Shown: in pieces, positions 1 to 64,000 of the stretch
Numbering within the stretch: the first letter of the stretch is position 1
Layout: the number at the start of each line of letters is the position of its first letter
Assembly: GCA_964400015.1 (NCBI GenBank)
Contig: CAYNRR010000001.1
Coordinates: 45,904-109,903, forward strand
Direction of reading: 5' to 3'
Length of the DNA: 64,000 nt
Source: an uncultured Eubacteriales bacterium
GTDB taxonomy: Bacteria > Bacillota > Clostridia > TANB77 > UBA1234
Made by a program: the position numbers and the translations under genes
The notes under the pieces: model-generated
The model's database searches: none
What the model saw: the letters and a program-made list of their open reading frames with translations, nothing else
Told to the model about the DNA's origin: nothing

Positions 1-3000
1 AGTTTGAATTTTAACAGTCGTCATAACTTTTTTCTCTTTATAAACAATATTTATAATATTATTTATACTTCCAACCGTTAATTTTACAGGGTCAGTCATT
101 ATATATGTCCATTTTCTATTCTTTGAATCTTCAATTTCATCATCAACTTCAGGAATAAATTCACTACCTATTTCAAGATTAAATAATTTAGCTTCTTTGA
201 TTGTATTTCCATCCATATCTTTATATCTAACAGATACTTCTGCCTTAGCAACTTCATACACCATAGTAACTTGATTCATTCTTTCATCTTCCATTACTCT
301 TATAGGTTCTATTTTCTTTGAAATTAGTTCCCATTGTATTCCTTTATTGTCTGTAATGAATTGTATTGGTGAAGGTGCGAACATTTTTCCAACATGGATT
401 TGTTTTACTTCATCATCTTTTAACTTATGACCATCTACATCTTTAAATAAAATTCTTGCTTCTGCGAACGAAGATTCATAAGTTAATTTGAATACATTTA
501 TGTTATTAGGTGTATCTTCTTCAAGTCCTATCGGAACTTCTTTTACCTTTATTGATTCTGGTTCAATTTTAACAAATTTATATAGTTGAGATTCTTTGTC
601 TGTTATTGTCTTATCATATGGTGCTTTAAAGTTACTTCCTAACTGTGCCTTTATAACTTGACTCGGTATGATAGTATTTCCATTTAAAGTTATAAATTGT
701 AGTGTAACATCAACTTTCAATGGTGCATATATGATTTCAACAATATTGTTTTCTTCTTTTTCATCAACTTTAATTTCACTCAAACTCTTTGCTTTGTATT
801 CCCAAACACGTCCATCTTCACTTTCAATGACATTCTCTGGACTCACCTTATGAATATTACCAATTTGCACAAGTTGTTTTTTAGCTTCTTTTAACACATT
901 GTTATCTTCATCTTTATATACGTATACTACTGGTGCTTTTTCTTCTTCATAAGCTAGATTTACAATGTTTTTAGTTAAATCTTTGCTAACTTTTATTTTT
1001 GATTTACTGTTAGGATTATATGTCCATTTAACATTTCCAGCACTTACAATTGTTTCTGGTATCTTTGGAACGAAAAGTGAACCTATTTGTGCTTCTGTTT
1101 CTGTTTGAAGTTTAATATCAGCTCCCATTGGATCTTTATATTTAACATATACTTTGGTCATAGAAGGCTTATATTCCAATTTCATTACATTCTTTGTTGC
1201 ATCAGAATTTATAAGTATAGGCTCAACTTTTTTTACTGTAGTAAATATCTTATTAGCTATTTTTAAAGCATATATCCACTCTTTGCCCTCTTCATCTTCG
1301 ATATAATCTTTTATTTCAGGCATATAGCTCGTACCAACTTGGTTCTTAGTAATTAAAGGTTTTATAATATCTTTTGAATCATCATTTATAAATGATACCT
1401 TTGTATCTACTAAATACTTATCGTAACTAATATTTACAATATTTTCAGCAGGATTTCGCTTAACCTTAAATTTAGGAATTAAATCAACAAGCAATTCCCA
1501 ACCCAAACCTTTTTTATCAATTATTATGTTCTTAGGTTTATCTACATAAATGCTACCAATTTGGGCTCTAATGATATTAGGTTCTTGGATAGTTTGTAAT
1601 CCAGCACCAAAATAACATAGCTTAACATCTACCATTTCCTTTTTGTACGAAACATTGATTATATTCTTTGTAGAATCTTCTACAACTTTTAACTTTTTAA
1701 CATTTATATTATCAAAAATCCATGCTTTATCTTCTTTATCAGTGAAATTATTTTCAATCTTAGTTTCTACAACAACACCAACTTGATAACTTGCTTTCAA
1801 AGGTTCTGCTATTAAAGCTCCCTCTTCATTTAAATAATTTACTGTAACTTCAGAAGTTAATTTATCATATTTGCATTCTATTACGTTGATATCTTCTTTT
1901 ACAATTATTTCTTTTGCTGATACTTGAGCAAATTTCCATACATAATCATTTGCATCCGAAACTTTTTCTAATATCTTTGGTTCAAACTTTTTACCAACTT
2001 GAATTATATTTTCAGTTAATTTAGTTATTTCTGCATTTTCAGTATTCAAATATTTTGTATGAACTTTTGCTTTCAATGGTTCATAATAACTTGTTATAAC
2101 ATTATTATCTGATTTAACAATTATAGATTCCGTTGAAGCTTTTACGTATTTCCAACCCAATCCATCATTATCATTAAATTTTGCAAGTGGCTCTAATCTC
2201 ATTTCTCGACCAATTTGTACTTGCTTTAGTGCATCATTTCTAATTGTTGCTTCTTCGTCATTTTGGTATTTTAAAACAACATCAGCCTTATCCTCATCAT
2301 AATTTAAAATAATAATGTTATCTTGTTCGTTTTCCTTGGTTACAATTGAAATGTTTTCATCACCAATATATTTCCATTGATATTTATTTTTATCTAATAC
2401 CTTTTGTCTTATATTTGGAACGAAAATTCCACCAAGCTTAACTGTTGCTATAACATCTTCAACGATAGCTTTTTGCGTATTAACATTTAAATGTTTTACT
2501 AATACTTTTGATTTTACTTCTCCATATATAAACTTAAAGCTATTATCATTTTCTTTAACCATTAAGTTCTTAGGGTCTGTATTTTCAAGCATCCATCTGT
2601 CGCCTTGCATATCTGTAATTTTAATAAACAAGTTTGAATCATATACAGCACCAATTTGTCCTTGAACTATTTGAGATTCTTTTAATTTATTAGAGTATGC
2701 ATCGTAGAAATTCAATGTTATACCTGTCAATTCTTTATCATAATAAATAGAAATAACATTTTCTTCTGGTTGTTTTTTTACAGTAACTTCAGGAATTTTG
2801 TTTTTATCTATTATCCAGTGCTTTCCGTTACCATCAACAATCTTTATCATAGGATCATTTTTATAAATTGTACCTACTTGCAAAGTTTCGTATTTAGGTT
2901 GTATTAGCATATTCGATTCAGAGTCAAAATACTTAATTGTTACTTTAGACATTAAAGGTTCATACATCAAAGTAACATTATTTTCTCTTTCATCTTCAGA

Positions 3001-4050
3001 AATAACAATTCCTTTACCATTTTCTTTTGCTGTCCATATTTTTCCGAAACTATCTGGAATTTCTTTCATGCTTTCAGCATTAAATCTAGCACCAACTTGT
3101 GCTTGATTTACAGATGATTCTCTAATTTGTCTTCCATCTGTACTTATAAATTTTATTGCAACTCTTGAAAGTTTTGGCTCGTATATACCTTCAATAATAT
3201 TTTTGCTTTCATCTTCATTTACAATAATTTCATTTTTTATAGCACGAGTATATTTCCATTCCTTACACTCGAAATCCATAATTGTATTTTCAAAACTAAC
3301 GTTATATTTTTTACCAATTTGTACAAAAATAATTTCATCATCAACTAAAGGTTGATTTTGCAAGTTCTTAATTCTAGTAACAACTTTTCTCTTTGCTTCT
3401 TCGTACACTAAAGTTATTTCATTTTGAACATTATTCTTTACAAGAACAGTGCAATTTGATCCTTCAACATAACTCCAACCTAATCCATTAACGTCTACAA
3501 TATAAGGTAATATGTCTGCTTTATAAACTTTATCAACTGGAGCTGTCACAATTTTAGGTTCAGCAATTGCCATTCCTGTTTTATTTGTATAATTTATAAC
3601 AATATCTGCACGTTCTATATCGTATATCAAAATAATTTTATTTTTATTTTCAATTTCACTAACGACTAGTTTAGAAGGTCTTGCATTTATAAGTTTCCAA
3701 TCATCACCTTGAAAATCTTTACAGAACTTTTTACTTTCAAAATTATAACTTGTTCCTACTTGCAAAATTTCTTGCTTGTCTTCAGCTATTTTTTTACCTT
3801 CACGATTGATAAATGATATTGAAACTCTAGAATATTTTTCTATATATCTTAATTCAATCAAATTATTTTCTGCATTCGCAGTTAATACAATCGGAAGTAC
3901 ATTTGGATTTTCAAGCACCCATTCTTTTCCCTCTTTGTCATTTATAGTCGGAATAAGATCTGGTAAAAAAGAAGCTTTTGGGAAAACATTACCAAGTATA
4001 TTTTCTTTTAATACTTCCCCTTTAGAATTAACATATCTAACTGTAACTCT
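1..4050 (-). repeat. Tandem coding repeats with a period of about 222 nt (about 74 aa), 18 full copies plus a partial 19th. Conserved at protein level only.
   Basis: The recurring pattern is V-x-V/I-x-Y/F-x-D/N-x-x-G-x-x-I/L ... Q-V/I-G ... G-K/L-x-W ... N-x-I/V-x-x-x-Y, seen in my own translation of the minus strand. Confidence 0.7.
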
Positions 4051-5643
4051 TGTTGAACCAGGAAGAACTTCGCCACCTATGATATAAGAAGAGCCACCAT
4101 TCATTTTTTCAGAATTAAATAAATTTTGTTTTGAAATATTATCAATACTAAAATCTAAACTTGTTCCGTTATACATAACAACTGTGCTTCTATCAGAATC
4201 TGCTGGTGGAATATAAAAAATAACTTCAATATTAGGAACAGGTAATCCATCAGTTCCATAATATTTCATATCTTCATATATATATCCCAACAAGTCTGGT
4301 ATACCCTCTATTCCAATAAACGTTTCTCTCCTAATAATCACAGCAGGAACGTTAACATTGAAATCCGCTATTGATTGCTTGCGAACCATACATCCAGTTT
4401 CATCAGTATATTCAAGCTTATTACCTATTGTAGTTAAATCTTCCAACACGTTTTCAGTCAATCTATATTTATATCTTCTAGACATATGATCTTCTATTGA
4501 TATATATAACTTTTCTTCAAATTCTGCTGGATCTGTTATAACTCTATATTTATATTTTACCGGTTCTATTTGATCTGTTTTATTTGGCAACTCTGCACGT
4601 ATTACATCTATTGATGGAAACATCAACTCAAAATTTAGTTTTTTCAAAACATCTTTTATCTCTTCAAAATCGACATCTTGACCTACTTCTTTTTTAAAAT
4701 TTCTTGCAATATCTCTAGCTAACGAATCTATTCTAGGATCTGCTTTTTTTAATTCTGAAAAAGTAGCTTGCTCATAAACTCTTGGTGAAATAAAAATACC
4801 AATATGTTCTTGAACACCTTTGCTTGGGCCTACCCAATAATACGAAACCGTATTTAAAGGGAAATCAACTTCTGGAAGTGGCTTGTCAATTCTAGTGTAC
4901 GGGTCATTACTGATAACACCAACTTGTACATTTTTTGAAAGCATTTTTACATTTGCTTCTTTTTCTAAAAATTCCACTCTATTATTTTTTACATTTATAT
5001 ATCTTAATGAATACGAATATAAATTTTCAGCATACTTATATTCATTATCATACATTTTAAATCTTGGATTTAAATCTTTTATAGCAATTTCATCTATTAC
5101 AAAATCAGAAACAAGAAGTGCAAATATTTCTCTAACTTTACGTTCTGTTGCTTTTCCGTTTCTAGATGCAATACTTAAAAATGGTTCATAATACGCAAGT
5201 GTTACTTCGTCTCTTTCTTTCTTATATATTTTTTCATATGTTAAATTGCTATACAAATTTTGAATTTTAGTAGTTGGTTGATAAATAATAATTTTAACTT
5301 TAAATTCATTTGTAACACCCATTATTGCACATCTTTTAGAAAGAGTATAATCTGCTGCTGCAAATCTAGTTCCTATTGCTGATTCTGTTGCAAAAGTTTG
5401 AATATCACCTTCCATAACTTCGCATTGCAATATATCATTATTAACATTTAAATACATTCTAATTATTTCAACATTAGGCTCGCCGTATTCCTCAACTGTT
5501 ATAAAATCTGGAATACTTTCTGCATCTTCAATTGAATTTTCAATCAATGCTAAATCAAACTTTGACAAAATAGAATTTGATATAGTTTCGTTGTATCCTA
5601 AAGTATTAAGTTTTTCTTTAAGCAAATTTAATACTGTTTTCAT
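1..5643 (-). CDS. Giant repeat protein, 3' end outside the window (at least 1881 codons). It has a unique N-terminal region of about 510 aa, followed by at least 18 tandem repeats of about 74 aa that look MucBP-like (beta-grasp).
   Basis: The ATG at 5643-5641 is preceded by GAGGTG. I hand-translated the minus frame from 5643 down to base 1 and saw no stop; the frame ends exactly on base 1. The N-terminus reads MKTVLNLLKEKLNTLGYNETISNS, with no signal peptide. Repeat units start VTVRYVNSKGEVL, VSISFINREGKKI, VAIKFISTDGRQI, VTIKYFDSESNML, and so on through VSVRYKDMDGNTI. It is absent from the ORF track only because no stop lies inside the window. Confidence 0.85.
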   Translation of the reverse strand, partial: MKTVLNLLKEKLNTLGYNETISNSILSKFDLALIENSIEDAESIPDFITVEEYGEPNVEIIRMYLNVNNDILQCEVMEGDIQTFATESAIGTRFAAADYTLSKRCAIMGVTNEFKVKIIIYQPTTKIQNLYSNLTYEKIYKKERDEVTLAYYEPFLSIASRNGKATERKVREIFALLVSDFVIDEIAIKDLNPRFKMYDNEYKYAENLYSYSLRYINVKNNRVEFLEKEANVKMLSKNVQVGVISNDPYTRIDKPLPEVDFPLNTVSYYWVGPSKGVQEHIGIFISPRVYEQATFSELKKADPRIDSLARDIARNFKKEVGQDVDFEEIKDVLKKLNFELMFPSIDVIRAELPNKTDQIEPVKYKYRVITDPAEFEEKLYISIEDHMSRRYKYRLTENVLEDLTTIGNKLEYTDETGCMVRKQSIADFNVNVPAVIIRRETFIGIEGIPDLLGYIYEDMKYYGTDGLPVPNIEVIFYIPPADSDRSTVVMYNGTSLDFSIDNISKQNLFNSEKMNGGSSYIIGGEVLPGSTRVTVRYVNSKGEVLKENILGNVFPKASFLPDLIPTINDKEGKEWVLENPNVLPIVLTANAENNLIELRYIEKYSRVSISFINREGKKIAEDKQEILQVGTSYNFESKKFCKDFQGDDWKLINARPSKLVVSEIENKNKIILIYDIERADIVINYTNKTGMAIAEPKIVTAPVDKVYKADILPYIVDVNGLGWSYVEGSNCTVLVKNNVQNEITLVYEEAKRKVVTRIKNLQNQPLVDDEIIFVQIGKKYNVSFENTIMDFECKEWKYTRAIKNEIIVNEDESKNIIEGIYEPKLSRVAIKFISTDGRQIRESSVNQAQVGARFNAESMKEIPDSFGKIWTAKENGKGIVISEDERENNVTLMYEPLMSKVTIKYFDSESNMLIQPKYETLQVGTIYKNDPMIKIVDGNGKHWIIDKNKIPEVTVKKQPEENVISIYYDKELTGITLNFYDAYSNKLKESQIVQGQIGAVYDSNLFIKITDMQGDRWMLENTDPKNLMVKENDNSFKFIYGEVKSKVLVKHLNVNTQKAIVEDVIATVKLGGIFVPNIRQKVLDKNKYQWKYIGDENISIVTKENEQDNIIILNYDEDKADVVLKYQNDEEATIRNDALKQVQIGREMRLEPLAKFNDNDGLGWKYVKASTESIIVKSDNNVITSYYEPLKAKVHTKYLNTENAEITKLTENIIQVGKKFEPKILEKVSDANDYVWKFAQVSAKEIIVKEDINVIECKYDKLTSEVTVNYLNEEGALIAEPLKASYQVGVVVETKIENNFTDKEDKAWIFDNINVKKLKVVEDSTKNIINVSYKKEMVDVKLCYFGAGLQTIQEPNIIRAQIGSIYVDKPKNIIIDKKGLGWELLVDLIPKFKVKRNPAENIVNISYDKYLVDTKVSFINDDSKDIIKPLITKNQVGTSYMPEIKDYIEDEEGKEWIYALKIANKIFTTVKKVEPILINSDATKNVMKLEYKPSMTKVYVKYKDPMGADIKLQTETEAQIGSLFVPKIPETIVSAGNVKWTYNPNSKSKIKVSKDLTKNIVNLAYEEEKAPVVYVYKDEDNNVLKEAKKQLVQIGNIHKVSPENVIESEDGRVWEYKAKSLSEIKVDEKEENNIVEIIYAPLKVDVTLQFITLNGNTIIPSQVIKAQLGSNFKAPYDKTITDKESQLYKFVKIEPESIKVKEVPIGLEEDTPNNINVFKLTYESSFAEARILFKDVDGHKLKDDEVKQIHVGKMFAPSPIQFITDNKGIQWELISKKIEPIRVMEDERMNQVTMVYEVAKAEVSVRYKDMDGNTIKEAKLFNLEIGSEFIPEVDDEIEDSKNRKWTYIMTDPVKLTVGSINNIINIVYKEKKVMTTVKIQT

Positions 5644-5804
5644 TTGTTCACCTCAATCAGATTTTAATATCTAACCACAAAAATATATACCTATAACTAT
5701 TATACATTAACCATCTTTTTTTTCAAGAATATTATATATCAATATGCATTAAAATATTTTTTCTGCTCAAAATATTTTTGATTACCTATTAAATTTCAAA
5801 GGAT

Positions 5805-6353
5805 GTGCAATTCTTGAATTCAAAATTTATAATAATTAAAATTCATTCTCCACAATTTTATAACATGTTAATTAGGAAACTAACTGAATATAAACATATC
5901 CACTTTTTCTCAAGAAAAATAAATGATGTTTACACTGTCGCAATCAAATGCGATTGCTTTTATAAAAATTTCTTAAGCGTTACAAATAGTGAAAATATCT
6001 ATACCTCATATATATATTTATACACTAATGTTTCAATAATTTTAGCAGAACTAATTATAGAATTTTACGAACTACGAATAACTCACCAAATCTTATACTC
6101 TCAGCACAAATATTTATCTAGTTATAGGAAATATAAAATTCGCAACATTTTGCAAGCTGTATTGGATGTAAATTATCCTTCTATTGAAGCTAAGAAACTA
6201 TATCTATATCGAAAAGATTTAATTTTAAATAAGCTCCTATTAAACTTTAGAAAATGTAATTATATTTATTTAGAACATTTTACTTTTTTCAAGCTTCCAA
6301 ATTATCATGAACATTTAGAAAATATAGTACAAAAGACCTGTTCTAAATATTGA
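5805..6353 (+). CDS. Hypothetical protein (182 aa, start uncertain: GTG at 5805 or an internal ATG)
   Basis: A long open frame in very AT-rich DNA, where stops are frequent. It fills the gap between divergent genes. The RBS (AAAGGA) is weak and I recognised no motif. Confidence 0.4.
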   Translation: MQFLNSKFIIIKIHSPQFYNMLIRKLTEYKHIHFFSRKINDVYTVAIKCDCFYKNFLSVTNSENIYTSYIYLYTNVSIILAELIIEFYELRITHQILYSQHKYLSSYRKYKIRNILQAVLDVNYPSIEAKKLYLYRKDLILNKLLLNFRKCNYIYLEHFTFFKLPNYHEHLENIVQKTCSKY

Positions 6354-6421
6354 CTTTTTTTTTCAAGTATTAGATAATATTTTTGTGTGTAAACATATGA
6401 TTACAAAGGAGGAAATTTAAA

Positions 6422-8983
6422 GTGTACTTGTTCGGAAAAATTACTGTTAAGCCACAATTGCCAGAACGAATCAAAGACCTTGGAGTTATTGCATATAACT
6501 TATGGTGGTCTTGGAATTCTTATGCGCTTCGCTTATATGATTATATTGATTCAGACTTATTTACAAAGGTTGGGAAAAATCCTGTAAAATTCCTTTCAAG
6601 AATAAACCAAAAAAGATTATTAGAAGTTGCAAATGATACAGAATTTTTAAAAGATTATGATTTAATTGTCGAAAATTTTAAAAATTATTTATCAACAGAC
6701 AACACTTATTACAATCGTACTTTCCCAAATAATAAAAATGATAGAATTGCTTACTTTTCTGCCGAATATGGGCTTGATGAAGTTTTGCCTATATATGCTG
6801 GTGGATTAGGTATTCTTTCGGGAGATCATTGCAAATCAGCAAGTGATTTAGGAATACCATTTACTCCAGTCGGACTACTTTATAAACAAGGTTATTTTAA
6901 TCAATTTATAAACAAAGATGGTAGTGAGCTTTTTGATTATTCTCCTAGTGTTATGGAAGATTTACCAATTACACCCGTTCACGATAAAAACGGAAAAGAT
7001 TTAATTATATCTGTTGAATTTCCAGGTAGAATTGTTTATCTAAAAGTATGGAGTATCGCTGTTGGTAGAGTTACATTATACTTACTTGATAGTGATATCG
7101 ATTTAAATTCTAACATCGATAGACAATTGACTTTAAAACTTTATGGTGGAAATCAAGAAATGAGAATTTCACAAGAAATCATTCTTGACATTGGCGGTAT
7201 GAAACTTCTAAAAACTTTAGGTATAAATCCTACAATTTATCACATGAATGAAGGTCACTCTTCTTTCGTTGCTCTTGAAGTTATTAAAAAGTTTATGGAA
7301 GAAAAACACGTGTCATTTGAAGTTGCTAAAAAATTAGCATCTGCATGCACAGTATTTACAACACATACTCCAGTTCCTGCAGGAAATGATATTTTCCCAA
7401 TGGATTTAGTTGATAGATTTTTCTGCAACTATTATAACGATTTAGGAATATCTAAAAATGATTTCTTAAACCTAGGTACAAAAAAAGAAAATGCATTTAA
7501 CGAAGGATTTAATATGGCTGTTCTTGCATTAAAAATTGCTGGTGCAAGAAATGGTGTTAGTAAATTACACGGCGAAGTTTCTCGTGAATTATTCTCTGAA
7601 CTTTGGCCAGAAACTGCTTCAAATGAAATTCCAATTGACTATGTAACAAATGGTATTCATTCATGTACTTGGCTTGCCCCTACTCTTAAAGAATTATACA
7701 ACGCATATATGAGACCATTCTGGCAAGAACAAGTTTATGATGCTGAAGTATGGAACGATATCGATAATATTCCAGACCAAGCTTTATGGGATGCTCATAT
7801 GGTTCAAAAAAATAAACTTGCTAACTTGATTAGAAAAAATATTAAAGCTCAAAAAATGAGACACAATGTTTCACCGGAAGAATTAAATGAAATAGATAAA
7901 ATGTTTGATCCAAGTGTATTAACCATTGGTTTTGCAAGACGTTTCGCAACATATAAACGTGCCGACTTAATATTTAAAGATTTAGAAAGAATAACAAAAC
8001 TTCTAAATGATCCTTCAAAACCAGTTCAAATTGTATTTGCCGGCAAACCACATCCAGCTGATATACAAGGACAAGAACTAGTAAAACGTATTTATGAAAT
8101 TTCTGAAATGCCACAATTCAAAGGTAAAGTATTCATCTTAGAAAACTATAATATGTACATTGCTAGATATCTTGTAAGTGGCGTTGACGTTTGGCTTAAC
8201 AACCCTCGTCGTCCACTTGAAGCAAGTGGTACTAGTGGTGAAAAAGCTGGTGTAAATGGCGTTATTAACTTTAGTATCCTAGATGGTTGGTGGTACGAAG
8301 GTTATGATGGCACAAACGGATGGGCTATCGGAGATGACACTGAATATACAAATTATGAATTACAAGATAATGCTGATTCACAAAGCATTTACAACATATT
8401 AGAAAATGAAATAATTCCACTTTATTATTCTAAGGATTCTGAAAAGATAAATACTAAGTGGATTAAAAAGATGAAAGCTTCTATAAAAACTGTTGGTGGT
8501 GTTTATAATACAGGTAGAATGCTTGTAGACTATTTGAATAAACTTTACATTCCTCAAATAAATCGTATTAACAAGATTTCTTCAGATATCGAATCTGTTA
8601 ATAGTTACTTAGGTTGGGAAGCAAATGTAAAATCTAAATGGTCTATGATTAAAATAAATCCTTCTTCTCCTCTTGACGAATTATTTGTTAAAGCAGGTAA
8701 CAATATAAAGATGTGCTGTGACGTTTCATTAAACGGATTATCTCCTAACGATGTTACTGTTGAAGTATATTGTGGTCGTCTTGATGAGCAAGGAAAAATG
8801 ACTAATAGTTTATATACTGAAATGAAAGTTGATAAAACTATCAATGATTCAGAATATGAATATTCTGCCGATTTAATGATTGATGACGGTGGAAATTATG
8901 GATATACATTTAGAGTTTTACCAAAACATGATTTACTAATAAATAAGCATGACTTATCATTATGCAAATGGTTAACTAATTAG
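6422..8983 (+). CDS. glgP: Alpha-glucan (glycogen/maltodextrin) phosphorylase, GT35 family
   Basis: 853 aa. The PLP-site region NPRRPLEASGTSGEKAGVNG is typical of alpha-glucan phosphorylases. AAGGAGG lies upstream of the GTG start. Confidence 0.9.
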   Translation: MYLFGKITVKPQLPERIKDLGVIAYNLWWSWNSYALRLYDYIDSDLFTKVGKNPVKFLSRINQKRLLEVANDTEFLKDYDLIVENFKNYLSTDNTYYNRTFPNNKNDRIAYFSAEYGLDEVLPIYAGGLGILSGDHCKSASDLGIPFTPVGLLYKQGYFNQFINKDGSELFDYSPSVMEDLPITPVHDKNGKDLIISVEFPGRIVYLKVWSIAVGRVTLYLLDSDIDLNSNIDRQLTLKLYGGNQEMRISQEIILDIGGMKLLKTLGINPTIYHMNEGHSSFVALEVIKKFMEEKHVSFEVAKKLASACTVFTTHTPVPAGNDIFPMDLVDRFFCNYYNDLGISKNDFLNLGTKKENAFNEGFNMAVLALKIAGARNGVSKLHGEVSRELFSELWPETASNEIPIDYVTNGIHSCTWLAPTLKELYNAYMRPFWQEQVYDAEVWNDIDNIPDQALWDAHMVQKNKLANLIRKNIKAQKMRHNVSPEELNEIDKMFDPSVLTIGFARRFATYKRADLIFKDLERITKLLNDPSKPVQIVFAGKPHPADIQGQELVKRIYEISEMPQFKGKVFILENYNMYIARYLVSGVDVWLNNPRRPLEASGTSGEKAGVNGVINFSILDGWWYEGYDGTNGWAIGDDTEYTNYELQDNADSQSIYNILENEIIPLYYSKDSEKINTKWIKKMKASIKTVGGVYNTGRMLVDYLNKLYIPQINRINKISSDIESVNSYLGWEANVKSKWSMIKINPSSPLDELFVKAGNNIKMCCDVSLNGLSPNDVTVEVYCGRLDEQGKMTNSLYTEMKVDKTINDSEYEYSADLMIDDGGNYGYTFRVLPKHDLLINKHDLSLCKWLTN

Positions 8984-8991
8984 TATCTCTT

Positions 8992-9027
8992 AAGGATTAT
9001 CTCACCAAGAGATAATCCTTTTTGTTT
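8992..9027 (+). terminator. Rho-independent terminator after glgP
   Basis: 12-bp perfect stem aaggattatctc / gagataatcctt, 5-nt loop, followed by a T-run. Confidence 0.8.
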
Positions 9028-9050
9028 ATATATAGAAAGGATGAATTTTT

Positions 9051-10490
9051 ATGAAACGTACTAAAATTGTTTGTACTTTAGGTCCAGCAGTTGATGATGC
9101 AAGAACACTTTCTAGAGTTTGCTCAGCTGGTATGGACGTAGCAAGATTTAATTTTTCACATGGAGATTATGCTGATCAAGAAAAAAGAGTAGAACTTTTT
9201 AAAAGTGTTCGTGACGAACTAGGGCTTCCAATTTCAATGATGCTAGATACAAAAGGCCCTGAAATTAGAATCGGAACTTTTTCAACAGAATCAGTCACTT
9301 TATTAGATGGCGATACATTTACATTATCTCATGACGAATGCGTTGGAACTAATGAAATGGTATATGTTAATTATCCAACTTTATACTCAGAAGTTAATAT
9401 TGGATCTACTATTTTAATCAATGATGGCTTAATAGAACTTCGTGTTGAAGAAATTTTCGGACAAGATATAAAATGTCGTGTAATACATGGTGGTAAATTG
9501 ACTAATCGAAAAAGTGTAAACGTTCCTGGCCTATCACTTAATTTTCCTTTAATAACAGAAAAAGATAAAGACGATATTGCATTTGGCGTAAAACACGAAT
9601 TCGATTACATTGCTGCTTCTTTCATAAGAAAAGCTGATGATGTAATTGCAATCAAAGAATTACTTGCAAGTTTAGGTGCACCACATATTGGTGTTATTTC
9701 TAAAATTGAAAATCAAGAAGGCGTTGATAATTTCGATGAAATATTAAATGTTTCTGATGGAATAATGGTTGCACGTGGAGACTTAGGTGTTGAAATACCA
9801 ATTGAAAAAGTTCCACACTTACAAAAAACATTTATTGAAAAATGTAATAAGAAAGGAAAAATCGTAATTGTTGCCACTCAAATGCTAGAATCAATGACAT
9901 CTTCTCCAAGACCTACAAGAGCTGAAGTTAATGATGTTGCTAACGCTGTATATGATGGTGCAACTTGCGTAATGTTATCTGGTGAAGTTGCTGCTGGAAG
10001 ATATCCTGTTGAATGTGTTGCTATGATGTCAAGAATTACAAAATCTGTTGAAAGTCAAATTGATTATTGGAAGAATTTTTCAAAATTAAACGAAGATTAT
10101 TTAATAAACAATCGTATAAATATGATTATTGGACACACTCTATGCGATCTTGCTATGAAAACTAATGCCAAAGCAATTTTTTCTATATCTGAAGGTGGTC
10201 ATACTCCTAGAGCAATTTCAAGCTTTAAGCCTGGATGTCCAATTTTTGCTGTAACTCCAAATCCAACTACCGCAAAAATCTTAAGTGCTGTTTGGAACGT
10301 TACTCCAATATTAGTAAAAGAAACTCAAGACGAACACGAAATGATTAAAGAGGCTATTGCTTTTGCCAAAGAGGCTGAATATGTTTATGAGGGTGATACT
10401 ATCATAATTGGAGAAAGTGACACATATTCAAAAACCAATGAATTCGGCTTAAAAAATAGCAAAAATGTAGGTGGCATATATACAATTTAA
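9051..10490 (+). CDS. pyk: Pyruvate kinase
   Basis: 479 aa. The N-terminus MKRTKIVCTLGPA and the motifs MVARGDLGVEIP and ATQMLESM are classic pyruvate kinase signatures. Confidence 0.95.
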   Translation: MKRTKIVCTLGPAVDDARTLSRVCSAGMDVARFNFSHGDYADQEKRVELFKSVRDELGLPISMMLDTKGPEIRIGTFSTESVTLLDGDTFTLSHDECVGTNEMVYVNYPTLYSEVNIGSTILINDGLIELRVEEIFGQDIKCRVIHGGKLTNRKSVNVPGLSLNFPLITEKDKDDIAFGVKHEFDYIAASFIRKADDVIAIKELLASLGAPHIGVISKIENQEGVDNFDEILNVSDGIMVARGDLGVEIPIEKVPHLQKTFIEKCNKKGKIVIVATQMLESMTSSPRPTRAEVNDVANAVYDGATCVMLSGEVAAGRYPVECVAMMSRITKSVESQIDYWKNFSKLNEDYLINNRINMIIGHTLCDLAMKTNAKAIFSISEGGHTPRAISSFKPGCPIFAVTPNPTTAKILSAVWNVTPILVKETQDEHEMIKEAIAFAKEAEYVYEGDTIIIGESDTYSKTNEFGLKNSKNVGGIYTI

Positions 10491-10519
10491 TTGACATAAA
10501 ATTAAGTAGATGATATAGT
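10491..10519 (+). promoter_or_regulatory. Sigma-A-type promoter for the telA-like gene
   Basis: TTGACA (10491-10496), 17-nt spacer, TATAGT (10514-10519). It starts directly after the pyk stop codon. Confidence 0.6.
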
Positions 10520-10564
10520 GTCTGTGGCAAAATACTTTATTTCATTATAGGAGGTAAATTTACC

Positions 10565-11764
10565 ATGACTACAAACAATGATTTTGATTTTGAACTCGAA
10601 GTTACCCCTGCCACCCCCAAAGTTGTGGATGCTGCAGAACTTTCTACTGATCTTGGCATCACACTCGAAACAGCTAAAGATACTGCTATCGCAGAAGTCG
10701 AAACTGTACGGCAAAATCCTTTGGCAACGGAGCTCAAACAATCTATGAGTTCTGCCGAACTCGAGAAAATCAGTGCTTTCGTGCCTAAAATCGATCTTCT
10801 CGATCCTTCGGTCATTACCAACTACGCAACCTCGTCTCAGAGCAAGCTCAACAGTTTTGCAGACGATATTTTGAAACAAGCACAACTCAAAGATTTGGGC
10901 ACCGTCGGCGATGCTCTTCTTAGCCTTATTACTGGACTGGAAGAGTTTACTCCCAGTAACGAAAGGATTCCCCAGCCCAATGAATGGGGCTTCAAGCGCA
11001 AAGTAAAAGCATATATGACTCGACTCCGTTCTCGGTACACCAGCGTCAAAGAAAATGTTGACGCAGCAGAAAAAACTCTGCGAAATCATCTGCTCGTACT
11101 GAACAATGATCAAAAGACTTTGGTCAAGTTCGAAGAGCTTATGATGCAATATTTACGTGAGCTTTCCATGTACATCGTCGCCGGTTATGAACGACTGGCA
11201 GATGTTGAAAATGGAGAGCTGGCCGATTTACGCACACAGGCTGTTGCTTGCCCTAACTCTGAGGTAAGCATGAGGTACGATGCTCTTCAAAATGCATGCG
11301 ACCGTTTTGACAAAAAGCTCAACGACCTGGCACTGTCCAGAAATGTCGCTATGCAGACCATCATTCAGGGACGCGTTATGCAGAACAACGATGTTGTTCT
11401 CATCGATAAAATCAATTCCACGTTGCTCAATACCATTCCTCTTTGGAAGAGCCAGATGGTGATTTCTTTGGGCATCGCAAATTCTCTGAGTGCTCTCGAA
11501 GCACAGGAGAAAGCCACGGATATGACAAACTTCTTGCTGAAAGAAAACTCCAAGAACCTCAAACAAGGTTCTGTACGTTTGGCTAAGGCAAACGAACGTG
11601 GTATCGTAGATTTGGAAACCTTGGTTCAAACCAACCAGGAACTTATCTCTACCATTTCGGAAGTACATCAAATTCAGCTTGAAGGTCGTGCCAAACGCAA
11701 AGCTGCTGAAGTCGAACTTGTCAGCCTTGAAAAATCTCTTAAAGAGCAACTGCTCAAAAAGTAA
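10565..11764 (+). CDS. telA: TelA/KlaA-family toxic anion resistance protein
   Basis: 399 aa, all-helical, with an acidic N-terminus. Size and sequence style match the TelA family. RBS is AGGAGG. G+C is clearly higher than in flanking DNA. Confidence 0.7.
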   Translation: MTTNNDFDFELEVTPATPKVVDAAELSTDLGITLETAKDTAIAEVETVRQNPLATELKQSMSSAELEKISAFVPKIDLLDPSVITNYATSSQSKLNSFADDILKQAQLKDLGTVGDALLSLITGLEEFTPSNERIPQPNEWGFKRKVKAYMTRLRSRYTSVKENVDAAEKTLRNHLLVLNNDQKTLVKFEELMMQYLRELSMYIVAGYERLADVENGELADLRTQAVACPNSEVSMRYDALQNACDRFDKKLNDLALSRNVAMQTIIQGRVMQNNDVVLIDKINSTLLNTIPLWKSQMVISLGIANSLSALEAQEKATDMTNFLLKENSKNLKQGSVRLAKANERGIVDLETLVQTNQELISTISEVHQIQLEGRAKRKAAEVELVSLEKSLKEQLLKK

Positions 11765-11770
11765 ACTAGA

Positions 11771-11806
11771 AAAGGACCAGAAGAAAAATCTTCTGGTCCC
11801 TTTTTT
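11771..11806. terminator. Bidirectional terminator between the telA-like and vWA genes
   Basis: Stem ggaccagaag / cttctggtcc, flanked by an A-run and a T-run. Confidence 0.8.
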
Positions 11807-11808
11807 AT

Positions 11809-13500
11809 TTACATTTCTGCATCAAACAAACTCTTCAAAACATATCCAATATCATCACTATTCGCATCAATATATGCGCCACCATTGATAGCTGCAATTT
11901 TTTCGAGTTCTTTTACGTCCGCTTCATATCCAATTGTATAAATCGGAATATTATAGAACTCAATAAGTTCTTTCATCGAGGTAAGCGAATATCCATTACA
12001 AGTATATCCGTCACTAAGCAGAATAATAATCGGCTTAATATCCGAATTCACTTTCATTTCTTCGTTGATAAGTTTTATCGCCACCAAAATCGCATTATTA
12101 GTTGCCGTACCATCGTACGCTTTCCACTTATCAATCGCACCGACGAAATATTCTTGTTGCGTTCTATCAAAATTACCCAACGGCAAATCTAGATAAATAT
12201 TCTCGTTATAACTTAGCAGACCAACTTTGCAATCCTCACTAATATACTGCATTGCAGATTTAAGCGATTCTTTCAAAGCCTTCAAATTATTACCTTTCAT
12301 ACTACCAGACTTATCTGCGATGAAGAATGCAATAATTTGCTTACCAGATGTTTTTTCGTTTTTCCAAAATTCAAGTACTGTAGAAATTACATTACCAGAA
12401 TATTTAGAAACTGTGCTTACATAAGAATCTTCTTTGTTGAAGCCCAAACTAGTTCCATACTTTTGGATATCTGCATTCTGCAAGAACTTACCAAAAAGCT
12501 TAATCGTTTGAGATTCTTCTGCTGTCAAGTCACCAATTGCATACAACGGATTATCATGTCTTACGCCAAACGGAATAAATGTAAAAGAATTTTTGAGTAC
12601 ATCATCATTTTCGTATGCCTGACGTTCAAGTACGAAAGCATCAATAGTGCCACTTTGAACTGCGTTAATCATCTGAGCATTAGAGTAGGCTACTAATTGT
12701 ACTGCATTTTGGAAATTAGAAAAATCCGTAGTCGCCTCAATACTCATAGGATTATTAGCATCAAAATAGCTAAGCATAGAAATAACAAAGTTCAATCCAG
12801 TAGGATTATTCGTCGGATTAGCATATCCTACCGAAATTTCACCTTCAGTAGTTGCCTTTACAATTGTTGCAATATCAGGAGTAGTACCATACTCATGATA
12901 TTTTTCATTTTGCATAATCAATCCAACAGTATTACCAACCGTTCTCTCTGTAACCATGGAAACTTTGATGCCGTTTACTTCCATCAGACTACCATATATC
13001 TCGTTCGCAGCGATATATCCCTCAGGATAATAACTACCACTTAAAATATAGTCTTCTGCCAAACTCGCTTCCAAGCTTCTTACAGACACTGAAACCGATT
13101 CACCAGAATCAAGCTTGTATCCACTTTCGTTGAACTTATTAGCAGCATAACTTACAAAATCTAAAATACTGCTACCGTTATCTTCTTGAGGGACAAAGAT
13201 TTCAATATCAATTTCAGCATCTCCATCAACTGCAAGTGGATAATTAGAAATCGATGGCATCTCGTACATAAAGCCGTTAAATGTGCCATCTTCCGAAACA
13301 GTCGAATCAAACTCTGGTACCTCACCTTTTATCAGTTCTGTCTCATGAATTTTAATGTTGAATTTATCAAGATTTTCCTCAGCATTTTCGGCAGTAATGC
13401 TTCCCTCTTCATAAATACGTGCCCCTCCAATAGAGCAAGCTGTAAAGAGCATAGCAAACATCAAGATTAACGACGTAAAAGCAATCCATTTCCGTTTCAT
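11809..13500 (-). CDS. Lipoprotein with a solute-binding-like N-terminal domain and a C-terminal von Willebrand A domain
   Basis: Signal peptide with lipobox (LFTAC). The C-terminal vWA domain has a MIDAS-like DKSGSM (DxSxS) plus downstream T and D residues (DGTATN ... LLSDG). RBS is AAGGAGG. Confidence 0.75.
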   Translation of the reverse strand: MKRKWIAFTSLILMFAMLFTACSIGGARIYEEGSITAENAEENLDKFNIKIHETELIKGEVPEFDSTVSEDGTFNGFMYEMPSISNYPLAVDGDAEIDIEIFVPQEDNGSSILDFVSYAANKFNESGYKLDSGESVSVSVRSLEASLAEDYILSGSYYPEGYIAANEIYGSLMEVNGIKVSMVTERTVGNTVGLIMQNEKYHEYGTTPDIATIVKATTEGEISVGYANPTNNPTGLNFVISMLSYFDANNPMSIEATTDFSNFQNAVQLVAYSNAQMINAVQSGTIDAFVLERQAYENDDVLKNSFTFIPFGVRHDNPLYAIGDLTAEESQTIKLFGKFLQNADIQKYGTSLGFNKEDSYVSTVSKYSGNVISTVLEFWKNEKTSGKQIIAFFIADKSGSMKGNNLKALKESLKSAMQYISEDCKVGLLSYNENIYLDLPLGNFDRTQQEYFVGAIDKWKAYDGTATNNAILVAIKLINEEMKVNSDIKPIIILLSDGYTCNGYSLTSMKELIEFYNIPIYTIGYEADVKELEKIAAINGGAYIDANSDDIGYVLKSLFDAEM

Positions 13501-13533
13501 ATAGCTTTTCCTCCTTAATATGAATTGTTGGAA

Positions 13534-13562
13534 AAGTGCCCGAAATAATTATCGGGCACTCT
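13534..13562 (-). terminator. Terminator after SBP-OmpA gene 1
   Basis: Stem agtgcccga / tcgggcact, followed by a T-run on the minus strand. Confidence 0.65.
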
Positions 13563-13574
13563 TCAAGTCAAAAG

Positions 13575-15056
13575 TTAATATCCAATCACTTTGAAATACA
13601 CTTCTGTACGACGATTGGCAGCGCGTCCTTCATCTGTATCATTATCTGCAATAGGATTTGTATCACCATTACCAATAATAATAAATCTGTCAGGATCAAG
13701 ACCTAAAGCTTGCAAGTATTTAGCAACACTCAGAGCTCTCTTATAGGAAAAGTCAATTCCATTGTCGCCACCATCTACATGAGCTGTATTACCCTCAATT
13801 TGGATATATACACCGTTAAGAGTTTCAGCAATCTTTGCAAACTCATTCAATTCTTCGTAGGAACTGCGAGCTACGCGATAAGAATCAGCCTCGAACTCAA
13901 TATTCAAAGTTACACTTAAAAGTGCAGCATTGTTGGAAAGATTTTCAGCATCTTGCCGTCCCTCTTCCGAAAATTTAAACGATGTAATATCATTTGTAGG
14001 ATATTTACCTGCAAGTAATTTGATGTACTTATCCGTGAATGCAGTATCTGCTTTTTCAGGGTTAGCAGTTTCACCAATGCTTTTCCAGATTTCAGCCATC
14101 TGTTCATACATTTCCACTGCCATTTTATCAAGCAAACTCGCATTGTCAGCCCAAGTAGCCAAAGAAGCTCCTTTGCACATTTCAGCAATTTCAGTATCAG
14201 TCATAAGTTCAAACATAGGCATAGCTCTAATGCTGTCAAACTCACGCTCATACATAGAACCAGCTTGAAGTGCACCATCAATAAGTTTTACAATGAACTC
14301 TTCGTTTTCCTCGACAAAAGACTTACTAAATACTAATCCGTCCAAAATCAAATTAGTACCCATGCTTGTATCAAAAAGAATTCTCGAGTCTGTAGAACTA
14401 GCTGCCTGTGTCAGATACGGTTCCCAAGTTGCTGCAGCATCAACACTTCCAGAAAAGAAAGCTTTAGCTGTTTCGTCAGCCGTTTCAAAATAAACAATAT
14501 TATTTCGAATATTACTAATTTGTTTCTTTGACAAAGACGAATTAGTAATCAGCCATTCGACCAAAGTCTGTGCCTCAGAAAACCTAGGAACAGCAATTTT
14601 CTTGCCGACTAAGTCTTCAACAGACCGAATATCCGAAGTTGCAATAATGCCATCTCCACCATTGGAATAATTAGTGATATATGGCATAATCACATCAAAT
14701 CCAGCCGAATCAAACTTTGACTGTAAAAAAGCGTAACGATTAACTGTGTAACCAGCACCTTGAAGTTCGCCACTAATAAGAGCTGAAGAAGAAGTTGTCG
14801 CGTCATTCATAATGACGTATTCAACCATGATACCATTTTGGGCATTGATACTTCCCTCTTTAGTCGTAAGACCTCCATTAGCATACAAAAGAGGTTTCCA
14901 ACCAATGAACTCGTCAAGGCTAATTCTGACTTGCACGCCACCATTGTTATAGTCAGCAGGTTCTCTGTTCATGAAGAATACAGCCACACCAACGATAACA
15001 ACCATTAACACAGCAGTCAAAATCATCGAAAGCAAACTCTTTCTTTTGCCTTTCAT
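13575..15056 (-). CDS. Fusion of a NitT/TauT(NMT1)-like ABC substrate-binding domain and a C-terminal OmpA-like domain; N-terminal TM anchor (paralog 1)
   Basis: 493 aa. N-terminal hydrophobic helix. The central region is SBP-like. The C-terminus carries OmpA-family motifs (GNTAHVDGG ... RALSVAKYL ... NRRTEVYFK). RBS is GGGAGGAG. Confidence 0.7.
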   Translation of the reverse strand: MKGKRKSLLSMILTAVLMVVIVGVAVFFMNREPADYNNGGVQVRISLDEFIGWKPLLYANGGLTTKEGSINAQNGIMVEYVIMNDATTSSSALISGELQGAGYTVNRYAFLQSKFDSAGFDVIMPYITNYSNGGDGIIATSDIRSVEDLVGKKIAVPRFSEAQTLVEWLITNSSLSKKQISNIRNNIVYFETADETAKAFFSGSVDAAATWEPYLTQAASSTDSRILFDTSMGTNLILDGLVFSKSFVEENEEFIVKLIDGALQAGSMYEREFDSIRAMPMFELMTDTEIAEMCKGASLATWADNASLLDKMAVEMYEQMAEIWKSIGETANPEKADTAFTDKYIKLLAGKYPTNDITSFKFSEEGRQDAENLSNNAALLSVTLNIEFEADSYRVARSSYEELNEFAKIAETLNGVYIQIEGNTAHVDGGDNGIDFSYKRALSVAKYLQALGLDPDRFIIIGNGDTNPIADNDTDEGRAANRRTEVYFKVIGY

Positions 15057-15082
15057 ATAAGTGCTCCTCCCTTCGGACTTAT

Positions 15083-15787
15083 TTAAAGTTCTAATTCAAA
15101 CTCATCATCATCGTCATCATACTGCATTCGGAGTTCCTTAAGACTTTCAATAACATTTTGAAGCCCAGGATCATCAACATCGACATCTTCACCCATTAAG
15201 GAAACTTCGTCAAGAAGCTTATCATACAAAGCAATAAGTTCATTATTATTGGCGATGATTTTCGTGATACTGCTATCATCCCATACCGTAGCCGGGCGAG
15301 TTGCTGGATCCTTCGCACGATAAACGATAAGACGTTTCAAAAAATTCTTGAGATTTTTCTCTAAGAATTTTTGAACCTCTTCATTCCTAGAAATCAAAAA
15401 CTCTTTTGCACTATCATTATTCAGCGAAATAATCATAAGCAAAGCTTTTTCTTTCTCCTGGAAAGCTTCTACCTGGCTCATAAACTTGTCAATCACAGGC
15501 ATAAATTGAGGCTCTCCAACTTGCATTTTACGAAGCGTAAGATAGTATTTATGCCAGAGATCTTCTTTTTCAAGAGGTTCTTTTTGCTTATCAGCAATCT
15601 TTTTAGTCTTGCCTGCCTCTGCACAAATGTACATAACACAGTGCAGTGCTAGAGTTGCAATAACTAAAAGAACTGCAAGGATAATATTTTTTACGCCAAA
15701 CCCCTGAGCAATGAAATAATTGAAAGCATGGATATTCAAAGCTACAAGTAACGCATCAAGAGCCAAAATAATCAGTATCTCCATCAT
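15083..15787 (-). CDS. XpaC-like (5-bromo-4-chloroindolyl phosphate hydrolysis family) membrane protein
   Basis: 234 aa. Two N-terminal TM helices, then a helical domain and an acidic tail (DDDDDEFELEL). This architecture and the linkage to TelA match the xpaC-yaaN pairing of Bacillus. The call rests on architecture rather than a strict motif. Confidence 0.5.
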   Translation of the reverse strand: MMEILIILALDALLVALNIHAFNYFIAQGFGVKNIILAVLLVIATLALHCVMYICAEAGKTKKIADKQKEPLEKEDLWHKYYLTLRKMQVGEPQFMPVIDKFMSQVEAFQEKEKALLMIISLNNDSAKEFLISRNEEVQKFLEKNLKNFLKRLIVYRAKDPATRPATVWDDSSITKIIANNNELIALYDKLLDEVSLMGEDVDVDDPGLQNVIESLKELRMQYDDDDDEFELEL

Positions 15788-16580
15788 TTAATGTCACTCC
15801 TTCCTCAAACAAGGTTTCCGTTTCTTGTAAAAGTTCCACTTCATCATATTGCACGGACTCTTGCTCAATCGACTCTTCTTCCTGTGGTTTTACTTCATCT
15901 TTCGGAGGATGCAATCTAAATTCAGGCGTAAAATCCAGAATTGTTGCACCAAGACCTTGGAAAACATGTTCTTCATGGGTAATAATGATTTCAATCGTAC
16001 CATACTTTTTCTGATGACGTTTAATCATTTCTACCACAATCATGTCGTTTTCGTTATCAAGTGCAGAAGTAGGTTCATCATACAATACAACCTTACTCCA
16101 TTTGTTGATAAACACACTTGCCAGACTAAGTCTTTGATCTTGTCCACCAGAAATCTGATTCGGCAATTTATGCAAATGCTCAGCAAGACCTAACTCTTCC
16201 AAGATTTGCTTTGCTTCCTCAATATCTTCAGGTGTAGGCTCAACCTTGTGCCCTTTATAAACCATCAAGGCATTCTTCAAAACATTCAGCCACGGAAAAC
16301 TCGTATAATGCTGATGCATCATATGAATTTCAGGCGAATACGACGTCATCTTTTCACCATTCAAAATGATGTCGCCAGTATACCGTGTTTCCAGTCCTGC
16401 GATAATTCGCATTAAGGTGCTTTTACCAACACCAGACGGACCAACAAAAACATAGATACCAGGTTCAAAATCAAAATTGAAATTGGAAAACAAAACATTA
16501 TCGCCAAAAGCCATGCTAAAATCTCTGATTTTAAGAGAATTTTTAGCAACGGGCTTATTTTCAATTTCCTTCATGCTCAT
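15756..16580 (-). CDS. ABC transporter ATP-binding protein (NitT/TauT-type) with an acidic C-terminal extension
   Basis: Walker A GPSGVGKST, signature ISGGQDQR, Walker B VLYDEPTSALD. The start at 16580 (MSMKEIENK) lies 7 nt after GGAGG. The 3' end overlaps the XpaC-like start by 32 nt. Confidence 0.85.
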   Translation of the reverse strand: MSMKEIENKPVAKNSLKIRDFSMAFGDNVLFSNFNFDFEPGIYVFVGPSGVGKSTLMRIIAGLETRYTGDIILNGEKMTSYSPEIHMMHQHYTSFPWLNVLKNALMVYKGHKVEPTPEDIEEAKQILEELGLAEHLHKLPNQISGGQDQRLSLASVFINKWSKVVLYDEPTSALDNENDMIVVEMIKRHQKKYGTIEIIITHEEHVFQGLGATILDFTPEFRLHPPKDEVKPQEEESIEQESVQYDEVELLQETETLFEEGVTLNDGDTDYFGS

Positions 16581-17322
16581 CGCTAAACCTCCACTTAAAA
16601 GCTCTTTTAACAATTGTAGTTGCAATTTTGTCAAACAAATAACTTACAACTATGATGATTACAATTGCAGCAAAAACCATAGCTGTTTTTCCTCTTGCCG
16701 AACCGATGTACATAAGGTGTCCCAAACCATACTGCGTATTATTAACTTCAGCAATTATGACATACGTCCATCCCACTCCGTATAATGTAATCAAAGATTG
16801 CAGAATCGAAGGAGTAACATACGGTATGAAACAATGTAACAACATTCTGCTGTAGGAAAAACCCATCGTGTAAGCCGTTTCTTTCAACTTATCAATTGGC
16901 TCACTACAAGTTTGAATTACAGTTGGTAAAAAAGAAAAAAATGCAGCAATTACCAAGAAAGTAATTTTCATTTTTTCATCAATACCAAGTAACAAAACAA
17001 GCATTGGCGAAAAACAGGTTACTGGAATATACCGCAGAGAATCTACAACAGGCTTGAGCACTCGATTAACAGGAGGATACCATGCTATCAGCATACCTAA
17101 AGGAATAGAAATCCCAGCTGCAATCAAAATACCAATAGTAACTCTAAAGAAACTTGCACCAAGATGTTTAAAGAATACACCCGTTTCAAAAAAGTTTATA
17201 ATCATCGCAAATGTTTCCATCGGCGATGGTAAGAACAAGCTTTTATTAACAATAATACTTGCCAACCACCAAATGGCAATTACACACACGATGAAAATCA
17301 CTTTTTTCAAAGCTTTTTTCAT
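16561..17322 (-). CDS. ABC transporter permease (NitT/TauT/SsuC-like)
   Basis: 253 aa with about 6 hydrophobic segments. It sits immediately upstream of, and overlaps, the ATPase gene. Confidence 0.8.
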   Translation of the reverse strand: MKKALKKVIFIVCVIAIWWLASIIVNKSLFLPSPMETFAMIINFFETGVFFKHLGASFFRVTIGILIAAGISIPLGMLIAWYPPVNRVLKPVVDSLRYIPVTCFSPMLVLLLGIDEKMKITFLVIAAFFSFLPTVIQTCSEPIDKLKETAYTMGFSYSRMLLHCFIPYVTPSILQSLITLYGVGWTYVIIAEVNNTQYGLGHLMYIGSARGKTAMVFAAIVIIIVVSYLFDKIATTIVKRAFKWRFSDEHEGN

Positions 17323-17346
17323 AACGCATCTCCTTTTTAAGAAGAA

Positions 17347-17377
17347 AAGGGCTAGGTATTAGCCCAGCCCTTTTCAG
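17347..17377 (-). terminator. Hairpin (terminator or attenuator) between SBP-OmpA gene 2 and the permease gene
   Basis: GC-rich stem aagggct / agccctt on the minus strand, followed by TTTTCTTCTT. The intergenic gap is only 63 nt, so partial read-through is plausible. Confidence 0.5.
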
Positions 17378-17385
17378 TTAATTCC

Positions 17386-18867
17386 TTAATAGCCAACTTT
17401 AGTCTTAAAGAAGATTTCAGTACGACGATTTTCGGCGGCTGCCGGTTCATCCTGATTGAGAGGATTCGTATCGCCATTGCCAATCACAATAATTCTTTCC
17501 TCGGCGATTCCCTTAGAAATGAAATAGTTAGCAATGGATTGTGCACGCAAGCGAGAGAATTCAATAATCTGAGATTCAGATACGCCTTCTGCACGCTTAG
17601 ATGCATTACCTTCAATCTGAATATAAACACCGTCAAGCACCTTTGCCACTTTAACAAACTCATCAAGTTCGTCATAAGATTCCTGCTGAATATTAACAGA
17701 GTTAAGCTGGAACTTAATGTCTGCATTGTAAGAAAGCAAAGCATCAGGCGATTCAATAATCATACCGATATCACCTGTCTGGAAAGAATCAATTACGTCA
17801 TCTTCCTGGTTTTTATACTTGTCAGACAACTTATTCAAATATTCATCGGTAAAAGCGTTTTCTGCCTTTTCAGGATATGCACTTTCGCCAAGACCTTTCC
17901 AAACCTCTGCCATATCACGATACATAGTAACGGCAACATCTGTCAGCAACTGTGTATTCTGTGTCCAAGTTGCCAAGTTAGCACCGTTTGCCATATCGAT
18001 GATTTCTGCATCAGACATAAGCTCAAACATGGGCATCTGCCGAATATTCGCAAACTCAACTTTGTACATACTACGAGCCTGCAAAGCAGCATCAATCCAA
18101 TTCACAACAAATTCGCTATTGTTCTTCAAAAATTCTTCATTGAACAAGACACCATCCAGAATCAAGTTTGTACTCATGCTAGTGTCAAACAAAATTCTAG
18201 AATCCGTACTAGAAGCTGCCTGTGTCAGATACGGTTCCCAAGTCGCAGCAGCATCAACACTACCTGCAAAGAAAGCTTTAGCTGCGTCATCGGGAGTTTC
18301 AAAATAAACCATATCTTTTCGGATCTGTTCTCTTTGAGCAGCTGTCAAACTAGAATTGTTAAGCAACCACTCAACAAGCGTCTGGGCCTCGGAATACTTG
18401 GGTACTGCAACCTTTTTGCCAACCAAGTCATTGACGGAAACAATATCACTTCTTGCAATAATACCGTCACCACCGTTACTAAAGTTAGTAATGTACGGCA
18501 TTTTTACAGAAACGCCTGCTTCATCAAATTTAGACTGCAAAAAAGCATACCGGTTAACCGTGTATCCTGCACCCTGAAGTTCGCCACTAATAAGTGCAGA
18601 AGAAGATGCAGTCGCGTCATTCATAACCACATATTCAATATATACACCGTTCTTAGCATTCAAACTGTCCGGTGCTGTAGTAAGTCCACCGTTTGCGTCA
18701 AGCAACGATTGCCAACCAATCCATTCATCAATGGAAACCTTGACCGGATTATCGGCAGAATACTTTTTACCAGCACTTACAGAGCTTCCACAACCTGCAC
18801 ACATCGATGCGATGAGTACAAGAGCCATAGCCATGGCTAAAATTTTGACCACGTGTTTCATTTTCAA
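17386..18867 (-). CDS. Lipoprotein fusing a NitT/TauT(NMT1)-like substrate-binding domain with a C-terminal OmpA-like domain (paralog 2)
   Basis: 493 aa with lipobox (MCAGC). Long blocks are identical to paralog 1, for example MNDAT.SSSALISGELQGAGYTVNRYAFLQSKFD. The C-terminus ends in NRRTEIFFK. RBS is AGGAGG. Confidence 0.75.
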   Translation of the reverse strand: MKMKHVVKILAMAMALVLIASMCAGCGSSVSAGKKYSADNPVKVSIDEWIGWQSLLDANGGLTTAPDSLNAKNGVYIEYVVMNDATASSSALISGELQGAGYTVNRYAFLQSKFDEAGVSVKMPYITNFSNGGDGIIARSDIVSVNDLVGKKVAVPKYSEAQTLVEWLLNNSSLTAAQREQIRKDMVYFETPDDAAKAFFAGSVDAAATWEPYLTQAASSTDSRILFDTSMSTNLILDGVLFNEEFLKNNSEFVVNWIDAALQARSMYKVEFANIRQMPMFELMSDAEIIDMANGANLATWTQNTQLLTDVAVTMYRDMAEVWKGLGESAYPEKAENAFTDEYLNKLSDKYKNQEDDVIDSFQTGDIGMIIESPDALLSYNADIKFQLNSVNIQQESYDELDEFVKVAKVLDGVYIQIEGNASKRAEGVSESQIIEFSRLRAQSIANYFISKGIAEERIIVIGNGDTNPLNQDEPAAAENRRTEIFFKTKVGY

Positions 18868-18999
18868 TTCCTCCTAGATAAAATTAAATTATGTTATGCG
18901 AAAATAGATTAACCACGTCGATTTGTTTGTGCCACTTTTTACATTTTTACCCTCCTCTATTAAGAATATGAGTTAACACAATGCATTTCGAACGATGTC

Positions 19000-19028
19000 A
19001 TTCTATCATGGTTTTGTGGTTATGTCAA
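19000..19028 (-). promoter_or_regulatory. Sigma-A-type promoter for the SBP-OmpA/ABC operon
   Basis: On the minus strand: TTGACA (19028-19023), 17-nt spacer, TAGAAT (19005-19000). This leaves a leader of about 130-150 nt. Confidence 0.6.
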
Positions 19029-19222
19029 CATCGCTAAGGCCAATTTTCAACCTATTTTGCCCAAAAAAGCAACCCTTTTTCCATATCAATTTCCAATCAC
19101 ATTAAATCAAACTTTTTTATCAAATTTCGCATTCTTACTAATTATCAATAAAAAATATTGAGTATATTTGAATTTATTGGTAAAATTTTATATAAAGGAA
19201 TTGTTTTTAGTTAGGAGGAGCC

Positions 19223-20455
19223 ATGAATAATAGTGATTTGAATAATTTAATATTGCCACTTATCGAAGAAGCTCAAAAGATAGCAAAAGAAAAATTCGTG
19301 AATTTTGCGCAAGATTTATATGCCATTCCTTCTGATTATTGGGATCATCTATGGGAAACGCCATTAGTTCCATTTCGCGATACAGACACAATATTTCCAA
19401 TTAAACTATCTAGTTTATCTAACGATAAACTTAAAAAAATTATTTCCAAAGTTGTATTATGCGAAATGGGTGAATCAAAAGCCACATATATTCCTTTTGA
19501 AAAAATATTAGGAGATCTTCCAGAAGATGCTCAACTAGAATATGCTAAACTACAAAAAGATTCTCCTCTTCCATATGATTCAGTGATTGTATATAACGAA
19601 GAAGCATTTGCAAATGCATTCTTGCAAACACAAGAAGATGCGAAAAGACGTCATCCAGATGTAACATTAGAACACATTAAGCAATCTTTTTTAGTAGATA
19701 CAACTTTAGTATTCATTCACGAATATATGCACTTGAATACAGATACATTAGTTGTTGTTCCAACATCATCAAATCCAACCCAAGCATACCATCAATACGG
19801 CGTTAGATTTGAAGATATAACACAACCTTTAGGAGCTATATTTGAGGAATATGATGAAGTTCTTGTTGATATCATGGCAATGCTCATAGACATACATTCT
19901 AACGGAAATACTTTAGACAATGATTTAAAAACTTTACTTCAAGATAGAAAAGAAGTTTTAGAACGCGAGCACCTAACTTCACTTTATGAAAAATTTGATG
20001 ACAAACCTGTTTTTACATTATTCACTTTATTCCCTGATGAATTAGCTGAATGGATGCTTTTAGATTTGGGTTCAAAACATAAATCTAATATTCCACAACC
20101 AAGATTTCATAATTTGCTATTGGAAAAGTATCATGATGTTTTTGGAAGAAAACCTATTCCAGAAATTTCAGAAATGTTAGATTTAGCTGGCGATTACTTT
20201 ATGAGTGAAGCTCCATCACTGTTGACACAAGATGAAATCAATGAAAGAACAGAAATGTTAGAAAGTATCGGAGTAAATAATATAGATTTTAGCAAAGATA
20301 AATCTAACTTTGACATAGATTTTGAAGATTTTTTAGCACTTATTTTTTCTGAAAAAGCTATGAAAGAGTTAGGCGGCGCTATACAAGATATACGTGACAC
20401 AAAGCGTGAACGTTCGCAAAATAAATCAAAAGAAAAATATGATATAGAGCCTTAA
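19223..20455 (+). CDS. Hypothetical protein with an HExxH motif (possible zinc metallopeptidase)
   Basis: 410 aa. FIHEYMHLNTD contains HExxH. No signal peptide. The C-terminal tail is Lys-rich. RBS is AGGAGG. Confidence 0.6.
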   Translation: MNNSDLNNLILPLIEEAQKIAKEKFVNFAQDLYAIPSDYWDHLWETPLVPFRDTDTIFPIKLSSLSNDKLKKIISKVVLCEMGESKATYIPFEKILGDLPEDAQLEYAKLQKDSPLPYDSVIVYNEEAFANAFLQTQEDAKRRHPDVTLEHIKQSFLVDTTLVFIHEYMHLNTDTLVVVPTSSNPTQAYHQYGVRFEDITQPLGAIFEEYDEVLVDIMAMLIDIHSNGNTLDNDLKTLLQDRKEVLEREHLTSLYEKFDDKPVFTLFTLFPDELAEWMLLDLGSKHKSNIPQPRFHNLLLEKYHDVFGRKPIPEISEMLDLAGDYFMSEAPSLLTQDEINERTEMLESIGVNNIDFSKDKSNFDIDFEDFLALIFSEKAMKELGGAIQDIRDTKRERSQNKSKEKYDIEP

Positions 20456-20476
20456 ACTGGCCCACAAGGAGTTATT

Positions 20477-20893
20477 ATGAGTGTTAATGAATTACGAAAG
20501 TCTGCTGTTGAAGTAAATGCAATTTTAAAACATCTGCCGGTAGATGTTTCTGCAAAAATTCCTTCAACTGTAAAAGTATTTTTTGAGCAAATTGCTTCAG
20601 ACACATATTCTTTTAATTATGATGTAACAAAAAAATTAACTGAACAAAATTTAATGCCTAAAACCAAGGGCGTTATCGCTTTAATTTATAGAGATTATAT
20701 TTGCTCAAAAGAAGAGCGATTAGAATACATTCAAAAGTACAATGCTTTTTTAGAAAAAAAGCATAATGCTCAAAATTCTATCGTTCAAAATGTTAGCAAA
20801 AGTCCATCTAATACAGCATTACCTATCGTTTCAGAAAATCCCAAATGGTACGCAAAAATATTTAACACTATTAAAAACTTTTTTAAAAAGTAA
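20477..20893 (+). CDS. Hypothetical protein (138 aa)
   Basis: RBS AAGGAG, tightly linked to the preceding gene. I recognised no motif. Confidence 0.55.
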   Translation: MSVNELRKSAVEVNAILKHLPVDVSAKIPSTVKVFFEQIASDTYSFNYDVTKKLTEQNLMPKTKGVIALIYRDYICSKEERLEYIQKYNAFLEKKHNAQNSIVQNVSKSPSNTALPIVSENPKWYAKIFNTIKNFFKK

Positions 20894-20906
20894 TTTTATA
20901 AATATG

Positions 20907-20945
20907 AAAAAACCAGCATCCATATAAATAGATGCTGGCTTTTTG
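20907..20945. terminator. Bidirectional terminator
   Basis: Stem ccagcatc / gatgctgg, flanked by an A-run and a T-run, between convergent genes. Confidence 0.75.
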
Positions 20946-20947
20946 TG

Positions 20948-21601
20948 TTAATAGTCACTTGTTTTGTTGGCATTGATTCGGGATCTCATTTCTCTGAGAT
21001 CACCACTGAAATCATCCCAATACATGCTTGCAAGCAAGACTTTCAAATCGGTAGTAGATACCCTCTTAGAAACTCTGGGGGGAGCTTCCTCATAGTTAGC
21101 ACAGCGATAAACCGTGCAACCATCGTTTTGCTGATACATGTTAAAAGCTTCCAAAGCTTCTTGCACGTAATCATATTTTTCGATTCGCCAGGAATCCAAA
21201 ACGGTATAAGGAAATTCCTTATTCATTCGTAGCTGGAATGCAACAGTGAGATCGCGGACTCGAGTACAGCCAGCACAAACCTTGGTGCAGTTCTTGCCAC
21301 AAAGATGTACGCCGTTGCTATCATCCACTCTGTTGATTTTGAGATCACCAGGTACTTCGGTATAGTACAAACTTTCATCAAATTTGTACGCTATGCCAGG
21401 GGTTCCCGAGAGTCTAAGTTTTAGAAGTTCCTCAGCAGTCACCTCTCTAAACTCATACTCTTCGAAATAGGAGTCAGACTCTTTTAGCCGTCTACCTCTT
21501 TCATTGTAGGTTACGTCTTTGTACTCTACAGTAAGAGCATACGGCTTTTTATCTACGATTTTTACGACAAGGTTCTTCATGAATACTTCAGTCTTTTCCA
21601 T
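20948..21601 (-). CDS. Hypothetical Cys-cluster protein (217 aa) in a higher-GC patch
   Basis: RBS GGAGG lies 8 nt before the ATG. It contains CGKNCTKVCAGC (C-x3-C-x3-C-x2-C) and a later C-x4-C. I recognised no family. Confidence 0.6.
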   Translation of the reverse strand: MEKTEVFMKNLVVKIVDKKPYALTVEYKDVTYNERGRRLKESDSYFEEYEFREVTAEELLKLRLSGTPGIAYKFDESLYYTEVPGDLKINRVDDSNGVHLCGKNCTKVCAGCTRVRDLTVAFQLRMNKEFPYTVLDSWRIEKYDYVQEALEAFNMYQQNDGCTVYRCANYEEAPPRVSKRVSTTDLKVLLASMYWDDFSGDLREMRSRINANKTSDY

Positions 21602-21730
21602 TTTTCATGCCTCCAAATTGCGTATTTTTAATAGCTAACATACACATTCATAATGTCAAGTTTCCATGAATATTGTACCAGATTATGTAAATAAAGTCAA
21701 TAATATTTATTTACATAACTCAATAACTTA

Positions 21731-22414
21731 CTATGCTCTATTTCTTCCAGATTGATTTGAGGAATTATTAGTGTTATCTAGCTCAACTGCAGTATTGCAA
21801 GGACATGAGCTACTATTGTTATTTTCTAATATATTATTATTCATATAAAATTTCTTTTGAGCTAATTTTTCTTGAACGGTTCTTAAAGCTTCTCCAAAGC
21901 GTTGAAAATGAACTATTTCCCTTTCTCTTAAGAATTTCAATACATTAGTTACATCAGGATCATCAGATAAATCTATTAAATATTCATAAGTTGAACGAGC
22001 TTTTTGTTCAGCTGCCAAGTCTTCATATAAATCAGTAACTGGGTCACCTTTTACCTGCAAAGCAGTCGCCGTAAATGGTATTCCACCAGCACTTTGAGGA
22101 TATACTGATATACCATGATCTGTATAATAATCTCCCAATCCAGCTTTTTTCATTTGTTCAGGCGTAGCACCTACCGTAAGTTGATTTACTAGTGTTCCAA
22201 CCATTTCTAAATGTCCAAGTTCTTCAGTTCCAATATCATTTAAAGTCGCTTTTGCAATTTCAGTTGGCATGCTAAATCTTTGACTTAAATATCTAAGAGC
22301 TGCCCCCAATTCTCCATCAGGACCACCATACTGACTAATTATAAACTTAGCCATTTGTGGATTTGTATTTTTTATATTTATTGGATATTGCAATTTCTTT
22401 TCGTATCCCCACAT
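21731..22414 (-). CDS. cotJC: Spore coat protein CotJC (manganese catalase family)
   Basis: The N-terminus MWGYEKKLQYPINIK ... GELGAALRYLSQRF ... EELGHLEMV is typical of CotJC/Mn-catalase. Confidence 0.9.
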   Translation of the reverse strand: MWGYEKKLQYPINIKNTNPQMAKFIISQYGGPDGELGAALRYLSQRFSMPTEIAKATLNDIGTEELGHLEMVGTLVNQLTVGATPEQMKKAGLGDYYTDHGISVYPQSAGGIPFTATALQVKGDPVTDLYEDLAAEQKARSTYEYLIDLSDDPDVTNVLKFLREREIVHFQRFGEALRTVQEKLAQKKFYMNNNILENNNSSSCPCNTAVELDNTNNSSNQSGRNRA

Positions 22415-22417
22415 AAT

Positions 22418-22687
22418 TTATACTCCCCTTTCCCATGGCCAAGGATTTTTTATCCATACCCATTCACAATCAATCGCGGCATTTCTAGCTGTCAAAGGTC
22501 CATATTCTTCCTCATATTTAGTTCTAGCCATTTCAGCTTCTTCTACTAATTCTCTATAACAATCAATAGCATCTATATCATCTGGATGAGTATTTAAATA
22601 TAATTGCAAGTCATAAAGCTTAAAGTCCAGTGCCATAAGTTCCTTTAATTTATCATTTTTACACCCCATCACATTCATCCTCCCCAC
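22418..22687 (-). CDS. cotJB: Spore coat protein CotJB
   Basis: 89 aa with the LALDF.L.DL.LYLNTHPDD motif, positioned between cotJA and cotJC. Confidence 0.85.
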   Translation of the reverse strand: MGRMNVMGCKNDKLKELMALDFKLYDLQLYLNTHPDDIDAIDCYRELVEEAEMARTKYEEEYGPLTARNAAIDCEWVWIKNPWPWERGV

Positions 22688-22940
22688 AAGTCGTAGTATC
22701 TCTCAAGTATGCAATAATTTCTTGAGATTTATTTTTACAATACGGTGAAACCAATTCTGGAAAGGTAGTACCATTTTCCAAAGCTTGCATTGGCTCAAAT
22801 ATGTCTCCAGCCTCTTGATATGGAACATACGCGTTTGCAAGTAATGGATTTACAGGCATTATATCCATAGGTTTACATCTATTTTGACAATTTCGACAAT
22901 TACAATTGCATGAACGTCTATTATTGTACCTATTTCTCAT
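22659..22940 (-). CDS. cotJA: Spore coat-associated protein CotJA
   Basis: ANAYVPYQ ... FEP..AL..GT.FPEL motif. The start was moved to the ATG at 22940, 10 nt after AGGAGG. Confidence 0.8.
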   Translation of the reverse strand: MRNRYNNRRSCNCNCRNCQNRCKPMDIMPVNPLLANAYVPYQEAGDIFEPMQALENGTTFPELVSPYCKNKSQEIIAYLRDTTTCGEDECDGV

Positions 22941-23034
22941 AAACAAATTACCTCCTAATTATTGATATAATACAAGTTATGAATTATTATGAGATTTAGT
23001 GCATACTATTGTTTAAATATTTTATCAAAAAATG

Positions 23035-23063
23035 TTGACAAAAATCAGAGCCTATGTTATCAT
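23035..23063 (+). promoter_or_regulatory. Sigma-A-type promoter of tRNA-Arg
   Basis: TTGACA, 17-nt spacer, TATCAT. Confidence 0.6.
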
Positions 23064-23081
23064 ATGAATTGTCGCAAACGT

Positions 23082-23158
<77 letters not shown>

Positions 23159-23174
23159 CAGTGTATGACACGAA

Positions 23175-23205
23175 AACTGGTTAATCAATGATTAACCAGT
23201 TTTTT
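23175..23205 (+). terminator. Terminator after tRNA-Arg
   Basis: Stem aactggttaatc / gattaaccagtt, followed by a T-run. Confidence 0.8.
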
Positions 23206-23288
23206 ATTATAAAAAGAACCACCAAATACATGGTGATTCTCTACTTGATAACTATTCTATTTCTTCTTTTTTCCTATATATTCATTTT

Positions 23289-24272
23289 TTATATATTTAT
23301 TTTTTGGTAGAACGGTACTATCGCATTTTTTCTAACAAAGTCCCCTCTTTGCTCTCCCAACTTTTCAACTACTATTTCATTTGTGTTTGATTGTGGCAAA
23401 AGATAATTTTTCAAATCTGCATATACTTTTTTTCTTTCATCTTCATTATCTAATTCATCTTCAACCACAATTAGTTGTGATAAATATTGTGTATTATCGT
23501 TTGGTAGATAATATCTTCTATCAAATATCCATAAAGCTGATATTGCTTTATTTGCTTTTGCAAAGTTTGTTGCAAACTTTACTACTCTTGATGGTAGTAT
23601 ACTATATTCAAGAATTCTCAAATCATATTCATTTACTAATATTTCTGTTTTCCTTTTCGCATTTACTTTTGTATATGAAGAACCTGATGTAAAACTTTTT
23701 GAAACATTCGATATTGTTTTTGTCTTTTCATTAGATGTATTTTCTTCTATTTTTACTTCTGTTTTGTTTTCGATTATTGGCTCTACTTTAGGTTGAGTCG
23801 CAACTTGTTCTTGAATATTTTTTATGTGATTTATTATATTAGGGCTAATTATCAAATTATCTGTTAAGGGATTTATAACTATTCCATATATTTGTGAAAA
23901 TTTGTATGAATTCACTATTTGCAGAATTTCATTAAAACTTACTTGTTTAGTGTATGGAAATTCTTCTACATTACTTCTTTTGTACGATTCTTCTACTGAT
24001 GTATATATAGGAAAATATGCTTCTGAATTTAATGAATATATAAAAGATAATCTTATTTCTGCTTCATCATTAAAAACTTCCTCACCCAATTCATTTTTTA
24101 TTGGTGGTATAGATGAACTAAATGCATAAAACAATTTCGCATGTAAAGCTATATTTTCGTATATCTTATTCATTACATTTTTTATTTCTGCTTCTGTTTG
24201 TGCCTCTTTTCTTTCTTTAAGATATTTTACAAGTTCATTATTTTCTATAACAGTTTCTATTTCATTAGACAT
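23289..24272 (-). CDS. Hypothetical protein (327 aa)
   Basis: Long ORF with plausible codon usage. No confident motif. Confidence 0.55.
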   Translation of the reverse strand: MSNEIETVIENNELVKYLKERKEAQTEAEIKNVMNKIYENIALHAKLFYAFSSSIPPIKNELGEEVFNDEAEIRLSFIYSLNSEAYFPIYTSVEESYKRSNVEEFPYTKQVSFNEILQIVNSYKFSQIYGIVINPLTDNLIISPNIINHIKNIQEQVATQPKVEPIIENKTEVKIEENTSNEKTKTISNVSKSFTSGSSYTKVNAKRKTEILVNEYDLRILEYSILPSRVVKFATNFAKANKAISALWIFDRRYYLPNDNTQYLSQLIVVEDELDNEDERKKVYADLKNYLLPQSNTNEIVVEKLGEQRGDFVRKNAIVPFYQKINI

Positions 24273-24305
24273 ACTATTTTCCCTCTTCTTTAGTAAATTT
24301 ATGTT

Positions 24306-26450
24306 TTATTGAACTCTTGCTACAATTATTGTCATATCATCTTTTGGCATACCAAAATTGCAATCAATAGATTCTTGAAGCATTATATCTGCCAAACGTT
24401 GTGCACTCGTTGTTTTTACTGCTTTTATAAGTTCTATAATCGCTTGCTCTTTTTTATCAAAGTTAGCATCTAATACACCATCAGTAACCATTACAATCAA
24501 ATCACCACGTTTTAATAATTTTGTTTTAGTTTCAATTTCAATATTTCCTAACATTCCAATTGGCAAATTATTTGAATCTACACTTGTAACCTGTCCTTGC
24601 TTATTGCATATAAAAGTAGGACAAGCACCAATCTTTATAAATTCAGTAAGTCCAACCAACGGATCAAATATCATTGCATCTATAGTTGCAAAATTATCTG
24701 GTTCTTTTCCAACTAGCATATATGAGTTTATTAGCTTGATTGCTCTATCTTCTTCAAATCCAGTATTCAAAAGTTTTTCCAAATTCAAAACAACTTTTTT
24801 GCTATTTCTAGCAGCTATATCGCCCGAACCCATACCATCACTAATTGCTACTAATATCTTGCCATCTTTTAGTTTTATAATAGTATTGCTATCTCCTGAA
24901 ATCGTACTATTATATTTTTTAGCTCTAGCAATTCCAAATTCAAGAGTGTATGGTTCCAACTCTATATTTTCATTATTTTCTTCTATATTTATTAAACTGC
25001 TTGAAATATTTTCTTTTACTTTGTTTAATTCTTTAGAAACTTCTTTAAGTTGCAAAGCCATTTGGATTCTCTGTTCTTTAACTTTTTCTTGCCAATCTTT
25101 GTTTACTTTATATATTTCATAACTTAAATTTAATCCTTCTGCAAACAATTCTTGATTTTGACAAATAGATTCACTCAAATCTTTTTTAGTAATTTCTCCT
25201 CTTACTTGTAAAATCTCAATTGCATTAAAAGTTTGTTCATACATTTTATGATAATTTTGTTTCCAACATGATTCATAATTAGGACAACGTTTACAAGTAT
25301 TTTCATTTAAAGTTTTTATGAAACTACCAATCTCATCTGTTGATGCAATTACATTCTTTTCGTTAGAAACATTTTCAGCCATATCATTTATTACATCTGA
25401 AACTGCATTAAGTTTATAAATAGTATTTTCTTCAATTAAGCCAACTGCACCTTCACCTGCAATACTTTTATTATAATCAAATAAATTTTCGATTATTATT
25501 ATTGCTTGTGGTGGTATCAAGAATAAAGCAATTGATGCTACTACTATTTCTTTTATATTTATTAGAACTTCTGTGGAACCATTTGCAAAAAATACTAATA
25601 CCATATTGCCTATAACAAATCCAATTACAGCTCCAACCTTTCCAAATCTAGCTAACAAGCCTGATAGTAATCCACAAAAAGCATATGTTGCAACAGTTGC
25701 AACACTACCATATCCCATTATTCCAACAGTTAAAGAAATTGAAAGACCAGCGGCACAGCCTATAGCTGGTCCACATTTCCACCCCAATAACATTACTAGA
25801 AGAATACTAATTACGCCTCGAATTGTAATTCCCAAAATACTAAAATTTGCAAAGCTACTAACTACTACTGCTAAAATAACACCTGCACAAATCAAAGCTT
25901 CCGACGAATGTACTTTTTCATTAGCTATGTTATATATTACCGGCAATCCCTCTGAAAATATCAAGAAGAATACGCCAACCATAATAGAATTGTATATTGC
26001 AAAAACAGCATCATATACAAGAAATTCATTAAATGATAACGCAATAACTTCTGAAATTATGCTAGACGCAATTATTGCTAATGTGTTATTAGTTTTATTA
26101 TCAGCAAATTTTACGAAAGATTTTATTGCAGCGTATAAAATACTTGCAATCATAAATTTCAAAAGTGCTACTTTTCCCAAACAAATTCCTGTCACAATCG
26201 ATATTATTGAAAAAGAAGCAATCAAAGGAATTTTCAAAACACTAGTAGCTGCTAATATCGCAAGACCAAATGGTGTTGCATCTGATGCCATCTTGCAAGG
26301 AGATACCAAAGCACATATAAGTAATACGATTAAATTTTTAATATTTTCAAAAAGTTCTTTAAAGAACATTTTATCAATAAAGCTAAAAGTATTGTCTATT
26401 GCCTCTTTATCATAATTTAATTTACTTTTTAATTCTTGAAACACTTTCAC
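24306..26450 (-). CDS. spoIIE: Stage II sporulation protein E (membrane PP2C phosphatase)
   Basis: 714 aa. About 10 N-terminal TM segments plus a C-terminal PP2C-like domain (SGDS ... ISDGMGSG ... FATIDA ... VTDGV). Confidence 0.85.
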   Translation of the reverse strand: MKVFQELKSKLNYDKEAIDNTFSFIDKMFFKELFENIKNLIVLLICALVSPCKMASDATPFGLAILAATSVLKIPLIASFSIISIVTGICLGKVALLKFMIASILYAAIKSFVKFADNKTNNTLAIIASSIISEVIALSFNEFLVYDAVFAIYNSIMVGVFFLIFSEGLPVIYNIANEKVHSSEALICAGVILAVVVSSFANFSILGITIRGVISILLVMLLGWKCGPAIGCAAGLSISLTVGIMGYGSVATVATYAFCGLLSGLLARFGKVGAVIGFVIGNMVLVFFANGSTEVLINIKEIVVASIALFLIPPQAIIIIENLFDYNKSIAGEGAVGLIEENTIYKLNAVSDVINDMAENVSNEKNVIASTDEIGSFIKTLNENTCKRCPNYESCWKQNYHKMYEQTFNAIEILQVRGEITKKDLSESICQNQELFAEGLNLSYEIYKVNKDWQEKVKEQRIQMALQLKEVSKELNKVKENISSSLINIEENNENIELEPYTLEFGIARAKKYNSTISGDSNTIIKLKDGKILVAISDGMGSGDIAARNSKKVVLNLEKLLNTGFEEDRAIKLINSYMLVGKEPDNFATIDAMIFDPLVGLTEFIKIGACPTFICNKQGQVTSVDSNNLPIGMLGNIEIETKTKLLKRGDLIVMVTDGVLDANFDKKEQAIIELIKAVKTTSAQRLADIMLQESIDCNFGMPKDDMTIIVARVQ

Positions 26451-26574
26451 TTACACCTCTTAACTTTTTCATAAAACTTTTTAAGAAATTATATCTACTA
26501 CTTTCCAAATATAATGTCGTATTGTAGTTTAAAATCGAAAAAGTTTTTTACAAAAAACTACATTTTATTAACTC

Positions 26575-29500
26575 TTATAATTTGTAAGATATCAAATTAG
26601 ATATACCATGTTCCTGCATTGTTACACCATACATAGTATTCGCTGCTTCCATAGAACCCTTTCTATGTGTAATAATAAGGAACTGTGTTTTAGCACTAAA
26701 CTTTTTAAGGTATTCTGCATATCTATGAACATTAACATCGTCTAAAGCCGCCTCAATTTCATCAAGTACACAGAAAGGCGATGGATTCAATTTCAAAATT
26801 GCAAAAAGTAATGCGATTGCTGTAAGTGCTCTTTCTCCACCAGACAATAACATTAAGTTTTGAAGTTTCTTTCCTGGTGGTTGAACCTCAATATCAATTC
26901 CACATTCTAATATGTTTGTTTCATCAGCAAGTTTTAAAATTGCCTTACCTCCACCAAATAATTCTGAAAATACTTCTGAGAAATTTTTATTTATAAGTTC
27001 AAATTGTTCTGCAAATTGAATCTTCATAAGTTTAGTCATATCGTCTATAATTTTATTTAAAGATTTTTCTGATTCTTCCAAATCCGTCTTTTGAGTTTGT
27101 ATAAAATCGAATCTATCCTTTAAAGTCTTGTATTCATCTATAGCATTTACATTAACGCTTCCCAAACCTTTTATTTCAGATTTTAGTTTTTCAACTTCCT
27201 TAGCTGTAGTTGAAGTAACTTCAGCATAGTTTTTAGCCGTATTAGGAGTAGTTTCATATTCTTCCCACATTTTATTTTGAATATCTTCTATGTCTGTTTC
27301 AAGTTTGGCTTTTCTAAAATCTAATTTTGTATTTTGTTCTTTTAATATTTCCAATGTCTTAAATTGACTTGTAATATTTTCTTCAATTGCAACAAGCTCA
27401 TTATTCTTGTTTTCTCTTTCTTTTTTCAACTCTGCGATTTTATTTTCTATTTCACGAGTTGTTTCATCAGAATTATTTATTGCCTTTTCTATTTCAGATA
27501 TCTTATTTTCCAATGATGAATTTTCATTCAACAAGCTTTCTCTTTCGTGCGTTTTGTTTTCAACATTTTGTATGCAATTGTTGATTTCTTGCTTTATCAT
27601 TTCTAGCATTTCATCAATTGAAACTGCACTTTCATCAAAAGAAGAAACTGAAATTTTTAAATCTACAATATCAGAATTTAAATCATCTATAAACTTTTGT
27701 TGTTCCTCGTTTTTACTTGTAAGTTCTGTAACCTTTTCTTGTAATGAAGAATTTTCTTGTTCTAAGTTTGCAATCAAATTATTAAGTTCAATTTGATTTT
27801 GTTTTTCAACTTCGATATTTTCAAGAATCTTTTCTTTTTCGCCATTTAATAATTCAATTTTCTTTTTGTATCTTTCGATGTTATTATCGATTTCACTCAT
27901 TTTTTGTGATTCACGTGCATATTCAACGTCTATTGTTTGAAGTTCTCTTTCAATTTGTGAAAACTCTGCAATAGTATCTTGTGAATTTTGCTTATATTTT
28001 TCTAGATTAGCTATAGCTTCATCTCTTCTATTTTTTAGTTCTTTCAATCTAGTTTCAAGTTCTTTAATTTCTCTTCCACGGCTAAGCAAACTAGTTGTCT
28101 TTTTCTGAACGCTACCACCAGACATTTGACCCGATGGATTTACAACATCTCCATCTAACGTAACGACTCTAAATGTATATTTATATTTTTTTGAAAGCGA
28201 TACTGCATTATCCATATTTTCGACAATAACCGTTCTGCCAAGCAAACTTTCAACTACAGTTTTATACTTTGGAGAAAAATTCACAAGGTCAGAAGCAATT
28301 CCTATAACGCCCATGTCATTTTTGAATTTTTCATTTATTTTATTAGCTTTAACTGCTGAAATTGGCAAAAATGTAGCTCTACCTAAATTGTTTGATTTTA
28401 AGAATTCAATCGCTCTTTTCGCATCGTCTTCACTTTCAGTAACAACATTTTGAAGAGAAGCACCCAATATCATTTCAATTGCAGTTTCATATTTTGATGG
28501 AACTTCTATTAAACTTGCTAAAGCACCAAAAATGTTTTTTCCAAAATCAGAATCCTTTTGACATTTATTTAAAACTTCTTTTACTGCTCTATTGTATCCT
28601 TCATGTTCATTTTCAGTTTCAACTAAAAATTTATATCTTGATTCTGTGATTCTAACTTCGTCATCTGCCTTCTTTATATTTTCTTCTAATTCGTTAATTT
28701 GATTTATGCATTTTTCTCTTTCAACAGATAATTTTTCAATTTTTTCAGTAAGAGTGTTCTTCTTTGAAGTGACATCGTTTAATAAAACGCTTGCATCTTC
28801 TTTTATCATTCTTTCTTTATCTAGTTCATGAATATTTTCTCTAACTTCAGAATCTATTTGATTGTTTCTACGTGAAGTAGCCTCAATATTAGCAGAAATG
28901 TCAGAAAGCACACTCATTTTTTCAAACTTCAAATCCATATTGTTTAGAATTTTAGTTTTTAATTCTTCAGCTTGCTTTTGCTCGCTTGAAAAACTTTCAA
29001 ATAACTTAGCAAGTTCATCTTCTTTTTCTTTTAGTTCATCTTCAAACCTTTTTTTGTCTTCAAAAAGTCTTGTTTTTCTGTTGCTTCTTTCTTCAATTTC
29101 TTTTTCAAGTTCAATTCTTTTGGCGTTTGATTTATCTATTTCTTCAGCAGCAAAGTCATATTTTTGCTTATTGTTTTCTATACGTTCACTTATAATTGTG
29201 ATTTCTGCTTTTTGCTTTTCCAAATTATTTTGGAACTCAAACACATTGCTTTGTTCATGTTCTATAGCGTTTATTATTTCTTCAACGTTTAAACGAATTT
29301 CTTCTTTTTGTTTTTGGAAAGAATCAATTTTTCCATTTTCTAAATCAAGTTGATCAACAATTTCATCAATTTGAGAAACTGTGTCTTTCAATTTTTGCTT
29401 GCTCTTGTTTATATTTTCTATAAGAAGTCCAACCTCTAAATATTTTAATTGTTCTCTAATTTCAAAAAACTTCTTAGCTTTCTCAGCTTGATTTTCAAGT

Positions 29501-30111
29501 GGCCCTAATTGATTTTCTATTTCAGTAACAATGTCATTTATTCGAACTAAATTTATTCTAGTATTTTCTATTTTCTTTTCTGCTTCATGTTTTCTAGTTC
29601 TATACTTTACAATTCCAGCAGCTTCTTCAAAAATATTTCTTCGTTCTTCTGACTTTGTACTTAGAATTTCGTCAATTCTTCCTTGTCCAATAATAGAATA
29701 TCCATCGCGTCCAATTCCAGTATCCATAAACAACTCGACAATATCTTTAAGTCTACATTGATTTTTATTTATATAAAATTCACTTTCGCCACTTCTATAT
29801 ACTCTTCTTGTAACAGTAACTTCTGAATAATCTATTGGGAGTTTGCCATCTGTATTATCAATCAACATATTAACTTCTGCAAACCCTAAAGACTTACGCG
29901 CCTCTGTTCCAGCAAAGATTACATCTTCAAGTTTTGCACCACGAAGCGTTTTAATACTTTGCTCTCCCAAAACCCATCTAATTGCATCGGATATATTACT
30001 TTTACCACTACCATTAGGTCCAATTACAGCAGTGATTCCATCTTCAAATTCTAATACTGTTTTATCAGCAAAAGACTTAAACCCCTGCATTTCTATTTTT
30101 TTTAGATACAT
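26575..30111 (-). CDS. smc: Chromosome segregation protein SMC
   Basis: 1178 aa. The N-terminus MYLKKIEMQGFKSFADKT ... GPNGSGKSNISDAIRWVLGEQS, long coiled coils, a hinge, and the C-terminal LSGGE ... VLDEIEAALD. Confidence 0.95.
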   Translation of the reverse strand: MYLKKIEMQGFKSFADKTVLEFEDGITAVIGPNGSGKSNISDAIRWVLGEQSIKTLRGAKLEDVIFAGTEARKSLGFAEVNMLIDNTDGKLPIDYSEVTVTRRVYRSGESEFYINKNQCRLKDIVELFMDTGIGRDGYSIIGQGRIDEILSTKSEERRNIFEEAAGIVKYRTRKHEAEKKIENTRINLVRINDIVTEIENQLGPLENQAEKAKKFFEIREQLKYLEVGLLIENINKSKQKLKDTVSQIDEIVDQLDLENGKIDSFQKQKEEIRLNVEEIINAIEHEQSNVFEFQNNLEKQKAEITIISERIENNKQKYDFAAEEIDKSNAKRIELEKEIEERSNRKTRLFEDKKRFEDELKEKEDELAKLFESFSSEQKQAEELKTKILNNMDLKFEKMSVLSDISANIEATSRRNNQIDSEVRENIHELDKERMIKEDASVLLNDVTSKKNTLTEKIEKLSVEREKCINQINELEENIKKADDEVRITESRYKFLVETENEHEGYNRAVKEVLNKCQKDSDFGKNIFGALASLIEVPSKYETAIEMILGASLQNVVTESEDDAKRAIEFLKSNNLGRATFLPISAVKANKINEKFKNDMGVIGIASDLVNFSPKYKTVVESLLGRTVIVENMDNAVSLSKKYKYTFRVVTLDGDVVNPSGQMSGGSVQKKTTSLLSRGREIKELETRLKELKNRRDEAIANLEKYKQNSQDTIAEFSQIERELQTIDVEYARESQKMSEIDNNIERYKKKIELLNGEKEKILENIEVEKQNQIELNNLIANLEQENSSLQEKVTELTSKNEEQQKFIDDLNSDIVDLKISVSSFDESAVSIDEMLEMIKQEINNCIQNVENKTHERESLLNENSSLENKISEIEKAINNSDETTREIENKIAELKKERENKNNELVAIEENITSQFKTLEILKEQNTKLDFRKAKLETDIEDIQNKMWEEYETTPNTAKNYAEVTSTTAKEVEKLKSEIKGLGSVNVNAIDEYKTLKDRFDFIQTQKTDLEESEKSLNKIIDDMTKLMKIQFAEQFELINKNFSEVFSELFGGGKAILKLADETNILECGIDIEVQPPGKKLQNLMLLSGGERALTAIALLFAILKLNPSPFCVLDEIEAALDDVNVHRYAEYLKKFSAKTQFLIITHRKGSMEAANTMYGVTMQEHGISNLISYKL

Positions 30112-30276
30112 AATTAAAGTTCTCTCCTCCGTATGTTTTAATCCACATTTATCATATACTAAAGCAATCGAATAATCAACAAAAAAAGTTTTTCAAACTT
30201 ATTTTTTAAAACTATTGCAACGCAAGGGTTTGTTGCGATATAATTTATATATATTATTGTAAAGGAGTGTTTACTC

Positions 30277-30819
30277 ATGGTTATAGTTTTAATTATAGTT
30301 GTTGTTATCGCTTTGTGGTTAATCGCTACATATAATTCTCTTGTTCAAGCGAGAAATAAAGTAAAAAATGCTTTTGCTCAAATAGATACACAACTACAAA
30401 GAAGATTTGATTTAATTCCAAATCTAGTAGAAACAGTTAAAGGTTATGCTGCTCATGAAAAACAATTATTAGAAAATGTTACAGCTAGTAGATCTGGCTA
30501 CATGAACGCAACAACAGCTGCTGAAAAAATGGCTGCTGATAATCAATTAACTTCTACATTAAAAACATTATTTGCTGTTAGTGAAAATTATCCTGATTTA
30601 AAAGCTAACGAAAACTTTTCTAAGCTTCAAGATGATTTAAAAGGAACAGAAGATAAAGTTGCTTTCTCAAGACAATTTTATAATGATTCTGTTACATCAT
30701 ATAACAACAAACTTTTAATGTTCCCAACAAACCTTATTGGTAAAATGTTTGGATTTAAAGAAGAAGTTTTATTCAAAACTGAAGAAGCAGCAAAAGCCGC
30801 TCCAAAGGTTCAATTTTAG
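30277..30819 (+). CDS. lemA: LemA family membrane protein
   Basis: 180 aa. An N-terminal TM helix, then [36 protein letters not shown], typical of LemA. Confidence 0.9.
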
Positions 30820-30894
30820 TCTAAACAAAAACAAATAAAAGTCGCAAATATGCGACTTTTGTTTTATATTCAAATAATGAGAGGTGATTATTTT

Positions 30895-31794
30895 ATGTTT
30901 GATACAAGCAAATCTAACAAGAAAAAGTCATTTGGAATAATTGCATTATTCGTTGTTTTTCTTACATTAGTAGTATATTTTGTAGGAATAATTTGGTTTG
31001 AAGAAGCAAGCTATTTGGTAGCAATTTTTGCAATGATTTTTTCAATAATTTCTGCCTGGGGAAGTTACTATTTTTCAGATAAAATAGTGCTTTCGCTAAA
31101 CGGTGCACGTCCAGCAACAAAAGAAGAAAATCAACGATTAGTTGAAAATCTTGAAGGACTTTGCATCGCTGCAGGAATATCAACAATTCCAAAGCTTTAT
31201 ATAATGGATGACGGTTCGCCAAACGCATTTGCTACTGGTAGAAATCCTGAACATGCTGTTATATGCGTAACTACTGGATTATTGCAAAAACTAGATTCAA
31301 ATGAATTAGAAGGTGTACTAGCTCATGAATTGTCACATATAAAAAATTATGACATATTACTTCAAACAGTTGCAGCTGTTTTCGTAGGCTTTGTCACAAT
31401 AATTTCAGACTTATTCTTTAGAGTAAGCGTTCGTACAAATAGAAGAAGAGATGATGACGATAACAATGCTGGTAATATAATTTTAGTATTAGTCGGTTTA
31501 ATATTCTTAGCACTTTCACCTATTTTCGCTAATTTATTAAAACTTGCTCTTTCTAGAAATAGAGAGTTCTTAGCTGATTCATCTGCAATTGAATTAACGA
31601 GAAACCCAGATGGCTTAATTAGTGCATTAAGAAAAATTTCATCAGATACAGATCCACTAGAGCAAGCAAACAAAGCAACAGAATGTATGTATATTTCAAA
31701 TCCAATAAAGAATCATAGTGGTAAAACAAGTACTCTATTTTCAACACACCCTTCGATAGAAGACAGAATCGCACAATTAGAAAATATACACTAA
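30895..31794 (+). CDS. htpX: HtpX-like M48 zinc protease
   Basis: HELSHIKNYD (HExxH) and TM segments. The start was moved to the ATG at 30895, after GAGAGGTG. Confidence 0.85.
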   Translation: MFDTSKSNKKKSFGIIALFVVFLTLVVYFVGIIWFEEASYLVAIFAMIFSIISAWGSYYFSDKIVLSLNGARPATKEENQRLVENLEGLCIAAGISTIPKLYIMDDGSPNAFATGRNPEHAVICVTTGLLQKLDSNELEGVLAHELSHIKNYDILLQTVAAVFVGFVTIISDLFFRVSVRTNRRRDDDDNNAGNIILVLVGLIFLALSPIFANLLKLALSRNREFLADSSAIELTRNPDGLISALRKISSDTDPLEQANKATECMYISNPIKNHSGKTSTLFSTHPSIEDRIAQLENIH

Positions 31795-31799
31795 AAATT

Positions 31800-31837
31800 A
31801 ACCAGGTATTCCCCAAATGAATACCTGGTTTTTTTAC
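31800..31837 (+). terminator. Terminator after htpX
   Basis: Stem aaccaggtattc / gaatacctggtt, followed by a T-run. Confidence 0.85.
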
Positions 31838-31857
31838 AATATTTCAAAAATATTTAG

Positions 31858-31885
31858 TTGACAAGAGAATGAATTGTGCTATAAT
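31858..31885 (+). promoter_or_regulatory. Sigma-A-type promoter of tRNA-Lys(CTT)
   Basis: TTGACA, 16-nt spacer, extended -10 TGcTATAAT. Confidence 0.65.
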
Positions 31886-31896
31886 AGTACTCGTAT

Positions 31897-31972
31897 GCAC
31901 CACTAGCTCAGTTGGTAGAGCATCCGACTCTTAATCGGCAGGTCCGGGGTTCGAATCCCCGGTGGTGCACCA
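31897..31972 (+). tRNA. tRNA-Lys (anticodon CTT), CCA encoded
   Basis: Hand-folded. Acceptor gcaccac/gtggtgc, anticodon loop CTCTTAA, T-arm ccggg-ttcgaat-ccccg. Confidence 0.88.
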
Positions 31973-31982
31973 AACAAAGTCA

Positions 31983-32501
31983 CTATATTTTAAAAACATG
32001 GTGGCTTTTCACATGTATGTACGTAATCAAGTTGCATTTTCCCCAGTTTGTCCACGGTCTGTCAATAACATTACTTTCTATTACGCCATAATCATGTCCC
32101 CTCGCTTCTATCGCCTTTCCATTCCCAATATATACACCTACATGTCCAGGGAAAAACAATAAAATTCCGACCACTTCTGGCAAATCTTTAATGTCCCCTT
32201 TAATCTTACAAAGATTAAAAATTTCCCTTGAATTAAAATCTTCTATACCATTATATATAGGCTCGCTTTCTGGTGAAGATGACCACAAATATCCTTTGAT
32301 AAGTCCTGCACAATCAAAGACTTTTTTACCATATTGCGAACTGTAATCCGTACTTTTATAATATTCAGGATATTCTTGCTTCTTTTTTAAATAAAGTTCT
32401 TCGGTTGCTGTTTGTCCATACGTGTCCCACCAATATGGATTTCCAATTTGTTTTTTACAATAGTCTACTAAACCAATATTTGTTTTCAAAAACAATTCCA
32501 C
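31983..32501 (-). CDS. NlpC/P60 (C40) family cell-wall peptidase, no signal peptide
   Basis: Catalytic Cys context FDCAGLIKGY and His context PGHVGVYIGNG. Confidence 0.75.
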   Translation of the reverse strand: MELFLKTNIGLVDYCKKQIGNPYWWDTYGQTATEELYLKKKQEYPEYYKSTDYSSQYGKKVFDCAGLIKGYLWSSSPESEPIYNGIEDFNSREIFNLCKIKGDIKDLPEVVGILLFFPGHVGVYIGNGKAIEARGHDYGVIESNVIDRPWTNWGKCNLITYIHVKSHHVFKI

Positions 32502-32562
32502 CTCCTAATTTAATATATTCTAGAAGGTAGAAAAATATGTACATAAAAGCTTTAATAAGCTT

Positions 32563-33000
32563 TTATAAATATTGTCTTAAATCATTCATAAAATTTTGTT
32601 CAAGAACAACAACGTTATTTGCAACATTCATAATTTCTTTAGATGCACCTGCATACTCATTCATATATTTACTAACTGATTTTATACCCATTCCACAGCC
32701 GTCAATCATGATATCAGCAATTTTTTCATCAGTTCCATCCATCATTAGTTTCATGCCTGTAGAAAATTTTGATCCCATTGTAGCCATCGTATTAGGCGGT
32801 TCAGGTTCTGCACCTCTAGCCTCCAATTTTGCATATATATCTCTTAAAATCCTTTCATGCTCGCCTTGGTACTTGTCTAATGTATTTTTAAAATCTTCAC
32901 CATATGCTTTATCTCTAACATCTACAATACTTTGTATTCCCATTTTTACGCCAGCACCACATTCTTTTAATAGTTCAACATCATCGTACATAAAATTCAA
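32563..33000 (-). CDS. Hypothetical helical protein (145 aa)
   Basis: RBS GGAGGA and clean ORF. The opposite-strand 157-aa ORF is a shadow. No confident family. Confidence 0.55.
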   Translation of the reverse strand: MNFMYDDVELLKECGAGVKMGIQSIVDVRDKAYGEDFKNTLDKYQGEHERILRDIYAKLEARGAEPEPPNTMATMGSKFSTGMKLMMDGTDEKIADIMIDGCGMGIKSVSKYMNEYAGASKEIMNVANNVVVLEQNFMNDLRQYL

Positions 33001-33163
33001 ATCCTCCTAAATTTTTTTCTACAATTAGTATCTATTTTTTAGAATTTAATATACAAAATTTAAAAAATTTTTCAGTTTTGTAATTTCAAGGTTGCCTCTA
33101 AGTAGCTATAAATCAACATTTAAAAACAAATAAAAAAATATCAAAAATTATCGAAAAAAATAG

Positions 33164-33192
33164 TTGACATCCTTCGTTCTTTATAGTAATAT
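33164..33192 (+). promoter_or_regulatory. Sigma-A-type promoter of the tRNA Lys-Glu-Thr cluster
   Basis: TTGACA, 17-nt spacer, TAATAT. Confidence 0.6.
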
Positions 33193-33228
33193 ATAGAAGC
33201 AGTCGATGTTACAGACTGCTTGTTATGT

Positions 33229-33304
33229 GGGCCATTAGCTCAGTTGGCAGAGCACTTGACTTTTAATCAAGTTGTCCGCAGTTCGAATCTGCGATGGCTC
33301 ACCA
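33229..33304 (+). tRNA. tRNA-Lys (anticodon TTT)
   Basis: Acceptor gggccat/atggctc, anticodon loop CTTTTAA, T-loop TTCGAAT, CCA end. Confidence 0.9.
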
Positions 33305-33311
33305 CATAACC

Positions 33312-33386
33312 GGCCCGTTGGTCAATCGGTTAAGACATCGCCCTTTCACGGCGGAGTGGGGAGTTCGACTCTCCCACGGGTCACCA
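33312..33386 (+). tRNA. tRNA-Glu (anticodon TTC)
   Basis: Starts ggcccgttggtc, anticodon loop CTTTCAC, CCA end. Typical Firmicute tRNA-Glu. Confidence 0.9.
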
Positions 33387-33387
33387 T

Positions 33388-33463
<76 letters not shown>

Positions 33464-33464
33464 A

Positions 33465-33506
33465 AATCTCGTAAAGCTTACCTAGTAAGAGTTACGAGAT
33501 TTTTTA
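33465..33506 (+). terminator. Terminator after the tRNA cluster
   Basis: Stem aatctcgtaa / ttacgagatt, followed by a T-run. Confidence 0.8.
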
Positions 33507-33583
33507 TATTCAAATTAGAATTTCAAAATACTAACCACATACAAAAAGACAATGCCAATTTCTTAGCATTGTCTTTTATTATA

Positions 33584-35716
33584 TCATTTTACCAAGAGCC
33601 TCCTCCGGCCTCCACCAGAGCCACCTCCAGATGAACCTCCTCCTGAAGAACCACCTGACGAACCTCCTCCTGAAGAGCCACCTCCTGAACTATATGGCGC
33701 ACTTGTCATAGCATTTTGACTATATGACATCGTATGATTTATAAAACTTCCAAACGATGAATAATCAAAGCTGTTTGAACTGTCGCTGTACCAAGATGGT
33801 GGTGCCATTGTTATGCCCTCAAATTTTTCAATCCACTTATTTGATACTCCCAATACATATGTGTATGGCAAAATATCATAAAAATAATTAGGATTTTTTT
33901 CAACTAACGCTTCTAACTCTTCCTTTTTAGCAACTTCCAAGAACTTTTTAAATCCTCTCATTTTTCCCAACATTTCTCTACCATATTGACTTCTTCTAGA
34001 AATATGAAGAGCACACCATGCCATTCCTGCTATACAGATTAGTCCTACAATGTACGCAATAACATATTGCGTTCCTTGTAATAATATTGGCATCATAAAA
34101 AAAGGTAGAAATATCGAAAACATACATGTCCTAGTCATTAAAGCTTCCAAAAACATTAGTACATTAATCACTATTACCGTTTCTATACAATATGGATCGA
34201 CTTGATCAGCAGAACCAATCAATAATAATGGTGTAATCACCAAAAATGTAATTAAAATCATATGATAAATAAATTTTTTTCTTTTTGAATTTGCTTGAAA
34301 ATCTTCAAATATTTTTTCTTTATTATGCACACCATTTGTAGTAGCTGCTATTCTTTTTGTTGTCAAATAAAATCCATCATACAACATTGTATTTTCCACT
34401 TCTGTTCTGCCATATGAGAAGAGCTCATCAAGAAAACATTTTTCCATTGGATTTTCACCATCATAATCTTTTAATTTTCTTATTACAAACCCTTTCTTTT
34501 TCTTCTTTTTAGTTGTAGGTTCTACTCCATATTGTTCATAATCTACTGGAGTATCTATATTTTTATAAATATCCAACATATTTTCATAATATTTTATTTT
34601 TTTAGAAGTTGGGTCTTTAGCTCTTTCTTCAGATATTTTATTTTCTAATTCAATTATTTTTTCTTCACTACTATTTTTTGCATCTTGCTTTAAGTTTACC
34701 TTTTTAAAATTTACATCTTTATCTTTCTCAACAATTTCAAGATATCCTTTATTAGCTAAATATATCAATAATGACGTAACGTCTTTATCTTTTATACAAC
34801 CTTTGTACAGTAAAGCAACGTCCAAACTATTTAATCCCTCAGGTGGATAAAATTCAACAGTTTCAACAACAGGATATTCACGTCCAAATATGTACCATAT
34901 TGCTATCGCTATTCCTAAAAAAATAACAGGAATTATTATCATAGCAATAAGTAAAGGGTCAGCATTAAGTCTTGCTCCAACAAAATATCCTTCAGGCAAT
35001 TCGCATCTTATGGTTAGAGCTTCGCCTACGCCGAGAATATCTTCATAGCTTCCTGTTATTTGATTTCCAACAACATTATACTTAACTTTACTACTATCAA
35101 TTGAACCTTTTTTTCCTGATGAAAAACCTATTTTACTTGCGTCAAATTCTTTAGGCATAGTGATTGAAAATGTTACATTTCCAATTGGTGCATCCCATTC
35201 TGTTCCGATTATATTGTAATATATTTCATCATAATCTTTTGAAGGGTCTTTTCCCAAATTATATGTATATTCAATAACGTACTCTTGCGAACCACGTACA
35301 GTATAATCGGCAGACCCAATTTTTATTTTGTAATTTCCATCTTCTTTTGAAGTTGTATATTCCTTGTTTACCTTAACATTCGTTACTTGAGTACGATTTT
35401 GGGATACCGTTCCATCTAATCTTTTAACGGTATTTTTTAGTGGAATAGTTCTAAATATTCCATGTTTTGATATATTGAAATATGCTGTAACTGTTTCTTT
35501 AATGTCAAAAGTGTTATTCTCATTAACAACAATATCAATATCATACTTATCAATAACGTAGTCATAAGAATTATATTTAGAATTCTTGCTAGGTGCTAAA
35601 AGTGATGAATCATGTGTCGCATCTTCAGTTATCGCATAAGTATTTAATGGATAAAGTAATGTTAAAGATAATACAATTAACATGAATGTTGAAATTCCTT
35701 TAGTAAATTTTTTCAT
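33584..35716 (-). CDS. DUF2207-like membrane protein with a Gly/Ser-rich C-terminal tail
   Basis: 710 aa. Signal peptide, extracytoplasmic domain, several TM helices, and the tail SSGGGSSGGGSSGGSSGGGSSGGGSGGG, characteristic of DUF2207 proteins. Confidence 0.7.
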   Translation of the reverse strand: MKKFTKGISTFMLIVLSLTLLYPLNTYAITEDATHDSSLLAPSKNSKYNSYDYVIDKYDIDIVVNENNTFDIKETVTAYFNISKHGIFRTIPLKNTVKRLDGTVSQNRTQVTNVKVNKEYTTSKEDGNYKIKIGSADYTVRGSQEYVIEYTYNLGKDPSKDYDEIYYNIIGTEWDAPIGNVTFSITMPKEFDASKIGFSSGKKGSIDSSKVKYNVVGNQITGSYEDILGVGEALTIRCELPEGYFVGARLNADPLLIAMIIIPVIFLGIAIAIWYIFGREYPVVETVEFYPPEGLNSLDVALLYKGCIKDKDVTSLLIYLANKGYLEIVEKDKDVNFKKVNLKQDAKNSSEEKIIELENKISEERAKDPTSKKIKYYENMLDIYKNIDTPVDYEQYGVEPTTKKKKKKGFVIRKLKDYDGENPMEKCFLDELFSYGRTEVENTMLYDGFYLTTKRIAATTNGVHNKEKIFEDFQANSKRKKFIYHMILITFLVITPLLLIGSADQVDPYCIETVIVINVLMFLEALMTRTCMFSIFLPFFMMPILLQGTQYVIAYIVGLICIAGMAWCALHISRRSQYGREMLGKMRGFKKFLEVAKKEELEALVEKNPNYFYDILPYTYVLGVSNKWIEKFEGITMAPPSWYSDSSNSFDYSSFGSFINHTMSYSQNAMTSAPYSSGGGSSGGGSSGGSSGGGSSGGGSGGGRRRLLVK

Positions 35717-35854
35717 ATGTCCCCCCTATAAATTTAATTTAGCTTTTGTTAATTCTTTTATATGAAAGATTTTATCATATATTTAATTTTGTACATATAC
35801 TATTTCTAAAATAATTCAAATTGAAAATATTTTATGTAAATTTTCCTAATTATG

Positions 35855-35883
35855 TTGATATTTTCCATAAAAAATGATATATT
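35855..35883 (+). promoter_or_regulatory. Sigma-A-type promoter of the radical SAM/peptide unit
   Basis: TTGATA (35855-35860), 17-nt spacer, TATATT (35878-35883). Confidence 0.55.
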
Positions 35884-35941
35884 TTATCCGGCATTATTTC
35901 TTGATAAAAACTAAACAATAATTTGATTTGGAGGAATATTT

Positions 35942-37246
35942 ATGAAAAACGTGCAGTATCCCCCTTTTGTACACTGGGAAGTTACGCCCGAATGCAATCA
36001 CAACTGCATTCACTGCTATAACTACTGGCGTAAAGATTCTGAAAAACTCGAATCTATGCACACGAATTTTTCCGAAGAACATTACCTTGAGATTGCAAGA
36101 CGGATTGTAAATCAAAAGGCTCATACCGTTGTTGTAACTGGTGGCGAACCCATGCTGGTCTTTAAGAAAATCGTTAGTTCCATCGAACTTTTGAAAGCAA
36201 ACGGCATTAACGTTTCTATTAACACCAATGCTGTTTTGATTACGGATGAAATTATCGATTTCCTTAAGAAACACGACATCAACCTCTTCATTTCTTTTCC
36301 TTGTGGTAATGAAAAAATTTGCGATTTCATTACCGACAGAAAAGGCGCTATGAAACGAATTGTCCGTTCCTTGGATCATCTTGTCGAGCGTGAAGTACGA
36401 TTCTCCTTGAACATTGTTGCTTCCAAGGCAAATCTTGAATATTTAGAGGAAACCGTCGACTTTCTTAGAGATAGATATCACATCAAGAGAATTCACATCA
36501 CTAGAGTCGGCAAACCTGTAAACTCCGATTCTAGCTTTGATAAATATCTTCTGTCCCACGAAGATTTGAATCGTGTGCAAGATATCTGTGTCAAAATCAA
36601 TTCTGAGTATGGTATTGACGTAGATACAGGATGTCCTTACACTCTCTGCAGTATCAACTCTCAAAAAGCTTTCGAACTTTTCGGATATAAAAAGTTCTGT
36701 ACTGCTGGTAAAACTAGCTATGCTATGGATACTTTTGGTAATATCAAAGCTTGTCCTAGAGACAGTAAGATTTATGGCAACATTCTCACTGAAGATTTTG
36801 CTACCGTTTGGGAAAGAATTTCTGAGTGGCGTGACGGCACGTTGCTTCCTGCAGAATGTAAGCAGTGTAAGATGAGAGAAGTTTGTAAAGGTGGATGCCG
36901 CGTCGATGCATTCCCGTTCACTGGCAAACTTAACTCTTTGGATACGACCGTTATTCTTGAAAACTTGCCCATCAAGTATTGTAAGGTCGCAGATATTCAT
37001 GAATATTCCGACACCGATACCTTCTGTGTAAATCCTTTTAATTCTATCAAAGAGGAATTTGGATACAGGATTTCTTATGGGCATACCTACGTTTTCGTAA
37101 CTTCTGAATTCTATGATTACCTTAGTACGCATCATGTCTTTAAACTTGCAGATATTATGCACGACTTTTCTGTGGATAGCACCATTGCAAATAGCATTAT
37201 TTACCGACTCCTCAAAAATGGCGTAATTCATTTAGCAAGGAGGTAA
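35942..37246 (+). CDS. Radical SAM enzyme with a SPASM auxiliary-cluster domain (peptide-modifying maturase type)
   Basis: CNHNCIHC (C-x3-C-x2-C) at residues 18-25. A GGEP motif. SPASM signature C-x12-G-x4-C (CTAGKTSYAMDTFGNIKAC), then C-x2-C-x5-C-x3-C (CKQCKMREVCKGGC). RBS is GGAGG. G+C is higher than in flanks. Confidence 0.9.
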   Translation: MKNVQYPPFVHWEVTPECNHNCIHCYNYWRKDSEKLESMHTNFSEEHYLEIARRIVNQKAHTVVVTGGEPMLVFKKIVSSIELLKANGINVSINTNAVLITDEIIDFLKKHDINLFISFPCGNEKICDFITDRKGAMKRIVRSLDHLVEREVRFSLNIVASKANLEYLEETVDFLRDRYHIKRIHITRVGKPVNSDSSFDKYLLSHEDLNRVQDICVKINSEYGIDVDTGCPYTLCSINSQKAFELFGYKKFCTAGKTSYAMDTFGNIKACPRDSKIYGNILTEDFATVWERISEWRDGTLLPAECKQCKMREVCKGGCRVDAFPFTGKLNSLDTTVILENLPIKYCKVADIHEYSDTDTFCVNPFNSIKEEFGYRISYGHTYVFVTSEFYDYLSTHHVFKLADIMHDFSVDSTIANSIIYRLLKNGVIHLARR

Positions 37247-37250
37247 TTTT

Positions 37251-37370
37251 ATGGAACAATTCTTCGTAGACGTTTACAGCAATAGCTCTTACTCTGAGTG
37301 TGATTGCTTCACCTGTGATTCTAGCTGTCACTGTGAATGTGACGGTGGTGGCGACTGCAACTGGGGCTAA
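37251..37370 (+). CDS. 39-aa Cys-rich peptide, candidate RiPP precursor: MEQFFVDVYSNSSYSECDCFTCDSSCHCECDGGGDCNWG
   Basis: Too short for the ORF track. The ATG lies 4 nt after the radical SAM stop and 7 nt after an AAGGAGG that overlaps that stop. There are 7 Cys in the last 23 residues. A terminator follows. Confidence 0.65.
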   Translation: MEQFFVDVYSNSSYSECDCFTCDSSCHCECDGGGDCNWG

Positions 37371-37435
37371 TCTAAGCTGAGTTGTATTAAAAACTAGTCA
37401 ATAATTAAATCCTGGCGCTATCCACTAAAAGTATG

Positions 37436-37470
37436 GAGGCACGAATTATTTTATTCGTGCCTCTATTTTT
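37436..37470. terminator. Bidirectional terminator closing the radical SAM/peptide unit and the convergent peptidase gene
   Basis: 11-bp perfect stem gaggcacgaat / attcgtgcctc, 6-nt loop, followed by a T-run. Confidence 0.8.
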
Positions 37471-38126
37471 ATTTTTATATATTCATCATATAAAGTATTT
37501 ATTTCTTCTAAATGTTTTTCAAACTCTGTTGGTTTTTGTAACCAATTTAAAAACATATCTTTTCCATACTGTTCTAATAAAAATTCAATAATTAGATGAC
37601 AATACCTATATCCACCTGTTTCAGCAAACTTCAAGCTATCATACACGCAAAAATCCGAAACTTTTGGCAATTGATTTTTTAAATATGCATTTACCCACGG
37701 CGTATATATTTTTCCCTCATACTGATTACTTAGATAAACTGCAATTCCCTCATCTAATAATTTTAATCTCCTTTGTGATATATCTAACTTATACGATAAA
37801 AGATGTACAAGTTCGTGTAACGCAACCTTGCACAATTCATCTAAATTTTCTCTATTGGGTACTACTACCCAAACTTCTTCAACGTTTGAAAAACCAACTA
37901 GCCAGTCAGGAACATCTATATTTTTATATTGCACACTTTTATCTTTTACTATTTTGTTCATATTTTCCTTTGAAACAATTGATAATACTAGCAAGTCATA
38001 TTCTACTTCAAACCAGTCTTTTATTTTTTCAAATTCACTTGATACTTTCTTACCAAAAAGCTCAAACACGTCTTTTTCTATATCTTCATCGCATTTAATA
38101 ACTAGTTTATTATATTCTTTTACCAT
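37446..38126 (-). CDS. Peptidase_MA-like protein (HExxH ... E)
   Basis: ALHELVHLLSY, followed by LLDEGIAVYLSNQYEG, resembles the MA-clan Peptidase_MA_2 style. The start was set at the second ATG, 8 nt after GGTGA. Native low GC. Confidence 0.6.
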   Translation of the reverse strand: MVKEYNKLVIKCDEDIEKDVFELFGKKVSSEFEKIKDWFEVEYDLLVLSIVSKENMNKIVKDKSVQYKNIDVPDWLVGFSNVEEVWVVVPNRENLDELCKVALHELVHLLSYKLDISQRRLKLLDEGIAVYLSNQYEGKIYTPWVNAYLKNQLPKVSDFCVYDSLKFAETGGYRYCHLIIEFLLEQYGKDMFLNWLQKPTEFEKHLEEINTLYDEYIKIKIEARIK

Positions 38127-38274
38127 ATACATTCACCAAATAAAATATATATCAGTTTATCGAATTTGTCCATCAGACATTTCATTTTACAGTTTACTTG
38201 ATTATGTAAATATGGTATAATTTGCATGTCCGAATATTTTTATAAACATCCTTATATTTTCTAGGAGGTACACC

Positions 38275-38481
38275 ATGTTTACACAGAAAAGTTTTGGTTT
38301 AACTGACAGAGAATTCAACACCATAAGAGATTGGGCAAATACCCACGAATGCAGTTGTAAAGGAAATACTAAGCCCCACAGTTGTTGTGGTGGTGAGGTC
38401 TCTGTAACTTTTACACCTACCACAATTGACATTTTTATATCTGCCAAATGCGTATGTGGTAAAACAATCGTTGTCAGATAA
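38275..38481 (+). CDS. Small Cys-containing protein (68 aa), probable zinc-binding
   Basis: Own promoter (TTTACT, 17 nt, TGgTATAAT), RBS AGGAGG and terminator. The Cys pairs are C-S-C, CC and C-V-C. Confidence 0.65.
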   Translation: MFTQKSFGLTDREFNTIRDWANTHECSCKGNTKPHSCCGGEVSVTFTPTTIDIFISAKCVCGKTIVVR

Positions 38482-38485
38482 GCAT

Positions 38486-38527
38486 AAAAAACCCCTGTAA
38501 TTCATTCAATGATTACAGGGGTTTTTT
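38486..38527. terminator. Bidirectional terminator (small protein gene / mnmA)
   Basis: Stem cccctgtaat / attacagggg, flanked by an A-run and a T-run. Confidence 0.85.
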
Positions 38528-38534
38528 CCTTTTA

Positions 38535-39611
38535 CTATAAAATTTTTCCACCACCTAGCAAAATATCGCCGTCGTAAAAAACTGCAGATTGCCCTGGTGT
38601 TACTGATTTTTGTGGTTCGTCAAATATTACTTTGATTTTTTTATTTTCAAGCATATATATTCTACCTTTTGCAGGAGTTGCTGCATAACGAATTTTTATT
38701 TCGCATTCTATTCCTTCTTGCGAAGTTAATTTTGAATCATCTTCGTCAATTAAAATCAAATTGTAATCTCCAACTTCAAATTCCTTAGAATACAATTCGG
38801 CTTCTTCTCCTACAATAAGTTCATTTTTATTAACATCAAAACCAATAACAAACAAAGGAACGGGGTTTGATATTCCTAAGCCTTTTCGTTGCCCTATCGT
38901 ATGATTATACAAACCTTTATGATGTCCTAATACCTTTCCTTCTTTATTTACAATATTTCCTTCATTTCTTCGGATATCCGAATTTTCTTCGAGAAATTTC
39001 TTATAATCTCCATCAGGAATAAAACAAATATCTTCGCTATCTGGTTTCTTAGCTATATGTAATCCATATTTTTCGGCCATTTCCCTTATCTCATTCTTAT
39101 TAGAAAACTCGCCTAAAGGGAATAATACCTTTTCAAGCATATTTCGTGGCAAATTATATAAGACATATGATTGATCTTTCTTGCCAGCATTAGATTTTTT
39201 TAGTACAACAGAATTATATTTTTCATCAAATTCAGTTTTTGCATAATGTCCTGTAGCAATATAATTACAATTAAGCTCTTGTGCTTTATCATACATAAGG
39301 CCAAATTTCATAAACTTATTACATTCAATACAAGGGTTTGGAGTTCTACAATTCTTATAGTCGCAAATAAACTTATCTATAACATATTTCTTAAATTCAT
39401 CTTTATATGAAACTACATGATGCTCTATTCCTAAGAAATCGCAAACCTTTTTAGCATCTTCAAAAGCTGTTGTCGATGGATTACTTGTAGGATTACAATA
39501 TAAATCAAGTGTAACTCCAACAACTTCGTACCCTTGCTCTTTCAAGATTATTGCTGCCACAGCACTATCGACACCACCACTCATTCCAAGCAAAACTCTT
39601 TTATTTTCCAT
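38535..39611 (-). CDS. mnmA: tRNA 2-thiouridine(34) synthase MnmA
   Basis: PP-loop LLGMSGGVDSAVAA. 358 aa. Conserved CNPCIECNKFMKFG region. Confidence 0.92.
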   Translation of the reverse strand: MENKRVLLGMSGGVDSAVAAIILKEQGYEVVGVTLDLYCNPTSNPSTTAFEDAKKVCDFLGIEHHVVSYKDEFKKYVIDKFICDYKNCRTPNPCIECNKFMKFGLMYDKAQELNCNYIATGHYAKTEFDEKYNSVVLKKSNAGKKDQSYVLYNLPRNMLEKVLFPLGEFSNKNEIREMAEKYGLHIAKKPDSEDICFIPDGDYKKFLEENSDIRRNEGNIVNKEGKVLGHHKGLYNHTIGQRKGLGISNPVPLFVIGFDVNKNELIVGEEAELYSKEFEVGDYNLILIDEDDSKLTSQEGIECEIKIRYAATPAKGRIYMLENKKIKVIFDEPQKSVTPGQSAVFYDGDILLGGGKIL

Positions 39612-39614
39612 AAT

Positions 39615-41348
39615 TTATACTCCTGCTAATATCTTTTTCATTTCCTCTTGTCTTTTTATTTTTTTAGTTGTAGTCTTAATCAATTCTTCATCTGTCAAAA
39701 TCAAATCTTTTATATACTTATACGTTGGAAATGTCTTATTTACTTCCTTTATCATTTGCCAAACTTTTTCTTTTAGTTCTTCAAATGTTCCAGGATACTC
39801 TTTCTCTGCAATTTCTTTATTATACACTACTTTAACTGAAAGTTTCAAATCGCCATCTTCTTGAGGCATTCCAAATACAAAAGATTCTTCAACAATATCT
39901 AATCTATTTAAAATAACTTCAATCTCTTCAGGGAAAATCTTCTTACCATTTTTTAATACTATCATGTCTTTCTTACGGCCTGTTAATACTAATGTTCCAT
40001 CTTTATCAAAGAACCCTAAATCACCAGTATGGAACCAACCATCGCGTATTACTTCTGCTGTTTTTTCTGGAGCCTCGTAATAACCAAGCATTACGTTAGG
40101 TCCTTTTACTTTGATTTCACCAATTCCATTTTCATCTTTATCACAAATTTCCACTTCCACGTTAGGTAGTGATATTCCAACAGAACCAGGTTTTACAAGT
40201 TTATGATTTTCAGCTGCAATAACAGGAGCTGTTTCTGTTAAACCATATCCTTGTATAACTCTTATACCTATAGAATTAAAATATTCTGTGACTTCTTTAT
40301 CTAAAGCTGCACCACCTGCAATAATGTATCTTAATTCTCCTCCTAATGACTTATGGATATCTGCAAAAAGTTTTCTTCTGACATCAATCTTACATTTATA
40401 TAAAGCCTTAGAAACTTTTCTTGCTTTTTCTACAAGCTTTTCCTTGCCTTGCTTCTTTATTTCTTTTTTAATATTTTTGTAAATAGCCTCAACAAGTATT
40501 GGAACTCCTACAAATATAGATATTTTGTACTCTCTTAAATTTTGAGCTATATATCTAATTCCATCCGGGAATGTAGTTGTTATGCCAGCAGCCACCATTA
40601 CAACCAAGTAAGTAGAACCAAAAACATGGTGGAATGGTAAGAATGCAATAGTTACCAAATCGCTAAATAAAGGTTCTACAAGTTGCATGCCATAAACATT
40701 TGAAGCTATATTTCTTTGAGAAAGCATAACAGCTTTTGATTGTGCACTTGTTCCAGATGTAAATAATAAAATATTCATTGCATCTGGATCTACTGTATGA
40801 TTTATGAAATCTTTTTTTCCTTTTTTAATAAGTGTGTTTCCTTCTGAAATATATGTGCCAATATCAGTGTAACCATCCATTTTATCCATACATATAAATT
40901 CTTTTACATTTGAATTACCATTTGTTTTTAAAAATTCAATTAGCTCTACACATTTTGGATCAAATACTATTGCATCAACTTTTGCTCTGCAAACAGATTG
41001 TTCAAATTCATGTTCTTTCAAATCTTTATCTAAAGGAACAGATACAATTCCACCAAACAAATTTGATAAATGTGTAATAGCCCATTCGTATCTATTTTTG
41101 CCAATTATAGCAATTCTTTTGCCTTTGTATCCAGCATTATATAAGGCTGTTCCCAAAGCATATATATCTTTTAACATTTGAGTATACGTAATATTAGTAT
41201 ATCTTTTGCTTTCATCTTTTTCATTTTTGTTTTTTATTATAAATGCTATTTTTTCAGGGAATTTTTTCACTGCATCAATTACTAAATCTTTAACATTAGT
41301 AAATTCCTTAGCTTTGAAATAAGTTTTTTTATTCATAGATTCCTCCAC
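39615..41348 (-). CDS. AMP-dependent synthetase / long-chain acyl-CoA ligase
   Basis: AMP-binding motif LLFTSGTSAQSKAVMLSQRN, plus GYGLTETAP and WFHTGDLG ... GRKKDMI. Confidence 0.88.
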   Translation of the reverse strand: MEESMNKKTYFKAKEFTNVKDLVIDAVKKFPEKIAFIIKNKNEKDESKRYTNITYTQMLKDIYALGTALYNAGYKGKRIAIIGKNRYEWAITHLSNLFGGIVSVPLDKDLKEHEFEQSVCRAKVDAIVFDPKCVELIEFLKTNGNSNVKEFICMDKMDGYTDIGTYISEGNTLIKKGKKDFINHTVDPDAMNILLFTSGTSAQSKAVMLSQRNIASNVYGMQLVEPLFSDLVTIAFLPFHHVFGSTYLVVMVAAGITTTFPDGIRYIAQNLREYKISIFVGVPILVEAIYKNIKKEIKKQGKEKLVEKARKVSKALYKCKIDVRRKLFADIHKSLGGELRYIIAGGAALDKEVTEYFNSIGIRVIQGYGLTETAPVIAAENHKLVKPGSVGISLPNVEVEICDKDENGIGEIKVKGPNVMLGYYEAPEKTAEVIRDGWFHTGDLGFFDKDGTLVLTGRKKDMIVLKNGKKIFPEEIEVILNRLDIVEESFVFGMPQEDGDLKLSVKVVYNKEIAEKEYPGTFEELKEKVWQMIKEVNKTFPTYKYIKDLILTDEELIKTTTKKIKRQEEMKKILAGV

Positions 41349-41453
41349 AATTCAAATTTAGCAATCTAGTATGTCGGACTAGATTGTGTGACCTATTTAA
41401 CTATATACCAAGTAGTGCTAAATGTCAATTATCCGACCAGTCGGTCAAAAAAC

Positions 41454-41503
41454 AAAATAAGTGTATTCACTAAATATTTCTATTCTTAGAATACACTTAT
41501 TTT
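41454..41503 (-). terminator. Terminator after the DUF1858-like gene
   Basis: 15-bp perfect stem aaaataagtgtattc / gaatacacttatttt, followed by a T-run on the minus strand. Confidence 0.7.
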
Positions 41504-41531
41504 ATTTAATTGTATGAACCTATATATAAAT

Positions 41532-41720
41532 TTATTCTACTGCATTAAGTTCAGCAAGAAGAGCTTCAACATCAATTCCGTGAACTGCACAAGCTTCTTC
41601 TAAAGATTCACCAGCTGCTGCTGGACAACCTAAACAGTGCATACCAGCTGCCATTAAAATTTCAGGATATTTTTCATTCATTTGAACAATTTCTCCAATT
41701 AGCATGTCCTTTGTTACCAT
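41532..41720 (-). CDS. DUF1858 / hybrid-cluster-associated redox disulfide protein
   Basis: GMHCLGCPAAAGESLEEACAVHGID motif. The start was moved to MVTKDML (ATG at 41720), 8 nt after AAAGGAG. Confidence 0.8.
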   Translation of the reverse strand: MVTKDMLIGEIVQMNEKYPEILMAAGMHCLGCPAAAGESLEEACAVHGIDVEALLAELNAVE

Positions 41721-41822
41721 AGCTTTTAGCTCCTTTCTGTCGAAAAGTGTCGACTTAAAATCAATAATTTTTTTCAAAAAAACTAGACAGAAAAAATTAT
41801 GATGATATAATTCGCAATAAAG

Positions 41823-42068
41823 GTGGTGATCATCTTGAGAGTTTCAAAATTTTACCTTTATTTAGTTTCTATCTTATTTTTTATTTCTATAGTTTTTTAT
41901 TTCTTACCAAATGATAAACTTTTTTCAATGTTTTTTTATTCATTTCTTTTTCATTTTTTAGTTACATTTTATATTATATGTACTTTCTTAGAAATAAATA
42001 TACTTCATGAAAAACAAGGTTCTAAGCTAGATTTAAGTAAATCAAAACTTTCATCTGATAGGAGTTGA
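41823..42068 (+). CDS. Small hydrophobic membrane protein (about 77-81 aa, start uncertain: GTG at 41823 or TTG at 41835)
   Basis: Two to three TM segments. RBS-like AAAGGTGGTGA. Its stop overlaps the next gene. Confidence 0.45.
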   Translation: MVIILRVSKFYLYLVSILFFISIVFYFLPNDKLFSMFFYSFLFHFLVTFYIICTFLEINILHEKQGSKLDLSKSKLSSDRS

Positions 42069-43777
42069 TTTATATTTCAAAACCAAAGTTATTATACACT
42101 AACGTCATTCATATTTCAATAAGTGTAATTCTCATAATGTTTTTTAACTATTTTTTATTTCTCCCATTACTACAATTTAATTCTTTTACTTATGAATTGT
42201 TTGACAAAACTTATACTATTAAGCCGTGGCTTTGGCATAATATCAAAATCTGTTATTTTATTTTTCTTGCTTTTTCTTGGTTCGTATTACTATGGAATTA
42301 TTTTAAGCATTCTCCAATACAAAGTTCGATTAAAACGCCCCCAAAAACTTTAATTGACGAATTTCCCCAATCCAATGAAATTTCCCTCTTTATTGGCAAT
42401 AGTGAGAGTGACAATTCTTCCGTAATAATTAACGAAAAAGGATTATACCAAAACATTCTAGTAACTGGCACAATTGGTACTGGTAAAACATCATCTGCAA
42501 TGTATCCATTTGTAGAGCAACTTATATCTCAGAACATTGGAATGCTTGTACTAGATGTAAAGGGGAACTTCCATTTAAAAATAAAAGAAATAGCTAAAAG
42601 ATATAATCGCAAAGTTACCGTAATAGAATTAAACGGCTTTGAAACATACAATCCACTTGACAAGCCTAATTTAAAACCATCTATAATTGCTAATCGTCTT
42701 AGGACTATTCTTTCCCTATTTTCAAATGAACATACATCAGACACATATTGGCTAGATAAAGTAGAACTTTTTCTAACAGAATGTATTAAATTGTGTCGTA
42801 TTTACAATGATGGCTATGTTACTTTTACTGAACTTCACAAACTAATTTATAATCAGAAATATCTTGCAGAAAAAATTGAATTTACCAAAAACCTATTTTT
42901 ATCAAATTCTTTAAATTATGAGCAAGTTTATGATCTAAGTACTTGTATCGATTTTTTTCAAACAGAATTTCAATCGCTAGATTCAAAAGTTTTATCTATT
43001 ATCCAATCTGAAATTTCCCGTATAACACAGATTTTTATTAACGATTTAGAAGTAAAAAGAACATTTTGTCCAGAACGTAAAGACGTAACTTTTAAAGGAT
43101 TCGAAAATCTAGGAAACAATATCGTTGTCCTTAATATGAACATTTCTGAATATCGAAATCTTTCTAAAATCATTGCAGCTTACCTAAAGCTTGACTTTCA
43201 AAGTGATACTCTAATGCGTTTAGCAAACCAAAAATACATCCAACCAGTTGCTTTTGTGTGCGATGAATATTCTGAATACGCAACGGACAACGATGCTAAT
43301 TTCTTTTCGGAAAGTAGAGAGGCCAAATGTATAAATATCGTATCTACTCAAAGTTATACGTCACTTTTAAATGCTGTTAAAGAACAGACAGCTGCTAAAG
43401 TAATTATACAAAGCCTTGTGAATAAAATTTGGTTTCGTTCCGATGATATTTTCACTATTGAAGAAGCCCAAAAGCAACTAGGAAAGGAGGACAAAGTTAA
43501 ACTTTCCAGAAGTTTATCAGAAAATGCGAAAGAAACAAAATACAATTACTTTTTAAAAACATTTCGCTCCGAAAATTCAAATATTTCTGAAAGTATTAGC
43601 ACACATATCGAGCATGATTTTTTATACGACATCAACTCATTTTCTCTAAACTTAAAAACATTTGAAGCGATTTGTTTTATTTCAAATGGCACTGAAATAT
43701 TAAAGCCTTGCAAAGTTAAGCTTATCCCACATCATCTTAACAACACTCAAAATGTACAAAGACATAGATTTATATAA
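42065..43777 (+). CDS. Membrane-anchored P-loop ATPase, VirD4/TraD-like T4SS coupling-protein architecture
   Basis: Two N-terminal TM helices. Walker A GTIGTGKTS. Walker B-like VAFVCDEYSEY. The start codon (TTG at 42065) is uncertain. Confidence 0.6.
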   Translation: MIYISKPKLLYTNVIHISISVILIMFFNYFLFLPLLQFNSFTYELFDKTYTIKPWLWHNIKICYFIFLAFSWFVLLWNYFKHSPIQSSIKTPPKTLIDEFPQSNEISLFIGNSESDNSSVIINEKGLYQNILVTGTIGTGKTSSAMYPFVEQLISQNIGMLVLDVKGNFHLKIKEIAKRYNRKVTVIELNGFETYNPLDKPNLKPSIIANRLRTILSLFSNEHTSDTYWLDKVELFLTECIKLCRIYNDGYVTFTELHKLIYNQKYLAEKIEFTKNLFLSNSLNYEQVYDLSTCIDFFQTEFQSLDSKVLSIIQSEISRITQIFINDLEVKRTFCPERKDVTFKGFENLGNNIVVLNMNISEYRNLSKIIAAYLKLDFQSDTLMRLANQKYIQPVAFVCDEYSEYATDNDANFFSESREAKCINIVSTQSYTSLLNAVKEQTAAKVIIQSLVNKIWFRSDDIFTIEEAQKQLGKEDKVKLSRSLSENAKETKYNYFLKTFRSENSNISESISTHIEHDFLYDINSFSLNLKTFEAICFISNGTEILKPCKVKLIPHHLNNTQNVQRHRFI

Positions 43778-43791
43778 TTTAAGGAGGTCTT

Positions 43792-44118
43792 ATGAATAAA
43801 AAAATTACAACCATATTCTTAACAATATCTTTTATATTTGCTTTTTATACAATTTCATACGCAGGAATTTTCTCTGGTGAAGATTTAGCAACCAAGATAA
43901 CACGTGGACTTACAGAAATTCAAAGTTGGATTGTTAAAATAGCAACACCAGCTGCAGCAGTAGCCATTGGCAGTGGATTACTAATGAAAAAATTTAGTTT
44001 TGGCGACGAAGAAAAAATCACTACTGGTAAACGTTTAATACGTAGCACACTATTTTCATATGCTTTTATCTTGCTAATAGACCCTGTAATATCTGCAATA
44101 CAAGCTCTATTCGGATAA
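43792..44118 (+). CDS. Small secreted/membrane protein with VirB2/TrbC-pilin-like (or Maff2-like) topology
   Basis: Signal peptide ending SYAG, followed by two hydrophobic helices. RBS AAGGAGG. Sits directly after the ATPase. Confidence 0.5.
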   Translation: MNKKITTIFLTISFIFAFYTISYAGIFSGEDLATKITRGLTEIQSWIVKIATPAAAVAIGSGLLMKKFSFGDEEKITTGKRLIRSTLFSYAFILLIDPVISAIQALFG

Positions 44119-44144
44119 TATTCTTTGAAAGGTACCTATTTCGT

Positions 44145-45041
44145 ATGGAAGAAAATGTTTTAACTACTTCTGAAATAATTTCTATAGTCTTAGAAGTTAT
44201 AAACCATATTGGTTCTAATTTAATCACATCGATAGATGAAAATATATTTCCTCTACTAGATAAACTTGTATTTATAGATACTAGTATTTTTTCAACTGGA
44301 GATAAATTTAATAAATTACTTACAGGTTCCCCTACTCATGGAGTGTTGATACTCGCTAACTGTTTATTTACAGCCTTTGTTCTATATTATGCAGGAAGAC
44401 TTGTAATTTCATATTTAACTTCATCACAAATCGAATCTCCTGCAAAATTTTTTATTCGTGCATTTTTATCTGGTGTTGCCATGAATTACTCGCTTTCTAT
44501 TTGCAAATTTCTGATTTATTCAACGTCGCTAATTAGTTCATTCTTTTGTGAACTTGGAGAAAATATATTTGGCAAAGAAATTTCGTTTGCAACGCTACTT
44601 GCCTCTCTTGATAATAATCTTTTAAACGGATTAGATATTCTATCTCTAAATGGTATTTTAAGCAGTATTCTATCAATTTCATCATTTGCTTTAATTATGA
44701 ATTTCGCCTTTAGATATATTCTTGTCGAAGTCTTAATCATATTATCTCCATTTGCCATCCTTTGCACTTCTAATAGTTCCACCGAAGGATTTTTTAAAAG
44801 TTGGTTTAAGTCTTTACTTTCATTGTTAATTCTTCAAGTAATTATTTCAATAATGCTTTTAATTCCTTTCACTTTAATAAAAGACGGAAATGATTTGCTT
44901 TTCAACAAAGTACTGTTGGTAGGCTCAATCATTGCATTATTAAAATCCAACCAATTTGTAAAAGAGTTTATAGGAGGTATCGGAATTGGAACAAACTTTC
45001 AAAGTGGCATTGCAGGAATACGTTCTTTATTTTCTAAATGA
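44145..45041 (+). CDS. Polytopic membrane protein, VirB6/TrbL-like by position and topology
   Basis: 298 aa with at least 6 hydrophobic segments. Located between the pilin-like and PrgI-like ORFs. Confidence 0.45.
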   Translation: MEENVLTTSEIISIVLEVINHIGSNLITSIDENIFPLLDKLVFIDTSIFSTGDKFNKLLTGSPTHGVLILANCLFTAFVLYYAGRLVISYLTSSQIESPAKFFIRAFLSGVAMNYSLSICKFLIYSTSLISSFFCELGENIFGKEISFATLLASLDNNLLNGLDILSLNGILSSILSISSFALIMNFAFRYILVEVLIILSPFAILCTSNSSTEGFFKSWFKSLLSLLILQVIISIMLLIPFTLIKDGNDLLFNKVLLVGSIIALLKSNQFVKEFIGGIGIGTNFQSGIAGIRSLFSK

Positions 45042-45055
45042 AATGAGGGGTGACA

Positions 45056-45343
45056 ATGAATTTTATTTTTCCATTTAATTATGACTATTCTTTAAAGTTC
45101 TTAGGAATTTTTAACTACAAAATTAGTTTTATATTTTGTGTCTTAGGTTTTATACTGTTTCTTGTACTTTCAAAATTACAAGTTTCTATTACAATCTCGC
45201 TCTATATATTTATACTAATATGGTTGCCTTGCTTTTTATTGGCAAATTCAACAATTCAAAAAGAACCACTTATATTTTTTATTATTTGCATATTAAAACA
45301 TTATCTCTTTTCAAAAATTTATATTGATACTAATGAAAAATAA
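45056..45343 (+). CDS. Small two-TM protein (PrgI/VirB3-like by size and position)
   Basis: 95 aa. The ATG at 45056 follows GAGGGG. Two hydrophobic helices. Confidence 0.45.
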   Translation: MNFIFPFNYDYSLKFLGIFNYKISFIFCVLGFILFLVLSKLQVSITISLYIFILIWLPCFLLANSTIQKEPLIFFIICILKHYLFSKIYIDTNEK

Positions 45344-45346
45344 TTT

Positions 45347-45511
45347 AAATAAGTGATGTGTAGTTAGGTGCAGAGAAATTTATATTTAAAAATTTTCCCC
45401 CATAATACAAATTATTTTTTTAAAATTACTTCTTCCCACAGTAATTCTCGCCAAGTTCTTGGCTTTTTATATCCCCCAAAGACTCTGCACCTAAGTGCAC
45501 ATCACAAATAA
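45347..45511. repeat. 153-bp element with 23-bp terminal inverted repeats and a 6-bp flanking direct repeat (MITE-like, or an invertible or structured element)
   Basis: The left IR is gtgatgtgtagttaggtgcagag (45353-45375) and the right IR is ctctgcacctaagtgcacatcac (45483-45505). 21 of 23 positions are complementary. AAATAA sits immediately outside both ends (45347-45352 and 45506-45511). Confidence 0.6.
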
Positions 45512-45622
45512 CCTAGAAGTACCTAATTATGTACATTTAAATGGAATTTAGTTACAAAAAAAAAGCATTGATTTTACCCCGAAAAAAAGTTAATATAAAT
45601 ACAAACAAATGGGGGGAGAAAA

Positions 45623-46603
45623 ATGAATTTTGAACAAAAATCATCAATGCTATTTTCTGATTTAAATGTACCAGAAGTATTTATAACAGAACATCTTGGA
45701 GCTGCAAATGGCGACTATGTAAAAATTTATTTATATTGTCTTTTTTTATGTAAATATAATAGTGAAATTTCTCCTCTAGACTTATCAAAAAAATTGTCGA
45801 TGCCTTTATCAACAGTAGAACAAGGTCTAAAGTATTGGGAAAAAAATAATCTTATGATGAAAAAGCAAAAAACATATATTTTATTAGATCTAAAACAACA
45901 AGAAATCGATAAAATATATAAACCAAGAATGACAACTTCATTAGAGGATGCAATGGCTAATACAGCCAAAAACGTAGCTAGAACTCAAGCTGTTAGTGCA
46001 ATAAACGCAATGTTTTTCCAAGGTGTTATGTCACCAACCTGGTATACTGACATAGATATGCTATTTACAAAATATAAATTTGATGAAGATGTAGTCATTG
46101 CTTTATTTCAATATTGTTTTGATAGACAAGCTTTGCACAGAAATTATTTGTTTGCTGTTGCAGATGGCTGGAATAAAAATCATATTACAAACATGAATGA
46201 ACTAGATGAGTATTATGCAAATTTTGAGGCACTTATGAATATAAAGAAAACTGTTTCTAAAAAATTAGGACTTTCTCGTAAGCTATCTCAATACGAAGAA
46301 GCATACGTTGACAAGTGGGTTATGGATTTCAATTATCCTCTTAATGTTATAGAAATCGCATTGAAGAAAACGACTTCTAAAACGAATCCTAGTTTCGATT
46401 ATATAGATAAAATAATTTCGGATTGGCATGAAAGAAACTTAAATACTGAAGAACAAATCACTACATTTATGAAAGAGCAAAAACAAAAGCAAAAAGCTTT
46501 TAAACAACAAACTATAATACCAACTTCAAATGTAGCTCAAAAATTTAATAATACAAATGAAATATCACAAATAAATGACTTTAGTCAATTTTATATAAAC
46601 TAA
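45623..46603 (+). CDS. DnaD/DnaB(Bsu)-domain replication initiation / helicase-loading protein
   Basis: 326 aa. The N-terminal winged-helix-like region (GDYVKIYLYCLF ... LS.LS) and two DnaB_2-type repeats (FD.DVV..ALQYC ... W....I). RBS is GGGGGGAG. Confidence 0.7.
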   Translation: MNFEQKSSMLFSDLNVPEVFITEHLGAANGDYVKIYLYCLFLCKYNSEISPLDLSKKLSMPLSTVEQGLKYWEKNNLMMKKQKTYILLDLKQQEIDKIYKPRMTTSLEDAMANTAKNVARTQAVSAINAMFFQGVMSPTWYTDIDMLFTKYKFDEDVVIALFQYCFDRQALHRNYLFAVADGWNKNHITNMNELDEYYANFEALMNIKKTVSKKLGLSRKLSQYEEAYVDKWVMDFNYPLNVIEIALKKTTSKTNPSFDYIDKIISDWHERNLNTEEQITTFMKEQKQKQKAFKQQTIIPTSNVAQKFNNTNEISQINDFSQFYIN

Positions 46604-46622
46604 TTTATAAAGGAGGAACTAT

Positions 46623-47627
46623 ATGTTTGCAGATGCAGTAAAAAGAATTGAAAGACAGTATGAAATCAAAAGAAATCAAGCAGATGCTTTATTTATGGCA
46701 GAAAAAAAAGCAATATATAACAGTACTCCTGAACTTTCTGAAATTGATAAATCAATAACAAAGCTTGGTATACAAACAGCTAAGCTTTCTTTAAAGCCTT
46801 CTACTCCTAAAAATCAGGAAGAAATGCTTCGTTTACAATCTGAAATACGTACATTGAAAAGCAAAAAAGACGATATACTTCAAAAAATGAATGTTACTCT
46901 TTTCCCTAAGTATTCTTGCCAAAAATGCAATGATACTGGCTATGTACTTACTGATGGCATAAGTGAAATGTGTTCTTGTATGCGACAAGAGCTATTAAAT
47001 GAGGCTTATAATAAATCAAATATGCATAATTTGAAAACGGAAACTTTTGCAAATTTAGATTTAAATTTGTTTTCTGATAAACCAAATTTTGAAAAATATA
47101 AATCCGAACTTTCACCAAGAAAAAATATTCAAAAGATTTTAAAAGTTTCTAACGATTTTATAGCAAATTTTTCGGATAGCAAGCAAAAAAATTTACTCTT
47201 TACAGGTTGCACTGGGATTGGTAAAACATACATTTCAAGTTGTATAGCTAACGAAGTTATTAAAAATGGTTACAACGTTTTGTATCAAACATCTCCATTA
47301 CTTTTAGACAACATTTTCTGTTATAAATACGGTAATAATAAATTTTCAAATCAAAATTCTATTAACGACTTGTATAGCAGTTTATTCAATGTGAATTTGC
47401 TTATTATTGATGACCTTGGTACTGAAAATCTTACTTCAGCAAAGTTTTCTGAAATCTTTACAATTTTAAATGCTCGACTTATAACGCCAAATACAAAGAC
47501 TATTATTTCAACTAATTTTTCTCTTGAAGAGCTTAGCAAAATGTATGATTCACGTATTCTTTCACGTCTTATCGGTCACTTCAATATTTGTAGGTTTTTT
47601 GGTGAAGATATTCGTATGAAACAATAA
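46623..47627 (+). CDS. DnaC/DnaI-family AAA+ helicase loader
   Basis: Walker A GCTGIGKTY, Walker B LLIIDDLGTE. The N-terminal Cys cluster is CQKCNDTGY ... CSC. RBS is AAGGAGG. Confidence 0.8.
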   Translation: MFADAVKRIERQYEIKRNQADALFMAEKKAIYNSTPELSEIDKSITKLGIQTAKLSLKPSTPKNQEEMLRLQSEIRTLKSKKDDILQKMNVTLFPKYSCQKCNDTGYVLTDGISEMCSCMRQELLNEAYNKSNMHNLKTETFANLDLNLFSDKPNFEKYKSELSPRKNIQKILKVSNDFIANFSDSKQKNLLFTGCTGIGKTYISSCIANEVIKNGYNVLYQTSPLLLDNIFCYKYGNNKFSNQNSINDLYSSLFNVNLLIIDDLGTENLTSAKFSEIFTILNARLITPNTKTIISTNFSLEELSKMYDSRILSRLIGHFNICRFFGEDIRMKQ

Positions 47628-47673
47628 AACCACCTCTACTATAAATGTAGAGATGGTTTTTATTTTTACATTT

Positions 47674-49140
47674 TTACATTTTTTCATCTACCCTATCTTC
47701 TTTTGGAATATAGTCTATCACTGGATTTGTTCCGTCAAATACAACTCTTTTTCCGTCTGTTGTTGTTGTGATTTCTGATGGGATTGGGACATTAGATAAC
47801 GATTCACAATAAATACTGAATCTAATATTTCCATCATCTAGTGGTCTTGCCTTATCTAGTACATATTCTACTGACCAAGTCTTATTATCTGTTGTTGTTA
47901 TTGTTGCATTTGATGAGTCTATCAGATGTGAACCTATATGTATTTCCAAGTTCGTAATTTGTCTATCTGCTGTGAAGTTTAAAGTAATTGTATCACCGTA
48001 TTTGGCAATATACTTATCATCATTTTTAGTTGGTGTTGGTAACGTCTTTTCCATCTTTACCACTGAAATTTGTGGATAAGCAAATGATATTATATCCGAA
48101 TTACACAAATCACATTTTTCATCACCATCTTCATCTATGTGATATTCTCTTGCAATAACATGACCACATAGCTCGTCTGCACAATATTTTTCATGCATAC
48201 TTTCAGATATTCTTCTATAAGTAACATCGTGTGATTCTACTTCTTCATGTAAACAAATTCTACAAGCTCGAATGTGAGTTGTTACTTTGTCTGCTTCTGA
48301 ATTAGGTAATTTAATAAATTCTTTACAACGTTCTTCATTATCGACACCTGCTAAGTTTCTTTTTGTGTATCCACAAACATTACAAGTTGATTTATGATAC
48401 CACTTTCCATCTTTCACTAGATGAATATATTCAAAAGTATGACGTTCATATCCACCTTGCATTCCACATACCTTACATACCTTGTTGTAGTGAGCATTTT
48501 CTTCATCACCAACAGCAAGTGCAGGTGCGTCTAGAGGATCATAAACGTGTCCTGTTGCTTCTGCATCAATGAATCCACAATCAGCACATTTTCTTGGCTC
48601 GGTACAAGTTGGATATAAATCATAGTCAACATATCTATGTGTATGTCCCAAAATAGGACCACCACCATTGTTTTCAAGCCCTGCAATTTCAGATGAATAC
48701 GCATTTATTAAGTATACCTTTGCTGTTTCATAATCTACTAATGCTACTTTTATTTCTTCTGTATAGCTTTGATCTACCGTTTCAAGATACCTTTCAGGTT
48801 CAACAACTCCTAATTCTCTAGCAGTCGTCGTATCTACAATATACCAAGTACCTTCTTCAAAATAAATTGTTTCCGATACTTTAGGTGCAAAAACTCTCTC
48901 AAAAATTACAGCATCCTTTATATAATAACCTAAATAAGGATACGATATTGAATTTATATTAGTGTCTTCTTGCCTACGTGCCACAGCTGTTGACATTACA
49001 CTTATAAATGATTCTTTATCTTTTGCCTTAGATTCTCGTATGTATTTCGTACCTGTGCCAATTGCCATCGAAGAAAGTAAAATTATACACACTATTGTAA
49101 CTATAAGAGAAATCATTGATATACCTTTTGAATCGTGCAT
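47674..49140 (-). CDS. Pilin-like N-terminally anchored protein with six Cys pairs and a C-terminal beta-rich domain
   Basis: The N-terminus MHDSKGISMISLIVTIVCIILL resembles a prepilin cleavage/methylation segment but lacks Glu at +5. The Cys pairs are CADCG, CKVCG, CNVCG, CRIC, CADELCG and CDLC, each with nearby His. RBS is GGAGTGA. Confidence 0.65.
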   Translation of the reverse strand: MHDSKGISMISLIVTIVCIILLSSMAIGTGTKYIRESKAKDKESFISVMSTAVARRQEDTNINSISYPYLGYYIKDAVIFERVFAPKVSETIYFEEGTWYIVDTTTARELGVVEPERYLETVDQSYTEEIKVALVDYETAKVYLINAYSSEIAGLENNGGGPILGHTHRYVDYDLYPTCTEPRKCADCGFIDAEATGHVYDPLDAPALAVGDEENAHYNKVCKVCGMQGGYERHTFEYIHLVKDGKWYHKSTCNVCGYTKRNLAGVDNEERCKEFIKLPNSEADKVTTHIRACRICLHEEVESHDVTYRRISESMHEKYCADELCGHVIAREYHIDEDGDEKCDLCNSDIISFAYPQISVVKMEKTLPTPTKNDDKYIAKYGDTITLNFTADRQITNLEIHIGSHLIDSSNATITTTDNKTWSVEYVLDKARPLDDGNIRFSIYCESLSNVPIPSEITTTTDGKRVVFDGTNPVIDYIPKEDRVDEKM

Positions 49141-49236
49141 AGTATCACTCCTATTTCTACATAATACTCCTATTTAATACTATTCTACTACATCCATTTA
49201 ACCTTTGCAATTACCAAAAACTAGAATTTCGCCAAC

Positions 49237-49268
49237 TTGACATAATATTGTAAAAATGTTACAATATT
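49237..49268 (+). promoter_or_regulatory. Sigma-A-type promoter of the helicase gene, overlapped by a 10-bp perfect inverted repeat (candidate operator)
   Basis: TTGACA (49237-49242), 17 nt, TACAAT (49260-49265). The IR is aatattgtaa (49244-49253) / ttacaatatt (49259-49268). Confidence 0.6.
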
Positions 49269-49333
49269 GTTGGACATTCTTTTATTTTACAGAATTTTTA
49301 TGCCATTTTTTATGGCAGAAGGGAGTTAACATC

Positions 49334-51496
49334 ATGAACACTAACCTAGTTGAACGGAACGAAACAAACAATTATCCCGTAAGCGCATTTAAAGAAGCAA
49401 TTTTGAAAATGGTAGATGAAAATCAAGTTTCCATTATTTCAGCAGAAACTGGCGCTGGTAAATCCACGCAGATTCCCCAGTATTTGCTTGAAGCCGGATA
49501 CGAAAGAGTGATTGTGACTGTTCCTTCGCGAACAGCTGCTGCCTCTCTTTGTGATCGGGTAGCATCTGAACTGAACAGTGAAGTCGGCGATTTGGTCGGT
49601 TTTCAGACAGGTTATGAAAAAGCCTTTTCTGAAAATAGCCGAATCCTCTACACAACTGAAGGTCTTGAACTCATGAAAGAACTTCATCAAAAGAATGATT
49701 ACGACAATCTCGTACTTATTCTTGATGAACTTCAGGAATGGAGTATCAACGTTGAAACGTTGGTAGCATGGATCTACAAGCGAATCAGAATTGGCTGGAA
49801 TATCAAAGTTGTTTTAATGTCTGCCACAATGGACGTAACTGGAATTAGCGAATTTTTCGGCAATATTCCTGTGCTGAGCATTCCTGGACATCTCTTTGAG
49901 ATTAAAGAATATGCACGCGGAAGTGCTGATTTCACAGATTCCATTTACGAACTCGCAAATCAAAAGCATAATGTGTTGGCATTTGTACCTGGAAAAAGAG
50001 AAATCGATCAAACCATTGCAGAACTCCAAGCAAGAAATTTGGATGCAGCTCTTCTTCGCTTACATGGCGACCTGCCTCTTAGTGAGCAGCAAGTCGTGTT
50101 TAGAGAAACATCCCAGACAAAAGTTATCGTAGCAACCAATATTGCTCAAACCAGTATTACCATCCCTGACATTGATGCAGTTGTTGACTCTGGTCTTGAG
50201 CGACATATGGAAAACATTGATGGGCTCGACACTTTGACTATTGGTCAGATTAGCAAATCTGATCAGATTCAGCGTAAAGGTCGTGCTGGTCGTACCAAAC
50301 CCGGTATTTATATTTGGTGTAATGATACTTCTCTCGATGAGTTGAAGCTTTATCCTACGCCCGACATTTATACTGGTAGTATCCATCAAATCGTTTTGAA
50401 GCTCGCTTCTATTGATCTGGATGCATCCGAAGTAGAATTCTTCCATCAGCCTCCTCGTGAAAAGATTTTGGCAGCTCAGAAAACTCTTCGCACCCTTGGT
50501 GCTTTCGACGAAGAAAACAAGATTACCGATTGTGGTAGAGTTATGGCCCAGTTGCCCATCTCTGTCCGGTATGCTCGTATGATTGTCGAGGCTCATAAAC
50601 GCGACGTTCTTTCTGACGTAGTCACCATCGCAAGTCTGGCTGAATTTGGTGGCATTAAAACATCCAATGTTTCCTATGCAAATTTTTCTTCTGAAATGAA
50701 GTCTGATTTGCTGGCTGAACTTGACTGTTTTTATACCGTCAAACGTAAACTTATCAATGGTGAGCCTAAGCCGTTTGAAGGAGTACTCGAACGCAATTAC
50801 TATCGTGCAAATGAACTGCGTGCAAAAATTGCAGATATTCTTTTCAATATCTATGGTGAAGTTTCGACTTCTGGCAACCGAGCTGAAATCAGAAAAGCTT
50901 GTGCCGCTGGATTAGTTGAATTCCTCTATGAACGGCAAACAAATGGCTGGTATTCTAATCCCAACGATTCTTTTAAGCGTAAGCTCAATCTGTATTCTGC
51001 AACATTGCCTAGCAAGTTTCTTTTGGGATTACCCAAAAACATTTCTCTTGCATACAAAGGAAACAGTGGCAACCAAATGCTGTATCTGATTTCTTATGCA
51101 GTTATGGTAGACATTCCTATGCTTGAAGATGTGGCACCTCACCTCATTCATACCGAAATCAGAAATGAATTCAAATATGATACGAATGAGTATGTAATTC
51201 GAACCGTCACGCTATTTGGAGAGGCTGAAATCTCTTCTTTTGAACGCAAGTTAAACGATACTGAAGAAAAGCGTAATGTGCTTTCTACTTGGCTCGCCGA
51301 TCTTACATTCGACGAAGAATATTTTATCAAATATGATTTGGATAAATCTCTTTCCAAAATTATTGATAGAAACCACGGTACGTTTGATACGTTTGAAGAA
51401 GCCAAAGAATTTTATGCTCAGCAGCTCCGTGAATTTTCTAAAAATTCGCTCCCCAATTTGAAAAAGTGTAAAAGCCTTTCTTTTCTTTTGCACTAA
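49334..51496 (+). CDS. DEAH/RHA-family ATP-dependent helicase (HrpA/HrpB-like) with HA2-like C-terminal region
   Basis: Motif I AETGAGKSTQIPQ, motif II LILDELQEW (DELQ instead of DEAH), SATMD, TNIAQTSITIPDIDAVVDSG and QRKGRAGRTKPG. The start was moved to MNTNLVE, after GAAGGGAG. Higher G+C. Confidence 0.85.
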   Translation: MNTNLVERNETNNYPVSAFKEAILKMVDENQVSIISAETGAGKSTQIPQYLLEAGYERVIVTVPSRTAAASLCDRVASELNSEVGDLVGFQTGYEKAFSENSRILYTTEGLELMKELHQKNDYDNLVLILDELQEWSINVETLVAWIYKRIRIGWNIKVVLMSATMDVTGISEFFGNIPVLSIPGHLFEIKEYARGSADFTDSIYELANQKHNVLAFVPGKREIDQTIAELQARNLDAALLRLHGDLPLSEQQVVFRETSQTKVIVATNIAQTSITIPDIDAVVDSGLERHMENIDGLDTLTIGQISKSDQIQRKGRAGRTKPGIYIWCNDTSLDELKLYPTPDIYTGSIHQIVLKLASIDLDASEVEFFHQPPREKILAAQKTLRTLGAFDEENKITDCGRVMAQLPISVRYARMIVEAHKRDVLSDVVTIASLAEFGGIKTSNVSYANFSSEMKSDLLAELDCFYTVKRKLINGEPKPFEGVLERNYYRANELRAKIADILFNIYGEVSTSGNRAEIRKACAAGLVEFLYERQTNGWYSNPNDSFKRKLNLYSATLPSKFLLGLPKNISLAYKGNSGNQMLYLISYAVMVDIPMLEDVAPHLIHTEIRNEFKYDTNEYVIRTVTLFGEAEISSFERKLNDTEEKRNVLSTWLADLTFDEEYFIKYDLDKSLSKIIDRNHGTFDTFEEAKEFYAQQLREFSKNSLPNLKKCKSLSFLLH

Positions 51497-51523
51497 GTAA
51501 CTTGTGGATTATCTTATCCATTT

Positions 51524-51562
51524 AAAAAAGGTCACAGCCCATAAAGCTGTGACCTTTTTTTA
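51524..51562. terminator. Bidirectional terminator
   Basis: Stem aggtcacagc / gctgtgacct, flanked by an A-run and a T-run. Confidence 0.85.
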
Positions 51563-52087
51563 TTTGATTACTTCTACATTAAAACTTTTAGCATAGCTAC
51601 AATCACGAGTAAATCTTCCTTGAATGTTGCTTTCACCACGAGCATTTAACGTACTAGTCATCATTTCTGCTACATAAATAAGCATCCCATCATCATCCAT
51701 AAAACTAATTTTTAAATTTATGCCTTCTGGATAATTAGTATCCGAATTATTTACTACATTTGCTCTGAACTCTGTAAGTCCATCGACATATTTCAAAGAA
51801 ATATTAGTAAAGTCTATAAAATCAAAAGATATTTTCTCTTGGTTGATAGCCTCACTAACATTTATTTTATTTCCATTTTCATCTATTTCAGTATTTTTCT
51901 CCAAATCTGGATAATCATTTATAAGTGGCAAATTTTCATTTATATAGTCAACATTATCACCACTGCCATTATTAAATTGGATATCATTATCGCTTTCCTT
52001 TTTACTGCATCCTACACATATCGTTGCAACTATTAAAATTGCAATTAGAGCAAATGCAACGATTACCGAATAATTTTTTTTCTTCAT
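51560..52087 (-). CDS. Hypothetical lipoprotein (175 aa)
   Basis: Signal peptide with lipobox-like CVGCS. RBS AAGGGGGA. Confidence 0.6.
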   Translation of the reverse strand: MKKKNYSVIVAFALIAILIVATICVGCSKKESDNDIQFNNGSGDNVDYINENLPLINDYPDLEKNTEIDENGNKINVSEAINQEKISFDFIDFTNISLKYVDGLTEFRANVVNNSDTNYPEGINLKISFMDDDGMLIYVAEMMTSTLNARGESNIQGRFTRDCSYAKSFNVEVIK

Positions 52088-52125
52088 ACCAATTCCCCCT
52101 TAAAAATATATTACAACACGAAAAA

Positions 52126-53874
52126 CTACATTTCAATTTCATTATAATCAATTTTTAATTTTTCTAAAATTCTTTTTTCTCTATCGCTACATGTCATTAT
52201 AAAAATCTGTGTAGTTTTAGATTTATCATTTAGTACATTTAAAATATTTTCTAGTCTTTCATCATCATAATACGCAAATGTTTCATCAAGAAAAATTGGT
52301 GCATTAGATATTTTATCAGCAATCGCAAAACGAAATCCCAAATACATTTGGTCTATCGTACCCATGCTAAGCTTGTCGATTGTAATAGTTTCTCCAACAG
52401 TATTTTCTACTAACAATCCAATTCTGTCATTATATATAACATTCAAATAATTGCCATTTGTACTATTAGCAATATTGTTTTTAATGCTTTCTTCAATGTG
52501 AGGAACAATATCTGCCTTTAATTCTTCATATGCTTCATCAAGTTTATCCTTTGCTAAGTTTATTGAAAATTCAAGTTTTCTTATATTTTCTTCTTTTTCA
52601 TACAAATCTGAAAGTTGTTCTTCAACATCGTTTAGCTTGCCCATATGTTCACTAATCGCGTCATTTTCAATAACAAGTTTATGTTCTTCTAGTTTTAAAT
52701 TGTTTTTATCTTTTTCAATTTCAGAAATTAAATTTTTCACATCTTGTAACTTTTTCTCTGTAAGTTTTTCACTTATCCCCGACTTGTTAAGCATTTCTAA
52801 TTCTTTGTTTTCCTTACGTTTCAAATTTTCCTTAATAACATCTAAATTAGGTGGTTCATTTAAGGTAATTTCCATCGAAAAGAATTTATTTATAAGCAAA
52901 GTCGAAACGACAATGGCACCAGCAGGAATAAACGCAAAAAGTTGTAAATTAAAATAAATCAATATTACAGAAATAATCGCAAGAACAGCTGTAACTAAAA
53001 TAATCAAGGAATATTTAGCTTTTTGTTGAACATCAGCCTTTTCTTTCTTCTCCTTTTCATACAACTTTAATGAAATTTCATATTCTTTTTCACGGTCGCT
53101 AATAAGTTTTGAATATCTATCTTTAACCTCATATACTTTTTTTACGTTTTCATGTTCTTTCTCTAATTTTAAAATTTTATCAGCTATTATCTTTTGATTT
53201 TCTGCAATCTTCTCTTTCTTATATTTATTAGAAATTAAACTTTCTTTCATTCGCTCAACAGTTTCAATTTCTCTAGTTACAACGTTTAGTGGTTTATTAT
53301 GCGTTCTCTCAGTTCCAACCTCATCTAACAAAATCTTATGAAGTTTCTGCTTAGCTTTATCATACGAAACAGATTCATCTCCACTTTGAATTATATTAGT
53401 TATTTTTTGAAGCACACTTTTTCGTTCATCGCTATCAACAACCGTATTACCTTGAGTAATAAAAACAGAATTAAAAAAAGTTTCCTCATCTACCCCTAAA
53501 TGAGTATATCCAAGTTCAACGCCACGCGATTTATCTTTATTAAAAAGTGCTGTAATCTCATTTCCTTCTTCGTCAAAAACCTTTGAATTATTTCTATTAA
53601 AATCTCTATATGCCAAATATTTTTTGCCATCATGTACATATTCAATTTTTCCACTAAAATCATTATTCTTCCAAGGTTTAAAACGTTCAACTTCTGAGAA
53701 AGCATTTCCAGATTTGTTTTTATTAACACCATAAAACATTGACTTAATAAAATGAACAGTCGTCGATTTTCCTGATTCATTAGTTCCATGAATAAGATTT
53801 ATACCGTCAGAAAAATCCATCGTCTTATTTGCAACATTGCCAAAACCATTGATTTGAATTTTATTGATTTTCAT
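52126..53874 (-). CDS. Rad50/SbcC-like (YhaN-type) AAA ATPase with a central TM hairpin
   Basis: The N-terminal Walker A is GTNESGKST, in a MKINKIQINGFGN context. Coiled coils. The signature-like motif is LSMGTIDQ and the Walker B is IFLDETFAYYD. A hydrophobic stretch of about 45 aa (YSLIILVTAVLAIISVILIYFNLQLFAFIPAGAIVVSTLLINKFF) sits mid-protein. Confidence 0.75.
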   Translation of the reverse strand: MKINKIQINGFGNVANKTMDFSDGINLIHGTNESGKSTTVHFIKSMFYGVNKNKSGNAFSEVERFKPWKNNDFSGKIEYVHDGKKYLAYRDFNRNNSKVFDEEGNEITALFNKDKSRGVELGYTHLGVDEETFFNSVFITQGNTVVDSDERKSVLQKITNIIQSGDESVSYDKAKQKLHKILLDEVGTERTHNKPLNVVTREIETVERMKESLISNKYKKEKIAENQKIIADKILKLEKEHENVKKVYEVKDRYSKLISDREKEYEISLKLYEKEKKEKADVQQKAKYSLIILVTAVLAIISVILIYFNLQLFAFIPAGAIVVSTLLINKFFSMEITLNEPPNLDVIKENLKRKENKELEMLNKSGISEKLTEKKLQDVKNLISEIEKDKNNLKLEEHKLVIENDAISEHMGKLNDVEEQLSDLYEKEENIRKLEFSINLAKDKLDEAYEELKADIVPHIEESIKNNIANSTNGNYLNVIYNDRIGLLVENTVGETITIDKLSMGTIDQMYLGFRFAIADKISNAPIFLDETFAYYDDERLENILNVLNDKSKTTQIFIMTCSDREKRILEKLKIDYNEIEM

Positions 53875-53929
53875 ATATTCTTCAATTTCTCCTTCCTTAA
53901 TGCTAAATAAAAATCGTACCTAATAATTA

Positions 53930-54967
53930 CTAAAATGCATTATATGTAATCTCAATTGCTTTCATAATTTCATCCTTTTGAGATGGATTTTTTTCAAGTT
54001 CTTCAAGCATCTTACGAGTAAAAATACCTTTCAACGTTTGTTGCTTTGCAATCTCATCAAAATTATATGGTAAATGTGTTTCATCTTTAAAATCAGTAAT
54101 ACTTCCACTTCTCGATTTTAAAAGTTCAATTAAATCTTTAACATCCACATTTCTTGCACCTTTAAATGTTATACGATAGATATCATCTTTTAAATCTACT
54201 TTATCAAAAATATCTATTGAAGTTTTTATATCAGAAACATCAATTTCTAAATCTACAAAATGTCTATATTCCATATTTTTAAATTCATATTTTGCAATAC
54301 CATTTTCAATATTACCTACAACCATTCCATGCTCACCACATTCATCAAAGCCACAAGAAACAAGAGTGCCCGAATAAATGATTTTTTCATTGAAGGTAGG
54401 AAGATGTATGTGTCCAAGAGCCACATAGTCAAATTGGCTCAAATACTTTGAATTTATATCATTATATTTATTACTTACACCATTTAATGTACCATGTGTA
54501 ACTAAAATATTAGTTTTCTCAACGTTATCAACTTTAAAAGTTTCAAAATCATTTTCAGCGACTTCAAAATTTTCAAAACCCATACCGTAAATATCAACCT
54601 CATCATTCAAAGAAAACTTCTCAATTTTCTCACCAAAAATTTTCACATTACTTGGCCATTCGTAATTCATGTACGGAGAATTCTTTAGCAATGGATCATG
54701 ATTTCCTGGTGTAATAAATACTTTTGTATCTGGTATAATTTCTAAAGAGTTAATAATAAATTCAACTGTACTTTTTTCAACAAACTTGTGCTCAAACAAA
54801 TCACCAGCTATAAAAAGTACATCTATTTTTTCAGTTTTAATAAACTTTATAACATCTTTAAAAACCTGCTTTTGCTCGTTTCTTCTTGCTTTTATAAGCT
54901 CACGATTATTTTTCAAAGAAACAAGTGGTGTATCTAAATGTAAATCTGCTATATGAACAAATTTCAT
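53930..54967 (-). CDS. SbcD/Mre11-like (YhaO-type) metallophosphoesterase nuclease
   Basis: MKFVHIADLHLD, plus GDLFE, GNHD and GHIH motifs. The start was moved to the ATG at 54967, after AAAGGAGAG. Confidence 0.85.
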   Translation of the reverse strand: MKFVHIADLHLDTPLVSLKNNRELIKARRNEQKQVFKDVIKFIKTEKIDVLFIAGDLFEHKFVEKSTVEFIINSLEIIPDTKVFITPGNHDPLLKNSPYMNYEWPSNVKIFGEKIEKFSLNDEVDIYGMGFENFEVAENDFETFKVDNVEKTNILVTHGTLNGVSNKYNDINSKYLSQFDYVALGHIHLPTFNEKIIYSGTLVSCGFDECGEHGMVVGNIENGIAKYEFKNMEYRHFVDLEIDVSDIKTSIDIFDKVDLKDDIYRITFKGARNVDVKDLIELLKSRSGSITDFKDETHLPYNFDEIAKQQTLKGIFTRKMLEELEKNPSQKDEIMKAIEITYNAF

Positions 54968-55074
54968 AGTCGCTCTCCTTTCAAAAGTTATATCTCTTAA
55001 TGTAAAAAATATTATAACATAAAAAAAGATAAGCGAATAGAAATTTATCACTTATCTTCTCATTTAAAATTTAT

Positions 55075-57213
55075 TTAATTAGTACTAGAATTTTTAGATG
55101 CTGGGCCAAACAATTCATCAAACTTCTTTTCTAGCTCAGCTTGCAAATCATAAACATCTGATGCACCATTACCTTTAATAATTGCACTTTGATCTATATT
55201 GCCATTGCTATTAAAATTGCTATTAACATTATTATTACTATAGTTATCAATTATTATATCTTTATCTATTTTTACTTCTTGTACTTTAGATACTTGAGGA
55301 ACTTCATTTTTTGCTTTCACTAAATTTGAAGTATCAATATCAAATTCATCAAATGTATTTTTAGGCTTCTTTATTGGATCTGCAAAAGGATTTGATGATG
55401 CCATAGGTGGAGCCTGTGTTTTTGAAGGCGAAGGTCCAAATATATCATCAAGATTTTGCAATTCATATGGATTAGTAATTTTGTAATATCCTCTCTGTGG
55501 AGCACCTATATCTCTATGATTTTCTTGAAGTTTAGAAGCTTCAGGCCATAAAGGATGCATTCTAAAATAAAAATACTTTTGTGCTTTAATTGGTTTCATA
55601 GCTTGAAGTAAAATAATACAAGTATTACTATCCATTCTTCTAAGTTCATCCGGTGTCATAAGTGCTCTTGCCATAATTTGATCTGAATAGCTACGACCAC
55701 TAAATTCCGAATTTTTATCTGTACTTCTTGAAACACTATCACGTGATATTGTTTTTTCACCAAGTTGTTTTGAAAACGTTTCCAAAGTTTTTTGAGCGTT
55801 ACTTCCTAAGAACAAGTGAGTACTACAGTTAGCCATAATATTTTCAGTAACTTTTTCATCATATATCGCAATCAACTGATCTATACTTTGTAAAATTATA
55901 CTGATGTTAATTCTATATGATCTACAAGTACTCAAAATTTGTTCAAATCTTGGTATTCTACCAATGTTGGCAAACTCATCCAAAATCAAAAACAATGGAG
56001 TTGGAAGTTTACCACCATTCGTATCTGCATAATCATACAATCTATCTAACATCTGAGAGAAGAATACATTCATTATAAAATTGTATGTATCATTTGTCGC
56101 AGGTGTTATGAAATATAAAACTGATTTTCTATCAACTAAATCTGAAAACTCAATTGTATTCGTACTTGTCATTGCTGCAATATCTGGAGAATCAAACGCT
56201 TCAAGTTTAGCAGCAAGAGAAATCAAAATATTTGCAAAAGTTTTATCCGAACCTAAACGTATAGTTTCAAAACATTTTCTTGCAGGATTATCAAATGGAA
56301 GATCCATAAATAAATTTCTTAAATCATCACCATCATTTTCTCCACCAAGTCTAACTAATGCCAAACAGCTAGCAAGTGAATGCTCCTCTTTTGGTCTGTT
56401 ATATAAAATATAATAAAGAACAGCTTTTAAAAGTGCCTCTGAAGTTTGATCCCAAAACGGATCACTTGATTTTTTACTTCCACCACCATCTTTATTAGAA
56501 ATAATTTTAGCAATTGTATCAACATCAAGAGCTTCATGTGTTGGTCTAATGTGTGAAAGTGGATTATATCCATCACTACATTTTGGATCAACCAAGTTAA
56601 TTACGTGTACATCATATCCTTGTTTTCTATAAAAACCTGCTGTACGGTCGTAGAGTTCTCCTTTCGGATCAGTAAAAACGTATGAACCCAAAAGTTGAAG
56701 TGCATTAGGAATAACGAACGAAGCAGACTTACCAGCACCAGATCCACCTATAACAAGCATATTACCATTCTTACCACTAGGTGCTTCAGGATTAACAGGG
56801 AAATAATATTTATCCGCTAATATAATACCTTGTTTTGGATTTAAAACAGTATACGCTTCACTTGGTTTACACCAATCTGCTGAACCATGTTCAATTGATT
56901 CATATTCTTTTTTATTACTCATTTTATAAAGGAAATACATTACAAATACTAAATATATTATTGCAAAGATTTTTAATGAGTCTATATAATAACTAAATTT
57001 CAAAGTTAATGCCACTTTCAAGTTTTTAAAAACTTGTGTTACAACTTGTGGAAATAATGTAATTACACTACCAACACCGAATTCACTAGCCTCGCCTAAA
57101 GAAGCTTCATACGACGCACGTGCAAATGCTGGCACGAAAAATAGGGCTAGCATGATACCTACTACCCCTAATATAATTATCGGTTTTTTAACTTTCTCCC
57201 ACCAATCTTTCAT
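55075..57213 (-). CDS. VirD4/TraG-family type IV secretion coupling protein
   Basis: N-terminal TM helices. Walker A VIGGSGAGKSASFVIPN, then TDPKGEL, and Walker B LFLILDEFANIGRIP. The C-terminal tail is low-complexity and Asn/Ser-rich. The start at 57213 follows AAAGGAGG. Confidence 0.85.
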   Translation of the reverse strand: MKDWWEKVKKPIIILGVVGIMLALFFVPAFARASYEASLGEASEFGVGSVITLFPQVVTQVFKNLKVALTLKFSYYIDSLKIFAIIYLVFVMYFLYKMSNKKEYESIEHGSADWCKPSEAYTVLNPKQGIILADKYYFPVNPEAPSGKNGNMLVIGGSGAGKSASFVIPNALQLLGSYVFTDPKGELYDRTAGFYRKQGYDVHVINLVDPKCSDGYNPLSHIRPTHEALDVDTIAKIISNKDGGGSKKSSDPFWDQTSEALLKAVLYYILYNRPKEEHSLASCLALVRLGGENDGDDLRNLFMDLPFDNPARKCFETIRLGSDKTFANILISLAAKLEAFDSPDIAAMTSTNTIEFSDLVDRKSVLYFITPATNDTYNFIMNVFFSQMLDRLYDYADTNGGKLPTPLFLILDEFANIGRIPRFEQILSTCRSYRINISIILQSIDQLIAIYDEKVTENIMANCSTHLFLGSNAQKTLETFSKQLGEKTISRDSVSRSTDKNSEFSGRSYSDQIMARALMTPDELRRMDSNTCIILLQAMKPIKAQKYFYFRMHPLWPEASKLQENHRDIGAPQRGYYKITNPYELQNLDDIFGPSPSKTQAPPMASSNPFADPIKKPKNTFDEFDIDTSNLVKAKNEVPQVSKVQEVKIDKDIIIDNYSNNNVNSNFNSNGNIDQSAIIKGNGASDVYDLQAELEKKFDELFGPASKNSSTN

Positions 57214-57249
57214 GGTTTTCCTCCTTTGTACTACATGCAATTTCTAAAT

Positions 57250-57405
57250 CTAGATTTCGTCCATGTCTATATCTTTTTCAAGACCTTTTTCTGGGCTTTT
57301 ATATATGTTTCCTTTTCCAACATATTCTAAATTTTCTCCCCATAAAATTTCAGCTTTTTCTCTGTCGATGTCTTTACCAACTGTATGTACTTTATATTTT
57401 CTCAT
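57250..57405 (-). CDS. Small hypothetical protein (51 aa): MRKYKVHTVGKDIDREKAEILWGENLEYVGKGNIYKSPEKGLEKDIDMDEI
   Basis: Not in the ORF track. The ATG lies 6 nt after GGAGGG. It ends 36 nt upstream of the VirD4 start. Confidence 0.5.
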   Translation of the reverse strand: MRKYKVHTVGKDIDREKAEILWGENLEYVGKGNIYKSPEKGLEKDIDMDEI

Positions 57406-57430
57406 AAAAAACCCTCCTAACAAAATAAAT

Positions 57431-57949
57431 CTATTCTGCTTTTATTTCTAGAGCAATGTAAGATTTATTTGATTGTAATCTTACTTTTGATTTAACCATA
57501 TTAGCTTGTTCGTCATAATAAAGTACAGGTCTTACTTCATCTGGAATTTCAGGATCTATTATTGATATCGGTCTTCTAAAATTAGGAGTATATTTTAAAT
57601 CCTTATAATCCATATTTTCTTCACTAAATAATACTTGAAATCCAACTTTGCTAGGTTGTTTAGAAACGTATAGTTTATCGTCTTCTGTAAACAACGCTGA
57701 ATTTAAAAATGCTTTACTACCGCCGATTGTTAAAAGAATCAATTTCTTTTCTGCATTTGCTGTATCTGTATCTCTAAAATAAAACACCTTCTTTGAAGTA
57801 TCTAAAGGATTTGTGTACACACAATCAAGTTTTTGTAATGTACAATAATCTGTGCCTTCTTCTGGTTCATTGATTAAAAAAGCAAGTGTGCACATGCCTT
57901 TAGTATCAACTATTGTAAAGCTTTTTTCTGATATTGGTTCCATATTCAT
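57431..57949 (-). CDS. Hypothetical protein (172 aa)
   Basis: Clean ORF in the same operon-like run as the VirD4 gene. No motif recognised. Confidence 0.55.
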   Translation of the reverse strand: MNMEPISEKSFTIVDTKGMCTLAFLINEPEEGTDYCTLQKLDCVYTNPLDTSKKVFYFRDTDTANAEKKLILLTIGGSKAFLNSALFTEDDKLYVSKQPSKVGFQVLFSEENMDYKDLKYTPNFRRPISIIDPEIPDEVRPVLYYDEQANMVKSKVRLQSNKSYIALEIKAE

Positions 57950-58049
57950 TCCCCTTTTCTAGGACTTCAAGTCTTAATCCAGGAATCTAACCTTAAACAG
58001 CTATAGGTTAACCATTACGTAATTATTATAGCAAATAATTATGTAAATG

Positions 58050-58964
58050 TCAAATGTTGCCACGAGGATTAAAAGCTGAAATCTCCTTAATTTTAATAAA
58101 AAGTTCTTTCTCTTTTTCTGTCAATTTCTTAGGAATCATAATCTTAGCTGTAAATATCAAATCCCCTCTATCACCATTACCGTTTAAATAACCTCCATTA
58201 GGGATTCTAAATTTATCGCCAGTCACAGTTCCTGCTGGTATGTTCAAATATATATTAGAATCTAAACCGTTCACGCTTAATTCACATCCAAGTGCTGCTT
58301 CCCATGGTGTAATAGGCAAATCAGCATAAAAGTCTAAACCATCTAGTTTCAAAAATTTGTGAGGCAAAACATTGATTCTTATAAGCATATCTCCGTCTTT
58401 CCCACCATTTTTCCCAGGTTTGCCTTGTCCAGCAAGCCTAATTATTTCTCCGGAATGTAATCCTCTAGGTATTTTTACAACAACAGTTTTCAACTTATTG
58501 TTTGACATTTTATAGGCAATCTTTCTTTCGCCACCATAAAAAGCTTCTTCCAAACTAATGTCTATCTCAGATTCTAGGTTGTCACCCTGCACTTGTTTAT
58601 TTTCTGTATAATACTTGTCAATATTCGTAACAATTTTAGGCTCCTTTTTGGCACCAAAAAACAAGCTCATAAAATCTTGAGCACCATTGCTAACATTTAG
58701 TTTCGATTTAACATCGCTACCACTAAGTCCATCTTTAAATTTATATGCAAAATGCACCCTGTCATATTTCTTTCTAGAAATAGGATTTCCAAGGATTTGA
58801 TACGCTTCATTCACATCCTTGAATTTCTCGGCTACAGCATCATTACCTTGATTTAAATCAGGATGATATAGCTTCGCTAAATGCCTATATGCACTTTTTA
58901 CCTCGTCATCAGTAGCTTTAACGCTAGATAACCCTAGGATTTTATAATAATTCTTGTATTTCAA
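58050..58964 (-). CDS. DnaJ-family (CbpA-like) J-domain protein without zinc-finger region
   Basis: YYKILGLSSVKATDDEVKSAYRHLAKLYHPD (J-domain with HPD) and a C-terminal DnaJ_C-like beta domain. No CxxCxGxG repeats. Confidence 0.85.
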   Translation of the reverse strand: MKYKNYYKILGLSSVKATDDEVKSAYRHLAKLYHPDLNQGNDAVAEKFKDVNEAYQILGNPISRKKYDRVHFAYKFKDGLSGSDVKSKLNVSNGAQDFMSLFFGAKKEPKIVTNIDKYYTENKQVQGDNLESEIDISLEEAFYGGERKIAYKMSNNKLKTVVVKIPRGLHSGEIIRLAGQGKPGKNGGKDGDMLIRINVLPHKFLKLDGLDFYADLPITPWEAALGCELSVNGLDSNIYLNIPAGTVTGDKFRIPNGGYLNGNGDRGDLIFTAKIMIPKKLTEKEKELFIKIKEISAFNPRGNI

Positions 58965-59115
58965 ATTACTTCATTCCTTGCAAAAAACTACGAAAAATCG
59001 GGAAGTCCAACTCTTCAAAGGTATTATATCATAACTAGTTTTTAAAACAATAAAAAAACGTAAAAAAATACACTTCAAAATATTATAATTAAATACTTTA
59101 AAGTGTATTTCATTT

Positions 59116-61668
59116 TTAGTCTTTCCAACCTCTATAAACAACTGCGATTCCATTTAATTCGCCAAAAGCTATTCTATCTCCATCTTTTAGAATTAAATCT
59201 TCTTTTGCATAAAACTCAGTCTTAGCAAATCGCCATTCGCCTGTTTCATAATCTTGTGTAACATTGGCAAGTATGTATTTATATTCCATCAAATCAATTT
59301 CTTTGCCTTTGAACTCAAATGTTTCTCCTAACAAATTCAAGTCATTAGTATCATTTTTTACAGTTGCCACATGTGTATCTTTATTAAATGAACTTATGAT
59401 AACATCATTTGAATATCCTAAAAACTTTGTTTGGAATCTTTCTTTTATTTTCACGCTGTTATCACCAGATTCGTATGTTACAAGTTCGCCAACTGCACAA
59501 TCTCCACTTAGTATTTGGAACAAATTACTACCTCCACCTACCGTTGCAATTCTTACATTTAAAAGTGGAATATAGTCATCATCATCTGGATCTTCATCCA
59601 ACGTTTTTATTTTCTTCATCTCCGTAACACGTCCAACAGGATATGTTGTTTTATTTAATTCTCTTTCTGCAAAAACAATATCTATTTCCATATCATTATT
59701 GCATAGCAAGTTTATTTTATACTTACTCAAATTTTCTAATTGTTTGATACTAGATAATTTTGTAACTTCATACTTTTGAACTTCATCATTTGAATTATCT
59801 TGATAATACTTATTAACTCTAAATATTACTGTGTCATCAACTAATGTGTATTCTCCGAAAGCATCGTTGTAAAATTCATCTTCGCAATCATAAATTATCA
59901 ATATATCATCATCTTCATACATTTTGTTAGAATCAATAAGTTCTATTGTATCTGCTTTTTTACCAGAAATATCAGTAATCATTACAAAATCGCCAACTTT
60001 AAAATCATCTGCAGGCTCTAAATAATATTTAAGGTTTTTACCAGCTAATGAAAGTCCCCCCACATTCATTCTATCATCACCAGATGAATATGTTAAAGAA
60101 GTTATATAGAAAAATCTATAATCTCCATTGTCATATTTGTCGATAATACTACTTGGGCGATATCTTGAAAACTTTATAAATGATATCTCTTCTGCAGCAT
60201 TCAAATAAAACTCTGTCTTTCTTGATAAAAGTTCTTCTAACTTAGCTTTTTTCATATTTTGGCTATACGAAAAAACTTTAAGCGAATCATCATCTTTGCT
60301 CACTGTTTCACCCATTATAGAATATTTACAATTGGCTGAAACAATATATTTATCGCCATCTATATACAACTCTTTTAAATTCGAATAATCTGTTATAACT
60401 CCATCAATAACTTTATTTTCATATGTATACAATTTGTTTGGAATAAGTTGTGTCAAAATAACGTCTTCTTCTAAGTCTTCCCAATCAATTCTTTTACCAT
60501 TTTTTATAACGATTGCATTATTGTTTGTAAAAGGATCTTCTGAATCGTTCAAATAAATATCTGCATAATCTTTTGTTGAATCATCATCATCGTCATCCTC
60601 TTTTTTTACTTCGATACTCTCTACATAGTATGAATTAGAGCCATCAACCAAAACTGATCTTAAAATTTCATTATCTTCTTTTGAAACTAATAAATATGCA
60701 TAATTAGCTTTTGATTGAGAACCAAGCACTGATTCACTTTTACTTCTTTTTAGGTTATATCCTTTTTCCTCTAAATAAAATATAGGACCCGAAACAATTT
60801 TATAGTCTTCTAAATTTTCATCTATTGATAAGCCATAAATAACTTTTTCATTAGTATCATAAACAGCTGTTGCTCTAGCACCAACTGCATAGATTGGAAC
60901 TTCTGAATCTGTATCGTATTGTCTACCATTGATAGTTACAGAAATCATATCTCCAGATGAACCATCTGAAATTGACGATATGATTCCATCTATTGCATAA
61001 AAGTCTGGGAACAATACTTCAAGTTGTGGTTTGCTCGAATATGTGTAATATAGTCCACTTACGTCTGTTTCAGATTTTATTACCCATCTGTTTGAAACCA
61101 ACATATTCCACCAGATCATAGCTACGTCGCCACGTTTCATAGGATCCTCATAACTATTGTATCCATCAACTCCAACATCAAGATCGATTTCAAACATTCT
61201 CTTGATGTATCCTGAATACCAAGTGGTTCCTGAAGTTTCATCTATATTAACATATCCTAATCCTCTTAAAATAATTGCAACAACTTCAGCATAAGAAACT
61301 TCTTTGTCTGGTTTAAAAGTACCATCGCTATAGCCTTTTAAAAGTTCCAAATCTGCTGCAGTTGCAATATATTTTTCTGCCCAGTGACCTTTAGTATCTT
61401 TGAAATTAGATTTAATATCCGAAGTATCTGCATATTTCTGCAAACCTTTAGTATAAACTATCATCTTAGCAAGTTCAGCTCTAGTAATACTTTTATTAGG
61501 AGCAAATGCTTTCTCCGACACTCCATTTATTATTCCTAATTTAGCAACTCTATCAACTACACCTTCATATTTTGTTCCTTTAATATCATAAAAGTTAGCA
61601 GCGAGTGTGACAGATGAAAAACACATAATCAAACAAGTTAATAAAGTACAAATCTTTATTTTTTTCAT
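59116..61668 (-). CDS. S-layer homology (SLH) domain cell-wall protein
   Basis: Signal peptide MKKIKICTLLTCLIMCFSSVTLA. The SLH repeats are F.DIKGTKYEGVVDRVAKLGIINGVSEKAFAPNKSITRAELAKMIV and FKDTKGHWAEKYI ... GYSDGTFKPDKEVSYAEVVAIILR. The start was moved to 61668. Confidence 0.85.
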   Translation of the reverse strand: MKKIKICTLLTCLIMCFSSVTLAANFYDIKGTKYEGVVDRVAKLGIINGVSEKAFAPNKSITRAELAKMIVYTKGLQKYADTSDIKSNFKDTKGHWAEKYIATAADLELLKGYSDGTFKPDKEVSYAEVVAIILRGLGYVNIDETSGTTWYSGYIKRMFEIDLDVGVDGYNSYEDPMKRGDVAMIWWNMLVSNRWVIKSETDVSGLYYTYSSKPQLEVLFPDFYAIDGIISSISDGSSGDMISVTINGRQYDTDSEVPIYAVGARATAVYDTNEKVIYGLSIDENLEDYKIVSGPIFYLEEKGYNLKRSKSESVLGSQSKANYAYLLVSKEDNEILRSVLVDGSNSYYVESIEVKKEDDDDDDSTKDYADIYLNDSEDPFTNNNAIVIKNGKRIDWEDLEEDVILTQLIPNKLYTYENKVIDGVITDYSNLKELYIDGDKYIVSANCKYSIMGETVSKDDDSLKVFSYSQNMKKAKLEELLSRKTEFYLNAAEEISFIKFSRYRPSSIIDKYDNGDYRFFYITSLTYSSGDDRMNVGGLSLAGKNLKYYLEPADDFKVGDFVMITDISGKKADTIELIDSNKMYEDDDILIIYDCEDEFYNDAFGEYTLVDDTVIFRVNKYYQDNSNDEVQKYEVTKLSSIKQLENLSKYKINLLCNNDMEIDIVFAERELNKTTYPVGRVTEMKKIKTLDEDPDDDDYIPLLNVRIATVGGGSNLFQILSGDCAVGELVTYESGDNSVKIKERFQTKFLGYSNDVIISSFNKDTHVATVKNDTNDLNLLGETFEFKGKEIDLMEYKYILANVTQDYETGEWRFAKTEFYAKEDLILKDGDRIAFGELNGIAVVYRGWKD

Positions 61669-61707
61669 TTGCAAGCCCCCTATATACATACTCTTTAGTA
61701 TAATTTG

Positions 61708-62898
61708 TTATTTAACAATTTTAGCTCCACCTGTTGCATGACTAATTATATCTGATTTGTATGTGTAATTATTCTTTTTCTTTTCTGCAAATTCATCTTC
61801 TGCAATTTCAATTAACTTATCTACTAATTGATGATATTTTACACCTTCAAAATCCCATAGATAAAATGCAAAAGAACCTGGTATTGTATTTATTTCATTC
61901 ACATAAACTTTTCCATCAGCATTGTCTATTATAAAATCTACACGAACAACGCCTTTTGAATTTAATGCTTTAAATACTCTTGCTGTTAAATCTTTAATTT
62001 CAGCTGTTTGTTCAGGTGTTATTTCAGCAGGAACTTTACGAGACATTGTTTGCATTCCAGCAGCACCTTTTGTACCACCTTTAGCTCCACCTGTTTTTCC
62101 ACCTCTTAAATATTTTTCATCAAAAGTTAAAAATTCTTTCCAAGATACTGGTTGTTCACATACAGATACTGCAACTTTACTTGCACGGCCTAATGCAGAA
62201 CAATTTATTTCAGAAATATTTTCAACTCCATTTTCAACAATAATTCTTTCATCATAGCAAACTGCAATATCAATAGCAGCAATTAGCGTATCTCTATCAA
62301 TAGCTTTTGAAATTCCTATACTTGAACCAAGGTTTGAAGGTTTTACAAACATTGGGTATCTTAAAACTGCTTCAATTTGAGCAATTATTGCCTCTCTCGC
62401 AACTTGCCATTCATCTCTCAAAAAGTATGTATATGGCAAAACAGGAATCAAGTTTGCTTCAAAAACTTTTTTCATTAAAATTTTATCCATACCTACACTG
62501 GCACCCAAAACGCCAGATGAAGTATATGGTATGTTTGCAAGTTCAAGCAATCCTTGAAGCGAACCGTCTTCTCCATTCATACCATGCATAGCAGGAATAA
62601 CTACATCAAGAGGAATAAAAATTTCTTTAGTTAAAAAACCTTTTGAAGAAATTACTATTCCAGGTTTATTGGGTGGAATATATCCTTTATCAATTCCACC
62701 TTTTAAATTATCAAAATCTTTATATATGTTTGGCTCTAAAAGTTTATCTCCAACATACCATTCCCCATCTGAATGAATATATATAGGAATAACTTGATAC
62801 TTTCTTCTATCAATGTTTTCCATAAGTTGTAGTGCTGTAACAACTGAAACTTCATGTTCACATGTTACGCCACCAAAAATAACACCTACTTTTTTCAT
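61708..62898 (-). CDS. ddl: D-alanine--D-alanine ligase
   Basis: MKKVGVIFGGVTCEHEVSVVTA ... HGMNGEDGSLQGLLE ... EINTIPG. 396 aa, with a Gly/Lys-rich insertion. Confidence 0.9.
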   Translation of the reverse strand: MKKVGVIFGGVTCEHEVSVVTALQLMENIDRRKYQVIPIYIHSDGEWYVGDKLLEPNIYKDFDNLKGGIDKGYIPPNKPGIVISSKGFLTKEIFIPLDVVIPAMHGMNGEDGSLQGLLELANIPYTSSGVLGASVGMDKILMKKVFEANLIPVLPYTYFLRDEWQVAREAIIAQIEAVLRYPMFVKPSNLGSSIGISKAIDRDTLIAAIDIAVCYDERIIVENGVENISEINCSALGRASKVAVSVCEQPVSWKEFLTFDEKYLRGGKTGGAKGGTKGAAGMQTMSRKVPAEITPEQTAEIKDLTARVFKALNSKGVVRVDFIIDNADGKVYVNEINTIPGSFAFYLWDFEGVKYHQLVDKLIEIAEDEFAEKKKNNYTYKSDIISHATGGAKIVK

Positions 62899-62928
62899 CT
62901 ATAACAGACTCCTTTCATAAAAGCTTCC

Positions 62929-64000
62929 CTATTCATTATAACTATCTGGCAAATCATTTTCAAATAATATTACATCACCAATTCGTGAAATTTCAGCAAG
63001 TTTTACAGTAGCAGCATTTAAGTCAGGAACGACATAAATATTAGCATCATCAAAATTGCCTTGTCTTAAGCCTTCAACGATTGGCTCACTTCTTTTATTA
63101 CCAACCAATATAGCAACATCTACTACTGACGCCATGTATTTCCCGAACTTTTTATTTTCATTTTTTTCTTCTTTGCCTAATTCAACCATTCCTGGTGTAA
63201 TAACAACTTTTCTGCCTTTAAAATTTCCAAGGACATCAATTGCCATCTTAGCTCCAACAGGATTTGAATTAAACGCATCGTCTATAACGATAGTACCGTT
63301 ATTATTATTTAATATTTGTAGTCTATGTGGAACCGGTTCTATTTTTTTAATACCAGCTTCAATTTGAGTTCTTGTAAGTCCCAGTTTCACAGCAATTGCA
63401 ATACATCCCAAAATATTTTCAATATTGTGTTTTCCAAGTAAAATAGTTGAGCATTTAATATCTCCAATTGGTGTAACAGCTGTAAAATTACTTCCATTCT
63501 CATCAAGAACAATGTCCTTAGCATAAACATCAGCACGTTTATCTTCTAAAGAATATGAATATTTTTCTTTTTCTTCTTTATTAAATAATTTTTTGCAATG
63601 TTCATTATCTCTAGGCAAAAATACCACGCCGTCGCTAGGCAATGAATATATAAGCTCTGCTTTTGTAGAAACAATATTATCTATATTTTTAAAAGTTTCT
63701 AAATGTTGAGGCCCAATTGATGTAATAAGACCATACTTTGGATTTACTATATCACATATTTCTAAGATATCTCTTTTATATCTCGCACCCATTTCAGAAA
63801 TAAAAACTTCATGTTCAGGCTTTAGTTGTTCTCTAATTACTCTTACATTACCCATTGTAGTATTGTAGCTTTCAGGAGTAGCAAGCACGTTATATTTTTC
63901 ACTTAAAATAGTCTTAAGTATAAACTTCGTACTTGTTTTTCCATAACTACCTGTAATACCTATTTTAATTAAATTCTTATGTTGTTTCTTTTTTAATATT
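62929..64000 (-). CDS. murF: UDP-N-acetylmuramoyl-tripeptide--D-alanyl-D-alanine ligase, 5' end outside the window
   Basis: The frame stays open upstream of the tracked Met to the window edge and encodes GITGSYGKTSTK, the Mur ligase P-loop. It sits immediately upstream of ddl. Confidence 0.85.
   Translation of the reverse strand, partial: ILKKKQHKNLIKIGITGSYGKTSTKFILKTILSEKYNVLATPESYNTTMGNVRVIREQLKPEHEVFISEMGARYKRDILEICDIVNPKYGLITSIGPQHLETFKNIDNIVSTKAELIYSLPSDGVVFLPRDNEHCKKLFNKEEKEKYSYSLEDKRADVYAKDIVLDENGSNFTAVTPIGDIKCSTILLGKHNIENILGCIAIAVKLGLTRTQIEAGIKKIEPVPHRLQILNNNNGTIVIDDAFNSNPVGAKMAIDVLGNFKGRKVVITPGMVELGKEEKNENKKFGKYMASVVDVAILVGNKRSEPIVEGLRQGNFDDANIYVVPDLNAATVKLAEISRIGDVILFENDLPDSYNE

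Follow-up and report, generated by a model that had tools for sequence, protein, structure and literature searches.

The window, 64,000 nucleotides of DNA from an uncultured Eubacteriales bacterium, carries a small cassette in which a radical SAM/SPASM enzyme of 434 amino acids is encoded next to a Cys-rich peptide of 39 amino acids. The ORF of 39 codons is a genuine gene, and enzyme and peptide form a real pair conserved across many homologous loci. We favour, with a probability of roughly 60%, the reading that the locus represents an undescribed radical SAM/SPASM RiPP family which probably forms thioethers from Cys to Asp, Glu or Asn, a chemistry that we infer.

Layout of the cassette and its absence from a close relative

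Both genes lie on the forward strand, and only 4 nt separate the stop codon of the enzyme gene from the start of the 39-codon ORF. The features of the locus are listed below with their positions in the window.

35814-37444, no strand: segment of 1631 bp absent from a close relative, spanning the promoter-like site, both genes of the cassette (radical SAM and precursor) and the left hairpin arm
35855-35883, forward: promoter-like TTGATA-17-TATATT with TG ahead of the -10 element, 10 of 12 consensus matches (a consensus match only)
35930-35934, forward: ribosome-binding site GGAGG of the radical SAM gene, 7 nt ahead of the ATG, read directly from the sequence
35942-37246, forward: radical SAM/SPASM maturase gene, 434 aa, stop codon TAA at 37244-37246
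35993-36016, forward: radical SAM cluster motif CNHNCIHC (C18-x3-C22-x2-C25), cysteines invariant in 29 homologs
36647-36898, forward: SPASM-type auxiliary-cluster region, residues 236-319, seven invariant cysteines
37004-37243, forward: predicted C-terminal RRE, about residues 355-434, four beta strands and, after them, a helix/strand unit resembling a winged helix
37237-37243, forward: ribosome-binding site AAGGAGG of the precursor gene, abutting the TAA of the enzyme gene, 7 nt ahead of the ATG
37251-37370, forward: precursor ORF, 39 codons, 7 Cys
37251-37298, forward: leader, residues 1-16, MEQFFVDVYSNSSYSE, with an F-F-V-[ND]-V-Y motif and then a linker of variable length
37299-37370, forward: core, residues 17-39, CDCFTCDSSCHCECDGGGDCNWG, plus stop codon; Cys-rich (one-third cysteine) and strongly acidic
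37433-37466, no strand: hairpin and T-run with a 14-bp stem, putative bidirectional terminator serving both the cassette and the peptidase gene that converges on it
37446-38132, reverse: HExxH...E metallopeptidase-like gene, candidate leader peptidase, 228 aa, no signal peptide by eye

The preliminary description of this DNA had placed the small ORF 4 nt past the TAA of the radical SAM gene and had assigned the unit a promoter and a terminator of its own, and both statements agree with the positions given above. It had also reported an AAGGAGG overlapping the stop codon; the motif is present, but it abuts the TAA. The higher G+C content that had been noticed for the unit was found as well (0.37-0.41 versus 0.25-0.30 in the flanks), and at the third codon position the enzyme gene (GC3 0.395) and the peptide gene (0.525) stand out from 15 neighbouring genes with values of 0.14-0.28.

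The right arm of the terminator hairpin is at the same time coding sequence for the C-terminus of the peptidase (E-A-R), and the hairpin is kept with compensatory changes at five other loci (L095, L100, L001, L101 and L004). In a close relative (L104 and L105), whose sequence to the left and right of the gap has 87-90% identity with the window, window position 35813 is joined directly to position 37445, and the missing segment includes the promoter-like site. The cassette is dispensable. We considered a recent horizontal insertion, as suggested by the GC3 anomaly together with this absence, and rejected it as an explanation for the indel. Because the junction between cassette and peptidase gene and the hairpin with its compensatory changes are conserved across lineages, the relative has most likely lost the cassette.

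A conserved pair of enzyme and precursor peptide

In about 50 loci with full-length relatives of the enzyme the gene has a short, Cys-rich ORF beside it on the same strand, recognizable by a shared N-terminal motif. The protein sequence of this ORF is conserved even though the enzymes share just 40-79% identity. Three loci (L020, L051 and L062) showed no such ORF, two of which, L051 and L062, are short contigs. A conserved leader, a variable core and adjacency across homologs are the features by which a RiPP precursor-maturase pair is recognized, and all three are present, which bears out the RiPP-like pair proposed in the preliminary description. To the question raised there, whether homologs of the enzyme are always followed by a short Cys-rich ORF, the answer is that the ORF lies beside the enzyme gene at nearly every locus examined, either downstream or, in several clades, upstream, and with varying spacing. 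The translational coupling read from the window is therefore not a feature of the family.

The precursor has the sequence MEQFFVDVYSNSSYSECDCFTCDSSCHCECDGGGDCNWG with cysteines at positions 17, 19, 22, 26, 28, 30 and 36, in line with the Cys-free N-terminus of 16 residues and the core of seven cysteines described before. The leader consists of MEQFFVDVY and a linker rich in Ser and Asn, and its motif is retained between clades whose cores differ. The family alignment shows invariant cysteines at C26, C28, C30 and C36 and a nearly invariant one at C22, giving the core motif C-[DNQ]-x-x-C-x-C-[DE]-C-[DHNY]-x3-4-C. Apart from cysteines, the main clade keeps just two positions of it, the [DNQ] after C22 and the [DE] between C28 and C30. 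At one end of the range of cores stands CHCECDGGGDC, at the other are cores with 12-14 cysteines, and CNCDCHGDGCDC lies in between; the precursors are 31-58 aa long. Taken over the family, the cores contain 30.6% Cys, 14.3% Asp, 8.8% Asn and 0.4% Lys plus Arg, and of 293 residues that directly follow a cysteine, 247 are D, N, Y, H or E.

A crude count over seven loci gave a pN of about 0.11 against a pS of about 0.94 in the conserved blocks of leader and core; judged by this ratio, the small ORF is under purifying selection. There are 39 precursor clusters on record, and certain precursor sequences were found on 55-72 metagenomic contigs each. That the small ORF is open merely by chance, leaving the enzyme an orphan, could be argued from the shortness of the ORF, which gene callers have overlooked in several assemblies; the protein-level conservation, a pN far below pS, the strong ribosome-binding site and the number of precursor clusters have already refuted it, and we give it practically no weight.

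Gut samples from humans and animals are the main source of the enzyme relatives, and the hosts of the family are uncultured gut Clostridia and Saccharibacteria. The cassette appears to have moved between gut Bacillota and Saccharibacteria, whose genomes are reduced, and a related form occurs in other Patescibacteria. No homolog was found in the plasmid database PLSDB at E <= 1e-20.

With ten diverse precursors as queries, the NCBIfam and Pfam models yielded not a single family even at E <= 10, SCIFF included. The core and leader motifs were not found in the full text of the literature, and the literature on ranthipeptides or radical SAM enzymes in Saccharibacteria and Patescibacteria and on C-terminal RREs held nothing on this family. 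We thus came across neither a curated model nor a name for it, nor any paper.

A conserved exporter next to the cassette was not found across the homologous loci, as had been noted earlier for the unit. ABC genes near L095 (of the nitrate/sulfonate uptake type) and near L106 were considered as a dedicated transporter and rejected as lineage-specific. The preliminary description had further stated that the unit has no leader protease. Here we come to a different view, because the convergent neighbour, which begins just beyond the positions covered by that description, encodes a small HExxH...E protein resembling MA-clan metallopeptidases. As about 20 loci have a homolog of it next to the cassette, it is a candidate leader peptidase. 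An HExxH motif with a downstream Glu as third zinc ligand characterizes the MA clan (gluzincins), and H106, E107, H110 and E128 of the peptidase are invariant in eight homologs. The match to Peptidase_MA_2 is weak (20-30 bits versus a cutoff of 32.4), and the best profile match in the PDB is a collagenase unit with an E-value of 0.008. The peptidase homologs adjoin the radical SAM gene to the left or to the right, and the rest of the neighbourhood differs between loci (L001-L004, L006, L009, L011, L019, L021, L023, L027, L036, L039, L095-L097 and L100-L103). They are absent from the Saccharibacteria loci, and in several lineages the peptidase gene is split by frameshifts. We also considered whether the peptidase is exclusive to the system and rejected this, as three of three homologs sampled away from the known loci had no radical SAM gene within 4 kb. 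The link between peptidase and cassette is frequent, not obligate.

The enzyme and its C-terminal domain

With 79.3 bits against PF04055 (cutoff 29.5) the enzyme belongs to the radical SAM superfamily. The CNHNCIHC motif reported before is found at residues 18-25, and TGGEP at residues 66-70 is, like the three cluster cysteines, invariant in 29 homologs. A SPASM motif reads CX9-15GX4C, gap, CX2CX5CX3C, gap, C and binds two auxiliary clusters. In the enzyme the spacing is C253-x12-G266-x4-C271 and C306-x2-C309-x5-C315-x3-C319, and the invariant cysteines of the region are 236, 253, 271, 306, 309, 315 and 319. Of the full SPASM signature claimed in the preliminary description both Cys blocks therefore stand, being invariant, but the canonical last cysteine after CX3C is missing family-wide, and the Pfam SPASM model (PF13186) stays below threshold on the window's own enzyme while it is recorded for many homologs. 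The C-terminal half of the region aligns with residues 307-353 of PqqE. The AF2 model of the enzyme (pLDDT 91) has its best fold matches in SuiB, anSME, TigE, CteB, SkfB and ChlB. TigE, which is also the best sequence match in the PDB, is not known to be a thioether synthase.

The enzyme reaches the cutoff of none of the curated NCBIfam and Pfam maturase families. Its best NCBIfam score is 97 bits for DynA (cutoff 450), an enzyme that makes C-C and ether cross-links; the other scores include 90.3 bits for the PapB model NF047865 (cutoff 340), 89.2 bits for MftC of mycofactocin (cutoff 265), about 85 bits for heme and cofactor enzymes (far under their cutoffs), 71.8 bits for a partial match to the StsB model NF045574 (cutoff 625), 68 bits for QhpD (cutoff 453), 64.4 bits for the anaerobic sulfatase maturase TIGR03942 (cutoff 349) and 56 bits for PqqE of PQQ synthesis (cutoff 381). 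The SCIFF maturase TIGR03974 (cutoff 425) is not among the 25 best model matches, all of which score 97 bits or less, and its score must therefore lie below 56 bits; together with a peptide that matches no model this supports the earlier statement that the system is not SCIFF. As the thioether families PapB, StsB and QhpD score no better than DynA, MftC or the heme and cofactor enzymes, the reaction cannot be told from the sequence of the enzyme.

Beyond C319 the enzyme has a tail of 115 aa, in which the preliminary description had suspected a peptide-recognition domain. RREs are PqqD-like domains of a three-stranded sheet and a winged-helix fold that bind the leader peptide. Modelled alone, the C-terminal domain reaches a pLDDT of 92, and its best-ranked Foldseek matches are nearly all RiPP leader-binding domains (the TigE RRE, McbB, PqqD (5sxy), the PbtF RRE, lasso B1 proteins, MccB, TbtB, MadB and TruD, with the PDB entries 6jx3 and 5v1u also among them), the best E-value being 9e-3 and none reaching 0.001. 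By its predicted fold the last ~90 aa of the enzyme are an RRE, and the earlier suspicion finds support in the model and in Foldseek matches of modest E-value. The similarity in fold, at these weak E-values, suggests that the domain may bind the leader. A profile of the domain retrieved only 57 representatives among 1.84 billion sequences, almost all of them at the C-terminus of proteins of ~430 aa; outside the C-terminus of this enzyme family, such an RRE is hardly ever found.

One could also imagine that the peptide is not a substrate but an unmodified metal-binding or Fe-S partner, the enzyme acting elsewhere, for instance as a sulfatase maturase or cofactor enzyme, and the metallothionein-like composition of the peptide would fit. 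We regard this as very improbable: a conserved leader-like motif precedes a variable core, the enzyme bears a predicted RRE fold, and neither a sulfatase nor a cofactor gene is a conserved neighbour across the loci. No sulfatase gene was found among the neighbours. A confident assignment to a non-peptide family would have spoken against the RiPP proposal from the start, and the models for anaerobic sulfatase maturases, heme enzymes, PQQ and mycofactocin all remain far below their cutoffs.

Proposed reaction and comparison with known systems

In the reading that we favour, the product of the 39-aa ORF would be a precursor peptide with a short leader and a core of 23 residues, and the 434-aa enzyme its leader-dependent maturase. 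The C-terminal RRE would dock the FFVDVY motif of the leader, which is prone to form a beta strand. The CX3CX2C cluster would cleave SAM to a 5'-deoxyadenosyl radical, which would abstract hydrogen from acceptor residues of the core, and core Cys thiolates, probably on an auxiliary Fe-S cluster, would capture the carbon radical to give intramolecular thioether bridges. The likeliest acceptors are side-chain carbons of the Asp, Glu and Asn residues flanking almost every cysteine, which would make the reaction one of the ranthipeptide type, as with PapB, NxxcB and QhpD. Finally, the convergent HExxH...E metallopeptidase could remove or trim the leader. What the analysis itself shows is the gene pair with its conservation, the predicted RRE fold, the intact catalytic motifs and the association with the peptidase gene; that the RRE binds the leader, that thioethers form and on which atoms, what the peptidase does and where the product ends up are points that we infer.

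In ranthipeptides a radical SAM enzyme links the Cys sulfur to a non-alpha carbon, and in sactipeptides the thioether joins the Cys sulfur to an alpha-carbon. The composition of the core is suggestive of the ranthipeptide class. Non-alpha thioethers are known to form on Asp, Asn and Glu (PMC8326336). The C-[DN]-x-x-C of the main clade resembles NxxC, and C19-x3-D23 in the window resembles CX3D, resemblances that may be parallels. Against the thioether reading speaks that the cores have no repeated donor-acceptor spacing, so that the CX3D repeat of freyrasin finds no equivalent.

The same RiPP pair could instead be a sactisynthase and its substrate, with the Cys sulfur linked to backbone alpha-carbons, for example to Gly of CDGGGDC, as StsB does on StsA. 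StsA has a CxCxCx4GxGxG motif and three Cys-Gly sactionines (PMC10288494). The core in the window likewise has CxCxC followed by a Gly run, and the StsB model gives its partial match, but at a score far under the cutoff; in other clades SSY, SAN, VAN or HGD stand in place of the Gly run, and where positions other than Cys are conserved, they hold acidic or amide residues. We think this reading unlikely. Equally, the enzyme might carry out another radical reaction (C-C or C-O cross-links on Tyr, His or Trp, epimerisation or another change of Cys), the cysteines serving for metal binding or disulfides. The best matches in NCBIfam and in the PDB are DynA, which is no thioether synthase, and TigE, which is not known to be one; directly behind or close to the cysteines one repeatedly finds Tyr, His and Trp, and the core composition is again metallothionein-like. 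Family-wide, however, the Cys positions alone are invariant, the aromatic residues not being conserved across clades, and known SPASM enzymes with Cys-rich cores usually form thioethers (PMC8326336), so that we consider such a reaction rather improbable.

As the system has no dedicated exporter or immunity gene, the product of the favoured thioether reaction may act inside the cell or leave it by a general route. More speculative, and in our judgement doubtful, is the idea that the product is no secreted bacteriocin but a cross-linked peptide retained by the cell, metallothionein-like in buffering metal or redox state or cofactor-like, or that C-x-C-[DE]-C carries an undescribed kind of cross-link. 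In either case the cassette would be a self-sufficient unit of two or three genes.

The general logic of a radical SAM/SPASM enzyme beside a Cys-rich precursor is already known. The features found here have not been described together: a SPASM maturase with a predicted C-terminal RRE, a very short leader, an acidic core of 30% Cys around C-x-C-[DE]-C, a frequent small HExxH peptidase and the lack of an exporter. Carriage by Saccharibacteria is notable, as their tiny genomes retain few accessory genes. Characterisation would add a RiPP family and might reveal a new cross-link topology, and it would bear on the role in the cell of exporter-less Cys-rich radical SAM peptides such as SCIFF.

The SCIFF systems (ScfA/ScfB; CteA/CteB, Tte1186a/Tte1186) are likewise units of a small precursor and a radical SAM/SPASM enzyme, widespread in Clostridia, with a Cys-rich C-terminal core, a conserved leader and no dedicated exporter or immunity gene, a lack that has been read as evidence against an antibiotic role (PMC8326336). 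Unlike the SCIFF maturases, the enzyme described here has no N-terminal RRE, its predicted RRE being C-terminal, and the family differs in core motif, in length (31-58 aa) and in its variable gene order. With PapA/PapB the system shares a core rich in Cys and Asp, including one CX3D-like site in the window (C19...D23), and PapB is the best-scoring model of a thioether-forming maturase (90 bits). Freyrasin, the product of PapB, is a ranthipeptide with six Cys-to-Asp C-beta thioethers. Here, in contrast, CX3D is not repeated, the RRE lies elsewhere and cysteines are packed far more closely in the core (CxCxC).

QhpD, also a radical SAM/SPASM enzyme, forms Cys-to-Asp/Glu thioethers in QhpC, the gamma subunit of quinohemoprotein amine dehydrogenase. 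It thus links Cys to acidic residues, and the cell keeps the product, which is not an antibiotic; the enzyme described here, however, scores 68 bits with the QhpD model against a cutoff of 453, and no dehydrogenase subunits are encoded near the cassette. NxxcB forms a single Cys-to-Asn C-beta thioether in the NxxC motif of NxxcA (PMC8326336). The C-[DN]-x-x-C of the main clade has an NxxC-like spacing of acceptor and donor, a likeness of motif; NxxcA, in contrast, has one bridge and one Cys and belongs to a streptococcal operon linked to quorum sensing. StsA shares the CxCxC triplet and, in the clade of the window, the following Gly run, whereas this run is not conserved in our family and StsB scores only 72 bits against 625. 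The epimerases of the PoyD type differ in having the radical SAM cluster only, with no SPASM domain, and in acting on long nitrile-hydratase-like precursors, but these proteusin enzymes are radical SAM RiPP enzymes with a C-terminal RRE (PMC8326336), the very arrangement predicted for the enzyme described here.

The gene pair and its conservation

The sequence is as the preliminary description had it: 4 nt past a radical SAM/SPASM (rSAM) gene with CNHNCIHC and SPASM motifs lies a 39-codon reading frame, and the unit has a promoter-like site and a terminator (a hairpin with T-run) of its own and a G+C content (~0.39) above that of its flanks (0.25-0.30). The features of this cassette and of the adjoining peptidase gene are:

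35855-35883 (+): promoter-like site with extended -10, consensus-type match
35942-37246 (+): enzyme ORF, 434 aa; CNHNCIHC at residues 18-25
37237-37243 (+): AAGGAGG, abutting the TAA stop of the enzyme
37251-37370 (+): small ORF, 39 codons, beginning 4 bases past the enzyme stop; product MEQFFVDVYSNSSYSECDCFTCDSSCHCECDGGGDCNWG
37433-37466 (no strand): strong hairpin and T-run, 3' of the precursor gene
37446-38132 (-, convergent): peptidase-like gene, 228 aa, weak Peptidase_MA_2 similarity

More than 120 full-length homologs of the enzyme were found (identity 43-79%), all unnamed. Loci were retrieved from species-representative genomes (34) and from metagenomes (56); their handles begin with L. 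At nearly every locus with a full-length relative a Cys-rich ORF of 31-58 aa shares the strand of the enzyme gene and adjoins it, mostly downstream and in several clades upstream (L012, L014, L018, L040, L042, L091). L020 and the short contigs L051 and L062 yielded no short Cys-rich ORF. The alignments show that an N-terminal motif like M-x-x-F-[FIV]-V-[ND]-[VIL]-Y is kept while the core differs by clade, and in the conserved blocks of seven loci non-synonymous changes are rare (pN ~0.11 versus a nearly saturated pS of ~0.94). Searching 5.8 billion proteins with a precursor profile gave 39 unnamed clusters, of which two recur on 55 and 72 contigs. Over 39 precursors, the cores consist of 30.6% Cys, 14.3% Asp, 11.2% Gly and 8.8% Asn with only 0.4% Lys+Arg, and of the 293 residues that follow a Cys, 247 are D, N, Y, H or E; in the main clade the core reads C-[DNQ]-x-x-C-x-C-[DE]-C-[DHNY]-x3-4-C. 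Judged from these comparisons the small ORF is a gene, and we put the probability that it forms a maturase-precursor pair with the enzyme at roughly 90%.

The GC3 values of the enzyme gene (0.395) and the peptide gene (0.525) stand against 0.14-0.28 in 15 neighbouring genes, about twice the value of every neighbour, the associated peptidase gene included. A milder excess of the enzyme gene recurs in L101, L004, L009, L013, L021 and L098. A simple recent insertion does not explain the GC3 excess of the two genes.

The enzyme and its C-terminal domain

The motifs CX3CX2C and TGGEP and seven SPASM-region cysteines are invariant in 29 diverse homologs. In the enzyme of the window six of these cysteines are arranged as C253-x12-G-x4-C271 and C306-x2-C-x5-C-x3-C319, and 115 residues follow C319. 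The canonical final SPASM cysteine is missing from the whole family (0/29 aligned homologs). The C-terminal half of the SPASM region aligns to PqqE residues 307-353, and in residues 319-335 (36896-36945) D334 is fully and D322 almost fully conserved. In PqqE an Asp acts as cluster ligand. D334 is therefore a candidate for the fourth cluster ligand, and either D322 or D334 could be a non-Cys ligand.

The AlphaFold model of the enzyme (pLDDT 91) matches SuiB, anSME, TigE, CteB, SkfB and ChlB over ~350 columns and has no N-terminal domain, the first strand starting from residue 9. Residues 340-434 modelled alone (pLDDT 92) form four strands and then a winged-helix-like unit. Sequence profiles give only weak winged-helix similarity for this part, and its Foldseek matches, with modest E-values (best 9e-3), are mainly RiPP leader-binding domains: the TigE RRE, McbB, PqqD, the PbtF RRE, lasso-peptide B1 proteins, MccB, TbtB, MadB and TruD. 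Because this list is consistent, an RRE by fold is the clear reading of the model despite the modest E-values, and leader binding is predicted; the earlier suggestion of an extra C-terminal peptide-recognition domain thus gains support. With the domain profile, a search of 1.84 billion proteins gave no more than 57 representatives, nearly all with the domain at ~340-434 in proteins, or fragments of proteins, of ~430 aa, and this type of RRE therefore belongs to the enzyme family. Proteusin epimerases are known to have C-terminal RREs and have no SPASM domains (PMC8326336); we found no description of a C-terminal RRE on a SPASM maturase.

The enzyme comes near the cutoff of no NCBIfam equivalog:

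Scores of NCBIfam models against the enzyme (bits; cutoff)
DynA: 97; 450
PapB: 90; 340
MftC: 89; 265
StsB: 72; 625
QhpD: 68; 453
anSME: 64; 349

Ten diverse precursors have no NCBIfam match even at E <= 10 and the SCIFF maturase model is absent from the enzyme's 25 best matches, in agreement with the earlier remark that the peptide is unlike SCIFF. Database names of the homologs go no further than 'radical SAM protein'.

The convergent peptidase-like gene and the surroundings

The preliminary description had seen a RiPP-like unit of maturase and Cys-rich peptide without exporter or leader protease. The homologous loci uphold the main reading, and no exporter is a conserved neighbour of the cassette at any locus. 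The statement on the protease has to be withdrawn, as a convergent peptidase-like gene adjoins the cassette. Its product has an HExxH motif and, further downstream, a Glu that are both invariant among eight homologs, and no signal peptide is apparent by eye. Homologs adjoin the rSAM gene in L001-L004, L006, L009, L011, L019, L021, L023, L027, L036, L039, L095-L097 and L100-L103, variously downstream-convergent or upstream and with differing surrounding genes. The hairpin between precursor and peptidase genes, whose right arm is coding sequence of the peptidase C-terminus, is kept via compensatory substitutions. Because of this recurrent adjacency in differing contexts and the conserved shared hairpin, the product of 37446-38132 is a good candidate for the leader peptidase. 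The precursors have no conserved cleavage motif and a linker of variable length, and two peptidase homologs show weak M1-type similarity, so that aminopeptidase-like trimming is conceivable as a speculation.

The link to the cassette is not obligate. The Saccharibacteria loci L005, L007, L008 and L010 have no peptidase, and all three peptidase homologs sampled elsewhere lack an rSAM gene within 4 kb. In several lineages the gene is frameshift-split or truncated at differing positions, reproducibly in independent assemblies (L002/L095, 7591-8190; L003, L023, L036, L039; L100, 1816-2497; L101-L103, 7495-8176). The partner may be dispensable and decaying, the protein may consist of two pieces, or homopolymer runs may have caused errors.

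A close relative of the organism (L104/L105, 87-90% nucleotide identity) has the gene order of the window (acyl-CoA-ligase-like gene, mnmA, 68-aa ORF, peptidase, DUF2207 gene) and lacks exactly 35814-37444, i.e., promoter, enzyme, precursor and left hairpin arm. Window position 35813 is fused straight to 37445 (junctions at 4682 in L104 and 858 in L105), leaving ~86 bp between peptidase and DUF2207 genes. Because the clade inherited both junction and hairpin from its ancestor, the absence is more simply, and most likely, explained by a deletion in the relative.

The 68-aa ORF (38275-38481, +; seven Cys, …HECSCKGNTKPHSCCGG…KCVCGK…) between the peptidase gene and mnmA is likewise called as a gene at the corresponding position of L104; Pfam gave no match for it, and the other cassette loci do not have it. 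Upstream of the DUF2207 gene lie tRNA-Lys(CTT) (31897-31972) and a Lys(TTT)-Glu(TTC)-Thr(TGT) tRNA cluster (33229-33463). About 4 kb from the cassette a 570-aa ORF with TrwB/TraG-type coupling-protein domains (42065-43777, +) may be the remnant of a conjugative element.

Distribution, proposed chemistry and comparison with known systems

The family is carried by uncultured gut Clostridia (human, rabbit, roe deer, goat, buffalo), by Lachnospiraceae and Faecousia, and by Candidatus Saccharibacteria/Nanosyncoccus. A neighbour-joining tree, not bootstrapped, places the Saccharibacteria enzymes as a single clade within those of Clostridia, which suggests that the enzyme crossed phyla in gut habitats. 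A distant subfamily from Shapirobacteria and other Patescibacteria of digesters and sediments (L022, L056-L058, L060, L061, L065) differs in its leader (LEGIVPML) and has the conserved core CD[DE]CDxWCE[GA]SGC[DE]SxQCD[KQ]EG; by eye the last ~70 residues of the enzyme resemble an RRE, in L022 at least. The Faecousia/Lachnospiraceae loci encode a single precursor or a pair, with as many as 14 Cys (CYGSCNCNCN…; precursor regions L015 3363-3775, L016 6319-6682, L017 2793-2984) and, downstream of each region, two extra rSAM/SPASM genes with partial ACGX-like and CefB/TIGR04463-like matches below cutoff. In one lineage (L091-L094) the precursor and rSAM genes lie directly downstream of rpoB and rpoC beside a phage-type integrase.

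Thioethers of some kind are probably formed, as far as the sequences indicate. Known non-alpha thioether acceptors are Asp, Asn and Glu, as in freyrasin/PapB, NxxcA/NxxcB and QhpC/QhpD (PMC8326336). We favour Cys-to-Asp/Glu/Asn thioethers because the core is rich in Cys, Asp and Asn with such acceptors flanking the cysteines. Sactionine formation or another radical reaction would be the alternative: the enzyme scores alike against thioether and non-thioether families, so that sequence does not tell the reactions apart, and its best PDB sequence match is TigE. In the account which we prefer, with somewhat better than even chances in full, the leader would guide the enzyme to form Cys-to-Asp/Glu/Asn thioethers in the core and the peptidase would then remove the leader.

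Full-text search found the leader and core motifs in no paper of the collection searched, and topical literature searches gave nothing on the enzyme/precursor family. The architecture and host range of this family are unusual, and it is a good experimental target; the locus is an undescribed family inside a well-known kind of system and no categorical surprise.
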